Part shown: piece after piece, positions 1-64,000 of the stretch
Layout: every line of letters begins with the position of its first letter
Position numbering within the stretch: the first letter of the stretch is position 1
Source: Candidatus Hermodarchaeota archaeon
GTDB taxonomy: Archaea; Asgardarchaeota; Lokiarchaeia; Sigyniarchaeales; SOKP01
Reading direction: 5' to 3'
NCBI GenBank assembly: GCA_048885765.1
Contig: JBHLLI010000003.1
Coordinates: 2,565-66,564, forward strand
Length of the DNA: 64,000 nt
The notes under the pieces: generated by a model
Told to the model about the DNA's origin: nothing
Seen by the model: the letters and a program-made list of their open reading frames with translations, nothing else
Databases searched by the model: none
Made by a program: the position numbers and the translations under genes

Positions 1-125
1 CCAGGTTCACGTTGACAAAAAGGCAAACTTTTTGAAGTAGAATGAAAATTTTTGCATTCCTCGCAATTACCATGATTTGAACATCCTGTTTTAGGGCATG
101 GGCAATTAAAACTAATGAGTATCAC
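1..125 (-). CDS. Small Cys-rich (Zn/Fe-binding) protein, partial, runs off the window start
   Basis: Manual translation from GTG at 125: ILISFNCPCPKTGCSNHGNCEECKNFHSTSKSLPFCQREP, open to the edge. GAGGTGA SD-like site overlaps the start. Not in the ORF track. Confidence 0.7.
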   Translation of the reverse strand, partial: MILISFNCPCPKTGCSNHGNCEECKNFHSTSKSLPFCQREP

Positions 126-407
126 CTCATGTTTTTTTAATTTAAGGATATAAAGCCACTAGATATAATTCTAAGTTCAGATGAGAGCAAAAGAATTAAT
201 CCATTTCAATACAAAGTTTTGCTAATTTTTCAACTATTTGGTTGATAAATGATCTATCAAATCTGTAATTTTTTCGCTTCATAATTGAAAATTATCTTTA
301 TACTATGGATTATCATTTTCATTTTGTTCAATTTTCAGCATACATGGAAATATATGAGGAATATGAAGTCTGATAAATTAAATCAAAATGAAATGAGGTG
401 AAAAGTA

Positions 408-734
408 TTGGAAATAAAAAAAAACTCAATAAAAAGCATATCTAGAAAGATAATAAAATCATTATTATTCCTAATCTATACAATCTTCGTAGTGTCTTTA
501 ATAGCAGGTGGAATGTCTACAGGAATTATGACCTTAATTCCAGATGATGCAAGTAAACCATGTTATTTAGGGTATTATGCGCACTGCTCATTTACTCCCT
601 ATAGCACACTGATATTATTCGTAATGGCTATAATTGGTACAATTTTGTTTTTAAAACTCATAAAATATGTTAGAAGGAGATACAAAAAATTTTTTGAAGC
701 AGAACTAAATATAAGAACTCATATAAATAGATAA
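408..734 (+). CDS. Small membrane protein, two TM helices flanking a KPCYLGYYAHCSFTP loop
   Basis: Two hydrophobic stretches with a Cys/His loop between them; GAGGTG SD-like site about 8 nt upstream. Confidence 0.7.
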   Translation: MEIKKNSIKSISRKIIKSLLFLIYTIFVVSLIAGGMSTGIMTLIPDDASKPCYLGYYAHCSFTPYSTLILFVMAIIGTILFLKLIKYVRRRYKKFFEAELNIRTHINR

Positions 735-798
735 AAGTTAAAAAAAATTTTTATTATTTCTTTTTATTAAATTTTCATCTGAACTTTTCAATTCTACC

Positions 799-1908
799 TT
801 AATTACTATCTTCTCTTCTTTTTTCTTGAAGTGTTGCTTTTCTTTTAGCAATAGCTTGATACAATTCTGCAAAATTTTCAGGTGGAATAGATTCTAATTT
901 TTTTTTTATCAATTTACGTGCATTTTCGGGACAAGTAGGGATACAAACTCCACAACCTATGCAGTATCCTAGATTAACTTCACTAATACCATCATCGTTA
1001 ATCTTATTTGCATCCATATGACAACTAGCAATGCATTCGGCGCAACCTGAACATATATCTTTGTCAACTTCCACAAAAAAATTAGATTTAATGTATTGAG
1101 CGGGATTTGCATATTTTTTTAGATTACTAAGGACTATACAAGAACATCCGCAACAGGAACATATCATAAATGGCTTCTGTGCGTTACTGGGGCAAAGTAC
1201 CATCCCTTTATCTTGTGTCATCTGTAAGATTTCAAGTGCTTCCTCTTTTGTAATCTCACGTCCTTGTTCAAGAAAAATACGTGGATTAACACCAATTGAA
1301 ATACATGTTTCTATTGGATGATTGCATCCTTCTCCTTGGACTTCTTTTGATTGTCTACATATGCAAGGACATAAATATAATGTTTTCTCAGTATTAGCTA
1401 TAATTGTTTTAATCTCATCGAAATTAGAAACATTATATTCCAAATTAATGCTTTTCTCTATAGGAATAGTTCTAACTTGTAAAATGCCATTCTCTAACAT
1501 TGCAGGTACAAATCCTTCGTCCATATATTGGTCAACATCTTGAGAAAAGTCTTTAGTTAACATATCAATTTGGTAATCATAAAATCCGACCATTAAAAAT
1601 GCAATAGAGTAATAATTTGTTCCATCTCTTCTTCGAATCCAATTGATTGATCCTTTTTTAGCCATCGTTAGAAGAGCGTCAGAAAATTGCTCCAATGTCC
1701 ACCCTTTCTTCTTGAAAGGTCTAAACATTGCTCTCGGTTCTTGAGGAATAATCTTAAGATTTAAAGCTATTTCAGCCTCTTGAGGCGTAAATAGGTGTTT
1801 TAGAATCCTAATTTCTACTCCAGATTCTGTCTCAGGATAGTCTACTGGAAGAGAATCTAGGTATTGCTGAAGCTTACGATAATTTAATTCTTCACTCTCG
1901 GAATTCAT
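799..1908 (-). CDS. Fe-S cluster protein: N-terminal HTH-like region, central Cys cluster, C-terminal 2x[4Fe-4S] ferredoxin domain
   Basis: CPCICR...C...C...CSCCGCSC, then CSGCAECIASC and CIGCGVCIPTCP. Paralogue of 16981..18072. Confidence 0.85.
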   Translation of the reverse strand: MNSESEELNYRKLQQYLDSLPVDYPETESGVEIRILKHLFTPQEAEIALNLKIIPQEPRAMFRPFKKKGWTLEQFSDALLTMAKKGSINWIRRRDGTNYYSIAFLMVGFYDYQIDMLTKDFSQDVDQYMDEGFVPAMLENGILQVRTIPIEKSINLEYNVSNFDEIKTIIANTEKTLYLCPCICRQSKEVQGEGCNHPIETCISIGVNPRIFLEQGREITKEEALEILQMTQDKGMVLCPSNAQKPFMICSCCGCSCIVLSNLKKYANPAQYIKSNFFVEVDKDICSGCAECIASCHMDANKINDDGISEVNLGYCIGCGVCIPTCPENARKLIKKKLESIPPENFAELYQAIAKRKATLQEKRREDSN

Positions 1909-2221
1909 AAGGATTATTTATTTTTTATTTTATAAAAATTCATTACTCAGATTTTTAAAATTCTAGAGAAAAAAATTCTTTTACATTAAGTTCATTTTCT
2001 AATGAATATTTTCCCATTTTTTTCCCCTAATTAATTAAATCGAAGTAGAATTTGTATAAGTTTTTCGTGAAAAATATTGATAATTTTCAATTTACCCAAT
2101 AGATTTAAATATCCAACTTTCGTATATAAGCATATCACGTATATTAAATTTTTATTAAAGATTTAATAACTGTGAAGTCTGTAGCCAGCGCTTTTTAGCA
2201 ACTTATTACTTGTGAATAACC

Positions 2222-3148
2222 ATGAATGAGCAATATCGCACTTTTTTGAAAAATAATAAAATCGATGAAAATACCCTCCCTCAAACAATTTGTTGTGATA
2301 ATCCGTTCATAGAATCACGCGATGGAAATAAAGTATGTTTAAATTGCGGGATAATATTTGAAAGGACATTTGTGGGTAATGAGCGACGAGCATATACCAT
2401 AGAAGAGATACAGAACCGGCGAAGGACCGAACCACGGTGGCGGGACTTTGGTCCAAGAACTATGCTCCCTTCAACTAAAACTGATAGTAAAGGTAAAAGT
2501 ATTGGTGCTAAAGAACAAGCTCTTTTTTCTCGTCTTTCAAAAATTCAAAACTCATTAATTTCTAGTATTGAAAGAAACTTTTGGGAAGCAAAACCAAAGT
2601 TAAAAATGCTTACCTCAAAACTCAATGTACCTGAATATATAGCAGAAACTGCTTGGAAGATATATAGCTTAGTAGCAAAAAAGAAATTAACAATGGGTAG
2701 GTCTATTAATGGATTTATTTCCGGATCGCTTTATGCAGCTATTCGTGTGCATGATTTTCCAAGACTTCTAGATGAAATTTGTGAAGCCTCCCTCACTCCA
2801 AGGAGGACAGTCCATAGAAGCCTAGCGATGATAATCCGTGAAGTATTACCTGAACTTAAATTAAGATATCAGCCAATCACAGCTGAAAGCCTTGTATTTC
2901 GTTTTGGAAATGAATTAGACTTACCGATATCAATACAAAAAAATGCTATAAATATGTTGAAAGATGCTTCAAAAAATGGCTTAAAAAGAACTGGAAAAGA
3001 TCCAAAAGGTTTAGCTGCTGCATGTATTTATATTGCAGCAAAAAACGGAGCGATTCGAAAAACTCAGTCTAAGGTCGCTGATGTTGCGAAGATTACTGAG
3101 GTTACATTGAGAAGTCGTGCCAAACAGATAAAAAGTAAACTAATTTAG
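2222..3148 (+). CDS. tfb: Transcription initiation factor IIB (TFB) family
   Basis: Zn ribbon (CC...CLNCG), ERRAY B-reader-like motif, two cyclin repeats, GKDPKGLAAACIY and TQSKVADVAKITEVTLR. Confidence 0.93.
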   Translation: MNEQYRTFLKNNKIDENTLPQTICCDNPFIESRDGNKVCLNCGIIFERTFVGNERRAYTIEEIQNRRRTEPRWRDFGPRTMLPSTKTDSKGKSIGAKEQALFSRLSKIQNSLISSIERNFWEAKPKLKMLTSKLNVPEYIAETAWKIYSLVAKKKLTMGRSINGFISGSLYAAIRVHDFPRLLDEICEASLTPRRTVHRSLAMIIREVLPELKLRYQPITAESLVFRFGNELDLPISIQKNAINMLKDASKNGLKRTGKDPKGLAAACIYIAAKNGAIRKTQSKVADVAKITEVTLRSRAKQIKSKLI

Positions 3149-3277
3149 AAGATACAGTTATTTAGGATAATTTAACCTAACTTTTTTATTTTTCTAAAAT
3201 TTTAATGAAATAAATACTGATTTAAATAATTAATTCTATTGTATATTATAAGATCATAGCTATTAAGGTTCATTTAT

Positions 3278-4177
3278 TTATGAAGTCAGTATATCTAATA
3301 TTTCTTCTATGTGATTAATTGCTGTGGATACATGAGCTTCATTTGGATAAAATTTACTGACACAGTTAGGGATGGCTTCGCATAACAATCGCCCCATTCT
3401 AACGGGAACACTATTATCTAATTCACCATGCCAAAGAAACACTTTTAAACTTTGTGGGATCTCATTTAGGTTAAATCCCCAATCTGAACTTAGTAGTTTG
3501 ATATCATGAACAACTCCATTAACTCCTTGTCGAAAAGGTTCCGCCATTAACTCAACATACAATCGCATTCGGTTAGGATCTAACATGATTTTTTTATCTG
3601 GTTCAGGTAAATTTTTAGATCTTTTTTGAAAAGTTTTTTCAAGTTCTTCTAGTGTTTCTTCTTTCATTTTCAAAATTTGCTTGTGTATTATCTTATAAAA
3701 CTTGGTCAAGAGTCCAGGCTTATTTTTTGCTAATTTAAGTTCTTTTTGCTTTCCTTTAACCATCCCCTCTAAACCTAAGTTAACTGGACCAAGTCCAGAA
3801 ACAATACCACAATAAGTCAAACGCTCAGCTATCTTAAGAGCACATGCCAAAGCATATGGACATCCACCTGATCCTCCTAATACAGCAAATTTTGTGATCT
3901 TTAATTTGTTTGCTAATTCAATAACATCATCAGGCCAGTCTAGAATTGTTCTATTCTCTTTAAAGTCTGATAATCCTCGTCCAGGACGGTCTATTGATAT
4001 AAGGCGAACTTTAAACTGCTTTACATCAAAACCATACATTTTAGGTTCAAGACGAGAGGATCCATGACCATGAAAATAAAATATTGGTTTACCTTCAGTA
4101 ATACCAAATTCTGCATACCCTAACTTGCGATTGTCTTTTAAAGTTATAGTTTGATTATATTTCTCATTATTTTTCAT
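3278..4177 (-). CDS. Alpha/beta hydrolase
   Basis: FHGHGSSR, DRPGRGLSD, GGSGG nucleophile elbow, WHGELD, EAH catalytic His. Confidence 0.9.
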   Translation of the reverse strand: MKNNEKYNQTITLKDNRKLGYAEFGITEGKPIFYFHGHGSSRLEPKMYGFDVKQFKVRLISIDRPGRGLSDFKENRTILDWPDDVIELANKLKITKFAVLGGSGGCPYALACALKIAERLTYCGIVSGLGPVNLGLEGMVKGKQKELKLAKNKPGLLTKFYKIIHKQILKMKEETLEELEKTFQKRSKNLPEPDKKIMLDPNRMRLYVELMAEPFRQGVNGVVHDIKLLSSDWGFNLNEIPQSLKVFLWHGELDNSVPVRMGRLLCEAIPNCVSKFYPNEAHVSTAINHIEEILDILTS

Positions 4178-4260
4178 AATCTTGTTGGATTATAGTGAGA
4201 TAATATTTAAAATTTATAACAAATTCCCTTACTTCTATAAAACAATATATTTTTTGTATA

Positions 4261-4830
4261 TTATTCTTTTTTTTCAGCTTCTTCTTGTTGTAGAGACCAT
4301 TTTATACCAACTGCGGTAATACATAATCCAAGAATTAGGAAAAATGTATTTACAGATTGAAAGAAGATCCAAAACAAAGCTGTAGCATAAGAGGTGATAG
4401 TTGGGCTATAAAGAGCAGATTGAAATCGAATAGTGGTAAATTGTGTAGTAATATTTGTTTTTCCTAATAATACAAAAAAATCCATTTTAACAAAAGCAGC
4501 TAACAGACCAACCATTCCGATGATAATTATAAGCTTAGATAAGGGAGTACTTTCAATATTCTTTTTTGAGGAGATTCTAAACATGAAAAACCCTAATATT
4601 AAGAAACAAACCATCGAAATAATTAAAAATAACCATAATAATGTTCCTGAAAATGGAAATATTGTCGAGGAATAAACAAATTCGGCTAATAATATAGTAT
4701 TTCCATCTAGGATAAACGGAGTGAAATTCAGTAATACAATATATCCTAATTCGACTAACGAAATAATAATAAATATAGAACCTACAATTTCAAGAAAATT
4801 AAGAATTTTTTCATATATCATAATTAACAC
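4261..4830 (-). CDS. Hypothetical membrane protein (about 4 TM)
   Basis: Four hydrophobic segments; fills the space between neighbouring genes. Confidence 0.7.
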   Translation of the reverse strand: MLIMIYEKILNFLEIVGSIFIIISLVELGYIVLLNFTPFILDGNTILLAEFVYSSTIFPFSGTLLWLFLIISMVCFLILGFFMFRISSKKNIESTPLSKLIIIIGMVGLLAAFVKMDFFVLLGKTNITTQFTTIRFQSALYSPTITSYATALFWIFFQSVNTFFLILGLCITAVGIKWSLQQEEAEKKE

Positions 4831-4971
4831 GTTGAAATATTTTAAAAAAGCAAGAAAATTTTTTATGCAATAAACTTATTATTGTTTTTGAAATTAATAA
4901 AAATTTTTAATATTATTGGTTTTTTAATCACTTTTATCTATTAATAATTAATCCAATATACTGGTTTTATT

Positions 4972-5937
4972 TTGAAAAAAACGAAAAGAACTGAGTCGGA
5001 GATTTCTAAGTGTTCCCATAAAAATGTCAAACAAGATAGTGGTTTTATTGTATGTCAAGATTGCGGATTGATCATGGAAGAAAATGTGGCATTTGAAAAT
5101 TCCGTGTCAACTAGTGAATATTTTAATGATACACAAAGAGATTACGAGCGAAGAATTAGGATAAGTGATTCAAAAGCTCTCCAAGATCCTATTATAAAGG
5201 AGAAATATGAAAGGATCAAAACTCTTGAAAAATGGTTTAGAGATTATGAATCTGATTTTACAGAACAAAAAAAGACTATAGAACTACTGAAGAGCCATAG
5301 AATTGGTTTAAACATTGATAACGTGAAATACAAAGAAATTAAAGACAGATATCTTAAATACAATAAGTATCATCGTCATAATTATCAAAACATGGTAATA
5401 ATTTTTCTTGCGATTGTATGGATGGAAATAAAGGATACTACAAATATTAGATTAGAACAATTCATTAATGTTTCAAGTCAATTAGGACACAAAATCAATA
5501 AAAAGATGTTAAACAATGCGATGCTAAAAATTAAACGGACTGAAAAGATCTTTAAGGAAAAAAAAGGTATTAAGGAATTAGAAAAAGAAATTAAGGATAA
5601 AATCAAAATTGTCTTTCAAAAAGATATAAATAATATTCCATTCAACAAAGTTCAAGAGCATTTCAAAAACCAAGTAGAATTTGAAAAAGTCAAAATTGAA
5701 ATGCAACTATTAGTTGATAAAATATTAAACAAAATAACTTATAGTCAGATCCAAAGTTCCAATTATAAGGCTTTTACTGCGGGATTAATTTATTATGTTG
5801 GACAGACTCTTGATAATAGAAAAATCTTTACTCAAAGTTTAGTAGAAAGTACTAGTAGATTTTCAAGTACTACCATTAGAAAGAAATATCACGTTCTAAA
5901 AGAGATATTGGGAAATCCCCAAAATCTTAATCTCTGA
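4972..5937 (+). CDS. Divergent TFB/TFIIB-like protein (Zn ribbon plus cyclin-fold repeats)
   Basis: CSH...VCQDCG Zn ribbon. C-terminal FTAGLIYY...FTQSLVESTSRFSSTTIRKKY parallels the TFB recognition helix. Confidence 0.7.
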   Translation: MKKTKRTESEISKCSHKNVKQDSGFIVCQDCGLIMEENVAFENSVSTSEYFNDTQRDYERRIRISDSKALQDPIIKEKYERIKTLEKWFRDYESDFTEQKKTIELLKSHRIGLNIDNVKYKEIKDRYLKYNKYHRHNYQNMVIIFLAIVWMEIKDTTNIRLEQFINVSSQLGHKINKKMLNNAMLKIKRTEKIFKEKKGIKELEKEIKDKIKIVFQKDINNIPFNKVQEHFKNQVEFEKVKIEMQLLVDKILNKITYSQIQSSNYKAFTAGLIYYVGQTLDNRKIFTQSLVESTSRFSSTTIRKKYHVLKEILGNPQNLNL

Positions 5938-5992
5938 TTTTTGGAGCTATATTAAATAATATTTATTTAGAATCATAGTTTAAATAAATAAA

Positions 5993-8872
5993 ATGTCATT
6001 ATCTCTTAAACAAAATGAAGTTAATTATTATAATCAACCAATAGAGGAAATTCTAAAGGATTTAAATACAAATATTGAAACTGGATTAAATTCCTCTGAA
6101 TTGAGTGAGCGGTATCAGATTGCAGGTTATAATGAATTACCAAAAATTAAAAAATCTATCTGGAGGATATATCTTGCTCCAATTTTTAATTTTTTGATTG
6201 TAATTCTCTTAGTTTCTAGTGTCATAATTGTAATATTAGGTTCTCCTGGTGAAACAGTTATCACATTTACAGTTGTAATAATTAACTCAATTACTGCTAT
6301 AATTCAACAACACCGTGCTCAGAAGGCCTTAGAATCTTTAAGAGAGATATCTGCTTTAAAGTCAACTGTTTTAAGAGATGGAAAGCGGATTGAAATCAGT
6401 ACAAAAGATATTGTTCCAGGAGATATAGTTATTTTAAATCAAGGAGATAAAATCCCTGCTGATGGTAGAATAATAGAGTTTACGAATTTTAGTGTTGATG
6501 AGGCGCCCCTAACTGGAGAAAGTGAACCCGTTGAAAAAGATAGTTCTATTTTAGAAAGTGTAAATATACCTCTTCAAAATCAATCTAATATGGTATTTAT
6601 GGGAACATTTGTACGAACGGGTAAAGCCAAAGAATTAGTAACGGGAACAGGCATAAAAACAGAAATTGGTAAAATCTCTCAGACTCTAAATGAAATGGGT
6701 AGTATTGAAGATATTCCTTTAACAAGAAAACTGAATCATTTAGGACATATACTTGGAATTCTTGTATTAATCAATCTTGTCATTTTGTTAGGATCTAAAC
6801 TCATAATACTAGCAATTCAAGGAAATTTGTTTCAAAATTTTATTATTGAGGCGATTACGGATTCAGTAATAAGATCAATGAACATTGTGCCTATAAATCT
6901 TCCATTGCTTTCCACATTAGTTCTTATTACAGGCGTTTTAACCATGGCTCATAGTGGAGTTATAATTAAAAATTTATCAGCAATCGAATCTTTAGGGCGA
7001 GTTTCAGTAATTTGTTCAGATAAGACAGGGACAATTACTAAAAATGAGATGACCGTTGAAAAATTTTGGATAAATGAACAAGAATATGAGGTTACTGGAT
7101 CTGGATACAATGCTGATGGGCAAATTTTCGAAAATCATACACCAATAGACTTAAGTTCCAATGCAACATTTATGAAATTCCTTAATTCTATTGTAATAAA
7201 TAATAATGCGATTTTAGAATTTGAAGATGTTAGGGTTAAGTTAAAAGATGTTAAAGAAAAAGCGATAAGAAGAGCTATAGGATCACCCACAGAAGCAGCT
7301 TTGTTAGTACTGACTGAAAAAGCCGGCTTGTATACTTATGACATTGAAAAACAATTTACAAAGTTTGAGGAATTTTCTTTCAGTTCAGAAGAAAAAATAA
7401 TGACAACTATAAGTAAGAATAAAAGAGATAATGATGAAGTTTTAGCATTTTCAAAAGGCGCACCTGAAAAAGTTCTCTCACTATCTTCACAAATTGAGAT
7501 TAACGGGGAATTGAAAGATTTAGATTTACTTTATAAGAATTCAATTCTTGAAATGATCAATAAGCATGCAGAACAAGGATTTAGGACATTAGGAATTGCT
7601 TATCGAATACTAAATAAAATAAATGGATTAAAGAGAGAGGAGGTTGAAAAAGACTTAATTTTTCTTGGTTTTGTGTCTATTATGGATCCTCCACGTCCAG
7701 GTGTTAAAAAAGCTGTTGAAGAGTGCCAAAAAGGAGGTATAAAAGTAGTTATGGTGACTGGAGATCATCCTGCAACAGCAAAAACCATTGCTTCACAAAT
7801 GGGTATTTTTAAAGAAGGAGATATAGTGACAATGGGAAATCAAATAGAAAATAAACCCTTAAAAGAATTTAATAATACATCGGTGTTTGCTAGAGTTGAA
7901 CCTAATGATAAAGAAATAATAGTGGAAAATTATCAAAAACAAGGATTTATATGTGCTATGACAGGTGATGGGATCAATGATGCCCCCGCTCTGAAGTTAG
8001 CAAACGCAGGAGTTGCGATGGGTATTACGGGAACTGATTTAGCTAAAGAAACTTCTGATATGGTAATTACCGATGATAATTTTTCTTCAATCAAGCAAGG
8101 TGTTAAGACTGGACGGGGAATCTTTGCTAAAATAAGGACCATTATATTCTTTTTTATATGTACCAATATTGTTGAAGGAATCGTCTTTTTCACTTTCGAA
8201 TTTTTGGAACCTTTCACTGGATTCGAACTTTTTGCATCAAATTGGCAACACATTTACATTTTTGGTATAGTTCATTCTCTTCCTTCTTTAGCACTAGTAA
8301 TTGATACACCTCCGAAAGATATAATGAACGAACCGCCCAGAGATGAAGAGCAACTTTTAAATAAGAATTTATGGATTATGTTATTAATTCAAACTTTTCT
8401 ATTTGGATTAGGATTAATATTAGCACTCCAATTAACGTTAGGTGAGATAATTCCCTTAAATCAATGGAATTTGAATCCAAATTTAAGTTATCTCGTGCCA
8501 TTTAGTACTCATTCTGAGTTAGTAGCGGGGAAAGCCAGAACTATGTTTATCACAACAATATTCATCGTAGAAGCTAATTTTATCTGGACCTTTAGGAGAC
8601 CAAATAAATCTCTCTATAGAACGTTTAAAGAAGAATTAAGTTATTCCCTATTGGTAGTATGTTTATTTACCATGGCGTTACATGTATTATATATTTTATT
8701 CTCCTATGCGGTTAATCATTATGTCAATGTCGAATTTGGATTAAATTTACAGATAAATTTCATGTTTCTAAGTGGAACAGATTGGCTAATATGCATTTTG
8801 CTCGCATTACCGGGGTTTGTAGGCGTTGAAATATTTAAATATTATGCGCGAAAAAGAAAAATACATTTTTAA
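5993..8872 (+). CDS. P-type ATPase, P2A-like scaffold with atypical transport site
   Basis: LTGES, CSDKTGT, KGAPE, MDPPR, TGDH, TGDGINDAPAL; about 10 TM; M4 reads VPINLP instead of PEGLP. Confidence 0.95.
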   Translation: MSLSLKQNEVNYYNQPIEEILKDLNTNIETGLNSSELSERYQIAGYNELPKIKKSIWRIYLAPIFNFLIVILLVSSVIIVILGSPGETVITFTVVIINSITAIIQQHRAQKALESLREISALKSTVLRDGKRIEISTKDIVPGDIVILNQGDKIPADGRIIEFTNFSVDEAPLTGESEPVEKDSSILESVNIPLQNQSNMVFMGTFVRTGKAKELVTGTGIKTEIGKISQTLNEMGSIEDIPLTRKLNHLGHILGILVLINLVILLGSKLIILAIQGNLFQNFIIEAITDSVIRSMNIVPINLPLLSTLVLITGVLTMAHSGVIIKNLSAIESLGRVSVICSDKTGTITKNEMTVEKFWINEQEYEVTGSGYNADGQIFENHTPIDLSSNATFMKFLNSIVINNNAILEFEDVRVKLKDVKEKAIRRAIGSPTEAALLVLTEKAGLYTYDIEKQFTKFEEFSFSSEEKIMTTISKNKRDNDEVLAFSKGAPEKVLSLSSQIEINGELKDLDLLYKNSILEMINKHAEQGFRTLGIAYRILNKINGLKREEVEKDLIFLGFVSIMDPPRPGVKKAVEECQKGGIKVVMVTGDHPATAKTIASQMGIFKEGDIVTMGNQIENKPLKEFNNTSVFARVEPNDKEIIVENYQKQGFICAMTGDGINDAPALKLANAGVAMGITGTDLAKETSDMVITDDNFSSIKQGVKTGRGIFAKIRTIIFFFICTNIVEGIVFFTFEFLEPFTGFELFASNWQHIYIFGIVHSLPSLALVIDTPPKDIMNEPPRDEEQLLNKNLWIMLLIQTFLFGLGLILALQLTLGEIIPLNQWNLNPNLSYLVPFSTHSELVAGKARTMFITTIFIVEANFIWTFRRPNKSLYRTFKEELSYSLLVVCLFTMALHVLYILFSYAVNHYVNVEFGLNLQINFMFLSGTDWLICILLALPGFVGVEIFKYYARKRKIHF

Positions 8873-8996
8873 TTTCCCTTAAATAGAAATATCTAATTTT
8901 TTAAATCATGATTATTATAGGTTATTTATTATATTGATAAGAATTTTGAATTCGATTATTTTTTAATTTTATACTAAAAATTGTGGAAGAACCACT

Positions 8997-11894
8997 ATGG
9001 AATCTACAGAAAAAAATTATTATAATCTTGAATTAGACCAAATTTACAAAGATCTTCAAGCGAATCCTGAAAAAGGACTAAGTGAAAAAGAAGCTAGAAC
9101 AAGGCAACAAAAATATGGTTATAATGAAATACCAAAAGTATCTAAAGGATTTGTCAAAATATATCTTGCTCCCTTATTTAATTGGTTAATTGTAATTTAT
9201 CTAATTGGATCTGTGATTTTATTTTTAGCAGCCGTATTTGGAGGAGAGGGATCTCTAATGTTTATTGGTTTGACATTAGGGATAGTCTTTTTGAATTGTC
9301 TTGTTGCTATTATTCAACAATATAGAGCAACAAAAAAGCTTAAAGCATTACGTGAATTAACTGCTCCTACTTCTACTATAATTAGGGATGGTCAAAAGCA
9401 AGAAATCCCTACAAAAGAAATTGTAGTTGGAGATTTATTAGTTTTAAATCAGGGTGATAAGATACCCGCTGATTCTCGAATAATTGACTCTTATAATATG
9501 GTTGTAAATGAAGCTTCATTGACGGGAGAGTCTGAACCAGTAAGAAAATTAGAAAAAGGTATAGCTCTACAAAAGAAAGACATATCGATCGGAGAACGAA
9601 GTAATATGGTGTTTTATGGAACTTTTATAAGTACAGGAAATGGGAAAGCAATTGTAGTAAAAATAGGGGGTGATACCGAAATTGGTAAAATTTCTCATGG
9701 ATTAGAAGAAGCTGGTACAAGCGAGATTCCAATACGACAGAAAATGAATCATTTTGGAAAGTGGTTAGGATTAACAATTTTTATCTTTTGGTTTATAACA
9801 GTTATGATTATTTTTGTTGCAAGTGCCTTTACTAGGTTTGATATTGTAGGAAGTATGAATTCTGCTTTAGATCTTATGCCTCTTAACATTCCGCTACTAT
9901 CAACTATTATTTTGATTACAGGAGTTTTAGCTATGGCACGCCATGGTGTTATTATACGAAATCTTGCCTCTGTTGATAGTCTAGGGCGAGTAAGTGTGGT
10001 TTGTTCGGATAAGACTGGCACTTTAACGAAAAATCAGATGTCAATACAGCATGTCTGGACAAATGGTTCTATTTTTAGAGTAACTGGAAGCGGTTATACA
10101 CCTGAGGGTGATATTATTCTCATGGATAATCCAAAAAATCCTGCTTATGTTAAACACATCAATGAATACAAATACCTGAAGTTATTATTAACTGCGGGTT
10201 TCTTAAATAACAATTCCGCACTAATTAAAAATGAAATAGAGGTTGCGGGCAAGATTATTCCTAAATGGGACGTTGTTGGTTCTCCTACAGAAGGAGCTCT
10301 AATGGTTTTATTTCAGAAAGGTATGGGTGATTATCTTCTTGATGATTTTGAAGCAATTACTGAATATCCTTTTGATTCGTCTGTAAAGAGAATGACTAAA
10401 CTTTATAAACGAGAATTGGAATATTATTCATTCACTAAAGGTGCAAGTGAAGTATTAATCCCCCTATGTACTAAAATAATATATAATGATGCAGAAATTG
10501 AATTTACTCAAGAAATTAAAGATAAAATATTAGAAATTGCAAATATATACGCAAATCAAGGTTATAGAATATTAAGTTTATGTTATAAAGTAATGGATAT
10601 TATACCCCCCGAAGGAGATGAAGGAAGAAAAGTAAGCGAATCTGATATGATCTACATTGGTTTTGTAACTATTCTAGATCCTCCAAGAGAAGGAGTTAAA
10701 GAATCTGTAAAGCAATGCCATGAAGCAGGAGTAGATGTTGTAATGATCACAGGAGATTCTCCTGCTACTGCCCACGCAATTGCATCTCAAATTGACATTA
10801 TAACTGACGATAATGAAACAGTTAAAGAGGGTAGAATGGTAAAAGATATTGAAAGTTTTGAAGAATTCAATTCAACTAAAGTATTTGCGAGAGTTTCACC
10901 AGAACATAAAGAAGATATTGTTGAAAAATATCAAGAAGAAAGAAAAGTGGTTGCTATGACGGGAGATGGTGTAAACGATGCTTTAGCACTAAATATGGCT
11001 GATGTTGGAATTGCTATGGGTATAACAGGTACTGATGTCGCTAAAGAAGCCTCTGATATGGTTATATCTGACGATTCATTTAATTCAATTGTTACTGGTA
11101 TTCATCAAGGAAGAGGAATATTTGCTAGAATCCGTGCTATGGTTTTCTTTTATATCTGTATTAATATATTTGAAGGTCTAGTGCAATTCATATTGTTTGT
11201 AATATTAGAATTACCTTATTTCCTAAACACAGAATTTTACCTTCAATGGATATTTCTCACTATAACAGTTCATACTTTTCCAGGATTAATTCTTACTTTT
11301 GACACTACTTCTAAAGATGTAATGAAAGAAAAGCCACGTGATTCTGAAGAAATACTTTCTAAAAATACATTTATTCTATTGTTTGTTTTTGGAATTTTGC
11401 TTTCAGTAAGCATGGTATTGGTTTATTTCATAACTTTCAGTGGATTATATCCTGTTTTTCCGGAAAACCTAGTTCCCGGATACCTCTATTATGATGGTAG
11501 TTTCCTACCAACAGAAATTGATGGGATGCCAGTAACCTTACCACAACTTCAAGTTATTGGCAAAACACTAACAATGTTAATGTGTACTCTTTTTATATGT
11601 GAATCCATGCTTGTATTTCAAATAAGACGACCAAATAAATCATTAATTAAGAGTCTAATTGAAGATCGGAATAAGTTTATGTTTATCCTAATCGGCTTTG
11701 TATTTTTCATTTTTATATCAGTTTTATATATACCTGGTGTTCAAATTTTCTTAGCACAAGAATTAGGGATCAATTTTATGTTTATGTATTTAACTGGAAT
11801 TGATTGGTTAGTGTGTTTCTTAATTTCTTTAATCTGCATCGCAGGTTTTGAAATTGTCAAATTTATCACCCGTAAGATGGATATTAAATTCTAA
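8997..11894 (+). CDS. P-type ATPase, tandem paralogue, P2A-like scaffold with atypical transport site
   Basis: LTGES, CSDKTGT, KGASE, LDPPR, TGDS, TGDGVNDALAL; M4 reads MPLNIP. Confidence 0.95.
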   Translation: MESTEKNYYNLELDQIYKDLQANPEKGLSEKEARTRQQKYGYNEIPKVSKGFVKIYLAPLFNWLIVIYLIGSVILFLAAVFGGEGSLMFIGLTLGIVFLNCLVAIIQQYRATKKLKALRELTAPTSTIIRDGQKQEIPTKEIVVGDLLVLNQGDKIPADSRIIDSYNMVVNEASLTGESEPVRKLEKGIALQKKDISIGERSNMVFYGTFISTGNGKAIVVKIGGDTEIGKISHGLEEAGTSEIPIRQKMNHFGKWLGLTIFIFWFITVMIIFVASAFTRFDIVGSMNSALDLMPLNIPLLSTIILITGVLAMARHGVIIRNLASVDSLGRVSVVCSDKTGTLTKNQMSIQHVWTNGSIFRVTGSGYTPEGDIILMDNPKNPAYVKHINEYKYLKLLLTAGFLNNNSALIKNEIEVAGKIIPKWDVVGSPTEGALMVLFQKGMGDYLLDDFEAITEYPFDSSVKRMTKLYKRELEYYSFTKGASEVLIPLCTKIIYNDAEIEFTQEIKDKILEIANIYANQGYRILSLCYKVMDIIPPEGDEGRKVSESDMIYIGFVTILDPPREGVKESVKQCHEAGVDVVMITGDSPATAHAIASQIDIITDDNETVKEGRMVKDIESFEEFNSTKVFARVSPEHKEDIVEKYQEERKVVAMTGDGVNDALALNMADVGIAMGITGTDVAKEASDMVISDDSFNSIVTGIHQGRGIFARIRAMVFFYICINIFEGLVQFILFVILELPYFLNTEFYLQWIFLTITVHTFPGLILTFDTTSKDVMKEKPRDSEEILSKNTFILLFVFGILLSVSMVLVYFITFSGLYPVFPENLVPGYLYYDGSFLPTEIDGMPVTLPQLQVIGKTLTMLMCTLFICESMLVFQIRRPNKSLIKSLIEDRNKFMFILIGFVFFIFISVLYIPGVQIFLAQELGINFMFMYLTGIDWLVCFLISLICIAGFEIVKFITRKMDIKF

Positions 11895-11973
11895 AATTCC
11901 CATATTTTATTTTCTTCTTTTAAATATCATATTTATACAAAATTTTTTATTTAGAAATTAATTAACTCATTCT

Positions 11974-12522
11974 ATGTTAGAGGGTAAGAGAGTTAAACTA
12001 GGACCTATTAAAAGGGATTATATAGATTTATTTCTCAAATGGTTTAATGATCCTGAAATACTTCAATATCTAGCAGGATTTCTTCCAATGACTCGAATGG
12101 CTGAAGAAGAATGGATGGAGAATTTAAAAAATCGAGATGATACAATCCGTTTTTCAATTATAATTCCTCAAGAAGATGGTTCGGAAAAGCTAATTGGAAA
12201 TTGTGGGATACATAATATTGATTGGAAAAACCGAGTTGCAGACGTAGGAATAGTAATAGGAGAAAAAGAATATCAGAATAAAGGACTTGGAACTGAAGCG
12301 ATGAAACTTTTGTTAGAATATGCTTTCAATACGGTAAATTTACACAGAATAGAATTATATGCTTATGAATATAATCTTAGAGCCATAAAATCGTATACTA
12401 AGGTTGGATTCATTGAAGAGGGACGAAGAAGGCAATTTATGTATTTTAAAGGAAAATATTATGATGCAATCTTGATGGGTATACTAGCAGAAGAATGGAA
12501 TGATAGAAGAAATAAGGATTAA
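11974..12522 (+). CDS. GNAT N-acetyltransferase, RimJ/RimL family
   Basis: YQNKGLGTEAM acetyl-CoA motif, NLRAIKSYTKVGF, EGRRRQ. Confidence 0.92.
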   Translation: MLEGKRVKLGPIKRDYIDLFLKWFNDPEILQYLAGFLPMTRMAEEEWMENLKNRDDTIRFSIIIPQEDGSEKLIGNCGIHNIDWKNRVADVGIVIGEKEYQNKGLGTEAMKLLLEYAFNTVNLHRIELYAYEYNLRAIKSYTKVGFIEEGRRRQFMYFKGKYYDAILMGILAEEWNDRRNKD

Positions 12523-12525
12523 TAT

Positions 12526-13572
12526 TTATTTATCTAGTTCTTTAAAATATGGAATAATCTTATCCCGAAAGATTTCATATACTTGATTAACATCAGGACC
12601 TCGATTCATAAGTATCATAGATGTTGCCCCTGCTTCTTTATATTTTTCAATGCTTGAAATAACATCATCAGTAGAACCCAAACAATTAGTGTCTTCGAGG
12701 ATAGTCTCAGGAAGATTATCCACACATGATAATTGTTCATTAGCATCTTTTACTTGCATATCAAAATTATGGATTGTATAATCAGTTGGAAGCCCCAGAT
12801 CGGGATAAATTTGATTAGTTTTTGTTGGATTGAGTACATAAGTCGCTTTAAAAAACTCACAACGCTTAACAGTATTTTCTGGATTATCATTATCAATAGC
12901 TACAAAACAATTATAGGCATAATCAATATCTTGTGGATTACGACCGCCATTTTTAGCAGCTTCAACAATTTCTCTCTTATTTTCTTTAAAAGATTTTGGA
13001 GATTCTACAAAAGGATACCATCCATCACCTAATTCACCTGTCATTTGTCGAGTCTTGGGACCATTAGCAGCTATATATATAGGCGGTGTTTTCTGAATCG
13101 GCTTAACTTGGATATAAGCCCTGTGAATATTACCCCAAAAATCGCTTTTTCTACTCACTTTACGTTTTGTCCAAAATTCTCTCAATAATTCTATATACTC
13201 CCGTAATTTTGTTATAGTTTTTTCACGATTCAACCCATACATATCAATATTCATCTTTTCACCAGCACCCACCCCAATCATAGCCCTTCCATTCGATATT
13301 TGATCCAAAGTTGCAACCTTTTGAGCCATTAAAGCAGGATGGAATCGATGAGGATCTGATACTCCTGTACATAATTTAACTTTACTTGTAATCATCGCTA
13401 TTGAAGTGAGAAACATAAATGCGTCATAGCACGTTCCAGGACCTGGGGGTAGCATTACAGTATGATCTGCATAAAATACATATTCAAAACCGCATTGCTC
13501 TGCCTTTTTAGCACCTTCATACATGTAATCAAGTCGAGGAGTTGGAACTGGAATTGAAAATCCAAACTTCAT
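12526..13572 (-). CDS. LLM-class (luciferase-like) flavin/F420-dependent oxidoreductase
   Basis: ADH motif, HPALMAQKVATLDQISNGRAMIGVGAGE, AANGPK, GDGW. Start taken at MKFGF (ORF track gives 13608). Confidence 0.9.
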   Translation of the reverse strand: MKFGFSIPVPTPRLDYMYEGAKKAEQCGFEYVFYADHTVMLPPGPGTCYDAFMFLTSIAMITSKVKLCTGVSDPHRFHPALMAQKVATLDQISNGRAMIGVGAGEKMNIDMYGLNREKTITKLREYIELLREFWTKRKVSRKSDFWGNIHRAYIQVKPIQKTPPIYIAANGPKTRQMTGELGDGWYPFVESPKSFKENKREIVEAAKNGGRNPQDIDYAYNCFVAIDNDNPENTVKRCEFFKATYVLNPTKTNQIYPDLGLPTDYTIHNFDMQVKDANEQLSCVDNLPETILEDTNCLGSTDDVISSIEKYKEAGATSMILMNRGPDVNQVYEIFRDKIIPYFKELDK

Positions 13573-13692
13573 AATTGCATAAATTATCTGAATCTTAAAA
13601 ACTTCCATATTCTCATTTACAAATTAAAAGGATAAGTTATAAATTGATTTTAGATGATATATTTTTAGAATTAAATTTTTGAAAGTGATATT

Positions 13693-14823
13693 ATGGATAT
13701 TAGTGATGTTAAAATCGGTACCGAAGGAAGTTTTATTGGTCCTTTTGAAGACGGGATAGCCCAAGTAAAGAGAATAGAAGAGAATGGGTATGATTCAGTT
13801 TGGTTTGCAGACCATATAATGGGTTGGACCCCAGAAAGCATATGGACTCCTGATATTATTAGAGCTGCTGAATTTATACATAGCCCCCACATATTTCATG
13901 AAGTTTATTCTGTCATGGCAGTAGCAGCTTGGAATACTAATAGAATTAAATTAGGAACAAGTGTCACCGAAACTTTTCGAAGGCATCCTGCTGTTTTAGC
14001 CCAAACTTTATTGTCTCAAGATCATATCTCTAAAGGGAGGGCAATTCTAGGTATAGGAACGGGAGAGGGTGAGAATGTAATACCTTATGGAATTAAATGG
14101 GAAGACCCTGTAGGTAGATTAGAAGAATCTCTAAAAATTATTAGGTTGTTATGGGAAAGCGAAGAAAAAGTGAATTTTGAGGGAAAATATTGGAAATTAA
14201 AAAACGCAGTTCTCTCTCTAAGACCGTATAAAAAAAGAAAATATCCTCCAATTTGGATCGCTGCACATGGACCTAAAATGCTTGATTTAACTGGAAGATT
14301 GGGTGATGGTTGGCTTCCAGCTTATTCTGATCCTGCAGCATATAAATATAAACTTGACCAAATTAAAAAATCAGCTAAAAAAGCAGATAGAGATCCTGAG
14401 AAAATTGTTCCCGCACTTTTTAGTTATCTTTTAATTGATGAAGAACATAATGTTTGCGATGATATGCTTGAACATCCTGTAATAAAAAACCAATTTTTAA
14501 CAATGCCTCCTGCCATGTATAAAAATTATGATGCAATTCATCCTTTTGGTGAAGACTTTTATGGATTACTTAAATACATTCCCTCTGAATATGATAAAGA
14601 TACTATATTGAAAGCAATAAATAAAATCCCAACAAAAATGTGTGATGATAATACTCTGCATGGAACTCCTGATGATGTTATTAGCAGAATTGAAGAATAT
14701 GCCAAAGTAGGTTTAAAACATATTGCAATTTATAATGTAACATATTTAGCAGATGTTACTAAAATTAAAAGTTCATTTGGTTTGATGAAAAAAGTATTAC
14801 AATATTTCCACGATGAGAAATAG
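13693..14823 (+). CDS. LLM-class flavin/F420-dependent oxidoreductase
   Basis: WFADH, HPAVLAQ...DHISKGRAILGIGTGE, AAHGPK, GDGW. Divergent from its paralogue. Confidence 0.9.
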   Translation: MDISDVKIGTEGSFIGPFEDGIAQVKRIEENGYDSVWFADHIMGWTPESIWTPDIIRAAEFIHSPHIFHEVYSVMAVAAWNTNRIKLGTSVTETFRRHPAVLAQTLLSQDHISKGRAILGIGTGEGENVIPYGIKWEDPVGRLEESLKIIRLLWESEEKVNFEGKYWKLKNAVLSLRPYKKRKYPPIWIAAHGPKMLDLTGRLGDGWLPAYSDPAAYKYKLDQIKKSAKKADRDPEKIVPALFSYLLIDEEHNVCDDMLEHPVIKNQFLTMPPAMYKNYDAIHPFGEDFYGLLKYIPSEYDKDTILKAINKIPTKMCDDNTLHGTPDDVISRIEEYAKVGLKHIAIYNVTYLADVTKIKSSFGLMKKVLQYFHDEK

Positions 14824-14829
14824 AAAGGA

Positions 14830-15672
14830 TTGATAGATTTGTACATTGATTGTCATGCCCACATATTTTTTAGCCCGATTCCTAAAGAATCTATAGATAA
14901 AGATATCGAGGGCGAAATACCAGAACCCACCATAGACTTTATAAATAGAATGATATCCAATGCAAAAAAGAAAGGAGTTAGCCGATTTGTTGGAGTTATT
15001 AGTAATCCAAGTGATTTTTCCAGACACAAAGAACAATTGCAGTTTGGAAATATTATAAATATAATTGGAATCTCAAGAAATAATTTAATGGAAGACCAAT
15101 CATATTTAATCTCTCTTTTAAAAAACGAAATTGAGGCTAATATACCTAATGGGATTGGTGAAATTGGGTTGGATACATACGATTTTGATAAATTAAATGA
15201 GCAAGAAAAAAACCAATTTAAGATTAAACAGCAGGAATTATTTGCAAAACAAATAAGAATTGCCAAAGAATTTGATATACCTATAGTAGTTCATGCGGGC
15301 TATGGTACTGATAAAGATATTATGAACATTTTAAAACAAGAACATGCAAATGATGTGGGAGGGCAAATACATGGATATATGTCTAAAGAGGATTTAGTTT
15401 CTGAACTACTTGATCAAGGTTTCTATTTTTCATTTGGCTATATTCATTCGAGAGAAGAGGAATTGAAAAGAATTCTTGAAATAACTCCTCCAGAAAAGAT
15501 GCTAATTGAAACTGATTCTCCATATCATCTAATGGAATCCCCTAAACGTTTTATTCTTCCAGAAGATGTAATTCAAATAACAAAGGAAATTGCTAAATTT
15601 AAGGAAATTGAACCTCAAGACCTTGCTAATATTGTCATGAAAAATGCTAAAACACTTTTTAATTTCAGTTAA
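14830..15672 (+). CDS. TatD-family metallohydrolase/DNase
   Basis: DCHAH, GEIGLD, VVH, IH, ETDSP. Confidence 0.88.
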   Translation: MIDLYIDCHAHIFFSPIPKESIDKDIEGEIPEPTIDFINRMISNAKKKGVSRFVGVISNPSDFSRHKEQLQFGNIINIIGISRNNLMEDQSYLISLLKNEIEANIPNGIGEIGLDTYDFDKLNEQEKNQFKIKQQELFAKQIRIAKEFDIPIVVHAGYGTDKDIMNILKQEHANDVGGQIHGYMSKEDLVSELLDQGFYFSFGYIHSREEELKRILEITPPEKMLIETDSPYHLMESPKRFILPEDVIQITKEIAKFKEIEPQDLANIVMKNAKTLFNFS

Positions 15673-15675
15673 AAA

Positions 15676-16008
15676 TTAGAAAATTGTAGTATGTTTTAGA
15701 AACACATTTTTTATCCTTTTCAACATTGATCCTTCTGCACCCCATGTTAATCCTAATATTCCATGTTTGCCTCCAGCAACAACAATTATCACCTGATATT
15801 TATTATCATAAATATGATCAATTATTATCGTAGCTGAAAGATTTGATTCAATTCTAAAGTAAAATTTTTCCGCAACAAGTATAATTGTTTTACCTTCATC
15901 ATTTGTGTATTTAAACAAATTGTCCACTTCTCGATTAATATCTACAATTATATCATCTATATTTACTTGGTCAATTAATAATTTGTCAGTTTCCATTACT
16001 AAAATCAA
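15676..16008 (-). CDS. Hypothetical protein (DUF6054-like)
   Basis: EKFYFRIESNLS...VAGGKHG...WGAE pattern; family recalled from memory only. Confidence 0.55.
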   Translation of the reverse strand: MILVMETDKLLIDQVNIDDIIVDINREVDNLFKYTNDEGKTIILVAEKFYFRIESNLSATIIIDHIYDNKYQVIIVVAGGKHGILGLTWGAEGSMLKRIKNVFLKHTTIF

Positions 16009-16109
16009 CTTATTTGGTTTAGCCCTTAAATTAGTAATAAAGATTTATCAATAAAAATGTAGGCACTCTAGTAAAGAAAATTCTTTTTTTAAAATCATAA
16101 AGTATAAAT

Positions 16110-16880
16110 CTATTTAAATCCCTGACAGAAAGCATCTACATTTTTGGGTAGAACAGAATGATTATATCCACCCTCTAAGAGAGCATAACGTCTTCCTTTA
16201 CATAATTTTTCTGAATATTCCTTCATTAATTTGCCTAATTCTGTATAATCTTCTGGATATAAGAGATGACCCCAATCATCGATACCTTGGTCAAATCCTG
16301 CGCTTGCCACAAAAATATCAATGTCTTCTAGATTTTTCATATATGATTTAACTTCCTTAATATAACCAGTTCTCCCACTAGAATAGGGATTTAGAATCTT
16401 TACACGAAAATCATCATTTCTATTAGCTAAAATGTTGATGTTTCCATCACCAGTATGAAGATCAAAATCTAAAACAAATGCTGACTTTATTTTCCCTTCT
16501 GAATATAATTTCAGTAAACTAATGCTTATATTATTAAAATAACAAAACCCCCAACATGAGTCTGCTGAAGCGTGATGACCTGGTGGTCTTATTACAGCAA
16601 AAATCGGATTACCTTTAAATCCTTCTTCAGCAGCCATTATTGCCCCTCCAGCAGCTAATGAAGCTAATTCATATAATAACAAATTATTTTTTATATTTTG
16701 AAGGTGCCTTTTGGTGTGAGCTCTCATAATATCCTCATCCGTTGCAGGATTAGGGGTTATAATCTCATATTCTTTATTTTCTGAGATCACTTTCATAATA
16801 CCTTCCAAGCGCCCCACAGCAGCAGCAGGGTCCCAAGCATATTCAGAATTATAGTATTTTTCATGAAATACGATTTTCAT
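16110..16880 (-). CDS. Histone deacetylase family Zn-dependent deacetylase
   Basis: RPPGHHA, GFCYFNN, DFDLHTGDG, SAGFD, LEGGY. Confidence 0.93.
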   Translation of the reverse strand: MKIVFHEKYYNSEYAWDPAAAVGRLEGIMKVISENKEYEIITPNPATDEDIMRAHTKRHLQNIKNNLLLYELASLAAGGAIMAAEEGFKGNPIFAVIRPPGHHASADSCWGFCYFNNISISLLKLYSEGKIKSAFVLDFDLHTGDGNINILANRNDDFRVKILNPYSSGRTGYIKEVKSYMKNLEDIDIFVASAGFDQGIDDWGHLLYPEDYTELGKLMKEYSEKLCKGRRYALLEGGYNHSVLPKNVDAFCQGFK

Positions 16881-16980
16881 AGTTTTTTCATTATTATTTA
16901 ATTACATTTAAAAAACCATATGATGAATATTATTTTAATCATTTTATTAGATTTAATGACCCTAATTACTGAGTGATAAA

Positions 16981-18072
16981 ATGTCTAACGGAGATGATAT
17001 ATATCGTAGTTTGCAGATACATTTAGATCAATTTCCTATAGGATTGCCTGCAACTCCAACTGGAATTGAAATAAAAGTACTAAAACACCTCTTTACAGAT
17101 GAAGAAGCTTTTATAGCAACTAAATTAACTTGGGAATACGATCCTCTTGAAAAAATTTATGACCGTTTAGACGGAAACCACATTGTTATTGGATCTTTAG
17201 AAGTCTTGCTTGATAGTATGATAAAAAAAGGGACTATAAAATACAAGAATGTTGATGGTAAAAAACTGTATGCTAATCTTCCCCTTGTGGTAGGTATTTT
17301 TGAATATCAGGTTAATAAGCTGACTAAGGAGTTTTTTGAGGATTTTGATGAGTATTTGATAACTGCGTTTGGAGCGGAATTATTGGGGACGAAAATTTCT
17401 CAATTTCGAACTATTCCAGTGAGCAAAAGTGTATCTTCTGAAACTAGTATTTCAAACTATGATGAGATTAAGCAAGTAATTCAAAATGTTGGAGAACCCA
17501 TAACTGTAGCAAATTGCGTCTGTCGTCAAAGCCAAGATTTATATGATAAGCATTGCAAACAAACTACTCTTAGAGAAACTTGTTTTTATTTTGGAACTAC
17601 AGGACAATTATTCTTAGATCAAGGATGGGCACGTCAAGTCAGTAGGGATGAGGCATTAGAAATATTAAATCAAGCTGAAAAAGATGGGTTAGTCTTACAA
17701 TCTGGAAATACAGAATATCCAGAATTTATCTGTAGTTGTTGTGGTTGTTGTTGTGCTATACTCACTAAATTGCAGAAGCTCCCAAGGCCATCGAGGGTAA
17801 TATCAAATAATTTTCAAATTAATATTAATTCAGATTTATGTGCTGGTTGTGGTACTTGTATTGATAGATGCCAAATAAATGCAATAAAATTAACTGATAA
17901 GAAAGCAAAAGTTATATTAAAGAGATGCATAGGATGTGGTGTTTGCGTTCCTTCCTGTCCTGAAGGTGCAATTCAACTTAGAAAGAAAGAAAATCAAACA
18001 ATCCCACCTTCTTCAAATCAGGAATTATTTTCTCAAATTATGGCTAAAAAGCAAGAATTAAGAAATAAATAA
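16981..18072 (+). CDS. Fe-S cluster protein with C-terminal 2x[4Fe-4S] domain (paralogue of 799..1908)
   Basis: CVCR...C...C...CSCCGCCC, CAGCGTCIDRC, CIGCGVCVPSCP. Confidence 0.85.
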   Translation: MSNGDDIYRSLQIHLDQFPIGLPATPTGIEIKVLKHLFTDEEAFIATKLTWEYDPLEKIYDRLDGNHIVIGSLEVLLDSMIKKGTIKYKNVDGKKLYANLPLVVGIFEYQVNKLTKEFFEDFDEYLITAFGAELLGTKISQFRTIPVSKSVSSETSISNYDEIKQVIQNVGEPITVANCVCRQSQDLYDKHCKQTTLRETCFYFGTTGQLFLDQGWARQVSRDEALEILNQAEKDGLVLQSGNTEYPEFICSCCGCCCAILTKLQKLPRPSRVISNNFQININSDLCAGCGTCIDRCQINAIKLTDKKAKVILKRCIGCGVCVPSCPEGAIQLRKKENQTIPPSSNQELFSQIMAKKQELRNK

Positions 18073-18091
18073 TAAATCTTTATTACAGTCT

Positions 18092-18925
18092 TTATTTGGA
18101 ACCATAGGCAAAAATTACAGTTTTTTGAAAAATGTATGTTCCTTCATGTTCAAAATCTTGAATTCCGTGTGGTAACACACATTTCTTTAGATCTTTAAGA
18201 CTATTTGAATCTTGATTTAAAGTATATCTCATTATCCAAGCCGCGTATTTCATCATTTCCCACCATTCCTCAACAGATTTATAAATTATTTTAAAATTTT
18301 TTGGAAGAATTCTAATGTTGTTAAACCCCGCATCTTTCATCATTAATTTAAACCCAGAAACTGATTCCTTACTATAACTGATACTTAATTTTTCAATTTC
18401 ATCATTTCTCTTTAATTTTTTATGTCTAAGATATTGCTGTAATAAACCTCTTGCGACTTCAATATCTTGTTGGAATGCCCATGTACTAAAAGCTGCTTCT
18501 CCTTCTGGTTTTAGTACTCTGAAAATTTCTTTCATTTTCGCATTATTAGTAAGTTGATTTTTTTCAAAATCATATGAATCACTAAAACCGATGAATCCAG
18601 ATAAAATGTTATCAAAACTATTATCTTCAAAATCTAGATTACTAGCTTCCATGGTATGAAATTTTACGCTTCCTGTATCAATATTTTTAAATTTATCTCG
18701 TGCTTGAGAGAGTCTATCTCCATTCCGATCTATCCCAACTAAATGGCAATTACCTCCTAATTTATCATTAGCAGCAACTAAGCAAGCTCCGGTCCCTGTC
18801 CCAACATCAAGAATCTTTCCATTAGGCTTTAGATTTGAAAATTTAGCTAATTCTCTTGCAAAATCTGACCAATAATCTAAACTTACAAGTGGTAGATTGT
18901 TGATGTTATGATCCATTGGTTTCAT
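18092..18925 (-). CDS. Class I SAM-dependent methyltransferase (UbiE-like)
   Basis: ILDVGTGTG, FEDNSFD, RVLKPEG. Confidence 0.88.
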   Translation of the reverse strand: MKPMDHNINNLPLVSLDYWSDFARELAKFSNLKPNGKILDVGTGTGACLVAANDKLGGNCHLVGIDRNGDRLSQARDKFKNIDTGSVKFHTMEASNLDFEDNSFDNILSGFIGFSDSYDFEKNQLTNNAKMKEIFRVLKPEGEAAFSTWAFQQDIEVARGLLQQYLRHKKLKRNDEIEKLSISYSKESVSGFKLMMKDAGFNNIRILPKNFKIIYKSVEEWWEMMKYAAWIMRYTLNQDSNSLKDLKKCVLPHGIQDFEHEGTYIFQKTVIFAYGSK

Positions 18926-19015
18926 ATTCTCTTAAAATTTATAAAATAAAAGTGCTTTAATCAGTTTAAAATAAAAATAATTTTTATAGTTTAGACTGTT
19001 GAACTATAATTGAAC

Positions 19016-19963
19016 CTATTTAAGCCGTTTGCTTAAGATTTCTATCATATCTTTTGTCATAGAAGCTAGATCAAAGGAAGGATTCCAATTCCATTCTTCT
19101 CGCGCTAAAGAGTCATCTATCGATTTTGGCCAAGAATCAGCAATATCCTGTCTAAAATCAGGTTTGTAATCGATTTGAAAATCTGGGATGTGCTTTTTAA
19201 TCTCAGCGGCTATCTCTCCAGCTGAAAAACTCATACCTGTAATATTATATACTCGACGTTTTAATTTTGAGTCATCCGCTTCTAAAATATCGATCATGCA
19301 TTTAAGACAATCTGGCATATACATCATCGGTAGTACGGTATCTTCTCTAAGAAAACACGTGTACTTTTTATTATTTATAGCTTCATAGAAAATTTCAACA
19401 GCATAGTCGGTAGTCCCCCCTCCTGGAAGGGTTTCGCTACTTACTATTCCTGGAAGACGCATTGAACGAACATCTAGTCCATACTTCTTATAGTAGTATT
19501 CTGCTAAGAGTTCTCCTGCTACTTTAGTGATTCCATACATCGTTGTCGGTTGCAATACCGTAATATTAGGTGTATTATCTCGAGGTGTAGTGGGGCCAAA
19601 TGCTGCAATGGAACTAGGCCAAATTACATTTTTAATGTTATATTTTCTGCTAGCTTCAAGAACATTGATCAAACCGTTCATATTTATATCCCATGCGGTT
19701 TGAGGCATTTTTTCTCCCGTTGCAGAAAGAATCGAAGCCATATGATAAATTGTGTCTATTTCATATTCATAAAAAACTCTCGAGAGACTATTACCTTCTA
19801 AAGCATCAAGATAAATTACTGGACCTCCGTTTTTTATTATGTCTGGAAGAGGAGTTTTTCTTCCAGTAGCAATTACATTATCACTTCCATACTTTTCTCG
19901 CAGAAATGGTACTAATTCACTACCTATTTGTCCTGCAGCTCCTATTACCAGAATTCTTCTCAT
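19016..19963 (-). CDS. tdh: L-threonine 3-dehydrogenase, SDR/epimerase type
   Basis: GAAGQIG, ILSATGE, PSSIAAFG, MYGITK, GGGTTDY; divergent from kbl. Start taken at MRRIL (ORF track gives 20059). Confidence 0.88.
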   Translation of the reverse strand: MRRILVIGAAGQIGSELVPFLREKYGSDNVIATGRKTPLPDIIKNGGPVIYLDALEGNSLSRVFYEYEIDTIYHMASILSATGEKMPQTAWDINMNGLINVLEASRKYNIKNVIWPSSIAAFGPTTPRDNTPNITVLQPTTMYGITKVAGELLAEYYYKKYGLDVRSMRLPGIVSSETLPGGGTTDYAVEIFYEAINNKKYTCFLREDTVLPMMYMPDCLKCMIDILEADDSKLKRRVYNITGMSFSAGEIAAEIKKHIPDFQIDYKPDFRQDIADSWPKSIDDSLAREEWNWNPSFDLASMTKDMIEILSKRLK

Positions 19964-20145
19964 TTTCCTCAATCTTTGAATATTTAAATTATTAGTATAA
20001 TTCATAATTAACTCCATAAAAAAAGGTTTATTCAAATAAATCCCATCATAAACCCTCAAAAATAGGATAGGTAAAACTCAAATACTTTTCAAAATACACA
20101 TAAATTATATTTTTACTCACTTATTTGAAAAAAAATTATGGTGAT

Positions 20146-21336
20146 ATGATGAAAAGAGATCCGGTTTCGTTTCTTAAGGAGGAAATGACCGACTTACGGA
20201 ACCAAAATTTGGAGTGGGTCATTAGATATCTTGAACAAGGATCTAAGCCTCATTGTGTAGTGGATGGAAAAGAAGTCTTAATGCTCAATACGAATAACTA
20301 TCTTGGTCTTGCGACACATCCAAGAATAATTGAAGCGTCCATAGACGCTACAAAGAAATATGGGGCTGGAGCAGGAGCTGTTCCTGTTATTGCAGGTTCA
20401 TTTGATTTAACAAGGCAATTTGAAGAAAAATTTGCAGAATTCAAAGAAGTAGAAGCATCAATCCTTTGTCAAACAGGGTTCGCTGTGAATTCAGGATTAA
20501 TCCCTATGCTTGTTGGGAAACCTGATATAGTAGTATCTGATGAATTGAATCACGGTTCTATTATTGATGGAGTTAGATTATCTGGAGCTAAGAGAATAAT
20601 ATATAAACATTGTGATGTTGGGGATTTAGAAAGACAGTTGAGAGAAGCTGAAAAAGAGGGAGCAAGAAGAATTTGTATTATAACTGATGGTGTCTTCAGT
20701 ATGGATGGAGATATGGCTCCTTTAGATAGGATTACTAAAGTCGCTGAAGAATTCGGAGCTATGATATTCGTTGACGACTGTCATGGAGAAGGAGTACTTG
20801 GAGAAGGTAGAGGTATTGTAGCTCATTTCAATTTACAAGGTAAAGTTCATGTAGAAGGGGGATCGATGAGTAAGGGATTTGGAGTTTTTGGAGGGACTGT
20901 AGCAGGTTCAAGGGAATTAATTGAATTTTGTAAAAATAAGAGTCGAACTTATCTTCTAAGTACTGCACATCCACCAGGAGTAGTAGCCGCAAATAAGGCT
21001 TCAATAGAAGTTGTTGAAAGTGAACCTGAACATGTTAAAAGAGTTTGGGAACATACAAATTACTTTAAGAAAGAAGTTCAGAGTATGGGATATAATACAG
21101 GAAATTCTCAGACTCCAATCATACCCTTGATAATTGGTGATCCTGGAAAAGCTCAAGAACTTGCTAGAATCCTTTTTGAAGAAGAAAATGTTTATGGTAC
21201 TCCAATTGTATTTCCTATGGTCGCCAGAGAACTTTCCAGAATTAGAGTTCAAATGAATGCTTTACTTACTAAAGATGATTTAACAATGGCTTTAAGTGCC
21301 ATTGAAAAAGTAGGAAAAAAATTAGATATTATTTAA
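20146..21336 (+). CDS. kbl: Glycine C-acetyltransferase (2-amino-3-ketobutyrate CoA ligase), AONS family
   Basis: NNYLGL, DELNHGSIIDG, DGVFSMDGD, DDCHG, SMSK PLP lysine; paired with tdh. Confidence 0.85.
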   Translation: MMKRDPVSFLKEEMTDLRNQNLEWVIRYLEQGSKPHCVVDGKEVLMLNTNNYLGLATHPRIIEASIDATKKYGAGAGAVPVIAGSFDLTRQFEEKFAEFKEVEASILCQTGFAVNSGLIPMLVGKPDIVVSDELNHGSIIDGVRLSGAKRIIYKHCDVGDLERQLREAEKEGARRICIITDGVFSMDGDMAPLDRITKVAEEFGAMIFVDDCHGEGVLGEGRGIVAHFNLQGKVHVEGGSMSKGFGVFGGTVAGSRELIEFCKNKSRTYLLSTAHPPGVVAANKASIEVVESEPEHVKRVWEHTNYFKKEVQSMGYNTGNSQTPIIPLIIGDPGKAQELARILFEEENVYGTPIVFPMVARELSRIRVQMNALLTKDDLTMALSAIEKVGKKLDII

Positions 21337-21338
21337 TT

Positions 21339-22196
21339 TTATTTTATTTTTTTTATGTTTTTTCTTTTGATTAATATTACTGTTAAGATTCCTATTACTC
21401 CTAAGATAATGGAAAATTCATATCCAGGTATTCCGCCACCACCAGAAGAGCCTTGATCAATTACATTAAAAGTATAATCTATTCTCTTATACCCTATACT
21501 AAGCATGCTTAGATCAAAACTTGTTAGAGAATAGGATTTTACTTTTCCATTTAAACCAGCGACATAAGTGTTATTTTCATATGTACTTGACGTAGTAGCA
21601 ATAATATCGGTTGAAGTCACTGTTATGATAGTCAAATCATAAAGTGAAACACCAACAATTTCAGCCCCCGGACCAAGAGAATTATCGATATAATCTATAA
21701 AAGATCCAGAATCACTTGTAAAGAAATTATTTTTATCAACGAAGTAAGTATCAGAAGCTAAATGAAATTGTCGCATCGCATATGTGACTGTCTCACGATA
21801 TAATATGAAAAAGAAATAGATCTCTGTGAATATTCTGTCTGCGACTAAAATTCTCATATTTCTATAAAGTTCTGTTGAAGATTTTTCCGTGTATTCTACT
21901 TGTACTATTACTTCTACGCTACTTGTGTTTAGAACCATTGAAGCAGGCTTTGTAGGGAAATTGTCGTCCATATAAGTTGGTACCACCACCCAATATCCAC
22001 TGAACTCGTATAGATTAAAGAGATTTGAATCTGCTCTCGAATTATCTGTTAAGGTCATAGAATTAGTTAAGCGATAATTAATTGTTATACCAGCCTCTGG
22101 AAACCATTGAGGTTCTGCTGCATTACCAGATGATACCAAATTTATTCCTAATAAACTAATTAATAATACTAAAAAAGCAATTTTTTTTTTCTGCAT
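21339..22196 (-). CDS. Secreted/surface protein with C-terminal IPGY-TM-basic sorting signal (Loki-CTERM-like)
   Basis: N-terminal signal peptide; C-terminus GGGGIPGYEFSIILGVIGILTVILIKRKNIKKIK. Confidence 0.8.
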   Translation of the reverse strand: MQKKKIAFLVLLISLLGINLVSSGNAAEPQWFPEAGITINYRLTNSMTLTDNSRADSNLFNLYEFSGYWVVVPTYMDDNFPTKPASMVLNTSSVEVIVQVEYTEKSSTELYRNMRILVADRIFTEIYFFFILYRETVTYAMRQFHLASDTYFVDKNNFFTSDSGSFIDYIDNSLGPGAEIVGVSLYDLTIITVTSTDIIATTSSTYENNTYVAGLNGKVKSYSLTSFDLSMLSIGYKRIDYTFNVIDQGSSGGGGIPGYEFSIILGVIGILTVILIKRKNIKKIK

Positions 22197-22428
22197 ATTA
22201 ATACCACCCTAATTAGAATAAATAATATTTGCTTTCCGAGTTTAAAAAAGTTTCGTTGAATACGATTATTTTTTTATTTTTGTGCAAAAATTTTTCTTTG
22301 TTTTTGATATACTAGCATTTTAATTCATTTATATGTTAAAACATTTAAAGAAAAAGAATATACTAACTATACAAATGAAAGCAACTGAGTTTACTATATT
22401 TTCGTAATAAATAAGAAAAAAAACAGAT

Positions 22429-23016
22429 TTATAATGGTTTTGCTAAAATTGCTTTAACTCTAAGTTGATCGAATAAACTTGTTGGCATTGCTTTTATCAA
22501 GCATACTGTATCCGCACCGCGTCCAGTTCCTCCTAAACAAATGACATCCTTTTCTATGTCCTTAATTAGCCCTGCGTCAGCAGCCATAGTTGCTATCTCC
22601 ATACATACTTTTACCCCCTGACTAAAATTAGTTCGAAGATATTTAGCTATGATCTCTACAGGTAGCCACTGATTCATTGATTTTCGTGCACTCCTCTCAA
22701 TACCGGCCATCCCATGAGTCCCCGAAAAGACTGTTAAACCTTGCTCCCTTAAGTTTTTTATTAAATCTTCTGAAAATTCTTGTCGTTTTTGAAGTCCACC
22801 GAAATAATATGAATGAGTAATAATTATAATATTGTACTTCTTTGGATTAAAGTACTCTAGTGCTTTTGAGGCAGTACTTCCTGTTGTACTAGCAATAATG
22901 ATTTCTTTAATATCAAGTTGCTCAGAATATTTCTTAGCAATCTCTAATGCTTTACTAGTGTTTTGGGGTCCACCCTTCTCAAAATAAATACCTTCAATAT
23001 TCAGATCTGTCATCAT
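22429..23016 (-). CDS. Pyruvate kinase C-terminal alpha/beta domain protein (MTH1675-like)
   Basis: YFEKGGPQNT, IASTTGST, QGVKVCMEIATMAADAG, GGTGRGADT. Confidence 0.85.
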   Translation of the reverse strand: MMTDLNIEGIYFEKGGPQNTSKALEIAKKYSEQLDIKEIIIASTTGSTASKALEYFNPKKYNIIIITHSYYFGGLQKRQEFSEDLIKNLREQGLTVFSGTHGMAGIERSARKSMNQWLPVEIIAKYLRTNFSQGVKVCMEIATMAADAGLIKDIEKDVICLGGTGRGADTVCLIKAMPTSLFDQLRVKAILAKPL

Positions 23017-23174
23017 ACATCAAAATTAATTTCCTAATATAATGTAAGAACATCATTCCTAATAAATAAACGGTATTATGGGCATTTCTAAATTAGATGA
23101 GAAGTGAAATAGTTTTAAATAGATCAAAATTTAAGTACACTTAATTAAAATTTTGCTTAAAATTAGTAAAAAAC

Positions 23175-24593
23175 GTGGGATATTATATGAGTGAAAGAAA
23201 GATTTCATTAAAAGAGAAAATACTTTTTGGTTTAAGTGGTTTCCCTGATCAGTTGACTTATCAAGCTTTTACTATTTACGTTTTTACATTTTATTTCGCA
23301 GTGGTTGGTCTTTCAATAGCAGAAATGTGGATTGGATTTGTACTATGGGGTATTTGGAATATGTTTAATGATCCTCTATTAGGGGCATTAAGTGAAAGAA
23401 CCAAACAAAAAGGTAAATTGGGAAAACGGAAATTTTATTTGATAATTTCATTTGTTCCATTATCATTGATAATGATCTTTTTATATACAGCGCCATCAAA
23501 TTTTAAATTCTGGTATTTTTTGTTTATAATTTTTACCTTTGAATTGTTTTATACAATGTTTTCAGTAAATACAAATGCTATATTTCCTGAAATGTTTCCA
23601 ACCGAAAAGCAAAGGTCAGATGTCAATATCTTCATAAAGATTTTTACATTGATTGCTATAATCCTTGCCTCTATACTTCCGACTCTAATTATTAGTCCAT
23701 TAGTACCAACTAGCTACCCACCTGATCCATTAGAAGCTGCTGCAATTCAATCCAACTATATCATTTCAGGGATAATTCTAGGTTCAATTGTTCTTATTAT
23801 GGCAATATTATTTATTTTTTTTGGGGTAAATGAAAAAGAAGAACAAGAAACTGATCATGCTAAAAGACCAGGTTTTTTTAAATCTTTGAAAATAACATTT
23901 TCAAATAGAACATTCTTAAAATTTACTTTTGGGAATATGCTTATTTGGTATTGTCTAAATGTCTTATTAACAGCATTTCCATTATTTTCTGTTTTTGTTC
24001 TTGGGAGAACTGAAGGAGAATTCTTAATAGGAGTAACATTGGCGTTAGCACTTATTGGTGCTGCAATTTTTATGCCTTTACAAGCTAAGATTGCATCAAA
24101 ATATGGAACACGTAAAGGATTAATATTTGGACTTGCCATATGGATTGTTTCTTTATTTCCCTTAATCTTTTTGGGAGATAATGAAATTAGTAGGATATTA
24201 TCCTTGGTGATATTCTTTATAGCTGGATTTGGATTATCTGCAGCTTTATTTTTCGTTGATTTAATTCATGGTGATGTAATTGATCAAGATGCCCTTAAAT
24301 TTGGAGTAAAAAGAGCAGCTAGTTACTATGGTGTAAATGCTTTTATACACAGGTTTTCAATGATCCTAGGTATTACTACAATTGCAATTGTTTTTTCTGG
24401 AACTGGGTGGAGTACTTATACACCAATTCCTACAGATCCATTCCTAATCGAACTAGGATTAAAAGCAATAATGTTTCTGTTTCCTGCTATAGCACTTGTA
24501 GGTTCAATTCTTTTCTGGAAATACTACGATTTACACGGTGAAAAACTTAGATTGATGAGAGAGGAATTGGATAAACATCCTGAATTAAAATAA
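23175..24593 (+). CDS. MFS transporter, GPH/MelB family
   Basis: About 12 TM; NDPLLGALSERT...GKRK, GDVIDQD...GVKRAASYYG. Confidence 0.9.
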   Translation: MGYYMSERKISLKEKILFGLSGFPDQLTYQAFTIYVFTFYFAVVGLSIAEMWIGFVLWGIWNMFNDPLLGALSERTKQKGKLGKRKFYLIISFVPLSLIMIFLYTAPSNFKFWYFLFIIFTFELFYTMFSVNTNAIFPEMFPTEKQRSDVNIFIKIFTLIAIILASILPTLIISPLVPTSYPPDPLEAAAIQSNYIISGIILGSIVLIMAILFIFFGVNEKEEQETDHAKRPGFFKSLKITFSNRTFLKFTFGNMLIWYCLNVLLTAFPLFSVFVLGRTEGEFLIGVTLALALIGAAIFMPLQAKIASKYGTRKGLIFGLAIWIVSLFPLIFLGDNEISRILSLVIFFIAGFGLSAALFFVDLIHGDVIDQDALKFGVKRAASYYGVNAFIHRFSMILGITTIAIVFSGTGWSTYTPIPTDPFLIELGLKAIMFLFPAIALVGSILFWKYYDLHGEKLRLMREELDKHPELK

Positions 24594-24609
24594 TTATTTT
24601 TATTTTTTT

Positions 24610-24795
24610 TTATTTATTTTGTCCTAACTTTATTCTGGCATCATCCACAGTAGCTGCTTATCTTCCAAGTTTCTTAGCTAATCTGACCATTCTGATTATT
24701 AATTGTGCATTAATTTGAATCATTTCTCATTTTCGATAATATAGAATATCTTCCAAACCAGTACATAGATTTCCTCACATACATAAAGCAATTGT
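24610..24795 (-). pseudogene. Decayed fragment of the C-terminus of a BKACE (3-keto acid cleavage enzyme) gene
   Basis: Manual translation TIALCM*GNLCTGLEDILYYRK*EMIQINAQLIIRMVRLAKKLGR*AATVDDARIKLGQNK* aligns without gaps to the C-terminus of 25783..26712; three internal stops. Confidence 0.9.
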
Positions 24796-24800
24796 ATTGG

Positions 24801-25754
24801 TTATAAAATATCAAATCCAATATTTTTTTCGAAGTATTCTAAGTTCTTAAGACAAATCTCATCATGCTGCTTTAGAATCACATCCTCATTTCGTTTCCCA
24901 TAGTCAAAAATGCCTTGAGACGTCTTTATTCCTAAAAATCCTTTTTCTGTGCATTCGCTTATGATTGATAATTCCACTCCTATATTTTTTAAAAAATCAG
25001 ATATCACATCCAATCCCACAAAATCTAAATTCTGTACAACTCCAACTATAGGTAATCTTATCCCTAAAGTGGTCTTTACTGCTAAATCTATTTCTTGGGG
25101 AGTAGCTATATTTTGTAATAATAATGTAAATACTGCTGAATTAATAGCTATTTGAATCTTGTTTACAATAAATCCGGGAGTATATTTTTTCATATGAATT
25201 GTTTTCTTTCCTAACTTTCTCATCAAATCTAATGAGAGATTAATTACCTCTTGAGATGTCTTTTTCCCTGAAACTACTTCAACTAAGGGTGCTATATAAG
25301 CAGGACGAAACCAATGATGTATTATTAATCGCTCTGGATTCTCTATTTTAACTATTCTAAAGATATTTAGGTTAGAAGTATTAGAAGCAAAAATAGTTGA
25401 CTTAGAGCAATATTGATTCAAATCATTATAAACAATTCTCTTAATCTCTTGATCTTCATTTACAGCCTCAACTACTAAGTCTGCAATTTTAGCACAGGAC
25501 TCTAAATCCGTTGAGATTTTTAAATGCTTTAAAGTTTTTTCTATTGATTCTTCATTTATTCTTTTATATTTTAATAAGAGCCTAAGATTTGAATTAATTC
25601 TCTCTAATGCATGATTTAATAATTCTTGTTTTATATCCACTAAATAAACATCAAATTCTGCTTGAGCGTAAACTTGGGCTATCGAATGCCCCATAGTACC
25701 CGCACCAACTACCATAATTCGTTTAATTTCTTTAAGATTTCTTATGAAAATCAC
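24801..25754 (-). CDS. 3-hydroxyacyl-CoA dehydrogenase family (NAD-binding)
   Basis: GAGTMG, EAVNE, ASNTS, HWFRP, PGFIVN. Confidence 0.88.
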   Translation of the reverse strand: MIFIRNLKEIKRIMVVGAGTMGHSIAQVYAQAEFDVYLVDIKQELLNHALERINSNLRLLLKYKRINEESIEKTLKHLKISTDLESCAKIADLVVEAVNEDQEIKRIVYNDLNQYCSKSTIFASNTSNLNIFRIVKIENPERLIIHHWFRPAYIAPLVEVVSGKKTSQEVINLSLDLMRKLGKKTIHMKKYTPGFIVNKIQIAINSAVFTLLLQNIATPQEIDLAVKTTLGIRLPIVGVVQNLDFVGLDVISDFLKNIGVELSIISECTEKGFLGIKTSQGIFDYGKRNEDVILKQHDEICLKNLEYFEKNIGFDIL

Positions 25755-25782
25755 CTTTTCAATAATGAATAATATAAAAAAA

Positions 25783-26712
25783 TTATTTTAAACCTAATAT
25801 CGCTCTTGCTTCATCAACTGTAGCAGGCTCTCGACCCACTTCCTTTGCAATTTTTACCATTCTTTTAACTAATTGTGCATTACTTTCTGCTAATTCACCC
25901 TTTTTATAATAGACAGTATCTTCGAGACCTGTTCGAATATTACCACCTATACACATAGCGACTACAGTTGCTCGTAAATTATATTTACTAATTGTAACGA
26001 CTTGCCATGTAGAACCTTCAGGAATCAGATTTACCAAGTGTAAAAGATTAGAGATAGATGCTGGTGCCCCTCCCTTTATTCCCAATACGATACTAAAATG
26101 AAGTTTTTCGTCTTTATTAAAAACCCCCATTTCAACTAAATTCATAATATTTTCTATGTGACTAATATCATATACTTCAATCTCAATACCTGTATTGATT
26201 GCTTTACAGCCATTAACAAATTTCTTATTAAAATCTATTGGGTTATCAAATAAAGAACTTGTAGCCATACCCTTCATCTTAGTCCGAAATTCAAAAGTTC
26301 CTGCATTTATAGTAAACATATCCGGTTTTGGATTAATATTTAATAAATTTAATCTCTCTTCTAAAGTAGCCATTTTTAAAGCTTGCCCATATCTTTTTCC
26401 AGACTTACTTACTTTAACACCATATTCTAATCGAGCTCCAATTCCATTCCCAATTTGAGTAATTATCGGACATTCTTCTTTTATTAAACTCACTGTTTTA
26501 TTATATACATTTAGATCGGCAGTGGAAAGCCCATTTTCACCTCTAACATGGATATGGCAGACAGAGGCACCCGCTTCGTAGCATTCCAATGCTGCTTTCG
26601 CTTGTTCTTCTGGAGTTATAGGTAAATTGGGATTATTCCATTTTCCATGAGCTCCTCCTGTAATCGCAGCAGTGATAATTACTTTTTCATCTGTTATTAG
26701 ATTTGGTTTCAT
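25783..26712 (-). CDS. Beta-keto acid cleavage enzyme (BKACE / 3-keto-5-aminohexanoate cleavage family)
   Basis: ITAAITGG, PITPEE, HIHVR, RTGLED, NAQLV. Confidence 0.92.
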   Translation of the reverse strand: MKPNLITDEKVIITAAITGGAHGKWNNPNLPITPEEQAKAALECYEAGASVCHIHVRGENGLSTADLNVYNKTVSLIKEECPIITQIGNGIGARLEYGVKVSKSGKRYGQALKMATLEERLNLLNINPKPDMFTINAGTFEFRTKMKGMATSSLFDNPIDFNKKFVNGCKAINTGIEIEVYDISHIENIMNLVEMGVFNKDEKLHFSIVLGIKGGAPASISNLLHLVNLIPEGSTWQVVTISKYNLRATVVAMCIGGNIRTGLEDTVYYKKGELAESNAQLVKRMVKIAKEVGREPATVDEARAILGLK

Positions 26713-26796
26713 TAGTTTTTGACCTCTTTACATTATCTATTGGTTTTTAAAATTAGTTTTTTTTATTATTTTGAAATAATTGGGTTAATCTTAATA

Positions 26797-27654
26797 TTAT
26801 GATTTTTTTGCTTTTTTCCATGTGTAAAAACCTTTACCAGATTTCATACCTAGATCCCCTCTTTCTATCATATCTTTAAGTGCGTCAGGTGGTTTATCTC
26901 TAGAATCTCCACTTTCATCATAATAACTCATTTGAACTGAGTACACTGTGTCTAATCCGATTCCGTCCATTAGGACAAATGGACCCATCTTCATACCTGT
27001 AAATGTCTTCCATGCTAGATCTATAGTTTCAATATCCGCATAACCTCCCGCCCATAGTTTTAATGCTTCTTTCCTCGCAGCATGCCACATTCTATTGAAT
27101 ACAAATCCATGAGATTCTTTTTTTAATATTATTGGATGGCATCCAATGCTTTCTATCCATTTTTTTCCAATTTCAAATGTTTGATCACTAGTTTCTGTAC
27201 CCCGCATTATATCAACCATGGGGCGTGTAGGAATAGGAGGATAAAAGTGGAGGTTCAATACATTCTCTTTTCGTAATACAGCGTCTTCAATTTTTGAAAC
27301 AGGAATTGAAGAACTGTTAGTAGCAATTATTACGTTTTCTGGGGCGTACTTCTCAATCTGGGAAAAGAGTTCTTTTTTTAAATCTATTTTCTCAGGGATT
27401 GCTTCAATAACTAAATCCGCTTCTTTAATAGCTTCCTCAATATCATTATAGTATTTAATGTTGTTGATTAGATCAAGTTTTTTGTTTCTCTTTAGCACTC
27501 CAGTGATATATTTCTTTGCTACTTCTAAGGTTTCTGAGTAGATGTCAAAAATAGAAACCTTATAATTATATAAGGCTGTAATCGCGGCAATCTGCTTCCC
27601 TGTAAAACCAGCTCCTATCACCGAGATGTTTTTAATTTCACTCATAATAATCAT
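26797..27654 (-). CDS. 3-hydroxyacyl-CoA dehydrogenase family
   Basis: GAGFTG, EAIPE, ATNSSS, LHFYP, GFVFNR, GMKSGKGFY. Confidence 0.9.
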   Translation of the reverse strand: MIIMSEIKNISVIGAGFTGKQIAAITALYNYKVSIFDIYSETLEVAKKYITGVLKRNKKLDLINNIKYYNDIEEAIKEADLVIEAIPEKIDLKKELFSQIEKYAPENVIIATNSSSIPVSKIEDAVLRKENVLNLHFYPPIPTRPMVDIMRGTETSDQTFEIGKKWIESIGCHPIILKKESHGFVFNRMWHAARKEALKLWAGGYADIETIDLAWKTFTGMKMGPFVLMDGIGLDTVYSVQMSYYDESGDSRDKPPDALKDMIERGDLGMKSGKGFYTWKKAKKS

Positions 27655-27739
27655 AATATTTTGGTTATTCTAAGCTTATTATCGATTAAATAAGAAGATT
27701 CGTAAATACTATATAAGCGGTGTAAGATTTCACATAATC

Positions 27740-28426
27740 ATGAAATTAAATGTTTCAAGGGAAATCTTAGATTTCTTTATAGTTCATCTGGTTTTTGTTC
27801 TTATTTGTTTTATAACCTTAATAATACCAATTACAGGTTTTATGGGCATCAAATTATTCATTCTAGTAGTAATTTATAATATAATAATCCCTATTTATGG
27901 CTATTTACGAAAATATTCTGAATGGTTGAATATCTGGTTATTTGCTTTGCTCCTTAGTTTATTTCAGATATGGCCAGATTGGTTTTTATCTGCTGAACTA
28001 GGAATTTTAGTCTTTCCAGAAGATGGTTTTATAAAGATTGGCACGGTTTCATTGTATATGGCAGGTTTATGGGCAATACCCGTATTTTTAATTATTTATA
28101 CTGGTTCAAAAATCAAAAAAAGGTATTCTCAACTAATAACCTATTTAGGTGTTGGAATTTTGTCACTCTTAATTTTTGGATTAGCTGAGCAAACGATGTG
28201 GATGCTACAATCTTGGTATGCTCAAAATGTGATTATGATAGGGCATTTAGCATTGTATATCATCATTCCAGAGATAATTCTTGGTATTACAACCTATTAT
28301 TATTTTATTCTAATACAGGAAAAGAAACATCAATTGAAAATTCCAGCTACATTCATAGTAATGGTTATATATCTTGGTAGCGCAGTTCTATTCTACTTTA
28401 TTATTGAGACAATTTTATTTCCCTAA
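27740..28426 (+). CDS. Multi-pass membrane protein, hypothetical
   Basis: About 7 TM; FQIWPDWFLS...LVFP motif. Confidence 0.75.
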   Translation: MKLNVSREILDFFIVHLVFVLICFITLIIPITGFMGIKLFILVVIYNIIIPIYGYLRKYSEWLNIWLFALLLSLFQIWPDWFLSAELGILVFPEDGFIKIGTVSLYMAGLWAIPVFLIIYTGSKIKKRYSQLITYLGVGILSLLIFGLAEQTMWMLQSWYAQNVIMIGHLALYIIIPEIILGITTYYYFILIQEKKHQLKIPATFIVMVIYLGSAVLFYFIIETILFP

Positions 28427-28545
28427 ATTAAATTGCGAAATCCTCGTTTAAACTATTTAAGATAAGATCAGATGGAGAGTATAATCTTTTTATAGTTATA
28501 GGACAATATTTAATTATTATATTTTTTAAGAGGAGATGTAAAAAA

Positions 28546-28779
28546 TTGACTATATGCTTTGTATTAATGAATACTCAAGCGGGTTTTGTAGAATCTGTTG
28601 TACATGGTTTACAACAAATAGAAGAAGTTCGGGAGGTTTACCCAGTAACAGGAGGTATTGATATAATTGTGAAAGTCGAGGGACAAGATGTTGAAACAAT
28701 TGCTAAGACAATTCTAGCAAAAATCCATAGTATAGATGGCGTATCTAGAACTGAGACACATATAGTCGTGCCTCTTTAG
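28546..28779 (+). CDS. Stand-alone Lrp/AsnC ligand-binding (RAM) domain protein
   Basis: EVYPVTGGIDIIVKV...IDGVSRTET; AGGAG SD-like site upstream. Confidence 0.88.
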   Translation: MTICFVLMNTQAGFVESVVHGLQQIEEVREVYPVTGGIDIIVKVEGQDVETIAKTILAKIHSIDGVSRTETHIVVPL

Positions 28780-28931
28780 TATTCAACTCTTTCGCTAGAT
28801 CGAAAATCTTTTCTTTATTTGATATATTAAAATCCTAATTTAGGTAATATAAACTTTATATAGTAATTTGAAATAGTTAATTAGGAGTAAAAATGAATCC
28901 AAAACCTTAAGAGAACAAAATGAAATAAAAC

Positions 28932-29516
28932 TCAAAAAATTTTAAAAATTATATCATCCAAAGTACGTTTTGGTACATGAATTTGACCATCAGAAGTTTT
29001 CCAATAGTTGAATGAGTCTTGATAGGTTTCTATTATAGACTCTTCATCAGAATATCCTAAGCTAATCACATGTTTAATTTCATAATAATCAGGTATTTCA
29101 AGTAATTTCCTAATTTTAATCTTTTTTATAGAACCCATCCAACAGCTTCCTATTCCGTAATTAACGGCACCTAATAAGATATTTTCTACTGCAGCTCCAA
29201 CATCAAAATCCACATAAGATGATTTTATATTGGTGTTTAATAAAACTACAATATATGCAGTAGGTTCCCTCCCTTTTTCAGGAGTTCTTTGATCTGGTGG
29301 AAGTGAAGCTGCCCAATTGACTAAAGTAAATATTTTTTCCCTTATATCAGAATTTTGGATAATTATGAATTCAAGGGCTTGAATGTTTCTTGCCATAGGA
29401 GCAACTCGAGCAAGATCTATTAATTTCTTTAAGATTTTTAAATCAATAGGTTCTTGTTTGAATCTACGGATGGTCCGCCTTTTATATACAATATCTTCAA
29501 AATCCATTTTTAACAA
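28932..29516 (-). CDS. Nitroreductase family protein
   Basis: RRTIRRF, APMARNIQ, DVGAAVENILL...GIGSCW, LGY. Confidence 0.92.
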   Translation of the reverse strand: MLKMDFEDIVYKRRTIRRFKQEPIDLKILKKLIDLARVAPMARNIQALEFIIIQNSDIREKIFTLVNWAASLPPDQRTPEKGREPTAYIVVLLNTNIKSSYVDFDVGAAVENILLGAVNYGIGSCWMGSIKKIKIRKLLEIPDYYEIKHVISLGYSDEESIIETYQDSFNYWKTSDGQIHVPKRTLDDIIFKIF

Positions 29517-29530
29517 CTAAAAATTAATTA

Positions 29531-30571
29531 TTATTTAGATCTAAGTAAGGTTTTAGTTAATTTAAAGAATATTTCTTCCACATTTTTTCCAGTTAAAGCA
29601 GACGTCTCTACATATTCAAGATTAAGTTTTTGTGCCATTAAAGATGATTCATCAAAATTAATTGTTCTTTGATCGCTCAAGTCTTCTTTATTACCTAAAA
29701 TAAAACCTATTATCTCGTCTTCAATATGAATTATGTTTCTTTCAACATCTTTGTACCAGTTTGGAATACTTTCAAAAGATTTTCGATTTGTGAGGTCAAA
29801 AATAAAGATTACAGCTTCTGCTCCTTTATAAAAATGTCTACGCATAGCTTCAAATTTAATTTGCCCTGCTATATCCCATAAGATAAGTTTTACTTTAATT
29901 TTGTTAATTTCTACATTTTTCTCAGATATATTGACCCCTAAAGTAGGAATATAGGTTCTCGCGAAAGCATCATCAGTAAATCTTAAGATAGTTGAAGTTT
30001 TTCCCACACTAGGATCTCCACAAACCACAATTTTAAAATTATATACAACTGCTGATTCTTCCTCCAAGTCTTCTTCAGGAAATGCTTCTGATTCTGAAGT
30101 TGGTTTCTCTTTTTTTTGTAAGTCATTTAAAATCTCTGATATTCTGAGATTGAGGTTATTTATCTCATAGAAAATATCATTAGTTGTAGCTCCATTCGAC
30201 TTAAGATCTATAATTCTTTCTGAAAAATTATTGAAAGCTGACTCAAGATAATCTATATATTTGTAAAAAATGACGTCATCTGCCTCATCAAATAGCAGAG
30301 TTATTGTTGATAATGCTGTACCTCCTTTAAAGCTATCTGTTTCCCTTTCTATATATTTTACAATACCTTTTAAATTGAATGAGGGAAAAGGCATTATGAC
30401 AGCAGACCTGGGTACAACCCCTTGATCGGTTGTTAGCATTGTAATAGATTTAATTGCAACCGACATACGAAGCTTTTCAGATAAATCAAGAGGATTCCAA
30501 AGTACCGGGCTAGGACCTGAGCCTTCATTGAGTTCCGTGTAAACAATAGCTTTAATTATATCTGAGAGCAT
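29531..30571 (-). CDS. u-DENN/longin-like domain fused to Rab-like small GTPase
   Basis: N-terminal GPSP...P longin-like start; G1 GDPSVGKTS, G2 PTLG, G3 WDIAGQ, G4 NKED, G5 ETSAL; no C-terminal Cys motif. Confidence 0.88.
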   Translation of the reverse strand: MLSDIIKAIVYTELNEGSGPSPVLWNPLDLSEKLRMSVAIKSITMLTTDQGVVPRSAVIMPFPSFNLKGIVKYIERETDSFKGGTALSTITLLFDEADDVIFYKYIDYLESAFNNFSERIIDLKSNGATTNDIFYEINNLNLRISEILNDLQKKEKPTSESEAFPEEDLEEESAVVYNFKIVVCGDPSVGKTSTILRFTDDAFARTYIPTLGVNISEKNVEINKIKVKLILWDIAGQIKFEAMRRHFYKGAEAVIFIFDLTNRKSFESIPNWYKDVERNIIHIEDEIIGFILGNKEDLSDQRTINFDESSLMAQKLNLEYVETSALTGKNVEEIFFKLTKTLLRSK

Positions 30572-30683
30572 TATTGGGAAAGAAATGGGAATGTATGAGA
30601 ATAAATCTGTTTAATAAATAAAAAAACTTCAAGCTATTAAAAATTTGTAAATCGTAAGTTCTTTTGTTCTTATAATTAGAAGA

Positions 30684-30705
30684 TCGTGAAAGCGAACTTT
30701 CACGA
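30684..30705 (-). terminator. Perfect 9-bp hairpin with UUCG loop; possible terminator or 3'-end element of 30723..30950
   Basis: TCGTGAAAG-CGAA-CTTTCACGA on + strand, about 17 nt past the stop of the minus-strand gene. Function inferred. Confidence 0.4.
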
Positions 30706-30722
30706 AGAAAAATATTGTTTTT

Positions 30723-30950
30723 TTATATAGATGAAATCAGTTTATTTGCTCTTTCACTTTGATTTGGGAACAGATCCAAAGGCACATTGTCTTTCCCCAA
30801 TGTTGAAGCCACAACAAATCTTGCACATATATTATAATCCCCTTTACAATAAGTTTGTTTAAACATTTCGGTCGTTACTGGCATGTTGACCATCTTATCG
30901 TTAAAAAATATACAACCTAATAAATTTTTACAATCCACCATTTTTGTCAT
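30723..30950 (-). CDS. Small four-cysteine protein
   Basis: CKNLLGCIFF...YCKGDYNICAR...VPLDLFPN. Confidence 0.75.
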   Translation of the reverse strand: MTKMVDCKNLLGCIFFNDKMVNMPVTTEMFKQTYCKGDYNICARFVVASTLGKDNVPLDLFPNQSERANKLISSI

Positions 30951-31061
30951 CTTAAGAAAAATGAAGTAAGATAATAGAATAAAACTGCATATAAATAATA
31001 TAGAGAAATATTACTTATTTTGTGAGATTGAAACGGTCTAAGAAGTAAGATATGAAGGAAA

Positions 31062-32105
31062 TCATAGACGTGATTTATATAACAAATTAGCAATTGTAGA
31101 AAATGCTTCATGTACATTTTCACCATTTAGTGCGGAGGTTTCAAAAAAACCTAATTCTAATTCGCTGGCTAAATTTTCGATGCTTTCAAGAGTTATTTTT
31201 CTCTCTTCTACTAAATCCTTCTTATTTGCTATAATATAACCTATTAATTCTTCTCCACGATCTTTTAGCTGTTCGACGACATCTGAAAACCATTTAGGTA
31301 AACTATTAAATGTTTCATCTCTTGTCAAATCAAAAACGAGAAATACAGCGTCAGAACCACGATAGAACTGTTGCCTCATTGTTTGAAACTTTTGTTGACC
31401 TCCAATATCCCATAATGTTAATTGGATAACAACATCATCTATTTTAAAGATTTTGTCTGATACCATAACTCCTAAAGTAGGTACATAATTTCTCCTAAAA
31501 GCATTATCGGTATATCGTAAAATTAATGAAGTTTTACCGACGTTGGGATCTCCACAAATTATGATTTTAAATTGATAGTCTATTAGACTTCGATCCACGA
31601 TTTTTAGAGTTGGAAATGCCTCACTCTCTTGTTGAGTAGTTTCTTGTAATTTTAATTCCTCTAGAAGGGTTGAAATATTAAATTCAAGATGTTCGAGAAC
31701 ATCAATGTATTCTTTTCTTGTGGACCTTGCTTTTTCTAGCTTTATTATTGAGGGAGTGAGATTATTAAAAGGAATTGAGAGTTCATTAATATATTTGTAA
31801 AAAATTACATCGTGTTGTTCTTGAAAAAGCAAAACTAAAGCAGATTGACCTATTCCCCCACGCCTAGATTCATCATCCCATTTAATGTATTTAATTAATC
31901 CTTTTAAATTCATTGAAGTAAAGGGAAGGATTACTAATGATTCTGGAATAAGCCCTTGTTCTCCAGTTAAAACAGTTAAGGCTTTTATGCTAATATGCAT
32001 TAGTTCCATTTGAGTAAATTTAGCAGGAACCCAGGCAAATGGATTAGGTCCAACCTCATCATCCATCTGAACGTAAGCAATACCCTTTATAATTTGATGT
32101 GACAT
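31062..32105 (-). CDS. u-DENN/longin-like domain fused to Rab-like small GTPase
   Basis: DDEVGPNPFAWVP, DDESRRGG loop; G1 GDPNVGKTS, G2 PTLG, G3 WDIGGQ, G4 NKKD, G5 ETSAL. Confidence 0.88.
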   Translation of the reverse strand: MSHQIIKGIAYVQMDDEVGPNPFAWVPAKFTQMELMHISIKALTVLTGEQGLIPESLVILPFTSMNLKGLIKYIKWDDESRRGGIGQSALVLLFQEQHDVIFYKYINELSIPFNNLTPSIIKLEKARSTRKEYIDVLEHLEFNISTLLEELKLQETTQQESEAFPTLKIVDRSLIDYQFKIIICGDPNVGKTSLILRYTDNAFRRNYVPTLGVMVSDKIFKIDDVVIQLTLWDIGGQQKFQTMRQQFYRGSDAVFLVFDLTRDETFNSLPKWFSDVVEQLKDRGEELIGYIIANKKDLVEERKITLESIENLASELELGFFETSALNGENVHEAFSTIANLLYKSRL

Positions 32106-32230
32106 AATTACATGAAATTTTTCTTGAAGAACTGGTATTATTATGTTGATAATCTGTAAATTTTTTGCTTTTAACTAATAATATAATTTTTTTATATAAA
32201 TAATAATTGCTGAAAAAAAAATTTTATAGA

Positions 32231-32941
32231 TTATGTTTTTAATCCTATATACATAAACCAAAAGCTACTTAGATATCCAATTCTCACTACAATCACCAAA
32301 AATCCCGGAGCGGTTAATCCCTCTAACAATCCAAAAATACAAAAGCATAATGATCCCGCTGAAAGATATAGAAAATTCTTTCGAATAACTCCTGAAGATT
32401 GAATACCTTTATATAAAAACCCGATTCCTAAGAAAATTATTACAGCTATTAATAACCCCCCCATTAAATACCCTCCAAGACTATTTAAATTTACGTTGTA
32501 ATCAATTAAATTACTTGGCGGAGGGGTGGGGGGTGTAGGAACAAAATTAAAAGAACCTAAGGGATTAGAAAGCACAACAATTTCAAAGATTATTGAAATA
32601 ATTAAAATAATTAGAACAATATAAATTTTCATTTTTGGGATTAATAATTCTGCTCCGATATACATTGCTGTAATTATTGCTGGTGCAAACCAAATATAAG
32701 ATAAAATAGCGACGATCCCATTATTAGGCAAGTTCTGTTGAATAAAAAGAACTAATAGAAAATCTAAAAAGACCCCTAAGAACATAAGCCCTGCGAACAT
32801 GTTGGCTAAACCTAAATATAAAAGAAGTTTAGCTTTTGTTTTTCTGGATCTATAAATAAAGAATAAACCAAATAATACACCCAAGATCACCACTCCGGAA
32901 GCAGTGATACCATCAATCCAACCATTAATGTCTGTTATCAA
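32231..32941 (-). CDS. Seven-TM membrane protein, hypothetical
   Basis: Seven hydrophobic segments by eye; Pro-rich loop PTPPTPPP between TM4 and TM5. Confidence 0.75.
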   Translation of the reverse strand: MITDINGWIDGITASGVVILGVLFGLFFIYRSRKTKAKLLLYLGLANMFAGLMFLGVFLDFLLVLFIQQNLPNNGIVAILSYIWFAPAIITAMYIGAELLIPKMKIYIVLIILIISIIFEIVVLSNPLGSFNFVPTPPTPPPSNLIDYNVNLNSLGGYLMGGLLIAVIIFLGIGFLYKGIQSSGVIRKNFLYLSAGSLCFCIFGLLEGLTAPGFLVIVVRIGYLSSFWFMYIGLKT

Positions 32942-33209
32942 ATTTAAATTTCACCACTTTAAAGTGTTATTTTATGCTAATAATATCATTTGTAATTGTT
33001 AATTATATAGGTGTCTCTACTAATAAATCATATGGAAAAACGAGAGAATATTAACTTGGGTCAGTTTCGAACTTAAAGCGAATTAAAAATTAATTAATCT
33101 TTAACTTTCTCTAAAATTGAATTAATTCGATAAATTATTATCTCCATTATTAAATAATCCCGAGAATCTAATTTCATTCTTGGATTATTAATACATTTCA
33201 GCTTATGAG

Positions 33210-34040
33210 TTATAATTTTCGAATTTCTTTTATTAACTTTCTAGCTTCATTTAATTTCTCTTTATGAAGCTTTTTTAAGTTTTGAAGTTTTTTATCATCA
33301 AGTTCGTTGTTATCCATTATATCTGTTATAGAATATAATGCTTGCATGATATTCCCTAGACTATGAGAATACTCATCCTTCAGTACAAATTTTTCCCTTG
33401 TGGAAATGACGTTCTCGACGTTCATGATCATTATTAATATTAAAAATGTAGTTAGATATGCTATTGAATAGTTTATAATAATGTCAATTATATTATTTGA
33501 ATCATATAATCCAAAGCTATAGCCCTTAGATGCAAAATATAAAGAAAATGGTATAAATAATACACCTATTATTATAAGTGAATAATACCATCTAGTAGCT
33601 TTACCCAAAACTTCTTTAAACCTTTTTCTATTAATAAGCGGAATCAAATAAGCACCAAATATAGCAATGTAATTTATTAAATTTGAAAAACTGAGTGATA
33701 AAAGTAGCCCAAAAAAAAGATATAAAACAATTGAAACAAAAACTTCAATAAAAATGAGGAGAAAGACAATTTTTAAAGGAAATTCAAGAAAATAAAAAAC
33801 CAATCCAAGCATCATTAAAATTGAACTTAAAGAAGCAAATACTACATTAAGAAAAAGTATTATTTCGGAAAGATCAGAAAATATAGCAAATATCACCGCA
33901 AATATCCATAATAACCATGCTATGGACATGATTAAGAAAATTTTCTTTTTTGTATTAAAATAATATTCTGCACAAACGATTAATCCAATAAACCTTAAAA
34001 GCATAAGGATTATTAATAGAGAATAAATTACCTCGTTCAT
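33210..34040 (-). CDS. Seven-TM protein with C-terminal HisKA/DHp-like hairpin, no ATPase domain
   Basis: Seven hydrophobic segments, then DEYSHSLGNIMQAL H-box-like helix and a second helix, then stop. Confidence 0.65.
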   Translation of the reverse strand: MNEVIYSLLIILMLLRFIGLIVCAEYYFNTKKKIFLIMSIAWLLWIFAVIFAIFSDLSEIILFLNVVFASLSSILMMLGLVFYFLEFPLKIVFLLIFIEVFVSIVLYLFFGLLLSLSFSNLINYIAIFGAYLIPLINRKRFKEVLGKATRWYYSLIIIGVLFIPFSLYFASKGYSFGLYDSNNIIDIIINYSIAYLTTFLILIMIMNVENVISTREKFVLKDEYSHSLGNIMQALYSITDIMDNNELDDKKLQNLKKLHKEKLNEARKLIKEIRKL

Positions 34041-34153
34041 TACAAAAACTAAAATTATTTGATATTCAATCTTTACTATTAAATATAAAATTAAATTTGG
34101 GTTATTTATATCTTAAGATTAAATTTTACAATTTTTACTTGATTGTACAAAAA

Positions 34154-34429
34154 CTAATCTTTAACTTTCTCTAAGATTGAAATGATTCGGTAAATGGTTG
34201 TACGCGCATGGAATGGAATATTCGGGTCCTGCGATAAATCATCCACCATATACATTACATTGCTAGCAAGAACGCCAGGAGTTTCATCTTCCCTATGTAG
34301 TTCATTAATACCTCTTTGTGCAATTCTTTTAATATTGCGAGGAACACTACGATCATTTATCATACCGTTTAGAAGGTATTCAACATTTTCAAAAGCTTGT
34401 TTTTCCTCATCTGTAAGTGCCCGTGGCAT
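34154..34429 (-). CDS. UPF0147 family protein
   Basis: INDRSVPRNIKR, DPNIPFHARTTIY. Confidence 0.9.
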   Translation of the reverse strand: MPRALTDEEKQAFENVEYLLNGMINDRSVPRNIKRIAQRGINELHREDETPGVLASNVMYMVDDLSQDPNIPFHARTTIYRIISILEKVKD

Positions 34430-34523
34430 AAAAAATTCACCAAAAAAGCGTATTTAATAAGTAGGAAATTTAACTTGTAAAATTTTTTGTTTAATTTTAA
34501 TTTTTTGGATTTTAAATTGCTAT

Positions 34524-37436
34524 TTAGTAGATTCCAAATTCACGAATTTGTCGTTTTAAATTAGGGATTTCTTCATCAAATTTCTTAATTTGACTTTGAT
34601 ATTCCTGGAAAAAATTATCAAAATCTTGGATCTTGCCTTGATCAATTTCATTAACAAAGTCATATGAGATTTTTTGAATAATGTTGAATATTTTATCAAA
34701 TTGCTCTGTTGAATCGAGAAGGTTTTGATCTACATTTTTACCTTGTTTTCTCACCATATTACGGAGTTTACCTCGAGGAATTCGAATTATCTCGATCAAA
34801 TTATCACATTTATTAAGGAATTCATAAGATTGAGCTTTATTGACTTCGTTGAGTTTAGCCTCAATAATTTCTGTTCTCCATGTATTCATTCTTCCACTGG
34901 CAAAAGTATCAAAATTCAATGATATTGAATCAATACCTTCTCTCACAAGAAATCGAAGGAAATCAGGATCATCACTAGGAGCTTGACCACATATTCCAAC
35001 CTTTTTTCCATTTTGATGAGCAGTTTTTATCAAATGACTAACAGATCTTCGTATAGCTTCGCTATTAGTTGTATATTTATAATCTTTTGCTATGGGAATT
35101 AGTTTAGACCCATCCCTATCCACACCATAAGTCAGCTGGGTAAGATCATTGCTTCCTATGGAAAATCCATCGAAATATTGGCAGAATAAATCAGCACAGA
35201 TAATATTTGAGGGGATTTCTGCCATTACATAGACTTTTAGATCATCTTCTCCACGAATTAAACCTTCGGTTTCCATTATCTGGGTTATTGCTTTACCTTC
35301 TTCAGCAGAACGACAAAAAGGTACCATAGGAATCACATTTTTTAAACCCCAGTCTCGAGCTTTTTTAATTGCTCTTAATTCTAAAATAAAAGCTTGCTGA
35401 AATTCATTAGAAACATACCGAGAAGCACCTCTAAAGCCCATCATTGGATTATTTTCATCACCTTCATAAATCCAACCCCCAATTAGATTCGCATATTCAT
35501 TAGTTTTAAAATCTGATAATCTTACTACACATTCAGCAAGAGTTCCATCTGGTAATGTTTTCCATACTCCTGCTGCGATAGTAGCAATTCCTTCAGCTAA
35601 TTTATCAATATAAAACTCTTCTTTATCATCATAACCAACCGTAAGAGATCTAATTTTATCTAATGTTTGTTTCAGTTTGAAAATTTCTCGATTGAATGGA
35701 TCTTTATGATATAAATCACTTTTTTTAATATTTTCAATTTTTTTTCTTTGATCTAACAAGATATCATATCTCATCACTAAAGCTTCGAAATCTATTAGAG
35801 CATTTGGATGAATTTGGGCTTCATCATTAATTATGAATTCTAATCTTGCTAAGCCTGTTCCATCAGGATATTTCCCAGAAGATAATGCGCCCTTTGGTAT
35901 CCCCAAATTCACTAATACCTTAGTTTTTGTTTGAGGGAGTTTCGCAAATTCAATTGTATCATAATCATATTCAACATCTTTTAACCAAATCCTTGATTCA
36001 CCCTCGCTACAATCAATTGTTATAAAATCTATATCGTCTCTTTCTTTTTCCTTCATAATCTGGACAATATTATCTGCTCCTACAATTGATGCAATATTTA
36101 ATTCCCTTGAAACTATAGCAGCGTGACATGTAGGGCCACCTCGTTCAGTAATTACACCCCCTAGATTCTGCATATATGAAGTCCAGTCAGGATTAGTTTC
36201 TTCAGTTATTAAAATATCACCTTCTCGTAAAAGATGCGCATCGTTTATGGTCTCAATTATTTTAATTTTTCCATATCCAATTCTTCTCCCAATAGCAATA
36301 CCAGTGTTTTCAACAAATAACCCTTCTTCTTTCAATTTGCTTGGGTCTTCTAAAAGATAAAAGATTTCCTCTACGTCACCTTTAATGCTATGAACTGTTT
36401 CTGGACGAGCTTGGACAATGTAAATTTTCCCATTATTTCCAACCGCCCATTCAATATCCATCCTCCTTTCATAATGATCTCTAATTTTTTGAGCATACTC
36501 CGCTAAAGTTAAAACTTCATCTTCAGTCAAACAGAATTTCAATTGGTTTTCTTGAGGGACGCTGACTACTTCAGTTCCGATTTTTTCAATTCCTTTTGAA
36601 AAGATCATCATTTTTTCTTTTTTTACAAGTTCATGACGTATTATTCTAAGTTGTTTAGGATCATGTTTGAAGACAATGAACTCATCCCCTTTTTCTACAC
36701 CCTGTACAATTAATTCTCCCAAACCCCATGTACCTCTAATAACAACCACATTTGGATTGCCCGAATCGGGATCTTCAGTAAACATCACTCCTGAAGCTTT
36801 TACACCGCCTCGACCACCTGCCATTTCTTGGACTCCTACCGAGAGTTTTACCCCAAAATGATCAAAACCTGCTCGTTCTCGATACATTGTAGCTCTTGTA
36901 GTAAAGACTGAGGCCATATCCTTCAATATATATTCTAAAATTTCTTTTTCTCCTGAAATATTTAAATGTGTGTCTTGTTGTCCCGCAAATGAAGCATCAG
37001 GTAGATCCTCTGCTGTAGCAGAGCTTCTTACTGCAAATGTAGATTCTTCTCCAATTTTTTCAATTAATTTGTTGTAAGCCTCTAAAATCTCATCTGCTAA
37101 GGAGTCCGGAATTTTTGACTGTTCAATTACGTATCTAATGTTTGCACAGATTTTATCAACTTTTTCAACTGCTTTAATATCTTCTGACTTCAATTCATCC
37201 GATATTTTGTTAATATCTCTCGCAATTAACTCTCGAAGTGAAACTTCTTTTTCTTTAATGGTATAGAAGTTAGTATTCAGCACATAATCAAATGCTTCCG
37301 ATGTTATTGCAAAGCCAAGAGGAACCGAGATTCCAAAACTTAATAATTCTCCTAAAGATGCATTTTTCCCTCCTACAAGAGGTACATCCCCAACTCTAAC
37401 ATCCTCAAAGAACTTAATATATCTAAAATCATTCAT
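34524..37436 (-). CDS. ppsA: Phosphoenolpyruvate synthase (pyruvate, water dikinase) with C-terminal extension
   Basis: VGGKNASLGE, AVRSSATAEDLPDASFAGQQDT, DIEWA, QARPET, GGPTCHAAIVSRE, NPMMGFRGASRY, SIGSNDLTQ, ICGQAPS. Confidence 0.95.
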   Translation of the reverse strand: MNDFRYIKFFEDVRVGDVPLVGGKNASLGELLSFGISVPLGFAITSEAFDYVLNTNFYTIKEKEVSLRELIARDINKISDELKSEDIKAVEKVDKICANIRYVIEQSKIPDSLADEILEAYNKLIEKIGEESTFAVRSSATAEDLPDASFAGQQDTHLNISGEKEILEYILKDMASVFTTRATMYRERAGFDHFGVKLSVGVQEMAGGRGGVKASGVMFTEDPDSGNPNVVVIRGTWGLGELIVQGVEKGDEFIVFKHDPKQLRIIRHELVKKEKMMIFSKGIEKIGTEVVSVPQENQLKFCLTEDEVLTLAEYAQKIRDHYERRMDIEWAVGNNGKIYIVQARPETVHSIKGDVEEIFYLLEDPSKLKEEGLFVENTGIAIGRRIGYGKIKIIETINDAHLLREGDILITEETNPDWTSYMQNLGGVITERGGPTCHAAIVSRELNIASIVGADNIVQIMKEKERDDIDFITIDCSEGESRIWLKDVEYDYDTIEFAKLPQTKTKVLVNLGIPKGALSSGKYPDGTGLARLEFIINDEAQIHPNALIDFEALVMRYDILLDQRKKIENIKKSDLYHKDPFNREIFKLKQTLDKIRSLTVGYDDKEEFYIDKLAEGIATIAAGVWKTLPDGTLAECVVRLSDFKTNEYANLIGGWIYEGDENNPMMGFRGASRYVSNEFQQAFILELRAIKKARDWGLKNVIPMVPFCRSAEEGKAITQIMETEGLIRGEDDLKVYVMAEIPSNIICADLFCQYFDGFSIGSNDLTQLTYGVDRDGSKLIPIAKDYKYTTNSEAIRRSVSHLIKTAHQNGKKVGICGQAPSDDPDFLRFLVREGIDSISLNFDTFASGRMNTWRTEIIEAKLNEVNKAQSYEFLNKCDNLIEIIRIPRGKLRNMVRKQGKNVDQNLLDSTEQFDKIFNIIQKISYDFVNEIDQGKIQDFDNFFQEYQSQIKKFDEEIPNLKRQIREFGIY

Positions 37437-37547
37437 AGTAATGAGAAACTCCTAAGAATTGGAATTATACGAATTTCTCTAAATAATAGTAATTATTCTT
37501 CTGATTATAAATTAAACCTTAATAAAAAAAGTAACGTCTAAACTTGA

Positions 37548-38066
37548 TTAATTTAACTCCCTTTCAAAGACTTCAAAATCAGAAACAGTAAATAGACAAA
37601 AGATCACTTCTTCAATTTGAGTTTCCCTTTGTAAATACTCTTTTGTTGTTGTAATCATAATTTTGGCACATCTATCAATAGGATATCCAAAAATGCCTGT
37701 TGAAATGGCGGGAAATGCTATTGTTTTAAGCTTATTTTCATCCATTAATTTTAAACAATTAATAGTGGCGTTTTTTAATTTATCATCTTCATTTCCCTCC
37801 CCCATTCTTGGTCCTACAGCATGAATAACATATTTAGATTTTAAATTTCCCCCAGTTGTTATAACAGCCCCCCCTACAAAGGTACCACCAATTTTATCGC
37901 ATTCTTCTTGAATGCTTGGACCTCCTTTCCTCCTAATGGCTCCAGCTACACCTCCCCCTAATATAAGTTGAGCATTAGCAGCATTTACGATTGCGTCAGT
38001 ATCTAATTCTGTGATATCTCCTTGAACTAAGCTAATAATTGATTTTCCTACCTTTAGTTCTTTCAT
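37548..38066 (-). CDS. Macro domain protein (ADP-ribose hydrolase / O-acetyl-ADP-ribose deacetylase)
   Basis: GDIT, IVNAAN, GGGVAGAI, IHAVGP, FPAISTGIFGYP. Confidence 0.94.
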   Translation of the reverse strand: MKELKVGKSIISLVQGDITELDTDAIVNAANAQLILGGGVAGAIRRKGGPSIQEECDKIGGTFVGGAVITTGGNLKSKYVIHAVGPRMGEGNEDDKLKNATINCLKLMDENKLKTIAFPAISTGIFGYPIDRCAKIMITTTKEYLQRETQIEEVIFCLFTVSDFEVFERELN

Positions 38067-38108
38067 GATTAATACTTAAAATAGAATAAATTAAAATAAA
38101 AATTGATT

Positions 38109-38831
38109 TTATTGTTCTTCTCTGCTTTTTTTAAATATTTCATCTAAAGCCTTTTTGTCTTCATCAGACATTTTACTCATAGCTTCTATGTTTTGTCGCA
38201 TTAAATCCATCATTATCTTTTGAGAGAGCATCTGATTTAGTACTGGTAATGCAATTCTCATTCGAGTTAACTCATAATGCATTGTCTTTGCTGTTTCTCG
38301 CATCTCCTTTAATTCTTCGGGAGTCATTCCTTCTTCGCCAATTCCAGGACAATCAGCATCAACGACAATAAAATTTTTCCCATCAAACTCAAGTGGATAT
38401 GTTCGGCAACTTAATGGACGATTATCATAAACCAAACATTTTTTGTCATCTTTATTATACAAAGGACATTTTACAGTAAGTAGCTCTTCAATAGGAACTG
38501 CACCAAATGGATCTGTTGGCTCCTTCTTTTCTTCACCTTCTTCTGGAGGTGGGGGCAGTGGTTTTAGAATCAAATCAATTCCTCCATCAGGTTTGTTGTA
38601 AATATCTAAATATGGCATAAAATTAGCAACGACTCCATTTCGTGCCCAAAGCTCTAAATCCCAAAAGGTTATAGGGATTGGGCCTCTCGCAACACAACAG
38701 TCATCGCATCGTGTGCATTTAAACGTAAATTTCGCTTTCGATTTCTCTTTTTCAGTATCCTCTCCTTCTTTAACTTCGCTTTCTTCCGGAGTTTGAACAT
38801 TTCCTTCTTCATCAACCATTTGAATACTCAC
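38109..38831 (-). CDS. YkgJ/FliB-family cysteine-cluster protein
   Basis: CTRCDDCC, CPLY...CLVYDNRPLSCRTYP, CPGIG. Confidence 0.88.
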   Translation of the reverse strand: MSIQMVDEEGNVQTPEESEVKEGEDTEKEKSKAKFTFKCTRCDDCCVARGPIPITFWDLELWARNGVVANFMPYLDIYNKPDGGIDLILKPLPPPPEEGEEKKEPTDPFGAVPIEELLTVKCPLYNKDDKKCLVYDNRPLSCRTYPLEFDGKNFIVVDADCPGIGEEGMTPEELKEMRETAKTMHYELTRMRIALPVLNQMLSQKIMMDLMRQNIEAMSKMSDEDKKALDEIFKKSREEQ

Positions 38832-38923
38832 TTAATATATAATTCTGAATATTGGTTTGAGAAAAAAGAATTCAATCTAGAAAAAAAATCTTATTTAATT
38901 CTTATAAAAATAACATCACCACT

Positions 38924-39526
38924 TCATGATGGCATGAAAAACTTTTCTTCATTAAACATGCGTCCAAGGTTCATTAATGCAGGTTCAATATCTTTTTTCT
39001 TATGAATTCCTGTACAAACTACTTTACCGGTACTAAATATCAGAAAAACGGATTTTACTGGACTATTAGCCCGATAAATTAACCCCGGAAAGACTTCTGG
39101 TTCATAAATGGTATCTGGTAGTTTTAACAAGACTCTATCTAAATTAATTCTGTTATAAAAGTTGGCAGTCAATACAATATTGACTATCTTGGGATGAATT
39201 GAATTTGGGCTAATATTACTCGCAAGAATTTCGTTGAGTTTTAAAATCGACCGGTTTAATGCTATTTTAACATGATCAAATGATTTTAAACCAGTTAGTA
39301 TCATTTTTCCATTCTTAAAAAGAATTATGACACATTTTGGATGGTTTTCTCTAATAAAAAGTCCAGGAAAACGTTCTGAATTATATTCTGTGTTTTGTAA
39401 TTCTTCAGAAACTTTATTTAGATCAATAATTTTTCCCAGATTAAGAGAAGTTTTAGCAACTATATTTTGAATAGTGTAGGTTAAACTTCTACCACGATCC
39501 TCTAAAGCGAGGTCAGTATTCATCAA
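38924..39526 (-). CDS. tbp: TATA-box binding protein
   Basis: Two repeats: NIVA...ERFPGL...LFKNGKMILTG and NIV...YEPEVFPGLIYR...LIFSTGKVVCTG. Confidence 0.93.
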   Translation of the reverse strand: MMNTDLALEDRGRSLTYTIQNIVAKTSLNLGKIIDLNKVSEELQNTEYNSERFPGLFIRENHPKCVIILFKNGKMILTGLKSFDHVKIALNRSILKLNEILASNISPNSIHPKIVNIVLTANFYNRINLDRVLLKLPDTIYEPEVFPGLIYRANSPVKSVFLIFSTGKVVCTGIHKKKDIEPALMNLGRMFNEEKFFMPS

Positions 39527-39769
39527 TGGACTCCTAAAATGTTATTAGTTGAAAGTTATTTCATTTAGTTATTAAGTTGACATTCTATTTAATTATAATT
39601 CTTCCGTTTTTCTCAATCATAAATATTCTTGGAACGATATTTGGAAATTAATAATAAATTTGTATTTTAAACTGCTCTCAGAAATATTATAACAATCAAA
39701 ATTAAATAGGCTGACGATTTTACCTTTCTAATAAAAATTTTTAATTAAGCTAAATTTCTACTCTTATAA

Positions 39770-40039
39770 TTGATTTTTTTGGCATATCTCATGAAGCAAA
39801 TAACATTGAAAAAAATATTTATCTGGATATTGCTTACAATTAACTTATTCTTCGCATTTATTATCGGTTTAACAATTCCTCTATTAGAGGCAGTCAGTTT
39901 TATGAATCTTGGATTTATAATGTTTCCACTTATAATGATTCCATTATTAATTATTCTTAACTATGTAATACTAGATAGATTTCATTATTATTTAAGACAC
40001 ATAAATGATAAGGGAGATGACCTAGATGCAAATACTTAA
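39770..40039 (+). CDS. Small two-TM protein overlapping the archaeosortase start
   Basis: Two hydrophobic helices; 14-nt overlap with the next gene. Confidence 0.65.
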   Translation: MIFLAYLMKQITLKKIFIWILLTINLFFAFIIGLTIPLLEAVSFMNLGFIMFPLIMIPLLIILNYVILDRFHYYLRHINDKGDDLDANT

Positions 40040-40895
40040 AAAAATAAATAGAATTAAAAAACCAATTATTGAATATAATGAAAGAAAATATATTTTTTCA
40101 ATTCGATCCTTATTGTTATTTGCAATCGCAGCACCAATTTCAGCCTATTTAATTTATATATTCTTTGATTGGAGGCCTATGTATTGGCTTCATGAGATAG
40201 TAGTCAAACAGACGGTATATTTCTTAAATATCTTTTTTAATATGGGTGCAGAAGCTCAATACGCCCCTACTGGAATTTATGATTGGAGATTTTACATTCC
40301 AGGTAAAGCGCCGATATACTTTGAAACATTTTGTACAGGAATCCAAGCAATTTGTATTTTTGTGGGGATAATCCTTTTCACACCTCATAGTCAAGATCGA
40401 GATACTAAAGAAGATATAATATGGAGAAAAACGAAAGCCCTTATTGTATCTTCAGGTATTTTTTATATTGTAAATATTATCCGTATGTTAATCCAATTAG
40501 AATTATATTATATCGGTTATGAATGGAATGATATACACGTATCAATATCAGCAGCGTCTTCTTTTATAGCAGCAATTATCGTATTATTAATGCATAAATG
40601 GATTCCAGAATTTATTTTATCAATAATTTATATAGGAACTCTTGTAAGCGAGCCTATTAAGCAGAAGAGGAAAGAAAAAGTAAAAGACCTGGTAACACAA
40701 ACAAATAAAGTTGAATTAAAGATAATGCGTAAAGTATTAAGGATTGACAAGAAGAATTTTTCTAGAGAAATTTCAACATGGTCGGAGAAATTTGGTTATA
40801 GCATTGATGGAGATTATCTAGTAATATCATCTAATGACGTGTCCACCTTCATTGCCTTATTAATGCAAGACAAACCGTTTAAACAGGAAACGTAA
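40026..40895 (+). CDS. Archaeosortase / exosortase family protein
   Basis: Multi-TM; Cys-Arg-His triad in ETFCTGIQ, NIIRM, DIH; C-terminal cytoplasmic extension. Confidence 0.85.
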   Translation: MQILKKINRIKKPIIEYNERKYIFSIRSLLLFAIAAPISAYLIYIFFDWRPMYWLHEIVVKQTVYFLNIFFNMGAEAQYAPTGIYDWRFYIPGKAPIYFETFCTGIQAICIFVGIILFTPHSQDRDTKEDIIWRKTKALIVSSGIFYIVNIIRMLIQLELYYIGYEWNDIHVSISAASSFIAAIIVLLMHKWIPEFILSIIYIGTLVSEPIKQKRKEKVKDLVTQTNKVELKIMRKVLRIDKKNFSREISTWSEKFGYSIDGDYLVISSNDVSTFIALLMQDKPFKQET

Positions 40896-40953
40896 TAAAT
40901 TTTAACTGTTCTTTAACATTAGTGTTTATAAATCATTATTTTTTCATTAAATT

Positions 40954-41856
40954 ATGTTAGATATTGAAACAGATCAAAAAGAAATCCAAGTTGATAATGT
41001 AACATTTGGTGGTCAACCTGGAAAAAATCCAATTGTTATGATCGCAACCGTTTTTTATAGAAAACACGCTGCTTTATTGGACGAAAAAACAGGTGAATTT
41101 GATAAAGCTATTCTCGAAAAAGAATTAAATGATTACACTGAAATAATTGAGGATACCAAATTACAGGGAGTAATTGATATTGTTGGCTCTTATCCAGACG
41201 CTTTAATAAAACAATGTGAATATATCGCAGATAATGTGGAATATCCATTCTTAGTTGATGGTTTGAATGATTCATCAAGAATTCCGGCTATGAAAGGATT
41301 AGGGGAAATAGGACTTCTAGAGCGAGCTATTTTAAACAGCATCGATGAAAATACAACAGAAGAAAATTTAGAAGAATTAAAGAAAATTGGAGTAAAAAAT
41401 GCTGTTTTATTAACATTTGGAAATAGATATATATTTCCAAACCAAAAGTTAAAGTTTTTAAAAGATAAATTGATTCCTAAAGCAGAAAAAGCAAATATTG
41501 AAAATATTATTGTAGATACAGCTGTACTAGACTTACCTTCTATAAGCATTAATTTTGAGACAACAGGATTAATCAAAAAAGAATTAGGGTTACCTAGTGG
41601 TTTTGCTCCCGCGAACGCAATATATGGATGGAATTTTATTAAGAAATTTGGTGATGTAGCTCGATGTGGAGCAATTGCTTCTATTATGACTTACTGTGCT
41701 TCCGCACCAAGCGATTTTATTTTGTTTGGGCCAATAAAGTTTGCAAAATGTGTTATACCTGCCGTCTCTTTAATCTCAGGTGTAAATTCTTATTTCCAAA
41801 AACGAGTTAAAAGGAATAAAATATCTGATAGAACTCCACTACAAGCCATTTTTTAA
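40954..41856 (+). CDS. MtrH/MtxH-family pterin:corrinoid methyltransferase (stand-alone)
   Basis: GGQPGKNP, LERAILNSI, VDTAVLD, GFAPANA, DFILFGP; no other mtr genes in the window. Confidence 0.85.
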   Translation: MLDIETDQKEIQVDNVTFGGQPGKNPIVMIATVFYRKHAALLDEKTGEFDKAILEKELNDYTEIIEDTKLQGVIDIVGSYPDALIKQCEYIADNVEYPFLVDGLNDSSRIPAMKGLGEIGLLERAILNSIDENTTEENLEELKKIGVKNAVLLTFGNRYIFPNQKLKFLKDKLIPKAEKANIENIIVDTAVLDLPSISINFETTGLIKKELGLPSGFAPANAIYGWNFIKKFGDVARCGAIASIMTYCASAPSDFILFGPIKFAKCVIPAVSLISGVNSYFQKRVKRNKISDRTPLQAIF

Positions 41857-43355
41857 GCGATATATCTTAATAATAGATCCTCGGTATACTTTAAAAATGC
41901 GGATAATTCTTTTTTTATCTTGTCCCTTTTCCTTTCATCATCAACTAAGAATAAGAAGAACATGATATTATCTTCAATTTGAATTCTTTGAAAAATAATA
42001 ACTGAGTTAGCTACCTTAAAGACTGCTTCATCTTGCTTTAAAGCTTTGAACTTATCAAAGATTTTGAAAAGAACGGCGAATTGAGGTGCTGAGACTTCAA
42101 ATACATTAATTACCTCCGATTTTGGGATTTTGGTTAATTGCATTGCCTGGTTACTATAATAGTCAGCAAGTACTAGTCCATCGACACTTAAAAGTTGTGT
42201 TAAGTAGGTTTCTGCTATTAATGAAAAATTCTTTAGATTATGATTTATTAAATCTCTATTAGGGCTTAACTTTGAGATTCCTGATGAAAAAGCACGTAAG
42301 ATTGTAAATATCTGAAAAATACTGGTTATATAAATCTCTAGATGCTGATTCTGGTTAATTTCCCTTAATTTACTTTCAATAAATTCAATATTATTTTGGA
42401 TTTCTTCATTTTCTAAGATATCTGAGTCCCCTTTTGACATTATATAAACTATAGGTGTATCTTGATTGAAATCTTTAAGAACATCTTTTAAATTTTGAAG
42501 GTATTCAATACTTTCATCAAATCTAGCTTTGTTTTTGATATCAATAAAGTAAAACATTAAATCTGCTTCATATAAATATATTTCTGCTTTGTCAATATAC
42601 TTCTCTCGAAATCGTTTTTGGCCTCCTAAATCCCATAGAAAAATTGTTGCACCTAAAGCTTCAATAGATTTAATACTAGCCCCAGCGGTAGGTTTTAACC
42701 CAATCAATTTACTATATTTACGATCAACAGATAAAAGGAAACTAGTTTTACCTGAATCATCTAAACCGGCAAATAAGATTTTCATCTTTCTATGTGTAGT
42801 GATTGGAGTAGAGGGACTGTGCTCAATTTCAATTATATTTGAGAGAAGATCTTGAAATTTAGATTCTACTTCTTCACGTGGAGGATATGAATCACTCATT
42901 TCTTTATCGAAAATATTAAAAAATTCATAAACTATTGGTTTAATTCGATTTATATTGTTATATAGAAAACTACGTTTATTTTCTTCAACCAATATTGAAA
43001 ATGCTGTAGGTACTTGTGTATGATCATCATCAGTTCTGATAAAATGGAAATATGTGAGTGAAGTAGTTTTGAAATCAGGATAAGGTAGAATAGCAAAATA
43101 TTGAATTTTTTGAAGATCTTTCTCCTCATAAATAATTTTATCGCTAATAAATAGACTTAAGTTTTTTATAGAAATTTGAGTTATATCTCGATAAGATAAA
43201 ATAAGATCATTTTGGTTTTTCCCATCCATATTAAGTTCCTTTAATTCTTTCTCGGTAACGTAATTAGGGAAAGTATAAATTGGCGTAGGTCCTAGTTCGC
43301 CATATACACTGAATATAAAACCCTTAACTATTGAAGTTTTAAGTAATTCTTCCAT
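41853..43355 (-). CDS. u-DENN/longin-like + Rag/Arf-like GTPase + roadblock-like domain protein
   Basis: FSVYGELGPTPIYTFP; G1 GLDDSGKTS, PTAG, WDLGGQ, SKGD, TSIF; C-terminal LLSVDGLVLAD. Confidence 0.82.
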   Translation of the reverse strand: MEELLKTSIVKGFIFSVYGELGPTPIYTFPNYVTEKELKELNMDGKNQNDLILSYRDITQISIKNLSLFISDKIIYEEKDLQKIQYFAILPYPDFKTTSLTYFHFIRTDDDHTQVPTAFSILVEENKRSFLYNNINRIKPIVYEFFNIFDKEMSDSYPPREEVESKFQDLLSNIIEIEHSPSTPITTHRKMKILFAGLDDSGKTSFLLSVDRKYSKLIGLKPTAGASIKSIEALGATIFLWDLGGQKRFREKYIDKAEIYLYEADLMFYFIDIKNKARFDESIEYLQNLKDVLKDFNQDTPIVYIMSKGDSDILENEEIQNNIEFIESKLREINQNQHLEIYITSIFQIFTILRAFSSGISKLSPNRDLINHNLKNFSLIAETYLTQLLSVDGLVLADYYSNQAMQLTKIPKSEVINVFEVSAPQFAVLFKIFDKFKALKQDEAVFKVANSVIIFQRIQIEDNIMFFLFLVDDERKRDKIKKELSAFLKYTEDLLLRYIA

Positions 43356-43448
43356 TCTACTAGATGAATTATTTTGAATTTTACATATTAAATTTCTTAA
43401 ATTAATTTAAGTAAAGTTAATTATTAATAGCTTTATATTTAAATATAG

Positions 43449-44411
43449 ATGTTTCTTAAAAAAATCGCCGAAAGCATTAAGAATAACCAGTATATCATAG
43501 AAAAAAAAGAAATCAATCCTATTGTACAATATATAGATAACCACTCTTTTAAAAGCTCAAAAATTTTTACCGATATTGGAGAAGATGCAGCATCAATAGA
43601 AGATAATGACAAATTAGTTTTAGTAACAACAGATAGAATACGTACCTCATTTATTGAAAATTTTCCTTTTGGAGCAGGATTTAGTTCGATCCTGGTAAGT
43701 GTTGATGATATTTACGCATGTGGGGGCACACCTTTAGCTGCAAGTATTATTATTTCAGTTAAAGATCCTAAATTATGTAATGAAATTTTAATGGGAATTT
43801 GTGAAGGTTCAAATAAATTCCAAGTTCCTATTATAAGGGGCCATACTAATGTTCGAAGTGAGTGCTTCGAGTTAAGTTCTACTATGATTGGTGGAATTAA
43901 TAAGAGAGATTATATTTCTGCTGGAGGAGCTCAGATTAATGATGATGTTTTATTAGTTGTTGATTTTGATGGAAAAATAGGTAAAGCTAGTAAATTATAT
44001 TATGATACAACCACATTTAAATCGTCAGAAGAAGTTCTTACAAAAAGAAGAGCTATGAATATTTTAGCAAAGAGACATCTAGCAAACGCTTCAAAGGATG
44101 TTTCTAACGGAGGAATTTTTGGGACAATATTACAAATGATTAAATATTCAGAAGTTGGGGCTAATATAACTGTTAATGATATTAAAATACCTCAAATTTT
44201 GATAGATAGTAATTATGATTTAGAAACTTATATTAAAATGTATTTAACTACTTCTTTTATAGTATCAACTCCAGAATATAATTCTGATAAAGCAATCAAA
44301 GTTTTTAAGGAACAAAAAATGAACGCTCAAGTAATTGGTAAAATAATAGAGCAAAAGAATCTTTTGAAAATAAACGACGGTAAAAACTCCATTGATGTTA
44401 TCAAATTTTAA
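43449..44411 (+). CDS. AIR synthase (PurM/ThiL/HypE superfamily)-related protein, methanogenesis marker 2-like
   Basis: GEDAA, VDDIYACGGTP, RGHT, KDVSNGGIFGT. Confidence 0.82.
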   Translation: MFLKKIAESIKNNQYIIEKKEINPIVQYIDNHSFKSSKIFTDIGEDAASIEDNDKLVLVTTDRIRTSFIENFPFGAGFSSILVSVDDIYACGGTPLAASIIISVKDPKLCNEILMGICEGSNKFQVPIIRGHTNVRSECFELSSTMIGGINKRDYISAGGAQINDDVLLVVDFDGKIGKASKLYYDTTTFKSSEEVLTKRRAMNILAKRHLANASKDVSNGGIFGTILQMIKYSEVGANITVNDIKIPQILIDSNYDLETYIKMYLTTSFIVSTPEYNSDKAIKVFKEQKMNAQVIGKIIEQKNLLKINDGKNSIDVIKF

Positions 44412-44447
44412 ATATTTTTAAAATATTCAAATTTAAAATTAATAAAG

Positions 44448-45023
44448 ATGAGTAGGAATAATATGAGTATTGATTTTAAAAATAAAATTAACGGTGTAGT
44501 AAGTGTAATTGGAGCAAGTGAAATTAATGATGATCTAAGAGAAAAGACTATTGAAATTGGTAGATTAATCGCAAAAAATAACTATGCTATAGTGTGTGGT
44601 GGTCTTTCAGGCGTAATGGAGGCAGTTTGCAAAGGCGCTAAAAAAGAGGGGGGTTTTACTATAGGTATAATTCCTTCTGCAGAGAAAACAATGGCTAATA
44701 AATACGTAGATTTAGTTATTCCTGTTCCCTTTTCGCAAGCGAGAAACATTATTGTCGTTCTGACAGGTGATGTCTGTTTAGCAATAAGTGGTAAAGCTGG
44801 TACTTTGTCTGAAATTTCATTTGCTTGGATATATCTAAAACCAATTGTAGCATTGACAGATGTGGATGGTTGGTCCTCAAAAGTTGCCAATCAAAAATTA
44901 GATGACCGAAGATCTGATATGATTTATGGCGTAAAAACCCCTCAAGAGGCTATAGAGAAAATAAACTTTCTTTTTAAAGATAGAAGAAAGCAAGATGATA
45001 TTAGTCTATCGAATAATTTCTAA
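44448..45023 (+). CDS. LOG-family Rossmann-fold protein (TIGR00725-like)
   Basis: CGGLSGVMEAVCKGA, ARNII, GKAGTLSE, KPIV. Confidence 0.88.
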   Translation: MSRNNMSIDFKNKINGVVSVIGASEINDDLREKTIEIGRLIAKNNYAIVCGGLSGVMEAVCKGAKKEGGFTIGIIPSAEKTMANKYVDLVIPVPFSQARNIIVVLTGDVCLAISGKAGTLSEISFAWIYLKPIVALTDVDGWSSKVANQKLDDRRSDMIYGVKTPQEAIEKINFLFKDRRKQDDISLSNNF

Positions 45024-45775
45024 ATTTTCTGCAGCCTTAGAAAAAAATATTCCTCCTCTACCTTTTGATTTACCGTTTTAAAACCTATTTCTTGTAATAA
45101 TTCAATAAAATAACCAATATCTTGTTCTTTATTCCAGCGTGTGCCATAACCTGTAATTATTTCTTTATTTTTGATTTGAATTTTCATTAAAATTGCAAAC
45201 AAATCTTTCTTCTTATCTATTTTTTTAGTTATAATTGGATCCCATATTAAAAATTCTCCCTCTTCTTTTAGTACTCGAAAAACTTCCTTAAATATAGTTT
45301 TATGATCATTTTTAGGCATATACATAATTGAGAAAAACGCAGTTATAGTATCAAATGTATTATCAAGAAATTTTAAATCCTTCGCATCCATAATGATTTT
45401 AAGGCTCTCATTATCTCCTGCTTCAAGAGCTTCTTCGAGTTCACTTTTTCTAAAATCGATTGAAACGACATTGAGGCCTTTCAATTGCCCTATTATACCC
45501 TCTCCTCCACCACCTATATCTAAAATCCTTCCTTTGAAATTATAGTCATTAAGATTAATTTCTTGAGGGTGAGTAAAATAATAATTTGTTCCTTCCTTTT
45601 GATTAACAAAATCTACAATATCTTCTTTTGTAGCATACCATTTTTCTTCAATTTTTATGCCTTTTAACTCTCCAGATTCAAAATAGATCTCGATACTTTC
45701 CTCAGTTTCTCCGCTTGTGAACATTTTTTCTATATCCAAAACATCATAATATTTGACTTTGTTTATTTCCCGCAT
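45020..45775 (-). CDS. Excisionase/MerR-like HTH fused to class I SAM methyltransferase
   Basis: N-terminal ...FESGELKGIKIEEKWYATKEDI; ILDIGGGGEG, FLDNTFD, RVLKEEG. Confidence 0.78.
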   Translation of the reverse strand: MREINKVKYYDVLDIEKMFTSGETEESIEIYFESGELKGIKIEEKWYATKEDIVDFVNQKEGTNYYFTHPQEINLNDYNFKGRILDIGGGGEGIIGQLKGLNVVSIDFRKSELEEALEAGDNESLKIIMDAKDLKFLDNTFDTITAFFSIMYMPKNDHKTIFKEVFRVLKEEGEFLIWDPIITKKIDKKKDLFAILMKIQIKNKEIITGYGTRWNKEQDIGYFIELLQEIGFKTVNQKVEEEYFFLRLQKI

Positions 45776-45936
45776 AATATTTCTAAAAACGGGAGTATTA
45801 TTAGTTTTATTATTTCTTTACAATTTAGTTTATAATGCAAAATCTAAATAAGGAATGCTATAATTTTTTATCTTACAAAAAGAATATATTTATATACCAA
45901 TTACTTTTATAACCTTAAAGTAGGTGAAATTTAACT

Positions 45937-46902
45937 GTGGAAAAAAATATAAAGCAATCCATTCTTTATTTGAAAAAGGAAGAACCGCCTAAACCAGAAG
46001 TCTCAAAGATTATGTTCACGGGGCTCGACGACGCAGGAAAAACTAGCATAATTCTCTCACTTCAAAGAGAATTTTCAAAAATTGCAATCTTATCTCCTAC
46101 AAGAGGTGCTCAAAGAAGAGTCTTTGATTTTCTGGGAAAAGAAATAGCAGAATGGGATTTAGGGGGTCAACTGGCTTATCGAATAGCTTATCTAAAAAAC
46201 CCTGGTAAATATTTTGAAGGTACAGAAATTGCAATATATGTAATTGATATTCAAAATAAGCAAAGAATTGCTGAAGCGATAAGTTACTTTAAGGATGTTA
46301 TCGAACAGTTTAAAAAATTGGATATTGAACCTCCAATATATGTATTTCTACATAAATATGATCCTGCCCTTAGACGAAGTGCTCAAAATGAGATGGAAGC
46401 AGTAGTAATTGATTTAAAAGATAAATTAAGAGCTACCAAGTATAAAGAAATTTATTATTATGAAACATCCATTTATGATTTTGGCTCAATTATTGCTGCT
46501 ATGTCTGAAATATTATTAAGCTTATATCCCAAATCAGAATTGATAGAAAAGACAATTGTTGAGTTTGCTAAAAAAGTAGAATCAGAAGGCGTTGTTGTAA
46601 TTGATGATAATTCCTTAATCATTGGTTCTTACTATAAGGATGATGAAACGAGGCACCTACTAACAGCTAGTACGCCATATTTTCTCACACTTAATGATTC
46701 ATTTCAATATACTGGAGTAGAAGAACGATATGAGAATCGGATGATTGTCCAGCGTTTTGGGAAGAATTTCATTTTCAAACAAATTACATTAAAGAAAGAA
46801 TCGACTCCATATTATTTATTACTACTCAAGGAAGATCCCGTATTTCATAAAGAAGATCTCGAATCTTTTGCAAATTTACTTAAAGAAATTCTGTATAAAT
46901 AA
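45937..46902 (+). CDS. Rag/Gtr-like small GTPase with C-terminal roadblock domain
   Basis: GLDDAGKTS, PTRG, WDLGGQ, YVID, HKYD, ETSIYD; C-terminal VVIDDNSLIIGS. Confidence 0.85.
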   Translation: MEKNIKQSILYLKKEEPPKPEVSKIMFTGLDDAGKTSIILSLQREFSKIAILSPTRGAQRRVFDFLGKEIAEWDLGGQLAYRIAYLKNPGKYFEGTEIAIYVIDIQNKQRIAEAISYFKDVIEQFKKLDIEPPIYVFLHKYDPALRRSAQNEMEAVVIDLKDKLRATKYKEIYYYETSIYDFGSIIAAMSEILLSLYPKSELIEKTIVEFAKKVESEGVVVIDDNSLIIGSYYKDDETRHLLTASTPYFLTLNDSFQYTGVEERYENRMIVQRFGKNFIFKQITLKKESTPYYLLLLKEDPVFHKEDLESFANLLKEILYK

Positions 46903-47090
46903 GAGGATAGAAAATTCTATAATTCTGATTGAATACTGTGTATCTTGATTTTCTTATTACTAACATTAATAAAATCAGATTTGTACTTATATTTTATAGA
47001 ATAAAACAAATAAAAATATAATCTAACTTTGATTATAATAGAATTGAATGAAGATATTGCTCAAATTACCTAAATAGCGGAGATAGTATA

Positions 47091-48161
47091 TTGATTATAT
47101 GCCAAAATTGTGGAACTACAAATAATGAAGCAATTACTACTACTTGTAGGACATGTGGGGCGCTATTACCTGTAAGTTCTAAGAGTTCAAGATCGAAAAG
47201 AATCAAAACCGAAAAAAAGAACAAAGAAAAGCAGAAGTCTACTGAGCAACTACAAACTAGATCCGTTGGATCAAAAGATGTTAAAGAAGAGAAATTGGAG
47301 CTCCAGGAAATCCCTACTGAAGATCCTATTATAGATAAAGAAGTGGATTTACAGGAGATTCCGAAATCTTCTTTTGACGATGTTGATATCAAAATTCCTC
47401 CGAATAAAGAACAAGAACTTGAAGTCCCGAAGAAAGATGTTCTACAAGAAATTCCCGCTCAACCCTACAGAAGTTCTATTATGGAAGCAAGAAAAAGTTT
47501 TCAACCACCTTCATATAATACAAATACAATATCTGATGCGTTTTCTGAACTTAAAAGTTCGGTTTTAGACGAAGAAGAGAAAAAGCAAATAGTTCCAATA
47601 TCACCAAAGCCTTTAGAAACTACTGATAGTAATGTAGCTGCTTTAAAACAAAAGGCATTAGAAAAAGATATGACTAAAGTATTAAGTTTCCTTTCTAAAA
47701 AAATTTCAGTTAAGAAGCTAGAGATTCCCGAATCTAAATCAACCGAAGAAATCAAAGATAAAGAAGTTATACCTCCTTCAAGCATGAATGATATTTTAAA
47801 ACAATTAATTAGATTAGATTTAAATATTGAAGCTTCCGCAATTATTAAGACTGATGGAACAATATTAGCATCAGCAATATCAGGTCGAATCTCTGATTCT
47901 TTATTTGCTACCATAGGAGTGAATCTTTCAATGATGGGTTCGGATATTATTGAAGGCTTAGACGCAGGTAAATTAAGATCTATTTCCGTTCGTGGTTCAG
48001 AAGGTATTTTGGATCTTGCCCCTATAGACAAAGATAATCCTAGTGTTAAAGATATGATTTTGGTAATACTAAGTCATCCAAAAACTAAAAGTGGAATAAT
48101 TTCATTTGCAGTAAATATTGTTAAGAAACAACTAAAAGAATATTTAGGGATCCAAAAGTGA
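47091..48161 (+). CDS. Zn ribbon + long disordered linker + roadblock/LC7 domain protein
   Basis: CQNCG...CRTCG; charged linker with LQEIP x3; C-terminal IEASAIIKTDGTILAS...SISVRGSEG. Confidence 0.82.
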   Translation: MIICQNCGTTNNEAITTTCRTCGALLPVSSKSSRSKRIKTEKKNKEKQKSTEQLQTRSVGSKDVKEEKLELQEIPTEDPIIDKEVDLQEIPKSSFDDVDIKIPPNKEQELEVPKKDVLQEIPAQPYRSSIMEARKSFQPPSYNTNTISDAFSELKSSVLDEEEKKQIVPISPKPLETTDSNVAALKQKALEKDMTKVLSFLSKKISVKKLEIPESKSTEEIKDKEVIPPSSMNDILKQLIRLDLNIEASAIIKTDGTILASAISGRISDSLFATIGVNLSMMGSDIIEGLDAGKLRSISVRGSEGILDLAPIDKDNPSVKDMILVILSHPKTKSGIISFAVNIVKKQLKEYLGIQK

Positions 48162-48194
48162 AAAACAATTTGAATTAACCAAGAAAACTTGAAT

Positions 48195-48989
48195 TCAAAA
48201 TAACTTTTTTTGTATAATAATTTTGTTAATCTTGACAGTTTTAAAATAAATTAAGTTTTTATTCAATTCTTGCAGAAAAGAATTCAATTCATATATAGAA
48301 ACAAGAGGGATTTGATTACTATTAAATTTAAAGCTATTATCTTCCAAGGTAACCATCATTGGAATTACTAAAAGAGGTAATCGGTTTTTTAGGTTTGTTT
48401 TCGTATTTAATAAACATTGGATAATTCGTGAAAAGGCCTCAGGATTTTTTTTCAATGCAATAGCCCTTCTATATTGCAGATCTGCCGCGTTATTGAGAGC
48501 ACTAAAAGAATCTTTCCGTTTCCACTGTTTCGCATCAATTAGTAATACATACTTTAAGTATATACCTATAATATCAATTTCATATCTCTTTTGAGCAGTA
48601 ATAGATTTATAATTAGATTTATCTGAAAATCTGAAGTTTTTTATAGTAAAGTAATTATTTCTACAAAGAATCTCACCAATTAATCCCTCAAATGCATTAT
48701 AATTCAACAATTCAGATAAAGTCCTAATATCATACTTCAAAATATTAATCGTATCTATTATAAACAGAATTTTATTTATTACTATATAATCTTGGTAATT
48801 TCCCTTTTGAAGTGAAATAAAATCAAAATTAAATATATAGTCTCTTATTTCAGATTCAGTAGAATTATTGAAGCAAGGAATATCAGACACATTACACCAC
48901 ACTTCGATAATATCTGTATTTGTATGTTTTAAAATATTATAGATTTGATTATAAAACTGCTTTAGCGTATTATGAAATTTGATATTCAT
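48195..48989 (-). CDS. PD-(D/E)xK nuclease (NERD / restriction endonuclease-like)
   Basis: FEGLIGEIL, YEIDIIG...LLIDAKQW. Confidence 0.75.
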   Translation of the reverse strand: MNIKFHNTLKQFYNQIYNILKHTNTDIIEVWCNVSDIPCFNNSTESEIRDYIFNFDFISLQKGNYQDYIVINKILFIIDTINILKYDIRTLSELLNYNAFEGLIGEILCRNNYFTIKNFRFSDKSNYKSITAQKRYEIDIIGIYLKYVLLIDAKQWKRKDSFSALNNAADLQYRRAIALKKNPEAFSRIIQCLLNTKTNLKNRLPLLVIPMMVTLEDNSFKFNSNQIPLVSIYELNSFLQELNKNLIYFKTVKINKIIIQKKLF

Positions 48990-49264
48990 AACTATAATTT
49001 GATTAACTTAGTAAAATAACATAGTGAGACTAAAAGAATTCTAATGAATTACAGAGAAGTGAAAATTAGGGCATTTTTTAATAGTTAATATAATAGAAAT
49101 CATTAATAATAAGCGATATAAATTTGAGTATGAATATTTATCAAATCGAAAAATTAATTTATATGAATTTAATCAGTTAATAATTTTTTTTTTTAATCCG
49201 TCAAGATATAGTATCTCAATGTAAATTTTCTAAAATCGAATTAAAACGCACTTAAGGAATAATT

Positions 49265-51067
49265 ATGGATTTATTACCAAAAGTATTTAGAACTGAAGGG
49301 AAAATAGCAGAATTTGACCCATCTAAGATTTTTGAAAGTATCTTAAAAGAAACGGGAATGAGTGAAAAAGATACTAAACACATAACTGAATTAGTTGTTA
49401 GAAGGATCATAAGTTCAGGGATTAAATTTCTCTCTGGACCTCATATTAGGGAAATTGTATGTTCAATTCTTTCAGAAGAGCATTTTGAGAATGAACGTAA
49501 ATTATATACAAGAATAGGAATGCCATTAATGGATTATGAAGAAATACTAGAAATTGGACCAAGAAATAAGCAGGAGAACTGGATAAATCCAGAAAAAATA
49601 CATCATTGGGCTGCAAATCAAATCGCTGAAGAATATGCTCACTTGAGAATCTTAAAAAACGAGGAATCAAAAGCCCATCTATCAGGTGATATCCATATAA
49701 ATGGATTGCATTATTTTGTTTTAAGACCATGTAGCCAAATTTGGGACCCTCGACTTATTTTAAGATATGGATTTCCTCCTATTAAAGAATTAAATAGATA
49801 TTTTAAATATAAACCTGCTAATTCTCTTAAATCTGCGTTTTTTCAACTTAATAAATGGCTAGAACTGGTACAAAGTGAGTTTTATGGAACCCAAGGTTTA
49901 CATTTTATAAGTAATTTCTTAGGACCATATTTAGAAAATCTTCCAGAACAAGAAATTATTAAAGAAATTCAAGGTTTCATTTATGGAAATAATATTTTAC
50001 CTTTAATAATCGGACGAGGATTATCTCCCTTATCAATTCAAACATCGTTTTGTGCTTTCAATGAACTTAAAGACGCTCCTGCTATAATTTCAGGGGGTAA
50101 AATCAATAAAATTTATGGAAATTATCATGACCAATGTACTCAGTTTTTTAAAGCCTTGCTACTAAGTTATAAAGAGATTATACAGAAATATCCATTTCTT
50201 TCCTTACCAAAACTAAACATATTAATCAATGAGAATTTCATAAATTTTATCGAAGATATTTTTCCAAACATTTGGAATGAAAATAAATTAATAGATTCTA
50301 TATATTTCTCAAATCTTCTCTCAAATTCTCATTTTTTCAAAAAACTTGAATTTTCTTCTAAAAAAAAATACCTTAATTATGGTATACTTCAAAATATAAG
50401 TTTAAATTTACCCCGATATGCATATATATCTAAAGACGAGGATAAGTTCTTAGAGTTATTAAGATCTAAGTTAAATTTATGCTCAAATATTTTGTTAAAA
50501 AAATATGGTATAATAAAGAAAAGAATAAATTCAAAACACTTACCTTTTTGCGGAACCATTATCAATGGAAAGAGCATCTTCCAATTTGAAAACCAAGGGT
50601 TATCAATAAGCCTAATAGGACTAAATGAAGCGATAAAATATTTAACTAATTATCACCTTCATGAAAACTTAGAAATTGTTGAATTTGGTAAAAAAATTTT
50701 AAAAGATATTAATCAAGTTTGTTTTGCATTATCAGAAAGCCATAACCTTCATTTTATATTGAGTGAAAACCTTTCTGTTAGAGCTTTAAAAAGATTTTCT
50801 CTATTAGATTCAAAAAATTTTCCAAAAGAAGTAAAAATGGTAACAGATAATAATTATACAAACTCTGTTCATTTCCGTGAAGATATAGATATTGACTTAT
50901 TAGAAAGAGTGAAAGTTCAAGAAGCTTTTCATGAATATATACATGAGGGAGCTATAACCTATATATCCTTAAAGGAGTTAAAAAATAGTGAAGTTACTAT
51001 TAAAGATTTCTTAACTAAAATTTCTAAAGATTCATTGATTTCAAATTTAAAATTTATCCTTAAATAA
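49265..51067 (+). CDS. ATP-cone + class III ribonucleotide reductase (NrdD)-like protein lacking the glycyl-radical C-terminus
   Basis: ATP cone KVFRTEG...FDPSKI; AHLSGDIHI, LNLPR, GLNEA, YTNSVH; no CxxC..CxxC site or RxxGY loop. Confidence 0.8.
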   Translation: MDLLPKVFRTEGKIAEFDPSKIFESILKETGMSEKDTKHITELVVRRIISSGIKFLSGPHIREIVCSILSEEHFENERKLYTRIGMPLMDYEEILEIGPRNKQENWINPEKIHHWAANQIAEEYAHLRILKNEESKAHLSGDIHINGLHYFVLRPCSQIWDPRLILRYGFPPIKELNRYFKYKPANSLKSAFFQLNKWLELVQSEFYGTQGLHFISNFLGPYLENLPEQEIIKEIQGFIYGNNILPLIIGRGLSPLSIQTSFCAFNELKDAPAIISGGKINKIYGNYHDQCTQFFKALLLSYKEIIQKYPFLSLPKLNILINENFINFIEDIFPNIWNENKLIDSIYFSNLLSNSHFFKKLEFSSKKKYLNYGILQNISLNLPRYAYISKDEDKFLELLRSKLNLCSNILLKKYGIIKKRINSKHLPFCGTIINGKSIFQFENQGLSISLIGLNEAIKYLTNYHLHENLEIVEFGKKILKDINQVCFALSESHNLHFILSENLSVRALKRFSLLDSKNFPKEVKMVTDNNYTNSVHFREDIDIDLLERVKVQEAFHEYIHEGAITYISLKELKNSEVTIKDFLTKISKDSLISNLKFILK

Positions 51068-51202
51068 ATCAAATAGTTCAGTAAAAAAAGTATTTAATAA
51101 GAATGACTTTTTTGATAATAGTAAAGTGATATTAGGATTTTATAATATTTTAAAATTATAAACCTATAGAACCTTAATAAGTCATAATATGTAAAAATAA
51201 AT

Positions 51203-52675
51203 GTGGGTTATTTGACAAAAACTAAAGAAAAACAAAAAAAACAGAAGCCAGCAAAACAAGAAGAAGTAGAGACCAAATCGAATATTATCAAAGCAGTAGT
51301 TTTGAGTATATTTGATGAAAACGGTCCATCACCAAAGATTTTTTGGCCCGATGATTTGGATGAGCAAGCGGGGCTTTTAATCGCAATGAAAACAATTAGT
51401 TTATTAATGGGAGATTCTACTTATCAAGATGGCATCGGAACAGAAGGAGTTAATTATTTTGGAATTCTTCCTTTTCCTGATTTAAAATTAAATGGACTAA
51501 CTTATTTTTTCTTAATACCTGATGATAAAGCTCGTGGTAAAGCTCTAGCAGCAACAATTACAGTATTGATTGATGAAAATAACAAAGTATTTTTTTATGA
51601 AAATATGAAGTATTTAAGAGTTATCATGGATAAAGCCGCCACTCAAATCCAGTACAATAAAAGTTTGGATGAACGAGAACTCATTATTGACGAGCTACAT
51701 AATGAACTCATCGAATTTACCAAAGAATTAAAAGATCCTTTTTCTACTAAACGTCAATTGAAAATATTGCTTACCGGATTAGACAAAGCAGGAAAAACAA
51801 GCTTTATGCTCGGTATAAAAAGAAAATATTCTGAAATTATAAAATCCATGCCCACAAAAGGCGTTGAAAGGACAGAGGAAAATATTTTCGATGAACAAAA
51901 TTCCCAAATTTCCTTATGGGATTTAGGGGGACAAGAAAAATATAGAGAAAGATATCTTGAACAAAGTGAAGTATACTTGTATAATATTGATTTAATGTTT
52001 TTTTTCATTGATATTCAGGATGTAGAAAGAGTTGAGGAAGCACTTGATTTATTTAGTAAAATTATAAAAATCTTAATTGAATTAGATGAATTTCCCCCCA
52101 TTGTCGTTTGTTTAAATAAATTTGATCCGGATCTTAAGGGTTCTGGTGAAATATTTAAGAGTTTAGAAATTATCGCGGATGCTATTAAGGAAAATTCTGA
52201 TAGATTTTTTATTAAGATTTTTCAGACAACTATTTTTGATCATTGGAGTCTTATTTCCGCATACTCTTTTGGTTTATCCCAATTAAGCCCAAATCGTGAA
52301 TTATTTAGAAATCAATTGAAAAAGTTTGCGAAAAAAACCAATTCAGATGCTATTTTACTACTTAATGAAAACGGTTTAATATTATCTAATTTTTCTAAAA
52401 CAGATATTTCTGGAAAACTTTTTGAGATTATTGCTCCATATTATAAGAATCTGTATAAAACATTTGAAGAATTTAAATTACTTGATCAGGATTTCATAGT
52501 ATCATCTGGTATCGCGGATGAATCTATGGAAGTAATTTTTAAAAAAATTACTATTGAAAAATATAATTTGTACTTATTACTGTTCTTAGAAAAATCTTTT
52601 GAAATTGAAAAAATCGAAAAAAATTTACCAGAATTCTCGAAAGCTCTTATTGATTTAATTCATACGTACATTTAA
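51203..52675 (+). CDS. u-DENN/longin-like (DDKARG loop) + Rag/Arf-like GTPase + roadblock-like domain protein
   Basis: FDENGPSPKIFWP, FFLIPDDKARG; G1 GLDKAGKTS, PTKG, WDLGGQ, NKFD, TTIFD; C-terminal LLNENGLILS. Confidence 0.85.
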   Translation: MGYLTKTKEKQKKQKPAKQEEVETKSNIIKAVVLSIFDENGPSPKIFWPDDLDEQAGLLIAMKTISLLMGDSTYQDGIGTEGVNYFGILPFPDLKLNGLTYFFLIPDDKARGKALAATITVLIDENNKVFFYENMKYLRVIMDKAATQIQYNKSLDERELIIDELHNELIEFTKELKDPFSTKRQLKILLTGLDKAGKTSFMLGIKRKYSEIIKSMPTKGVERTEENIFDEQNSQISLWDLGGQEKYRERYLEQSEVYLYNIDLMFFFIDIQDVERVEEALDLFSKIIKILIELDEFPPIVVCLNKFDPDLKGSGEIFKSLEIIADAIKENSDRFFIKIFQTTIFDHWSLISAYSFGLSQLSPNRELFRNQLKKFAKKTNSDAILLLNENGLILSNFSKTDISGKLFEIIAPYYKNLYKTFEEFKLLDQDFIVSSGIADESMEVIFKKITIEKYNLYLLLFLEKSFEIEKIEKNLPEFSKALIDLIHTYI

Positions 52676-52695
52676 AAAAAAATAAAGAAATTATT

Positions 52696-53985
52696 TTATT
52701 TATCATAATAGGGAATTAACTTTTTTCCTCCTCTGCGTCTTAGTAAGAACATTAATGTAGTTACAGCACCTACTCCTACTATCGTAAAAATAACAAAAAT
52801 TAAAGGTAATTCACCAGGAGGTCTGAGATTTGTTTCAATTACAGTTACCTCAATCGTAAATTGAAAGTCATAAGCAGTATGATCACTACATACTGGAGAA
52901 GGAACTAATGGGAATTCGGAAATATAATCAAATGGTGGAGTTGCTCCTGGTAAGTAAAACCAAGCACCTACATTCAAATTAAAACGAAGAAAGTCAATTC
53001 CATTAAAATAACCTTCTTTCCAAGTGGGATCACACGCGATCCAGCCAATTGAGGGTATAAAATATTCAACCCATGCATGTCCAAGTATTTGGTTTGTAAA
53101 TGACTGAGTTTCAGTTGCTCCTACATAATTAAGATCGAATAGATATTTATTATCGACCGTAGGACGGTGTGAAGGATATCTACTAATCAAAAACCCAGTA
53201 ACCTTTCTTGCAGGTATGCTCTGAATTCTTAGGAGGGTAATCATTAGATCTGAAATATCTGAGCAATCTCCTTTTCGTTGAATATATGCTTCATATGCTC
53301 CTATTTCTTGGTTTTGTTCTTCATATTCAATATTTATAGCAATCCAATTAAAAATCTCCCTTGCCTTATCAACAGGGTTAGTTAGCGATCCCACTATATC
53401 ATTTGAGCGTGCTATTAAATCTGGATGACTACAATTATAAAAAGTTTCAGTAACATTGTATAAAGTATGTATCTCATCACCTGGATTATAAGATCCTATA
53501 TCACCACTATCAATATCATTAAAATAGATGTCATTTAAAGTTATATTATATTTATAATTCACTGTGATTTCTTCCGAATTATCTAATGTTACGTTAAATC
53601 TATCATAGGTATTGTTAAATTTATCATTAAATCCCTCTTCAATCTCACCTCCATCCCACTTAGAAATATTGCTTTCAAGACTCTCAAGTATTTGATAGGG
53701 AGGGCAATAGGGGGTCAATGGTGAATTTGGTTGACGATCATTTAATCTAGCTACTTTAAAAATATAAGTTTGAGGTGCTACTTTAGTGTGGGTTAATGTA
53801 TAATTCATCTCTACTTGGTATGAAACGTTTTGAGCAATTTGAAAATTGGAAACTCCATTAATCGGAGCAGAAAGTTGAGGAGTTACAGTTATTGTATTAG
53901 AAGATATCAAAAGTGATATTCCAATTGTACTAATTGAAGGAAAAATAATTAAATATAAAAAAACGAAGGTATATTTAGCTTTCAT
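52696..53985 (-). CDS. Membrane-anchored transglutaminase-like domain protein
   Basis: N-terminal hydrophobic signal; GDCSD, GHAWVE, CDPT triad; C-terminal TM plus RRR. Confidence 0.88.
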   Translation of the reverse strand: MKAKYTFVFLYLIIFPSISTIGISLLISSNTITVTPQLSAPINGVSNFQIAQNVSYQVEMNYTLTHTKVAPQTYIFKVARLNDRQPNSPLTPYCPPYQILESLESNISKWDGGEIEEGFNDKFNNTYDRFNVTLDNSEEITVNYKYNITLNDIYFNDIDSGDIGSYNPGDEIHTLYNVTETFYNCSHPDLIARSNDIVGSLTNPVDKAREIFNWIAINIEYEEQNQEIGAYEAYIQRKGDCSDISDLMITLLRIQSIPARKVTGFLISRYPSHRPTVDNKYLFDLNYVGATETQSFTNQILGHAWVEYFIPSIGWIACDPTWKEGYFNGIDFLRFNLNVGAWFYLPGATPPFDYISEFPLVPSPVCSDHTAYDFQFTIEVTVIETNLRPPGELPLIFVIFTIVGVGAVTTLMFLLRRRGGKKLIPYYDK

Positions 53986-54131
53986 CTTATAATCATAGAA
54001 CTTAGATATATGTTATATTAGAAAAAATATTATCTATTTTTAATTTTAACCATAAAAAAATTGTAAATTAAGAATAAAAGGGTGAATTTTTATATTTTTT
54101 ATATAATAAATAAATTCTATTTTTTTTAGTC

Positions 54132-54767
54132 TTGATTTATAAGATATTTTTAATTGATGCTGATAATGGAATATCACTTGTTGAATCCACATTTAAAGAA
54201 TTAAAGAAGGTTCAAGATGATATACTTACAGGATTTTTTAATGCTATTAATACTACTATTGATGTAATTCAAGAAGCGATGTCTAAAGGAAGAAGAGTAA
54301 ATGAGATGGATAGGATTCTTCAATCTGAGGATTCAATAATTTTTATTTATTATCATCCATTATCAAGAATTCTTTTCTGTTCAATTTCAGATGCTGATGA
54401 TAATTCTGAGAAAATTGAAGATGTAATTCACAAAATCGCAAACCGTTTTTGGAAAAAGCACCAATCTGATTTGAAAAATTTTAGGACTACAACAGACAAA
54501 AGTAGATTCCAAACTCTAATTGCTGATATTCAGAATCTTACAATCGGCGGTCGTATTGCTGAAATTTTTCCAAAATTATTAATTGTTAAAGGAGTACTTG
54601 AAAAGGTTCTTTCTATGGGAATGATTGATGAATTTGATTTAGAGGTTGCTTTACAATGCACTGGATCAAATTCTCCTCTAAAAATTTCAAGAAATCTAAA
54701 TAAAAAGCAATCAGATATAACCCCTATTTTACAAAAATTAGAACAGCTTGAAATTATTAAAATGTGA
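54132..54767 (+). CDS. Longin-like domain + C-terminal winged-helix protein
   Basis: IFLIDADNGISL...ILTGFFNAI longin pattern; C-terminal SPLKISRNL...ILQKLEQLEII. Confidence 0.65.
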   Translation: MIYKIFLIDADNGISLVESTFKELKKVQDDILTGFFNAINTTIDVIQEAMSKGRRVNEMDRILQSEDSIIFIYYHPLSRILFCSISDADDNSEKIEDVIHKIANRFWKKHQSDLKNFRTTTDKSRFQTLIADIQNLTIGGRIAEIFPKLLIVKGVLEKVLSMGMIDEFDLEVALQCTGSNSPLKISRNLNKKQSDITPILQKLEQLEIIKM

Positions 54768-54870
54768 AAAATATTTTGAAAAGAATATTTACTTTCTACC
54801 TCTAAATAGAAAAAAATAAAAATTTTAATAGTTTATCAAAATTACATTTTAAAAGATAGTTGATTAAATA

Positions 54871-55464
54871 ATGGAGACAAAGCAAAAAATCATCGCTGAG
54901 GTAAAAAGTCCTTCAAAAGATGCTCATCCAAGAGAAGGCATAGGTTTTTCATTAGGTGAAATTAAACAAGCTGGAAAAGATATTAACATTCTAAAACAAT
55001 TGAATATTAAAATCGATTATTTTAGAAAATCTGTTCATTCAGAGAACATTGCGAAACTTAAATTAATTGAAGTACCAAAGAAAAAAGGAAAAAAGAGAGA
55101 TCCATTTGTTAAAAAAGAGAAAAAGCGGACAGAATTTAAACCTATAACTGAGAAAAAGATAATTAAAAAACCAATAAAACCTAAAGTGACTGCCCCAAAA
55201 CCTACTCCAAAGCCAAAAAAGAAGGAAAAAGTAAAACCAATTAAGGAAGAAAAACTGGTAAAAATACCAAAACCTGCAGGCATACCATTAACAGAATTAT
55301 CAGGCTTAGGAGCAGCAACAGCAAAAAAATTCATTGAATTAGGAGTTAATACTGTTGAAGATTTACTTAGAGAAAATCTTGATGAATTAGCAACTTTAAT
55401 TAAAGGTGTTTCTTCAGAAAGAATTACAAAATGGCTTGAAGAAGGAAAGGAGTTAATAAAATAG
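54871..55464 (+). CDS. rpl13e: Ribosomal protein eL13-like domain + Lys/Pro linker + helix-hairpin-helix domain
   Basis: REGIGFSLGEIKQAG...IKIDYFRKSVHSENI (eL13 pattern); LTELSGLGAATAKKF...IKGVS (HhH x2). Confidence 0.75.
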   Translation: METKQKIIAEVKSPSKDAHPREGIGFSLGEIKQAGKDINILKQLNIKIDYFRKSVHSENIAKLKLIEVPKKKGKKRDPFVKKEKKRTEFKPITEKKIIKKPIKPKVTAPKPTPKPKKKEKVKPIKEEKLVKIPKPAGIPLTELSGLGAATAKKFIELGVNTVEDLLRENLDELATLIKGVSSERITKWLEEGKELIK

Positions 55465-55607
55465 TATCTCTCTTTTTTATATTTATATTGAATTTCGAAG
55501 TTAATATTAATTGAAAGTTGATCATCTAATTCAGAAATTTTATAAATTTTCAATTTATCTTAGATGTAATTTTAATTTTTGAATTATGAAACAATAATGG
55601 GAAGTAT

Positions 55608-56105
55608 ATGGAATATAATTATTTTATATATGACAAGCCAGAATGTAAAATTAAAATAAATAAAATGCCAAAATGGTTTCAGGAAGTAGAATACGAGGGT
55701 GATGAGAATCAAGGATTTATTGTATTAAATTCTCAAAATGAATATGATGAAATTTGGGGCCCTGAAGCTAAAATGGAGATAAATTGGGAAAAAAAAGAAC
55801 GAATGAATTTATTTTATTATAAAGAAGTCCAGAATTCAATAGATGTTTACAATGCAATTGGTCTTGTCGTTACAGAAAAAAATATGGACTGGTTATTGAG
55901 CCATGAAATCACATTTTGGTTAGGTCATCGAAATAAACTGATTAGAAAACGGCTTTATCATGAAAGAGGAATACATTGTGTATTTTATTGTGATACAACT
56001 GAGAGATTGTTTAATATCCATACATCAGTAATTGGAGACAAATTTGAAAGTTTTAAACCTTACATTATGAAATCATATAATTCAGTAGTGTGCCATGAAA
56101 TTTAG
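55608..56105 (+). CDS. Hypothetical protein
   Basis: 165-aa ORF; H...H..C...CH residues may bind metal. Confidence 0.7.
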   Translation: MEYNYFIYDKPECKIKINKMPKWFQEVEYEGDENQGFIVLNSQNEYDEIWGPEAKMEINWEKKERMNLFYYKEVQNSIDVYNAIGLVVTEKNMDWLLSHEITFWLGHRNKLIRKRLYHERGIHCVFYCDTTERLFNIHTSVIGDKFESFKPYIMKSYNSVVCHEI

Positions 56106-56842
56106 GTTTTTTGAGCAAAAACAAAGAAATTATCTTTTTGAGTAGGTCCACCAGTTATTTTAAATTCTTTAATATTAAATATTCCCATAAGCTTTTTAAG
56201 TTCATATTTCGAGAAAAAATGATAAAATCGATCATAAGTTATATTTTCACTTGAAAGTGTCCAAGGAACATATTTATCTCCAAATTCTTCAAGTCCTTTT
56301 TTTCTCTGTTGACTCCTATAATCCATAGTAAAGTTTCTTTTAATCCAATCCCAAACAAAATAATCTCTAAATTTTGTTTGCCATTTCCGCCATACTGTTA
56401 AAATTAAGTTACCTTTATGTTTTAAAATGTCATACATTTCAATAAATGCTCTTTTTCTTTCGATTTTCTTCTTAATGTGGTGTATAGTAGCAATTGAGTA
56501 GATGGTATCAATTGATTTCTCTCTAATTGGAAGATGGACAGCATCCGCCTGAATAAGTTGAAAAAATTTCGCCGCATAAGCATTAAAATTTTCATCATTT
56601 TTCAAATTCGATTTTGCGATTTTAAGTAAATTAAAGGAAATGTCAATTCCTATTAATTTATTTGGAGGATTATTCATTAACTTAAAGTTACGCCCATTCG
56701 CGCATCCTAAATCTAAACTTTTTCCTTTAAAGACATAACCTTTTTTATTTAAAAAATTCAAAAAAAATTGGAGTGGTCTCCATGGTTTTTTGCGCTTTGA
56801 ATGATAATCATTCGCAAAATTGTTAAAAGAGTAATTATCCAT
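56102..56842 (-). CDS. Class I SAM methyltransferase, Trm9/ALKBH8-like
   Basis: KPW, LDLGCANGRN, SIATIHH, LTVW, VPW, RFYHFF. Confidence 0.78.
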   Translation of the reverse strand: MDNYSFNNFANDYHSKRKKPWRPLQFFLNFLNKKGYVFKGKSLDLGCANGRNFKLMNNPPNKLIGIDISFNLLKIAKSNLKNDENFNAYAAKFFQLIQADAVHLPIREKSIDTIYSIATIHHIKKKIERKRAFIEMYDILKHKGNLILTVWRKWQTKFRDYFVWDWIKRNFTMDYRSQQRKKGLEEFGDKYVPWTLSSENITYDRFYHFFSKYELKKLMGIFNIKEFKITGGPTQKDNFFVFAQKT

Positions 56843-56857
56843 AAGAAATTCAATATA

Positions 56858-58132
56858 TTAATTAAAATATGTAATTTTCCCCTGTTCAACCATAATTTTA
56901 CCATCCTTAATAACATAAAGCAGATTTTTAGGATCTGTAATTATAGAGATTTCTTTAATTGGATTTTTATTACAAATTATTAAATCTGCAAATTTTCCAG
57001 TTTCAACCGATCCAATATTTTCATCTAATCTGATAGCTTTAGCTGCTTGAATTGTTGCAGCTTGAAGAGCTTGAGTTGAAGACATACCTACATTTTCGAT
57101 CATATTAATAATCTCATTTGAAGTAGTGCCATGAGGATTTCCGGGTGTTCCAGCATCAGTACCAATCGCAAATTGTACACCCTTCTCAAATGCTAATTTA
57201 TGATTAATGATCATCTGTTTTTGAATTTGTTCTTCTTTAATCTTTACTTCAGGAGGTAAATGCTTTACAATATCTGGGTTACTAATACCAAAACTTGCTG
57301 TTTGAGTTGGTATTAAGAATGTCTGTTTTTCTATCATTAACTCAATTGTCTCTTCATCCATAAGGGTTCCATGTTCGATAGTATCCACATTTGCTTCTAC
57401 AGCTTTATATATTCCTTGCTTACCGTGAGCGTGACATGCGACATGCATCCCTAATCTATGAGCTTCCTCTGTCATAGCTAGTAACTCATCTAGTAAGAAA
57501 AGACTTGTATCAACTTTAGATGCCATACCATGTAATACACCTCCAGTTGTGACTGTCTTAATAAAATTCGAACCAGAACGCTTTCTGTCTCGAACTGCAT
57601 GTTTTATTCCATCTATACCGGTTTTAACCTCACCTAGTTTCCCATAATACTCTATTACTTCAAGTGGTCCAATTACTTCTTGATTACCCCATTGAGTAAT
57701 AGGAAGATTTGCAATAACTAATCTGGGGCCAGCTAATGCACCACTATCAAAAATCCTCCGTAATGACGGCCCCCAGTCAGGGAGACTCCCACAGTCTCTC
57801 AAGCAAGTAAAGCCATTAATTAAATGTCTTTGAGCATTTTGTAAAGCATAGTAATGCCACATTGCCTTCGTTGTTCTGAGATATTTTCTTTCATAATCAG
57901 GTTCTGCAGTGCTATCAAGATGAACATGACAATCAATCAAACCGGGGATAATAAATTTTCCTTTAGCGTTGATAATTTCATCATCTGATTCTTTCTCAAA
58001 AGCATCATCCTCTCCACACCATTGAATTTTATTATCAAATATTACAATAGTTTGATTTTCTTTTATTTTCCCTTTAACAGAATCAAAAATATTTCCCGCT
58101 TTAATAATCAATCTAGAACTTTCTTGAGCCAT
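56858..58132 (-). CDS. Metal-dependent amidohydrolase (Xaa-Pro dipeptidase-like)
   Basis: PGLIDCHVH, IKTVTTGG, ACHAHG, IEHG, GTDAG, GKFADL. Confidence 0.92.
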   Translation of the reverse strand: MAQESSRLIIKAGNIFDSVKGKIKENQTIVIFDNKIQWCGEDDAFEKESDDEIINAKGKFIIPGLIDCHVHLDSTAEPDYERKYLRTTKAMWHYYALQNAQRHLINGFTCLRDCGSLPDWGPSLRRIFDSGALAGPRLVIANLPITQWGNQEVIGPLEVIEYYGKLGEVKTGIDGIKHAVRDRKRSGSNFIKTVTTGGVLHGMASKVDTSLFLLDELLAMTEEAHRLGMHVACHAHGKQGIYKAVEANVDTIEHGTLMDEETIELMIEKQTFLIPTQTASFGISNPDIVKHLPPEVKIKEEQIQKQMIINHKLAFEKGVQFAIGTDAGTPGNPHGTTSNEIINMIENVGMSSTQALQAATIQAAKAIRLDENIGSVETGKFADLIICNKNPIKEISIITDPKNLLYVIKDGKIMVEQGKITYFN

Positions 58133-58261
58133 ATTAATGAAATTAATATCCTTCAGATAATAAAGATTACCAACAAGGAAAAAAATAAATATACAAAAAC
58201 ATAATAAATTTGATAAATAATTCTCAATATATACTATTGAATGAAATAAGAATATTTAGAC

Positions 58262-59914
58262 ATGAAAGAAATTACTGACATCCTGTCTGTCTTTTTCAAT
58301 ATCTTTAGAAACGACCTTCTCGAATACTATCAGAAAAGTCGTTCTTATTTAAAAGATCTAATTATATATAAAAAAATCAATTTAACTAAGAAATTTGATA
58401 CTGAAAATGAAAATCAAGTACAAATTGATTTAGAACAAATTCTAAAAGCTATAAAAACTGGATTGAATACAATTGGGATTCCAATAGAACAGTTAAATGA
58501 GTATCAAAAGGATTTCTTGAAGAATGTGTCTACTGAGATGAATAAACTTTCCGATTATAATTCATATTTTGAATTATATTTACAAAGATATGCTAATATT
58601 CTTTTATTAGATATTTTATTTGATTATTTACTCAATATTGATGAGAAAAAATTAGAGAATGTAAATTTGTTTGATTTATTACCTCCATACTTTATTTCAA
58701 AATTAAATGAATTCAAAAGGAGCCATTTTAATAATATTGAAATAGTAGAAACTTTTAAACAGAAAAATTATAAGAAATTTATTAATTTCACAGATTTAAC
58801 TATAGTTAAGCCTGAAGAGGGCCCTAGTGACAACATCTTAAACCAATTGCGTGAAGCAAAAGAAGGTTTTATCGAAACACTTAAAACTCCAAAGAAAGAG
58901 TTATTAAAACAATCAATTGATACCATAAAGAACGATATTATTTTAGGTGAAGATATATCTCGACCAAAAGTTAGCAAACCGGTTCCGCAAATCGAAAAGA
59001 GCCTAGATCTTGTGTTAAATACTAATACATTTATAGATTACTTTGGAAACTTTATACCGATACATCATGGAATAATTAATAAAATTAAAGTAGATAAATT
59101 GAGTCTTATTAATTTAAAAGTTGTTAATCTTGAATTTTTTGATTTAGAAAATTTATATTATTATATTTCCATCCTTAAAATGCTTAACATTGAAATCCCA
59201 TTTACCCAGCCTGAAATCATAGAGATTATTAAGAAATATGTAAATAGTTGGGTATTTAGCTCTTCAATAAATAATGTACCAGATTCGATTAACATTTTCT
59301 ATGGGCTTGCTATTTTTCTAGAATTAAATTTGCTAAACAAAACAGATATTATCGATTTACAGGAAATAATTAATTTTATCAAAAACGGATTAGAATTGGC
59401 AGTTCCAGAAAAATTGCAATTAAATCTCTATTCTATTTTATGTATCAAACTGATAATGAAAATACAAAAAAAGCGACTAAATCAACAAATCAATATAGGT
59501 TCGATATTTGATTTAGACTTAAAAGAATACAGAAACTTTAAGCCAACTCTCGATATGTATCATCATTTAACAATATTAAAGATTACAGGAAAAGAAGAAA
59601 TTATAAATAAACTAAAATTATTGTATGCGGAAGAAATAAAGAAAATAATTCTCCCAAATGGATCTATTGATGATTTAGTAACCGAATCATCTAGAGCCTT
59701 ATTAATTCTAGATTTACTTGATTTAAAACAATATGAAAATGAGTTATGGAATAATATATCTAATTACATTTTAACAAAGACAGAATTTTTTACAACGGAG
59801 AATCTTGATTCAAGATTTAATTGGCGAAGTGATGCATTTGCTTTTAAAATAGAATTACAAATGTTATATTGGGCATTGTTAGCATTTACTATATATTCTT
59901 ATAGAACTAATTAG
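58262..59914 (+). CDS. Hypothetical all-alpha protein; C-terminal half may be degenerate prenyltransferase/squalene-oxidase repeats
   Basis: Repeated Y/F-x-x-L-x-x-L-x-x-L helices (ENLYYYISILKML, NIFYGLAIFLEL, PNGS...RALLILDLL, MLYWALL). Confidence 0.55.
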   Translation: MKEITDILSVFFNIFRNDLLEYYQKSRSYLKDLIIYKKINLTKKFDTENENQVQIDLEQILKAIKTGLNTIGIPIEQLNEYQKDFLKNVSTEMNKLSDYNSYFELYLQRYANILLLDILFDYLLNIDEKKLENVNLFDLLPPYFISKLNEFKRSHFNNIEIVETFKQKNYKKFINFTDLTIVKPEEGPSDNILNQLREAKEGFIETLKTPKKELLKQSIDTIKNDIILGEDISRPKVSKPVPQIEKSLDLVLNTNTFIDYFGNFIPIHHGIINKIKVDKLSLINLKVVNLEFFDLENLYYYISILKMLNIEIPFTQPEIIEIIKKYVNSWVFSSSINNVPDSINIFYGLAIFLELNLLNKTDIIDLQEIINFIKNGLELAVPEKLQLNLYSILCIKLIMKIQKKRLNQQINIGSIFDLDLKEYRNFKPTLDMYHHLTILKITGKEEIINKLKLLYAEEIKKIILPNGSIDDLVTESSRALLILDLLDLKQYENELWNNISNYILTKTEFFTTENLDSRFNWRSDAFAFKIELQMLYWALLAFTIYSYRTN

Positions 59915-59987
59915 GGATAATGTTTTTCTAATCTTTTAAATTATCCAATTTATAAACAATAATTCCATTTTAAATTTAATTTGAGTA

Positions 59988-60608
59988 TTAAGGATTCTCT
60001 AAATTAAAAATTGAAAGGAGAAATTTCTTAGCTGTTGGAGTAATCTTCCCTTTTTCAACAGATTCATTCCAACTTTTTACTAATAAAAAATTTTTTTCTA
60101 ATTCTTCTAAAGCTATTTTTCCTAAATTTTTCCAATCTTCAATGTTAATCAATGGAGATTCACCACTAATACCGGGACAATATTTTTTCCCCTTCTCAGT
60201 ATAAAATATTTTTACTTTATTTTTATTTTGACTTTTCTTCTCATCTAATATTCCAAATGTAAATGGAAATGTTCGACATAGCATTGGTCTTAAATTGTAA
60301 ATTAAACATTTCTTATTTTTCGAATTATAAAAATAACAGCCTCCCAAACTATTTTTACGAAGAGCTACAAATGCTAAACCTTTTTCAGTTTCTATTGGAG
60401 CAATTACCATTCTTTTTCTTTCATCTTTAGTAATTTTTTTATCAAAAATATAAAATCCAAGTAAATTTAGCACTTCATTGAGATCCAATTTCAAGCCATT
60501 TTTGATTTTTAATATATCAAGATATGTTAAATTCACAAGTGTATCTTTATCAGTACAACAATTGCCACATTTTATACAATTAAATCTTAAATTCTTCAAA
60601 ACATTCAT
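59988..60608 (-). CDS. YkgJ/FliB-family cysteine-cluster protein
   Basis: CIKCGNCC, CYFY...CLIYNLRPMLCRTFPF, CPGI. Confidence 0.88.
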   Translation of the reverse strand: MNVLKNLRFNCIKCGNCCTDKDTLVNLTYLDILKIKNGLKLDLNEVLNLLGFYIFDKKITKDERKRMVIAPIETEKGLAFVALRKNSLGGCYFYNSKNKKCLIYNLRPMLCRTFPFTFGILDEKKSQNKNKVKIFYTEKGKKYCPGISGESPLINIEDWKNLGKIALEELEKNFLLVKSWNESVEKGKITPTAKKFLLSIFNLENP

Positions 60609-60648
60609 TGGAAAAATAAAAGAAAAAAAAAGATAATTTTTATAAAAA

Positions 60649-63600
60649 TTAATTGTTGAATGGTATAATTATTTTTTCTTTGATTAAACTTTCAATTGCC
60701 TCGATAATTAAATCTTTGTTTTCTTCATGGACTAATTCAACAATGTTATTTACATCAGTAATTATATTATCCCTTGACATTGATTGAAGAACGTTAATTA
60801 CACGCAATTCCATTTTGGTTAATTTCTTTTCCTTTTTCATGGTGATAAGGTTAATATCACTAGAGAGTTTAAAGGCTTCTTTATAATAGAGTTCGAAATA
60901 TTCATTAATAATTTGAGGAACTGATATTTCAAATTCATCTAGAGCCCCATCCCAATGTTCTAAGTCTTTAGAAAGCTTTAGATTTAATGCTAAGACTAAA
61001 TTAGATATTTGGTTTCTCATTCTTTCAGATGATTTAGTTCTAAGTATAAACACCGTACGAATTTCTTCAACATCTGCAATTAAACAATAGAATTGTTTAA
61101 AATCTAGTTCAATCATCTTTTCAACACCGTAAAGCTTTTCAGACTCGACTCTGTCTTTCTCAACGAATTCTTCACCGATCATCGTAATTGCCTGAATAAA
61201 ACCTGAGAAGAGTTCCTTTTTATGCTTTTCAAGAATAGAATAACTCTTTGAAAAGATAGGAATACCACTTAATTTATGAATTATTACTATAGCCTGAATG
61301 TTTTTAAGATCTTTAAATCTTTGAGTTTTTGCTAATAACTCCGCTTCTTTTTTGCGTCTGATTGGCATTATAACGTATGATCTTAGGCTTAATGCAGCAA
61401 ATATAGCACCAACACCTATGGATGCAAATAATATAATTAATACCCATAAAGGAAGTCCTCCTGGATTGGAAGGAGGGTCTATTATTTCAAACTGATATAT
61501 ATGTATCTGCGGTTCATACCCTATTGCTGTGAACTCAAACACTAATCGTTTTACTCCAGTCTGGTTATAGAATACTGTACTGAATTCAATAGCGTAAATA
61601 CCATCAGATAAATCTTGTATTGTGTAATGGACAGGATTTGTAATATTTAAAGCGACTTCAGCATTGGATATTCCCTCGTCATCGAATTCTGAATAATAAA
61701 AGAATCGTATAGTACTATTTTTATGAATTACAATTTTGGAATCTGATTCTAATCTTTGTAAGTTTGTATTTTCTCCTAAGTTTATGAATAGAGTTAAATT
61801 ACTGTCTATAAAACCTATTTTATTTGATTGAATTATAATATTGTATAATCCAAAACCTCCCAAAGCAGACGTATCAAGGACCCCTTCATAGATTCCTAGA
61901 GCTGCATCTGTTAAGTAATTTGTTCCTCCCGACCAATTATAAGAGATTATTGCATCTGGGATAGATTGACCATTTTCCGCATCTCTTAAAATTACCCTTA
62001 AAGGAATTATATCTCCTACAGTACCTCCTGTTTGATTATCCAATTTTGCATCATCTGGTTTCAATATGGTTAAATAACTATCGTGAACAACTATAAAATT
62101 TGATTTTACTCCTCCTATAGCAGTTCCATTGCTCCAAAAGATAGTATAATTATATATTCCTCCTACTGAATTTTCTGATGTAAAGGTTATATCTGAAAAA
62201 ATGACAGTTCCATTTAAAAAAGGTGTTTTGGATTCTTGAAACCATAGAGTCCCATTAGGGAAATAAACTGTTAAATTAGCACCAGTTAGATCTAAATTTG
62301 CAGGAATTTCATTTGAATTATTAATTTGAGTTTTTATTCTTGTAGAGTCTCCGGTTCTAAATGAATCTTCTGCCCATTCTCCATCTTTAAGCATTTTAGT
62401 ATTAGAGTTATTAATATAATTGGGAGATGTTGCTCTAAATGTCCACCATCCAGGAAAGATAGCAAAAGTTTTGTTTATTCGCAAATAAGATTCTCCGATA
62501 TCTCCTCCTTCAAATAGTATTGAACCAAATGTTGGATCTAATGCAGAAATAAACTTCCAATTGAGAGGTTTTATTATTTCAAATTCAAAGTTTGAATATT
62601 GAGAAGGCATAAAAAAATTGTGAGTAAATTCCCAGTATACAGAACCATTAGGTAATATTTGATATGATACTCCCTCCTGTGTTGTTTGTCCAATTCTTGA
62701 AGTACTTTCATGGTATCCATAAATTACCGTATCCAAATTAAACTCTAATGAAGGAGAATCAGTTTGTACACTTAGATATATTGGATTAGTCTCCCAAGAT
62801 CCAGTAAAATTCTTGTGTGAGATACCCCAATTACTATCGTTAATTAGACCTTCACCGTTAATTGTAAGATTGATATCAGATTGAGTTGAGTTACAAAGTG
62901 TAGTAAGAACTAAAGAGATATTATCAAACCAAAAAATTTGCTGAAATCTCTCATCAAACCCAGAATAAGTAACTGATGCTCCACTTTTAATACCTACTGA
63001 TATATTAAACTCATTATTATTATTAATATCATTAAATATCTTCGAAGTGTTCGACCAAAGATCTAGATATATTTTCCCTGTATGATGCCACATATTTCTA
63101 CCTGCCTCTACAATGTCTCCTAGACCTTTAGAATATATTTTTTGATTATTTATTTCACAGTAAATATAATTTTCATTTGAATCCATAGCAGACTCCGCAT
63201 AATAATCAAAACTGATATATCCATCTATTACCGAACCTCTGGGAATAGTAATGTTTTGATAGATCTCTGAAAAATCATTTTCATAGTATGTTGCGTCCAT
63301 AGGATATCCCGAATCTCTACCTGGTTCACTTAATAAAGTTGTGTACATTGCAGTATTATTATCAATTGACTCAGGACCAAAGTTTCCTCCAATATTTCCA
63401 GCAAGAGATCTGTTATCATACCCCCAAGTAGTTTCGTAGTCAAAATAATTAGTACTAGAATTGTAATACTCATAAAAATCAATATCATATCCGTACCATT
63501 GAATAGAACCATCTGAATTAATTGTAATTTTAAAAGTATTCCCCTTCATCCAAGGTGTAAATAAATCCGTAGCTTTTCCAGTAAATGTAAATTGAAGTCG

Positions 63601-64000
63601 ATTATTGCTATCATACACGCATAGTAAATCCCAATCTGTTTCAATCTCTATACTTGAAAAGTGTAATCTCATCGCACTTGCGCTAGAGTTACTTATTGTA
63701 CTATGAACATTTGATGGATTAGTAGGGTCATGATCTAAATCAGCACTATAATTATGAGGTGGTTGACCTACAGGATCGATATTTGAGAATGCTTGATAGT
63801 GTCTGTAAGGGGTATCTAATTCGTAATAATCATTATTCTTAACCCATTCTCTAGTATCTTGTATATTTCTAACGTTAGTTTGGATTTTTGAGGCTTTCCA
63901 TTCGTGAATATCATCTAAATAATAAGATATATTCAATTCTACTTGATTTGAAACTGAGATTTCTTGATTTAAATCATAAAGATTTCCCGTGTCATTAATT
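60649..64000 (-). CDS. Large single-pass surface protein (CUB-like and beta-rich ectodomain, TM, cytoplasmic longin + winged helix), 5'-partial
   Basis: Frame stays open from 63936 to the window edge (INDTGNLYDLNQEISVSNQVE). MRLHFSSIEIETDWDLLCVYD...SDGSIQWYG is CUB-like. Many NxS/T sequons. TM LPLWVLIILF..., then IIHKLSGIPIFSKSY...LFSGFIQAI. Confidence 0.85.
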   Translation of the reverse strand, partial: INDTGNLYDLNQEISVSNQVELNISYYLDDIHEWKASKIQTNVRNIQDTREWVKNNDYYELDTPYRHYQAFSNIDPVGQPPHNYSADLDHDPTNPSNVHSTISNSSASAMRLHFSSIEIETDWDLLCVYDSNNRLQFTFTGKATDLFTPWMKGNTFKITINSDGSIQWYGYDIDFYEYYNSSTNYFDYETTWGYDNRSLAGNIGGNFGPESIDNNTAMYTTLLSEPGRDSGYPMDATYYENDFSEIYQNITIPRGSVIDGYISFDYYAESAMDSNENYIYCEINNQKIYSKGLGDIVEAGRNMWHHTGKIYLDLWSNTSKIFNDINNNNEFNISVGIKSGASVTYSGFDERFQQIFWFDNISLVLTTLCNSTQSDINLTINGEGLINDSNWGISHKNFTGSWETNPIYLSVQTDSPSLEFNLDTVIYGYHESTSRIGQTTQEGVSYQILPNGSVYWEFTHNFFMPSQYSNFEFEIIKPLNWKFISALDPTFGSILFEGGDIGESYLRINKTFAIFPGWWTFRATSPNYINNSNTKMLKDGEWAEDSFRTGDSTRIKTQINNSNEIPANLDLTGANLTVYFPNGTLWFQESKTPFLNGTVIFSDITFTSENSVGGIYNYTIFWSNGTAIGGVKSNFIVVHDSYLTILKPDDAKLDNQTGGTVGDIIPLRVILRDAENGQSIPDAIISYNWSGGTNYLTDAALGIYEGVLDTSALGGFGLYNIIIQSNKIGFIDSNLTLFINLGENTNLQRLESDSKIVIHKNSTIRFFYYSEFDDEGISNAEVALNITNPVHYTIQDLSDGIYAIEFSTVFYNQTGVKRLVFEFTAIGYEPQIHIYQFEIIDPPSNPGGLPLWVLIILFASIGVGAIFAALSLRSYVIMPIRRKKEAELLAKTQRFKDLKNIQAIVIIHKLSGIPIFSKSYSILEKHKKELFSGFIQAITMIGEEFVEKDRVESEKLYGVEKMIELDFKQFYCLIADVEEIRTVFILRTKSSERMRNQISNLVLALNLKLSKDLEHWDGALDEFEISVPQIINEYFELYYKEAFKLSSDINLITMKKEKKLTKMELRVINVLQSMSRDNIITDVNNIVELVHEENKDLIIEAIESLIKEKIIIPFNN

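Follow-up and report, generated by a model that had tools for sequence, protein, structure and literature searches.

Two tandem genes in a 64,000-nucleotide window (the whole stretch of DNA analysed here) encode P-type ATPases that very probably belong, with their relatives, to a distinct P2-derived clade of active pumps, so far known from hardly any organisms but Asgard archaea. In this clade most of the membrane residues that mark ordinary P2A Ca2+ pumps have been exchanged. Our fullest account of them—a distinct, undescribed P2-derived clade with one rebuilt site, moving a cation other than Ca2+ that is most likely monovalent—is tentative as a whole, and its parts differ in strength.

The first gene, ORF1 (5993–8872; 959 amino acids), and the second, ORF2 (8997–11894; 965 amino acids), both lie on the + strand, as do all motifs given below, and are separated by an AT-rich intergenic spacer of 124 bp (8873–8996). 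They were recognized from the ORF calls and a shared set of Pfam domains (E1-E2_ATPase, Hydrolase, Cation_ATPase, Cation_ATPase_N and Cation_ATPase_C), and both score far above the cut-off of the P-type superfamily profile TIGR01494 (283 and 281.8 bits against 62.3). Pairwise comparison (42% identity over the full length) marks ORF2 as an old paralogue of ORF1; the two types occupy separate subclades of the family in both FastTree and IQ-TREE trees, and the pair stands in tandem in 30 related genomes. Reading of the translations shows the catalytic motifs intact, as a first-pass annotation of this DNA had claimed: TGES at residue 174 in ORF1 and 176 in ORF2, the phosphorylation motif DKTGT with D343 in ORF1 (7019–7033) and D338 in ORF2 (10008–10022), KGAPE/KGASE, DPPR, TGD, and GDGIND/GDGVND. 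Judged from these motifs, both ORFs are catalytically competent P-type ATPases.

The membrane core is a different matter. Residue equivalences were obtained in two ways, by aligning the ORFs with HMMER to the Ca2+-ATPase of Listeria, whose structure is solved, and with MAFFT to a set of 101 ordinary pumps of the PEGL type; the SERCA numbers used here are presumed equivalents, carried over through these alignments of the Listeria and PEGL-type pumps. ORF1 reads PINLP in M4 (P300–P304; 6890–6904), placing I301 at the E309 position and N302 at the G310 position, and IVHSLP in M6 (8267–8284), placing H761 at the D800 position; the HMMER alignment sets PEAL against PINL and FINLVNDSLP against YIFGIVHSLP. 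The ORF2 counterparts, located by translation and the family alignment, are PLNIP (P295–P299; 9879–9893) and TVHTFP (11265–11282), again with His at the D800 position. Retained in ORF1 are N725 and E728, the equivalents of SERCA N768 and E771, within the M5 motif NIVEG (8165–8179), and E860, the equivalent of E908, within the M8 motif VEAN (8567–8578), for which ORF2 has NIFEG and CESM. At the cytoplasmic end of M2, ORF1 carries QQHRA (6305–6319), aligning Q106 with the Glu (QE motif) of ordinary pumps. The first-pass annotation had located the same M4 and M6 motifs, had equated the exchanged residues with E309, N796 and D800, and had described the M5 NxxE and the M8 Glu as remaining, and translation together with both alignments bears this out.

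Conservation across the family indicates that the pattern did not arise by chance. Surveyed, as the first-pass annotation had proposed, in a MAFFT alignment of 32 family representatives with 101 ordinary (PEGL-type) relatives, the M4/M6 signature held throughout the family. The E309 position is hydrophobic in all 32 representatives (22 Ile, 3 Val, 3 Phe, 2 Leu and 2 Trp), whereas 100 of the 101 ordinary pumps have Glu; the adjoining G310 position is Asn in 29/32, against Gly in 88/101. In M6, the N796 position holds Tyr (10), Phe (8) or other residues where ordinary pumps have Asn (93/101), the T799 position shows no conservation, and the D800 position is His in 31 of 32, a residue found there in none of the 101 ordinary pumps, 89 of which have Asp. 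The M2 entry position is likewise altered, with Gln in 27/32 as against Glu in 95/101. By contrast, M5 keeps its Glu at the E771 position in 32/32 (94/101 in ordinary pumps) and its Asn at the N768 position in 28/32, while the E908 position in M8 is Glu in 30/32, ordinary pumps being divided there between Gln (53) and Glu (41). The residues represented by E728 and E860 are the sole conserved acidic residues of the membrane core, and neither M4 nor M6 of the family holds another.

To delimit the clade, we asked for some 1000 bits or more on the family profile (A1), together with Pro-hydrophobic-Asn in M4, His in M6 and retention of Glu in both M5 and M8; no full-length member falls below 1038 bits, and PEGL-type pumps reach at most about 892. 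Both ORFs fall within this Asgard P-hydrophobic-N-x-P/M6-His clade by motif, by branch support and by score (1151 and 1166 bits for loci lacking one end; the genome search gave 1274.6 and 1290.3 bits). In trees from FastTree (96 rows) and IQ-TREE in quick mode (51 rows) the family forms one clade with a support of 100 and a stem length of 0.36–0.43; for the eukaryotic P2B, P2C, P2D, P3A, P4 and P5 pumps and for CtpE, profile scores take the place of tree positions, and the 51-row IQ-TREE tree does not resolve a sister group. A wider contig search with the family alignment, using generic back-translated patterns, returned at least 80 loci; the 80 listed were all ordinary PEGL pumps, which served only as named outgroups.

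Within the window's own phylum, matches at the family level (E ≤ 1e-285) occur in 202 of 301 sampled genomes, 69 of 90 high-quality genomes and 51 of 70 genera. An earlier survey at E ≤ 1e-100 (286/301) was discarded as a family count because scores of about 890 bits on this profile are within reach of ordinary pumps, and the threshold was reset accordingly. At the stricter threshold the sampling outside the window's phylum gave no match; it covered a DPANN-type phylum (0/201 and 0/151 genomes, in two overlapping samples), the phylum to which a Methanobacterium genome belongs (0/151) and five single archaeal genomes (0/5). Among rows that name an organism, 26 of 27 are Asgard, and one member (P0131) bears the label ‘Korarchaeota’, which was checked only through the names of its neighbours. 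In the Atlas, the ORF's own protein cluster is mostly Promethearchaeota, and the adjoining clusters are generic P2. The Asgard setting suggested by the first-pass annotation is supported by the source names of the homologues, and the clade is so far almost confined to these archaea. Searches of the literature on Asgard and Lokiarchaeal P-type ATPases, flippases, P2A pumps and the motif strings themselves yielded no description of the family; the Chan/Saier classification lay outside their scope, so that a TCDB number is possible.

By profile, domain content and fold, the type to which ORF1 and ORF2 belong is P2 and not P4. All 32 family members find their best NCBIfam profiles among the PMR1-type and SERCA-type models; of the solved structures, LMCA1, SPCA1 and SERCA match best; and the Foldseek listing of 50 matches consists of P2 pumps throughout, the highest TM being 0.76 (the AF2 model of ORF1 has a pLDDT of 83.1 and a pTM of 0.75). 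With the P2A pumps—LMCA1, SPCA1/PMR1 and SERCA, their best matches in sequence, profile and fold—the ORFs share the Cation_ATPase_N/_C domain set, TGES, DKTGT, KGAPE, DPPR, TGD, GDGxND and the M5 N..E, and with SERCA specifically the M8 Glu. They nonetheless stand below the curated cut-offs of all subtype-specific (equivalog) models, including those for P2A: 460.4 against 703.4 bits for TIGR01116 and 476.6 against 798.3 for TIGR01522 in ORF1, and 420.2 and 473.8 for the same two models in ORF2. Taken alone this is a weak test, because the genome's ordinary PEGL pump (L002, a 3'-incomplete locus) also falls below the cut-offs (615.4). The ORFs also differ from P2A in having Ile/Leu in place of the Glu of M4, Phe/Thr and His in place of the Asn and Asp of M6, and Gln in place of the Glu of M2; alignments with the P2A profiles end near residue 800 and leave out M7–M10.

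The hydrophobic M4 had led the first-pass annotation to propose a flippase or P4 affinity, possibly as an Asgard intermediate between P2A and P4. P4 pumps are marked by DGET in the A domain, a Lys in M5 and PISL in M4; the ORFs do share with them an Ile after the M4 Pro and the loss of acidic ion ligands from M4 and M6. In such a lipid flippase, or a P4/P5-like pump for a bulky or organic substrate, a hydrophobic M4 gate would combine with a built-in His charge that replaces the transported ion, and several observations suit it: the E309 position is hydrophobic in every representative, ORF1 reads N-x-x-P-I-x-L, the entry funnel is neutralized, the canonical sites would be partly filled by His, and two loci from a single genus (L095 and L096) carry a YhhN-family (lysoplasmalogenase-type) gene upstream. 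Yet the P4 profile TIGR01652 has a cut-off of 431.25 bits, of which the two ORFs reach only 115.5 and 96.5, and the best E-value among the 32 members is 1.9e-43; the ORFs have TGES, an M5 N..E without Lys, and an M4 (PINL/PLNI) that shares Ile/Leu alone with the P4 motif; their Pfam matches include Cation_ATPase_N and _C and no PhoLip_ATPase_N or _C domain; and two buried Glu are conserved. No CDC50/LEM3 β-subunit gene was found among the neighbours, and a PF03381 search of the 87%-complete genome gave no match, although 14 control genomes gave none either, leaving that search without a positive control. A hydrophobic or small residue at the E309 position is moreover no mark of a flippase, since it recurs in cation pumps that also lack the M4 Glu, namely P3A H+ pumps (PVAQP in an archaeal example) and ENA Na+ pumps (IPAS; PMC10779151). 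On this evidence neither the P4 affinity nor the proposed intermediate is upheld, whereas two points that the annotation itself had raised against a true P4 pump, TGES and the missing M5 Lys, stand, as does, for the neighbourhoods searched, the want of a CDC50-like gene. We regard a flippase, or a P4/P5-like pump of the kind described, as very improbable. The retained buried Glu of M5 and M8 point instead to a cation, and that the substrate is a cation rather than a lipid can be held with good confidence.

We also consider it probable that ORF1 and ORF2 are not classical Ca2+ pumps, as the first-pass annotation had concluded. An ordinary two-site Ca2+ pump is contradicted by the family-wide removal of site II and by the lack of any alternative acidic residue in M4 or M6, and the genome already has a classical Ca2+ pump in its ordinary PEGL/Asp pump L002, besides two CPC-type P1B metal pumps. 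A narrower possibility is an alkaline-earth pump (for Ca2+, Mg2+ or Mn2+) working on the retained site-I ligands only, the reverse of the site-II-only arrangement of SPCA, PMCA and LMCA1. SERCA D800 ligates both Ca2+ ions, and it is here that 31 of the 32 members have His; with T799 not conserved, E309 and the M2 Glu gone from the entry path, and the ordinary pump coexisting in the genome, we judge such a pump improbable, even though the equivalents of N768, E771 and E908 are kept, Ca2+ pumps are the best profile and structure matches, and CtpE-type P6 pumps move Ca2+ despite a TM6 Asp-to-Ile exchange (PMC10654040). These P6 pumps, which are bacterial Ca2+ importers that keep PEGL (PMC10654040, Palmgren 2023), resemble our family as a prokaryotic P2-like clade without the TM6 Asp and offer a precedent for function with altered transport; going by the published description of P6, the two differ in that ORF1, ORF2 and their relatives have lost PEGL and gained His.

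Other cation pumps offer parallels as well. The ENA (P2D) profile TIGR01523 is the only one to align end to end (12–954 to 7–991 of 997), with scores of 392.5 and 399.7 bits that lie below both its cut-off of 645.05 and the P2A scores. ENA pumps, as described from fungi, mosses and protozoa, read IPAS and not PEGL in TM4, depend on a Glu and an Asn in TM5 and an Asp in TM6 (D860), and in the case of NcENA1 include a His in the modelled site I (PMC10779151). Our family shares the TM4 without Glu and the TM5 Glu and Asn, but has His at the bridging position in place of the acidic D860. Against the P3A profile TIGR01647 the ORFs score 352.8 and 338.3 bits (cut-off 615.5), as compared with 919.7 for an archaeal P3A H+-ATPase (L029:3146–5221) whose M4 reads PVAQP, and both trees place the P3A sequence outside the family, at the end of a long branch. 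P3A pumps have an Asp in M6 and an Arg in M5; the likeness lies in the hydrophobic residue after the M4 Pro and in a single protonatable centre in M6, which in AHA2 is the Asp (PMC10654040). On the P5 profile TIGR01657 the ORFs score 245.5 and 234.8 bits (cut-off 618.25), and their M4 motifs (VPINLP/MPLNIP) have one Pro before the variable residue and not the PPxLP form.

On balance a monovalent cation is slightly favoured, a preference that we put forward tentatively. In the family, the canonical site II is abolished: the M4 Glu has given way to Ile, Leu, Val, Phe or Trp and the M6 Asn to aromatic or hydrophobic residues. His has taken the place of the Asp that links the two Ca2+ sites, and Gln neutralizes the acidic entry residue of M2. 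The site-I carboxylates of M5 and M8 remain, as does the Asn of M5, and M4 has gained a near-invariant Asn. In the mechanism we propose, one cation per cycle would be carried, through the ordinary E1–E1P–E2P–E2 sequence, in a rebuilt pocket formed by the Asn and Glu of M5, the Glu of M8, the His of M6 and the Asn of M4, on the assumption, by homology to SERCA site I, that N302, H761, E728 and E860 lie close together. The likeliest ion would be Na+, in an efflux of the ENA/P2D type, or H+, rather than Ca2+ handled in the classical manner, and the M6 His may act as a proton carrier or a built-in counter-charge. For His in a P-type transport site there is a precedent in a P1B-4 pump, where it serves as an internal counter-ion (PMC10654040).

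The same residues can be read as direct ligands of a divalent transition metal (Mn2+, Fe2+, Zn2+, Co2+ or Ni2+) bound at a single site, for export or uptake. A His with two carboxylates is more typical of these metals than of Na+, which counts against the monovalent reading; the ligand set is well conserved (His 31/32, Glu 32/32 and 30/32, Asn 29/32 and 28/32), one divalent ion would be balanced by the two carboxylates, the M2 Glu-to-Gln change would also suit uptake from outside, and homologues come from sediment metagenomes (DNA runs only). A His in the membrane site of the P1B-4 metal pump is itself documented (PMC10654040). However, the family has neither Cys/Met ligands nor a metal-binding domain, the two CPC-type P1B pumps already serve the genome, no metal-related neighbour genes were found, and a near-universal, strongly conserved presence would be unusual for a metal-detoxification pump; we consider a transition metal rather unlikely. 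The gene neighbourhoods as a whole give no functional hint, no partner being conserved across families.

A hydrophobic gate and a neutralized entry funnel would also fit a non-ionic substrate. A P2-derived innovation shared by most Asgard lineages might have given up the carriage of simple hard cations at the canonical sites, pair the hydrophobic M4 gate with a His/Glu charge pair and handle an archaeal lipid or an organic, polyamine-type cation, or work as an importer, as an independent parallel to P4 and P5; this, too, seems to us improbable beside a monovalent-cation pump with one rebuilt site.

Homologues are named ‘Ca2+-transporting ATPase’ or ‘cation-translocating P-type ATPase’ in the databases, and in one survey of Asgard transporters a putative Ca2+-ATPase common to five Asgard proteomes, which may or may not be of the present family, served as support for Ca2+ signalling (PMC7997004). 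If our reading of the residues is right, the substrate of one of the best-conserved primary pumps in archaea labelled Loki-, Thor-, Hel-, Hermod-, Hod- and Odin- would probably not be Ca2+, and Ca2+ biology inferred from annotation alone would be unsafe. The family would also add a well-delimited prokaryotic member to the P-type ATPases, of the kind that Palmgren expected to be found (PMC10654040). Its arrangement is an unusual one, in that site II has gone, the carboxylates of site I stay and a His takes the bridging position; Ca2+ pumps known to work with a single site show the opposite. It raises the testable question of what a P2 scaffold can bind with Glu, Glu, His and Asn.

The window encodes two P-type ATPases in tandem on the forward strand, called as ORF1 (5993..8872, 959 aa) and ORF2 (8997..11894, 965 aa), which are separated by an AT-rich spacer of 124 bases and share 42% identity from end to end. 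Pfam assigns E1-E2_ATPase, Hydrolase, Cation_ATPase, Cation_ATPase_N and Cation_ATPase_C to each, and translation recovers every catalytic motif in each (TGES, DKTGT, KGAPE/KGASE, DPPR, TGD and GDGxND), marking them at the sequence level as competent P-type ATPases. M4 reads PINLP in ORF1 (6890-6904, +) and PLNIP in ORF2 (9879-9893, +), M6 reads IVHSLP and TVHTFP, and M5 reads NIVEG and NIFEG, with the M8 Glu in both; the first-pass annotation's catalytic motifs, its M4 and M6 strings, the M4 coordinates and its retained M5 NxxE and M8 Glu are all reproduced.

HMMER alignment of ORF1 with the solved Listeria Ca2+-ATPase pairs PEAL with PINL and FINLVNDSLP with YIFGIVHSLP. We compared the ion-site columns in one alignment of 32 representatives of the family—Asgard-centred, P2-derived pumps with a hydrophobic residue and Asn in M4 and His in M6—and 101 ordinary relatives that keep the M4 PEGL Glu, using SERCA residue numbers. 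The E309 position is Ile in 22 family members (otherwise V3, F3, L2, W2) against Glu in 100 ordinary pumps; G310 is Asn in 29 (ordinary: Gly in 88), N796 is Tyr in 10, Phe in 8 and otherwise mixed (Asn in 93), T799 is variable (Thr in 89), and D800 is His in 31, where ordinary pumps have Asp in 89 and His in none. N768 (Asn in 28 versus 92) and E771 (Glu in 32 versus 94) are retained, while E908 is Glu in 30, against Gln in 53 and Glu in 41 of the ordinary set. Two further family-specific changes sit at the cytoplasmic entry side: the M2 ‘QE’ motif Glu is Gln in 27/32 members (Glu in 95/101 ordinary pumps), and an M1 Gln is Pro in 28/32 (Gln in 91/101). E728 and E860 (ORF1 numbering) are the only conserved acidic residues in the family's membrane helices, and conservation analysis of these helices revealed no acidic substitute for the lost M4/M6 ligands. 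The loss at E309, N796, T799 and D800 with retention of the M5 and M8 Glu, originally described for the two ORFs, was reproduced by two alignments and holds family-wide; conservation of these counts over 32 members against 101 ordinary pumps confirms, from alignment, that the altered residues are a fixed family character and not a chance variant. As read from these columns, site II has been removed, the bridging Asp has become His, the site-I carboxylates are kept, and a new Asn stands in the unwound part of M4.

The Ile at the E309 position had been taken as a sign of flippase affinity, and the pumps as possible intermediates between P2A and P4. The hydrophobic gate residue is indeed family-wide, and a P4-like lipid flippase would also suit the loss of charge on the entry side. 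One neighbour with a link to lipids was seen: a gene for a YhhN-family (lysoplasmalogenase-type) membrane protein (L095:7128-7829, same position in L096), which precedes the single-copy pump in two loci from a single genus, directly in L095 and one gene off in L096, and which would likewise suit a flippase. That residue is no flippase proof, however, because P3A, ENA and P5B cation pumps are non-acidic there too: IPAS is conserved in ENA Na+ pumps, whose site II consists of backbone carbonyls (PMC10779151), P5B pumps read PPALP (PMC10654040), and a Methanobacterium gene passing the P3A H+-ATPase cut-off (919.7 versus 615.5 bits) reads PVAQP. The best profiles for 32/32 members are PMR1- and SERCA-type, with ENA, PMCA and Na,K profiles next. 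Against the P4 profile the best E-value over the 32 members is 1.9e-43, and the two ORFs score 115.5 and 96.5 bits, far below its cut-off of 431; the P5 score is 245.5 bits, where the cut-off is 618. Neither ORF reaches any subtype-specific (equivalog) cut-off. Both keep TGES where the P4 A-domain motif is DGET, and both lack the M5 Lys, two objections to a true P4 that the first-pass annotation had itself raised and that stand; the Cation_ATPase_N/C domains and the two conserved buried Glu also argue against a flippase. No CDC50-like gene was found nearby or in the 87%-complete genome, the genome search having had no positive control. An AlphaFold2 model of ORF1 built from the family alignment (pLDDT 83.1, pTM 0.75) yielded only P2 pumps among the 50 Foldseek matches listed—SERCA1a/2a/2b, SPCA1, Na,K- and H,K-ATPases and LMCA1—with no P4 or P5 structure and a best TM among them of 0.76, to E2-type states. 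We regard a flippase as improbable, and no P4/P5 link or eukaryotic descendant is visible in the data examined.

An exhaustive HMMER search with ORF2 against 1.84 billion representatives aligned about 35 clusters (50% identity) over their full length, with PEGL-type pumps ranking below and aligning only to about residue 811; the two were separated by motif. With the family profile A1 (32 members), full-length members score at least 1038 bits and PEGL-type pumps up to about 892, for which reason a laxer genome survey was rejected in favour of E<=1e-285. At this threshold, with two candidates scored per genome, the family occurs in 202/301 sampled genomes of the window's phylum, 69/90 high-quality genomes, 51/70 genera and 13/30 coded taxonomic families. 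The other 17 coded families gave no match (for example f29 0/11, f22 0/7, f21 0/6). In the genomes sampled outside the phylum, the same threshold gave 0/201 and 0/151 in overlapping samples of one DPANN-type phylum, 0/151 in the phylum to which a Methanobacterium genome belongs, and 0/5 single genomes. All homologues bearing an organism name (37 of 120 rows, counted manually) are Asgard, labelled Promethearchaeota, Loki-, Thor-, Odin-, Hermod- or Hodarchaeota; the clusters examined add Helarchaeota and one ‘Korarchaeota’ label, on a protein with 26 of 27 organism-named neighbours Asgard. Separately, the 1.5-Mb L016/G301, labelled ‘uncultured Methanosarcinales archaeon’, was sampled in one phylum together with a Nanoarchaeota genome, its label conflicting with its taxonomy.

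The family forms one clade (support 100, stem 0.36-0.43) in both a FastTree tree of 96 rows and a quick IQ-TREE tree (LG+G4, 51 rows). FastTree places it, weakly (94), near a P2C-like clade that has a pump from Methanobacterium among its members, a tentative neighbour within prokaryotic P2 pumps; in IQ-TREE the base is a polytomy. Both trees put ORF1 and ORF2 in separate subclades, indicating that their duplication is old. By manual count of 150 places listed, at least 30 genomes, all of the window's own family f1, carry two copies within 3 kb on one contig, and three further f1 genomes have them on different contigs; most other coded families are single-copy, and the 13 such proteins fetched share 41-45% identity with ORF2 and 36-41% with ORF1.

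Upstream of the pair and co-directional with it, the window and five related loci encode a 321-aa protein (4972-5937, +; adjacent to the pair in L099, L100, L101 and L103, a few genes off in L102). It has a weak TFIIB zinc-ribbon match (19.7 bits, below cut-off) and may be a TFB-like regulator. The genes for a bona fide TFIIB/TFB (2222-3148, +) and for a multi-pass membrane protein of 189 aa that matches no Pfam family (4261-4830, −) are also conserved upstream in related loci, and a GNAT acetyltransferase lies downstream in the window's own family. Just beyond it, two genes of the luciferase-like monooxygenase family (PF00296) are divergently oriented (12526-13608, −, and 13693-14823, +), a pair also found in L101. 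In f9, a subtilase gene flanks the single-copy pump gene on one side; on the other side comes, in 4/8 loci, an E3 UFM1-protein ligase 1-like gene (directly downstream in L090, L091, L092 and L097), then PanB. The approximately 660-aa product at L090:10825-12810 (PF09743, 41.6 bits) is a candidate eukaryote-like ufmylation component in Asgard genomes and may deserve separate attention. No neighbour was conserved across the families compared, and hence neither a dedicated subunit nor a pathway is indicated. Three further P-type ATPases are encoded in the window's own genome (contigs C25, C91 and C124): two P1B pumps of the CPC type and an ordinary P2 pump with PEGL/Asp. On a Methanobacterium sp. 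contig (L029), a P2C-like pump (100-2886; M4 VPEGLLPTVT; TIGR01106 646 bits, below cut-off) adjoins a P3A H+-ATPase (3146-5221; 919.7 bits), in keeping with a review that notes Na,K-ATPase-like and P3A pumps in methanogens, their role not being known (PMC10654040).

We propose that one cation per cycle would be bound by the M5 Asn/Glu, M8 Glu, M6 His and M4 Asn. The pocket's fixed charge would drop from four carboxylates to two, which suits one monovalent or one divalent ion, and the M6 His may act as a proton carrier or a built-in counter-charge. Known single-site Ca2+ pumps keep site II; here the choice is reversed, the predicted site being site I. His with two Glu might instead compose a transition-metal site, the main rival though an unlikely one. 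Less likely again is an alkaline-earth pump using site I alone, for which CtpE ‘P6’ pumps, where TM6 Asp loss is compatible with Ca2+, provide a precedent (PMC10654040). A monovalent cation, through Na+-type efflux or H+ transport, is slightly favoured, by sequence and by analogy: the profile of fungal ENA (P2D) alone aligns end to end (12-954 to 7-991 of 997), whereas P2A profiles stop near residue 800 of the ORFs, implying that M7-M10 differ from P2A; ENA sets a precedent for M4 without Glu; an internal counter-ion His is documented in a P1B-4 P-type pump (PMC10654040); and the near-universal, strongly conserved distribution fits a housekeeping ion pump.

We found no description of the clade or its motifs in the literature searched, though the older TCDB catalogue of uncharacterised prokaryotic P-type families may hold a bare listing. 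The Palmgren 2023 review presents P6 (CtpE) as a new prokaryotic family, expects more, and does not mention Asgard (PMC10654040). The tandem pumps would represent a clearly bounded P2-derived family, centred on Asgard archaea, with a rebuilt putative binding site.

Follow-up and report, generated by a model that had tools for sequence, protein, structure and literature searches.

Tandem longin-GTPase fusions in an Asgard archaeon join a GAP-type longin domain with a candidate arginine finger to a Rab-like G domain

Eukaryotic GAP complexes built on longin domains pair FLCN, SMCR8, and NPRL2 with FNIP2, C9orf72, and NPRL3, respectively. One subunit of each complex bears the arginine, and Rag or Arf proteins on separate chains are the clients. 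For C9orf72-SMCR8, the accessible text of PMC8213707 describes SMCR8 R147 as directed at BeF3, with the GTPase cupped by two longin domains. The same text reports that about ten times more of the complex was needed for RAB8A than for ARF1, so longin GAPs are not known to work well on Rabs. A GP motif adjoins the Arg finger, and FLCN/SMCR8-type longins of Asgard archaea have the two as well (Traffic 2025, PMC12290439, accessible text); FNIP2 and NPRL3 are described there as lacking the GP motif. That paper poses the GTPase client of the Asgard longins with GP and Arg as an open question and suggests ArfR or Rag/Gtr proteins.

Fusions of longins to GTPases have been described separately. According to the accessible parts of the sources, Lokiarchaeum has 41 longins, five of them fused to Arf-like GTPases (PMC4917890, citing Klinger 2016), longin fusions are also known for Rag-family GTPases (Liu et al., preprint 10.1101/2020.10.19.343400), and MK-D1 encodes an N-terminal longin fused to a small GTPase (PMC10933270). 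PDB entry 8yqg is the longin domain of a Lokiarchaeota Roadblock-Longin protein and was deposited as a dimer; our literature search found no paper describing it. Rag/Gtr heterodimers and MglA-MglB combine a small GTPase with a dimerization domain of the roadblock/longin superfamily; paralogous pairs occur among them, and their nucleotide state is regulated by the platform.

The window (the whole stretch of 64,000 nucleotides that was analysed, from a Candidatus Hermodarchaeota archaeon) contains two paralogous genes in tandem on the minus strand, pB at 31062..32105 (347 aa) and pA at 29531..30571 (346 aa). Both open reading frames are real and have the architecture given for them in a preliminary description made from the sequence alone, which is an N-domain, an ESEAFP linker, and a full G domain; the N-domain measures about 160 residues. 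The proteins align without gaps, with 151 of 346 residues identical (44%, E = 3e-111), and their N-domains alone share 42% identity. The N-domains comprise residues 1–159 (31629..32105 in pB, where they include two C-terminal helices, and 30095..30571 in pA), the ESEAFP linkers residues 160–165 (31611..31628 and 30077..30094), and the G domains residues 177–347 in pB (31065..31577) and 177–346 in pA (29534..30043). A 75-aa Cys-rich open reading frame between the two genes (30723..30950, minus strand) was considered as a part of the system and rejected: it has no Pfam match, and a search of 30 further genomes of the genus found it in one, with an internal stop there. For window positions 28900–32300, the listed sequencing runs comprised 8 DNA runs from 4 studies, including one possible source, and no RNA data.

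The G domains are complete. Pfam Ras (PF00071) matches residues 180–342 in both proteins (E = 6.7e-48 and 6.4e-45), scoring 153–163 bits versus 57–58 for Arf, and motifs G1–G5 are all present (GDPNVGKTS, T210, WDIGGQ, NKKD, and TSAL in pB; GDPSVGKTS, T210, WDIAGQ, NKED, and TSAL in pA). The best PDB matches of the family profile are chains of Rab1A, Rab10, Rab8A, and Ypt1 (E = 1e-54 to 1e-52), and a Thorarchaeota Rab (7ezb) matched at 3.2e-50; the G domain swamps this full-profile search, which is uninformative for the N-domain. We call the domain Rab-like rather than Rab, a label based on the G1–G5 motifs and similarity. Across 78 diverse family members, T210 is found in 75 and Q237 in 70. 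The proteins differ from Rab1/Ypt1-type Rabs in their N-terminal longin extension, in lacking a hypervariable tail, and in lacking a C-terminal Cys. The last 10 residues of pA and pB contain no Cys (tails ...TLLRSK and ...LYKSRL), so the absence of a prenylation Cys claimed earlier stands, and in the family only 3 of 78 members have Cys in the last 10 residues and none ends in CC or CXC. A further difference from these Rabs is a Pro in the P-loop (60 of 78 members), at a position that we take to be equivalent to Ras Gly12. Coupling between an intact longin motif and this Pro187 was examined and discarded (five independent pairs, median p = 1, not significant); raw counts over 107 rows are 77 with both, 8 with neither, and 12 and 10 mixed.

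The N-domain has a longin fold. DSSP of the AF2 model of pB gives strands at residues 6–15 and 19–26, a helix at 32–48, strands at 58–62, 67–77, and 85–95, and helices at 96–125 and 130–159/161. The resulting β-β-α-β-β-β-α-α topology (model pLDDT 92.7) has no N-terminal helix and two C-terminal helices. Judged by the definition in the accessible text of PMC10933270, the five-stranded antiparallel sheet of the models has longin and not roadblock/LC7 topology, and structurally the domain lies nearer to solved longin domains than to roadblocks. For pA, the fold is carried over from the gapless 44% alignment to pB. All seven Foldseek matches of the N-domain at E ≤ 0.001 are 8yqg and GATOR1 and SEA entries. 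The nearest solved neighbours are longins of GAP complexes (FLCN-FNIP2, Lst4, GATOR1/SEA, and C9orf72-SMCR8) and not those of SNAREs, TRAPP, or adaptors. By model topology and neighbours, then, the uDENN/longin-like assignment of the preliminary description is borne out. A longin acting instead as a GEF-like exchange factor or nucleotide-state platform that keeps the fused Rab-like domain loaded, as in TRAPP, Mon1-Ccz1, or DENN, seems to us very unlikely. The C-terminal DENN domain of FLCN and SMCR8 and the NPRL2-specific domain are both absent from pA and pB, whose residues from 177 onward are a Ras/Rab G domain carried on the same chain.

Within this fold, the GP motif lies where GAP-type longins have it, at residues 19–22 (GPNP in pB, 32040..32051; GPSP in pA, 30506..30517), in the turn between β1 and β2; β2 begins at 19. 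DSSP of the models also places the candidate Arg finger of pB, R82, in the β4-β5 loop, as had been proposed. The loop reads DDESRRGG (residues 77–84; D78-x3-R82-G83); the motif itself was translated correctly in the preliminary description, but the range given there (31857–31877) is one codon short, and the eight residues occupy 31854..31877. The corresponding loop of pA, ETDSFKGG (residues 77–84, 30320..30343), has Lys at the Arg-finger position, and R81 and D78 are also replaced. The full-length AF2 model of pB has a mean pLDDT of 88.9 and a pTM of 0.55, and because of the latter it gives no confident docking of the G domain onto its own longin; pLDDT is low (about 51–72) around ESEAFP.

Profile-profile alignment (hhalign) links the family to 10 Asgard longins from Folliculin-positive loci (97.0%, E = 1.2e-10, 112 columns). 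GP falls on GP, and D78, R82, and G83 fall on the invariant D..ARG of those longins, so the motifs and their register are the same as in the published FLCN/SMCR8-type Asgard longins. The register of R82 is set against these Asgard sequences and not by superposition on FLCN R164, SMCR8 R147, or NPRL2 R78. The family profile also matches 8yqg (E = 1.6e-8), in which a roadblock precedes the longin, no G domain follows it, and the residue aligned with R82 is Pro, so an Arg-less form of this longin type exists. One relative, P0175, is similar to the pB N-domain (E = 3.9e-14) and exceeds the Pfam Folliculin cut-off (24.5 versus 23.3 bits) over residues 74–137, its ARG included. For the pB N-domain itself, Pfam gives no match even at E ≤ 10, and the link to Folliculin is therefore transitive or structural; neither N-domain matches PF11704 (Folliculin) or PF06218 (NPR2).

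A third family member lies outside the pair, at 51203..52675 on the plus strand (490 aa). Its longin domain is of the same type, with GPSP and DDKARGK, and is combined with a G domain of the Gtr1/RagA type (Pfam Gtr1_RagA, E = 1.4e-24) and a C-terminal extension. The Folliculin match of this protein (E = 0.0085, 16.3–17.6 bits) is under the 23.3 cut-off, and weak matches to this model are unspecific: of 14 control genomes, 8 gave matches at a per-genome E ≤ 1, all of them below the cut-off. Pfam NPR2 exceeded its cut-off in none of 151 Asgard genomes, with one match below threshold. Sequence searches of the PDB with the family profile, P0175, and a Folliculin-positive Asgard longin returned no FLCN, NPRL2, or SMCR8 chain at E ≤ 10, and a homologue search with the N-domain profile recovered this family once more in the best 120 of 285 hits, with no folliculin-type names. 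In the ESM Atlas, the best scores for residues 1–165 were 0.88, 0.86, and 0.84, all below 0.9. One ESM Atlas cluster carries Pfam NPR2 on 19% of its members, which we note as a lead.

Homologues of pB number 258 at E ≤ 0.001, and the Asgard family forms 132 clusters at 50% identity, of whose representatives 60 are longin+G proteins of about 350 residues and the rest mostly fragments. Source annotations, where given, use names such as 'Rab family GTPase' or 'small GTP-binding protein'. Of 94 aligned rows (92 of them close pB homologues), 93 carry R82 and pA alone does not. Among the 78 diverse members, G19 and P20 are each kept in 67, R82 and G83 each in 65, F164 in 64, and P165 in 62; GP and R82 occur together in 61 and are both missing in 10, with GP only in 3 and R only in 4. 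This conservation exceeds chance, and among orthologues longin cores and G domains are conserved to about the same degree. Members without GP and R fall mostly in one clade of eight with weak support (SH-aLRT 83), so their joint loss may represent one or few events. The tree left out P0204 and P0249 (poor alignment, broken G motifs) and an open reading frame of L018 (391 aa from the first ATG, start mis-called).

The Lys of pA has a narrow distribution. The A-type orthogroup comprises 16 rows (SH-aLRT 99), of which 10 have R and 6 have K at position 82, and K82 is limited to a subclade of six rows (SH-aLRT 100). Judged from these aligned sequences, the Lys is a derived, young, lineage-specific replacement and not ancestral, and Arg would have been ancestral in both paralogues, a difference from the eukaryotic complexes with their single Arg-bearing subunit. 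The changes of pA relative to the family cluster in the loop (D78T, R81F, R82K), with GP and G83-G84 kept, and Lys is retained in all six members of the subclade, so site 82 is still constrained. The preliminary description had called pA a disabled partner. The window's pA does have Lys for R82, but only 6 of 16 orthologues share it and pA keeps its GP motif, and 'disabled' may be the wrong word.

The two genes usually travel together. Of 25 genomes of the genus, 13 have two members of about 350 aa on the same strand and at most 3.1 kb apart; all 12 pairs that were fetched combine an A-type with a B-type gene, and B (the orthogroup of pB) is upstream in each. Spacing is often about 160–200 bp. 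The pair could be a plain retained tandem duplication whose products act independently, alone or as homodimers, with the R-to-K change in pA near-neutral or mildly attenuating and without partner logic. Such a duplication would accommodate the members that stand apart in at least six of the 25 genomes (by 138 kb and 12 kb in two, on separate contigs in four), the restriction of K82 to one young subclade, and a complex model that is blind to hetero- versus homodimers. It sits less well with order and strand being kept in 13 of 13 tandem cases and with substitutions in pA that concentrate in the loop and leave GP and G83-G84 unchanged, and we regard it as possible, if somewhat unlikely.

Complex prediction with full-length pB, pA, GTP, and Mg gave a median ipSAE of 0.59, versus 0.00 for the best of three controls. 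At least 50% of contacts agree between runs, with a partner pLDDT of 77 or more. Of 157 solved complexes, 116 pass the mark used, as do 2 of 215 mismatches; passes at ≤0.60 include only 18 of the 157 solved complexes but both passing mismatches. Similar longin dimers are already solved, so the pass may reflect model memory, and the prediction does not separate hetero- from homodimers. We grade this as weak support for a pB-pA complex, and for the FLCN-FNIP-like pairing of a catalytic with a disabled subunit that the preliminary description proposed, as weak support at most.

A dimer of longins would also suit a different function for the domain. It may be a dimerization or scaffold module, like the C-terminal roadblocks of RagA-RagC and Gtr1-Gtr2, with the GP/Arg face binding a membrane, an effector, or another GTPase (ArfR or Rag-like), which would make pA and pB a Rag-like pair without a built-in GAP. 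The nearest solved relative, 8yqg, is a longin dimer, tandem paralogous GTPases are predicted to pair via roadblocks in an Asgard genome (PMC10933270, accessible text), and ArfR or Rag/Gtr proteins are the clients proposed for GP-motif longins (PMC12290439, accessible text). The conserved B-then-A pair, the weakly supported heterodimer model (ipSAE 0.59), and the lack of confident docking in cis (pTM 0.55) point the same way. We nevertheless hold a mainly scaffolding role to be rather unlikely, since conservation of the Arg/GP site is found precisely in the members with a G domain (the longin+G proteins of 60 of 132 clusters), the covalently attached G domain is the closest client at hand, and a scaffold leaves unexplained a D-x3-R-G conservation equal to that of eukaryotic GAP subunits.

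What is observed is an Asgard family of about 350 residues in which a GAP-type longin is followed by a long helix, an F-P linker, and a Rab-like G domain without a lipid anchor, and each protein would carry a switch and a probable off-switch on a single chain. The reading that we prefer, with a probability of roughly 0.45, is that the longin is a built-in GAP acting on the tethered G domain as a self-timed switch, with pA and pB possibly forming a heterodimer; GAP activity is something we infer. The longin domains would pair, as homo- or heterodimers, into the kind of platform known as a docking site for small GTPases. The D78-x3-R82-G83 loop beside the GP motif would provide an arginine finger that accelerates GTP hydrolysis. 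Its target would be a G domain attached to the same dimer and using its own Gln237, and a separate GAP would be unnecessary. The B-then-A pair that is usual in the genus may act as a heterodimer. In the window's sublineage, with R82 of pA changed to Lys and R81 and D78 lost, only pB would retain the full finger, an asymmetry that would have emerged inside the genus and not ancestrally.

Longin-GTPase fusions and Asgard longins with GP and Arg have each been published already, and it is their combination with a Rab-like domain that our literature search did not find in print. The published fusions have, as in pA and pB, an N-terminal longin and a small GTPase in one chain; in the accessible texts they are called Arf-like or Rag-like, a difference from the Rab-like domain here, whose best PDB matches are Rab1, Rab8, Rab10, and Ypt1. 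A fused longin tied to the GP/Arg GAP motif is absent from the accessible texts of PMC4917890, 10.1101/2020.10.19.343400, and PMC10933270. The terms 'fused', 'Rab-like', and 'GTPase domain' are absent from the main text of PMC12290439, some of whose 15 proteins may belong to this family.

The fusion names a concrete client for GP/Arg longins, and the idea is therefore directly testable. If the longin is not a GAP, the proteins are still an unannotated architecture worth an entry in Asgard ESP catalogues. One extension, which we consider doubtful, is that the tethered GAP-GTPase unit, with its Rab-like client, represents in prokaryotes what the FLCN-FNIP:Rag, GATOR1:Rag, and C9orf72-SMCR8:Arf modules are in eukaryotes, and that the passage within one genus from a symmetric pair to one catalytic and one attenuated subunit repeats the step that gave FLCN/FNIP, NPRL2/NPRL3, and SMCR8/C9orf72. 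A built-in GAP function of the longin would mean that the longin-GAP mechanism is older than eukaryotes and began in cis, which would bear on the origin of GTPase regulation by FLCN, GATOR1, and C9orf72.

Two neighboring reverse-strand genes in the window encode proteins of 347 (pB; ORF 31062..32105, −) and 346 amino acids (pA; ORF 29531..30571, −) that align without gaps at 44% identity (E 3e-111). Their domain architecture is the same: a Ras-family G domain at residues 180–342 in pB and pA alike (Pfam; E 6.4e-45 and 6.7e-48) follows residues 1–170, which have no Pfam match in either protein. Translation recovered the motifs named in the preliminary description, GPNP/GPSP at residues 19–22, DDESRRGG/ETDSFKGG at 77–84, and ESEAFP in the linker at 160–165; DDESRRGG had been placed one codon short. 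The reported lack of a prenylation Cys also held, with a C-terminal Cys absent from both. P-loops of the form GDPxVGKTS lie at 31542..31568 (−) in pB and 30008..30034 (−) in pA, and their Pro (Pro187) occupies what we take to be the position of Ras Gly12. The G+C content of the window is ~30%, and the names of homologs, together with the fold matches, point to an Asgard archaeon of the Lokiarchaeia/Promethearchaeota kind. The 490 bp separating pB from pA contain a 75-aa Cys-rich ORF (30723..30950, −) without a Pfam match. It is unlikely to be a genuine gene of the system, because among 30 further genomes from the genus it turned up only in the closest, where a stop codon interrupts it. A nitroreductase-family gene on the same strand (28932..29516, −; Pfam E 2.1e-25) starts 14 bp past the pA stop and may therefore be co-transcribed with pA. 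Two multi-pass membrane proteins are encoded upstream of pB (32231..32941 and 33210..34040), neither with a Pfam match.

A full-length AF2 model of pB, built on a 78-row alignment, has a mean pLDDT of 88.9 and a pTM of 0.55; each domain is confident, but the placement of one domain against the other is not. Alone, the N-domain reached a pLDDT of 92.7 and a pTM of 0.86. Its elements (β1 6–15, β2 19–26, α1 32–48, β3 58–62, β4 67–77, β5 85–95, α2 96–125, and α3 130–161) follow the order of a longin rather than a roadblock, as defined in the sections of PMC10933270 consulted, in agreement with the fold first proposed. The turn between β1 and β2 carries GP, and R81-R82-G83-G84 fall in the β4–β5 connection, where the candidate Arg finger, R82, had been expected. 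Foldseek returned seven PDB matches to the N-domain at E ≤ 0.001. The top match was 8yqg (E 1.2e-7, TM 0.72/0.78), entitled [quoted passage not shown] followed by GATOR1-KICSTOR and SEA-complex chains; chains of C9orf72-SMCR8, Lst4, and FLCN-FNIP2 entries fell slightly under the threshold. VIA-align, run independently of Foldseek against 48,161 representative chains (named here by entry title), also ranked 8yqg first (19.0), then the Lst4 longin (12.7), FLCN-FNIP2 complex chains (ranks 3 and 7; 11.8 and 10.8), a GATOR1 chain (rank 4; 11.7), C9orf72-SMCR8 chains (ranks 5 and 8; 11.3 and 10.7), and a SEA complex chain (rank 6; 11.0), and a second look gave the same order. VAMP7, TRAPP, and Sec22 longins ranked ninth onward (9.4 or less), and roadblocks scored 8.9 or less. 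Chain lengths of 362–370 in GATOR1 entries fit what we take to be the size of NPRL2.

A 25-row N-domain profile matched 8yqg at E 1.6e-8 and had no other credible match in the PDB. By profile alignment, 8yqg keeps GP and has Pro at the R82 position, so the GP motif can persist without the Arg. Pfam Folliculin (PF11704) matched nine of 34 scanned relatives at E ≤ 1, always across β4-loop-β5-α2; only P0175 passed the curated cut-off (24.5 vs 23.3 bits), and pA and pB themselves have no match. Folliculin matches over the cut-off occur in 22 of 151 Asgard genomes, compared with none of 14 control genomes. GP and an invariant D-x-x-A-R-G are present in every one of ten longins taken from such Folliculin-positive Asgard loci. 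An hhalign comparison of the pA/pB family profile with these ten (97.0%, E 1.2e-10, 112 columns) put GP on GP, and D78, R82, and G83 on their D, R, and G. The portions of PMC12290439 consulted assign an arginine finger to Asgard "FLCN/SMCR8-type" longins and describe the GP motif as its spatial neighbor. Because of this register and that assignment, we place R82 at the predicted arginine-finger position of the longins so named. One Folliculin-positive locus (G083:C1:639125-642370) has three consecutive longin genes in head-to-tail order; all three encode GP and D-E-K-A-R-G, and two also encode a ~200-residue C-terminal extension.

We searched with the pB N-domain alone and found 258 proteins at E ≤ 0.001 in a 90%-clustered collection and 132 clusters, 83 at E ≤ 1e-10, in an exhaustive 50%-identity library. 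Longin+G proteins of ~350 aa account for 60 of the 132 clusters, and one more (P0145) adds a C-terminal TIR domain. Four have a G domain and are shorter than 320 aa, 41 are under 200 aa and mostly cut at contig ends, and 26 have other architectures or are truncated, including ~286–290-aa proteins, ~400–435-aa longin + coiled-coil proteins, and a 486-aa Rag-type protein. P0145 (525 aa, from a metagenome) has the order longin-GTPase-TIR, with TIR_2 at its C-terminus (Pfam E 7.3e-19). Homologs are named, where a name is given, "Rab family GTPase," "small GTP-binding protein," "Rab-1A," or similar; their precomputed Pfam domains are GTPase families throughout, with no longin, and their MAG labels are Promethearchaeota, Loki-, Thor-, Hod-, Odin-, and Heimdallarchaeota. 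Across 78 diverse members, conserved positions lie in the longin (G19 and P20, 67 each; D78, 58; R82 and G83, 65 each; Y103, 75; K104, 70; E155, 72), the linker (F164, 64; P165, 62), and the G domain (Pro187, 60; T210, 75; Q237, 70). Longin cores are about as conserved as G domains among orthologs in both the pA-type and pB-type groups.

GP and Arg are both absent from 10 of the 78 members, eight of which (P0138, P0144, P0151, P0178, P0190, P0222, P0240, and P0247; ~350 aa) form one weakly supported clade (SH-aLRT 83). Seven of the eight have also lost Pro187; the link between this loss and that of GP/Arg was not significant by independent pairs. The eight are candidate "dead-longin" paralogs, and the set of 10 looks more like a degenerate partner type than pA does. 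None was among the matches listed for the window's own genome (four of five matches).

The N-domain profile was searched in 40 related genomes and the window's own, and was present in all 41. Two ~350-aa members lie within 3.1 kb of each other on one strand in at least 13 of 25 genomes of the genus; they are apart in at least six others, and in six, one or none was among the matches listed. These counts are lower bounds, being taken from the matches listed, and the MAGs are incomplete. Synteny is uniform in the 12 tandem loci among 20 fetched regions: each pairs a pB-type gene with a pA-type gene downstream of it, and gaps are mostly 160–204 bp (four are longer, 418–2012 bp). In a quick IQ-TREE phylogeny (LG+G4, 107 rows; P0204, P0249, and an ORF from locus L018 were dropped), a pA-type orthogroup (16 rows, SH-aLRT 99) adjoins a pB-type group (33 rows, SH-aLRT 91). 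Lys at position 82 is restricted to one six-row subclade of the pA-type group (SH-aLRT 100), and the remaining 10 pA-type and all pB-type sequences have Arg. This distribution argues that K82 in pA is a recent change in a formerly Arg-bearing protein like its partner. R81 is replaced by Phe or Ser across the K82 subclade, and D78 is also lost in pA and its sister. A reading of pA as an old, FNIP-like dead subunit is at odds with the recent origin of the Lys and the Arg in its 10 pA-type relatives; pA also retains GP.

Other proteins in the genus carry related domains. In a third protein of the window (51203..52675, +; 490 aa), a longin of the same type (GPSP; DDKARGK) is joined to a Gtr1/RagA-type G domain (Pfam E 1.4e-24), and ~90 further residues extend the C-terminus. 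Many genomes of the genus have orthologs of this protein (470–500 aa) ~19–25 kb from the pB-pA pair, and the orthologs in sister genera pass the Pfam Folliculin cut-off. A domain matching the longin profile also occurs in a very long protein of the window's genome (G000:C190:4199-4603, +; 966-aa open frame), with ~1,120–1,150-aa open frames in at least 15 genomes of the genus (E 1e-7 to 1e-11).

Several elements of this system have precedents in the parts of the literature consulted: five Lokiarchaeum proteins in which a longin is fused to an Arf-like GTPase (Klinger et al. 2016, as cited in PMC4917890), fusions of longins with Rag GTPases and longins resembling NPRL2 (Liu et al., preprint 10.1101/2020.10.19.343400), L-G architectures in MK-D1 (PMC10933270), and the GP + Arg motif in Asgard longins (PMC12290439). 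Supplementary lists aside, we found no report of a large family fusing a GP/Arg-type longin to a Rab-like G domain, of a recurring B-then-A pair within a genus, or of the R-to-K change; the terms "fused," "Rab-like," and "GTPase domain" are all absent from the main text of PMC12290439.

The heterodimer suggested in the preliminary description was modeled as full-length pB and pA with two GTP and two Mg, the only complex modeled. Median ipSAE was 0.59, compared with 0.00 for the best of three controls; 50% or more of the contacts agree between runs, and partner pLDDT is 77 or higher. Of 157 solved complexes, 116 reached the mark, as did two of 215 mismatches; only 18 of the 157 and both passing mismatches did so at ≤0.60. 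The result was graded as weak support, does not inform cis versus trans action, and may reflect likeness, because similar longin dimers have been solved; it raises the odds of dimerization a little. A longin that serves as a scaffold or in dimerization, with another client, is a possible but less probable reading; the full-length model has no confident docking in cis, which counts against a built-in GAP. Also against a GAP are the absence of the Arg from 8yqg, the non-specificity of the weak Folliculin matches, and the poor activity of longin GAPs on RAB8A (PMC8213707, as consulted in part). A GEF-like role for the longin seems improbable. In the C9orf72-SMCR8-ARF1 structure, as described in the same part of PMC8213707, the GTPase is cupped by two longin domains with SMCR8 R147 pointing at BeF3, and NPRL2 R78 is likewise on a longin loop (PMC8534245, in part). 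By analogy with that solved complex, the longin domains of pB and its relatives would dimerize, R82 would act as an arginine finger, and its target would be the tethered Rab-like domain. We put the probability at roughly 0.45 that the longin of this family would be a built-in GAP for its own Rab-like domain.
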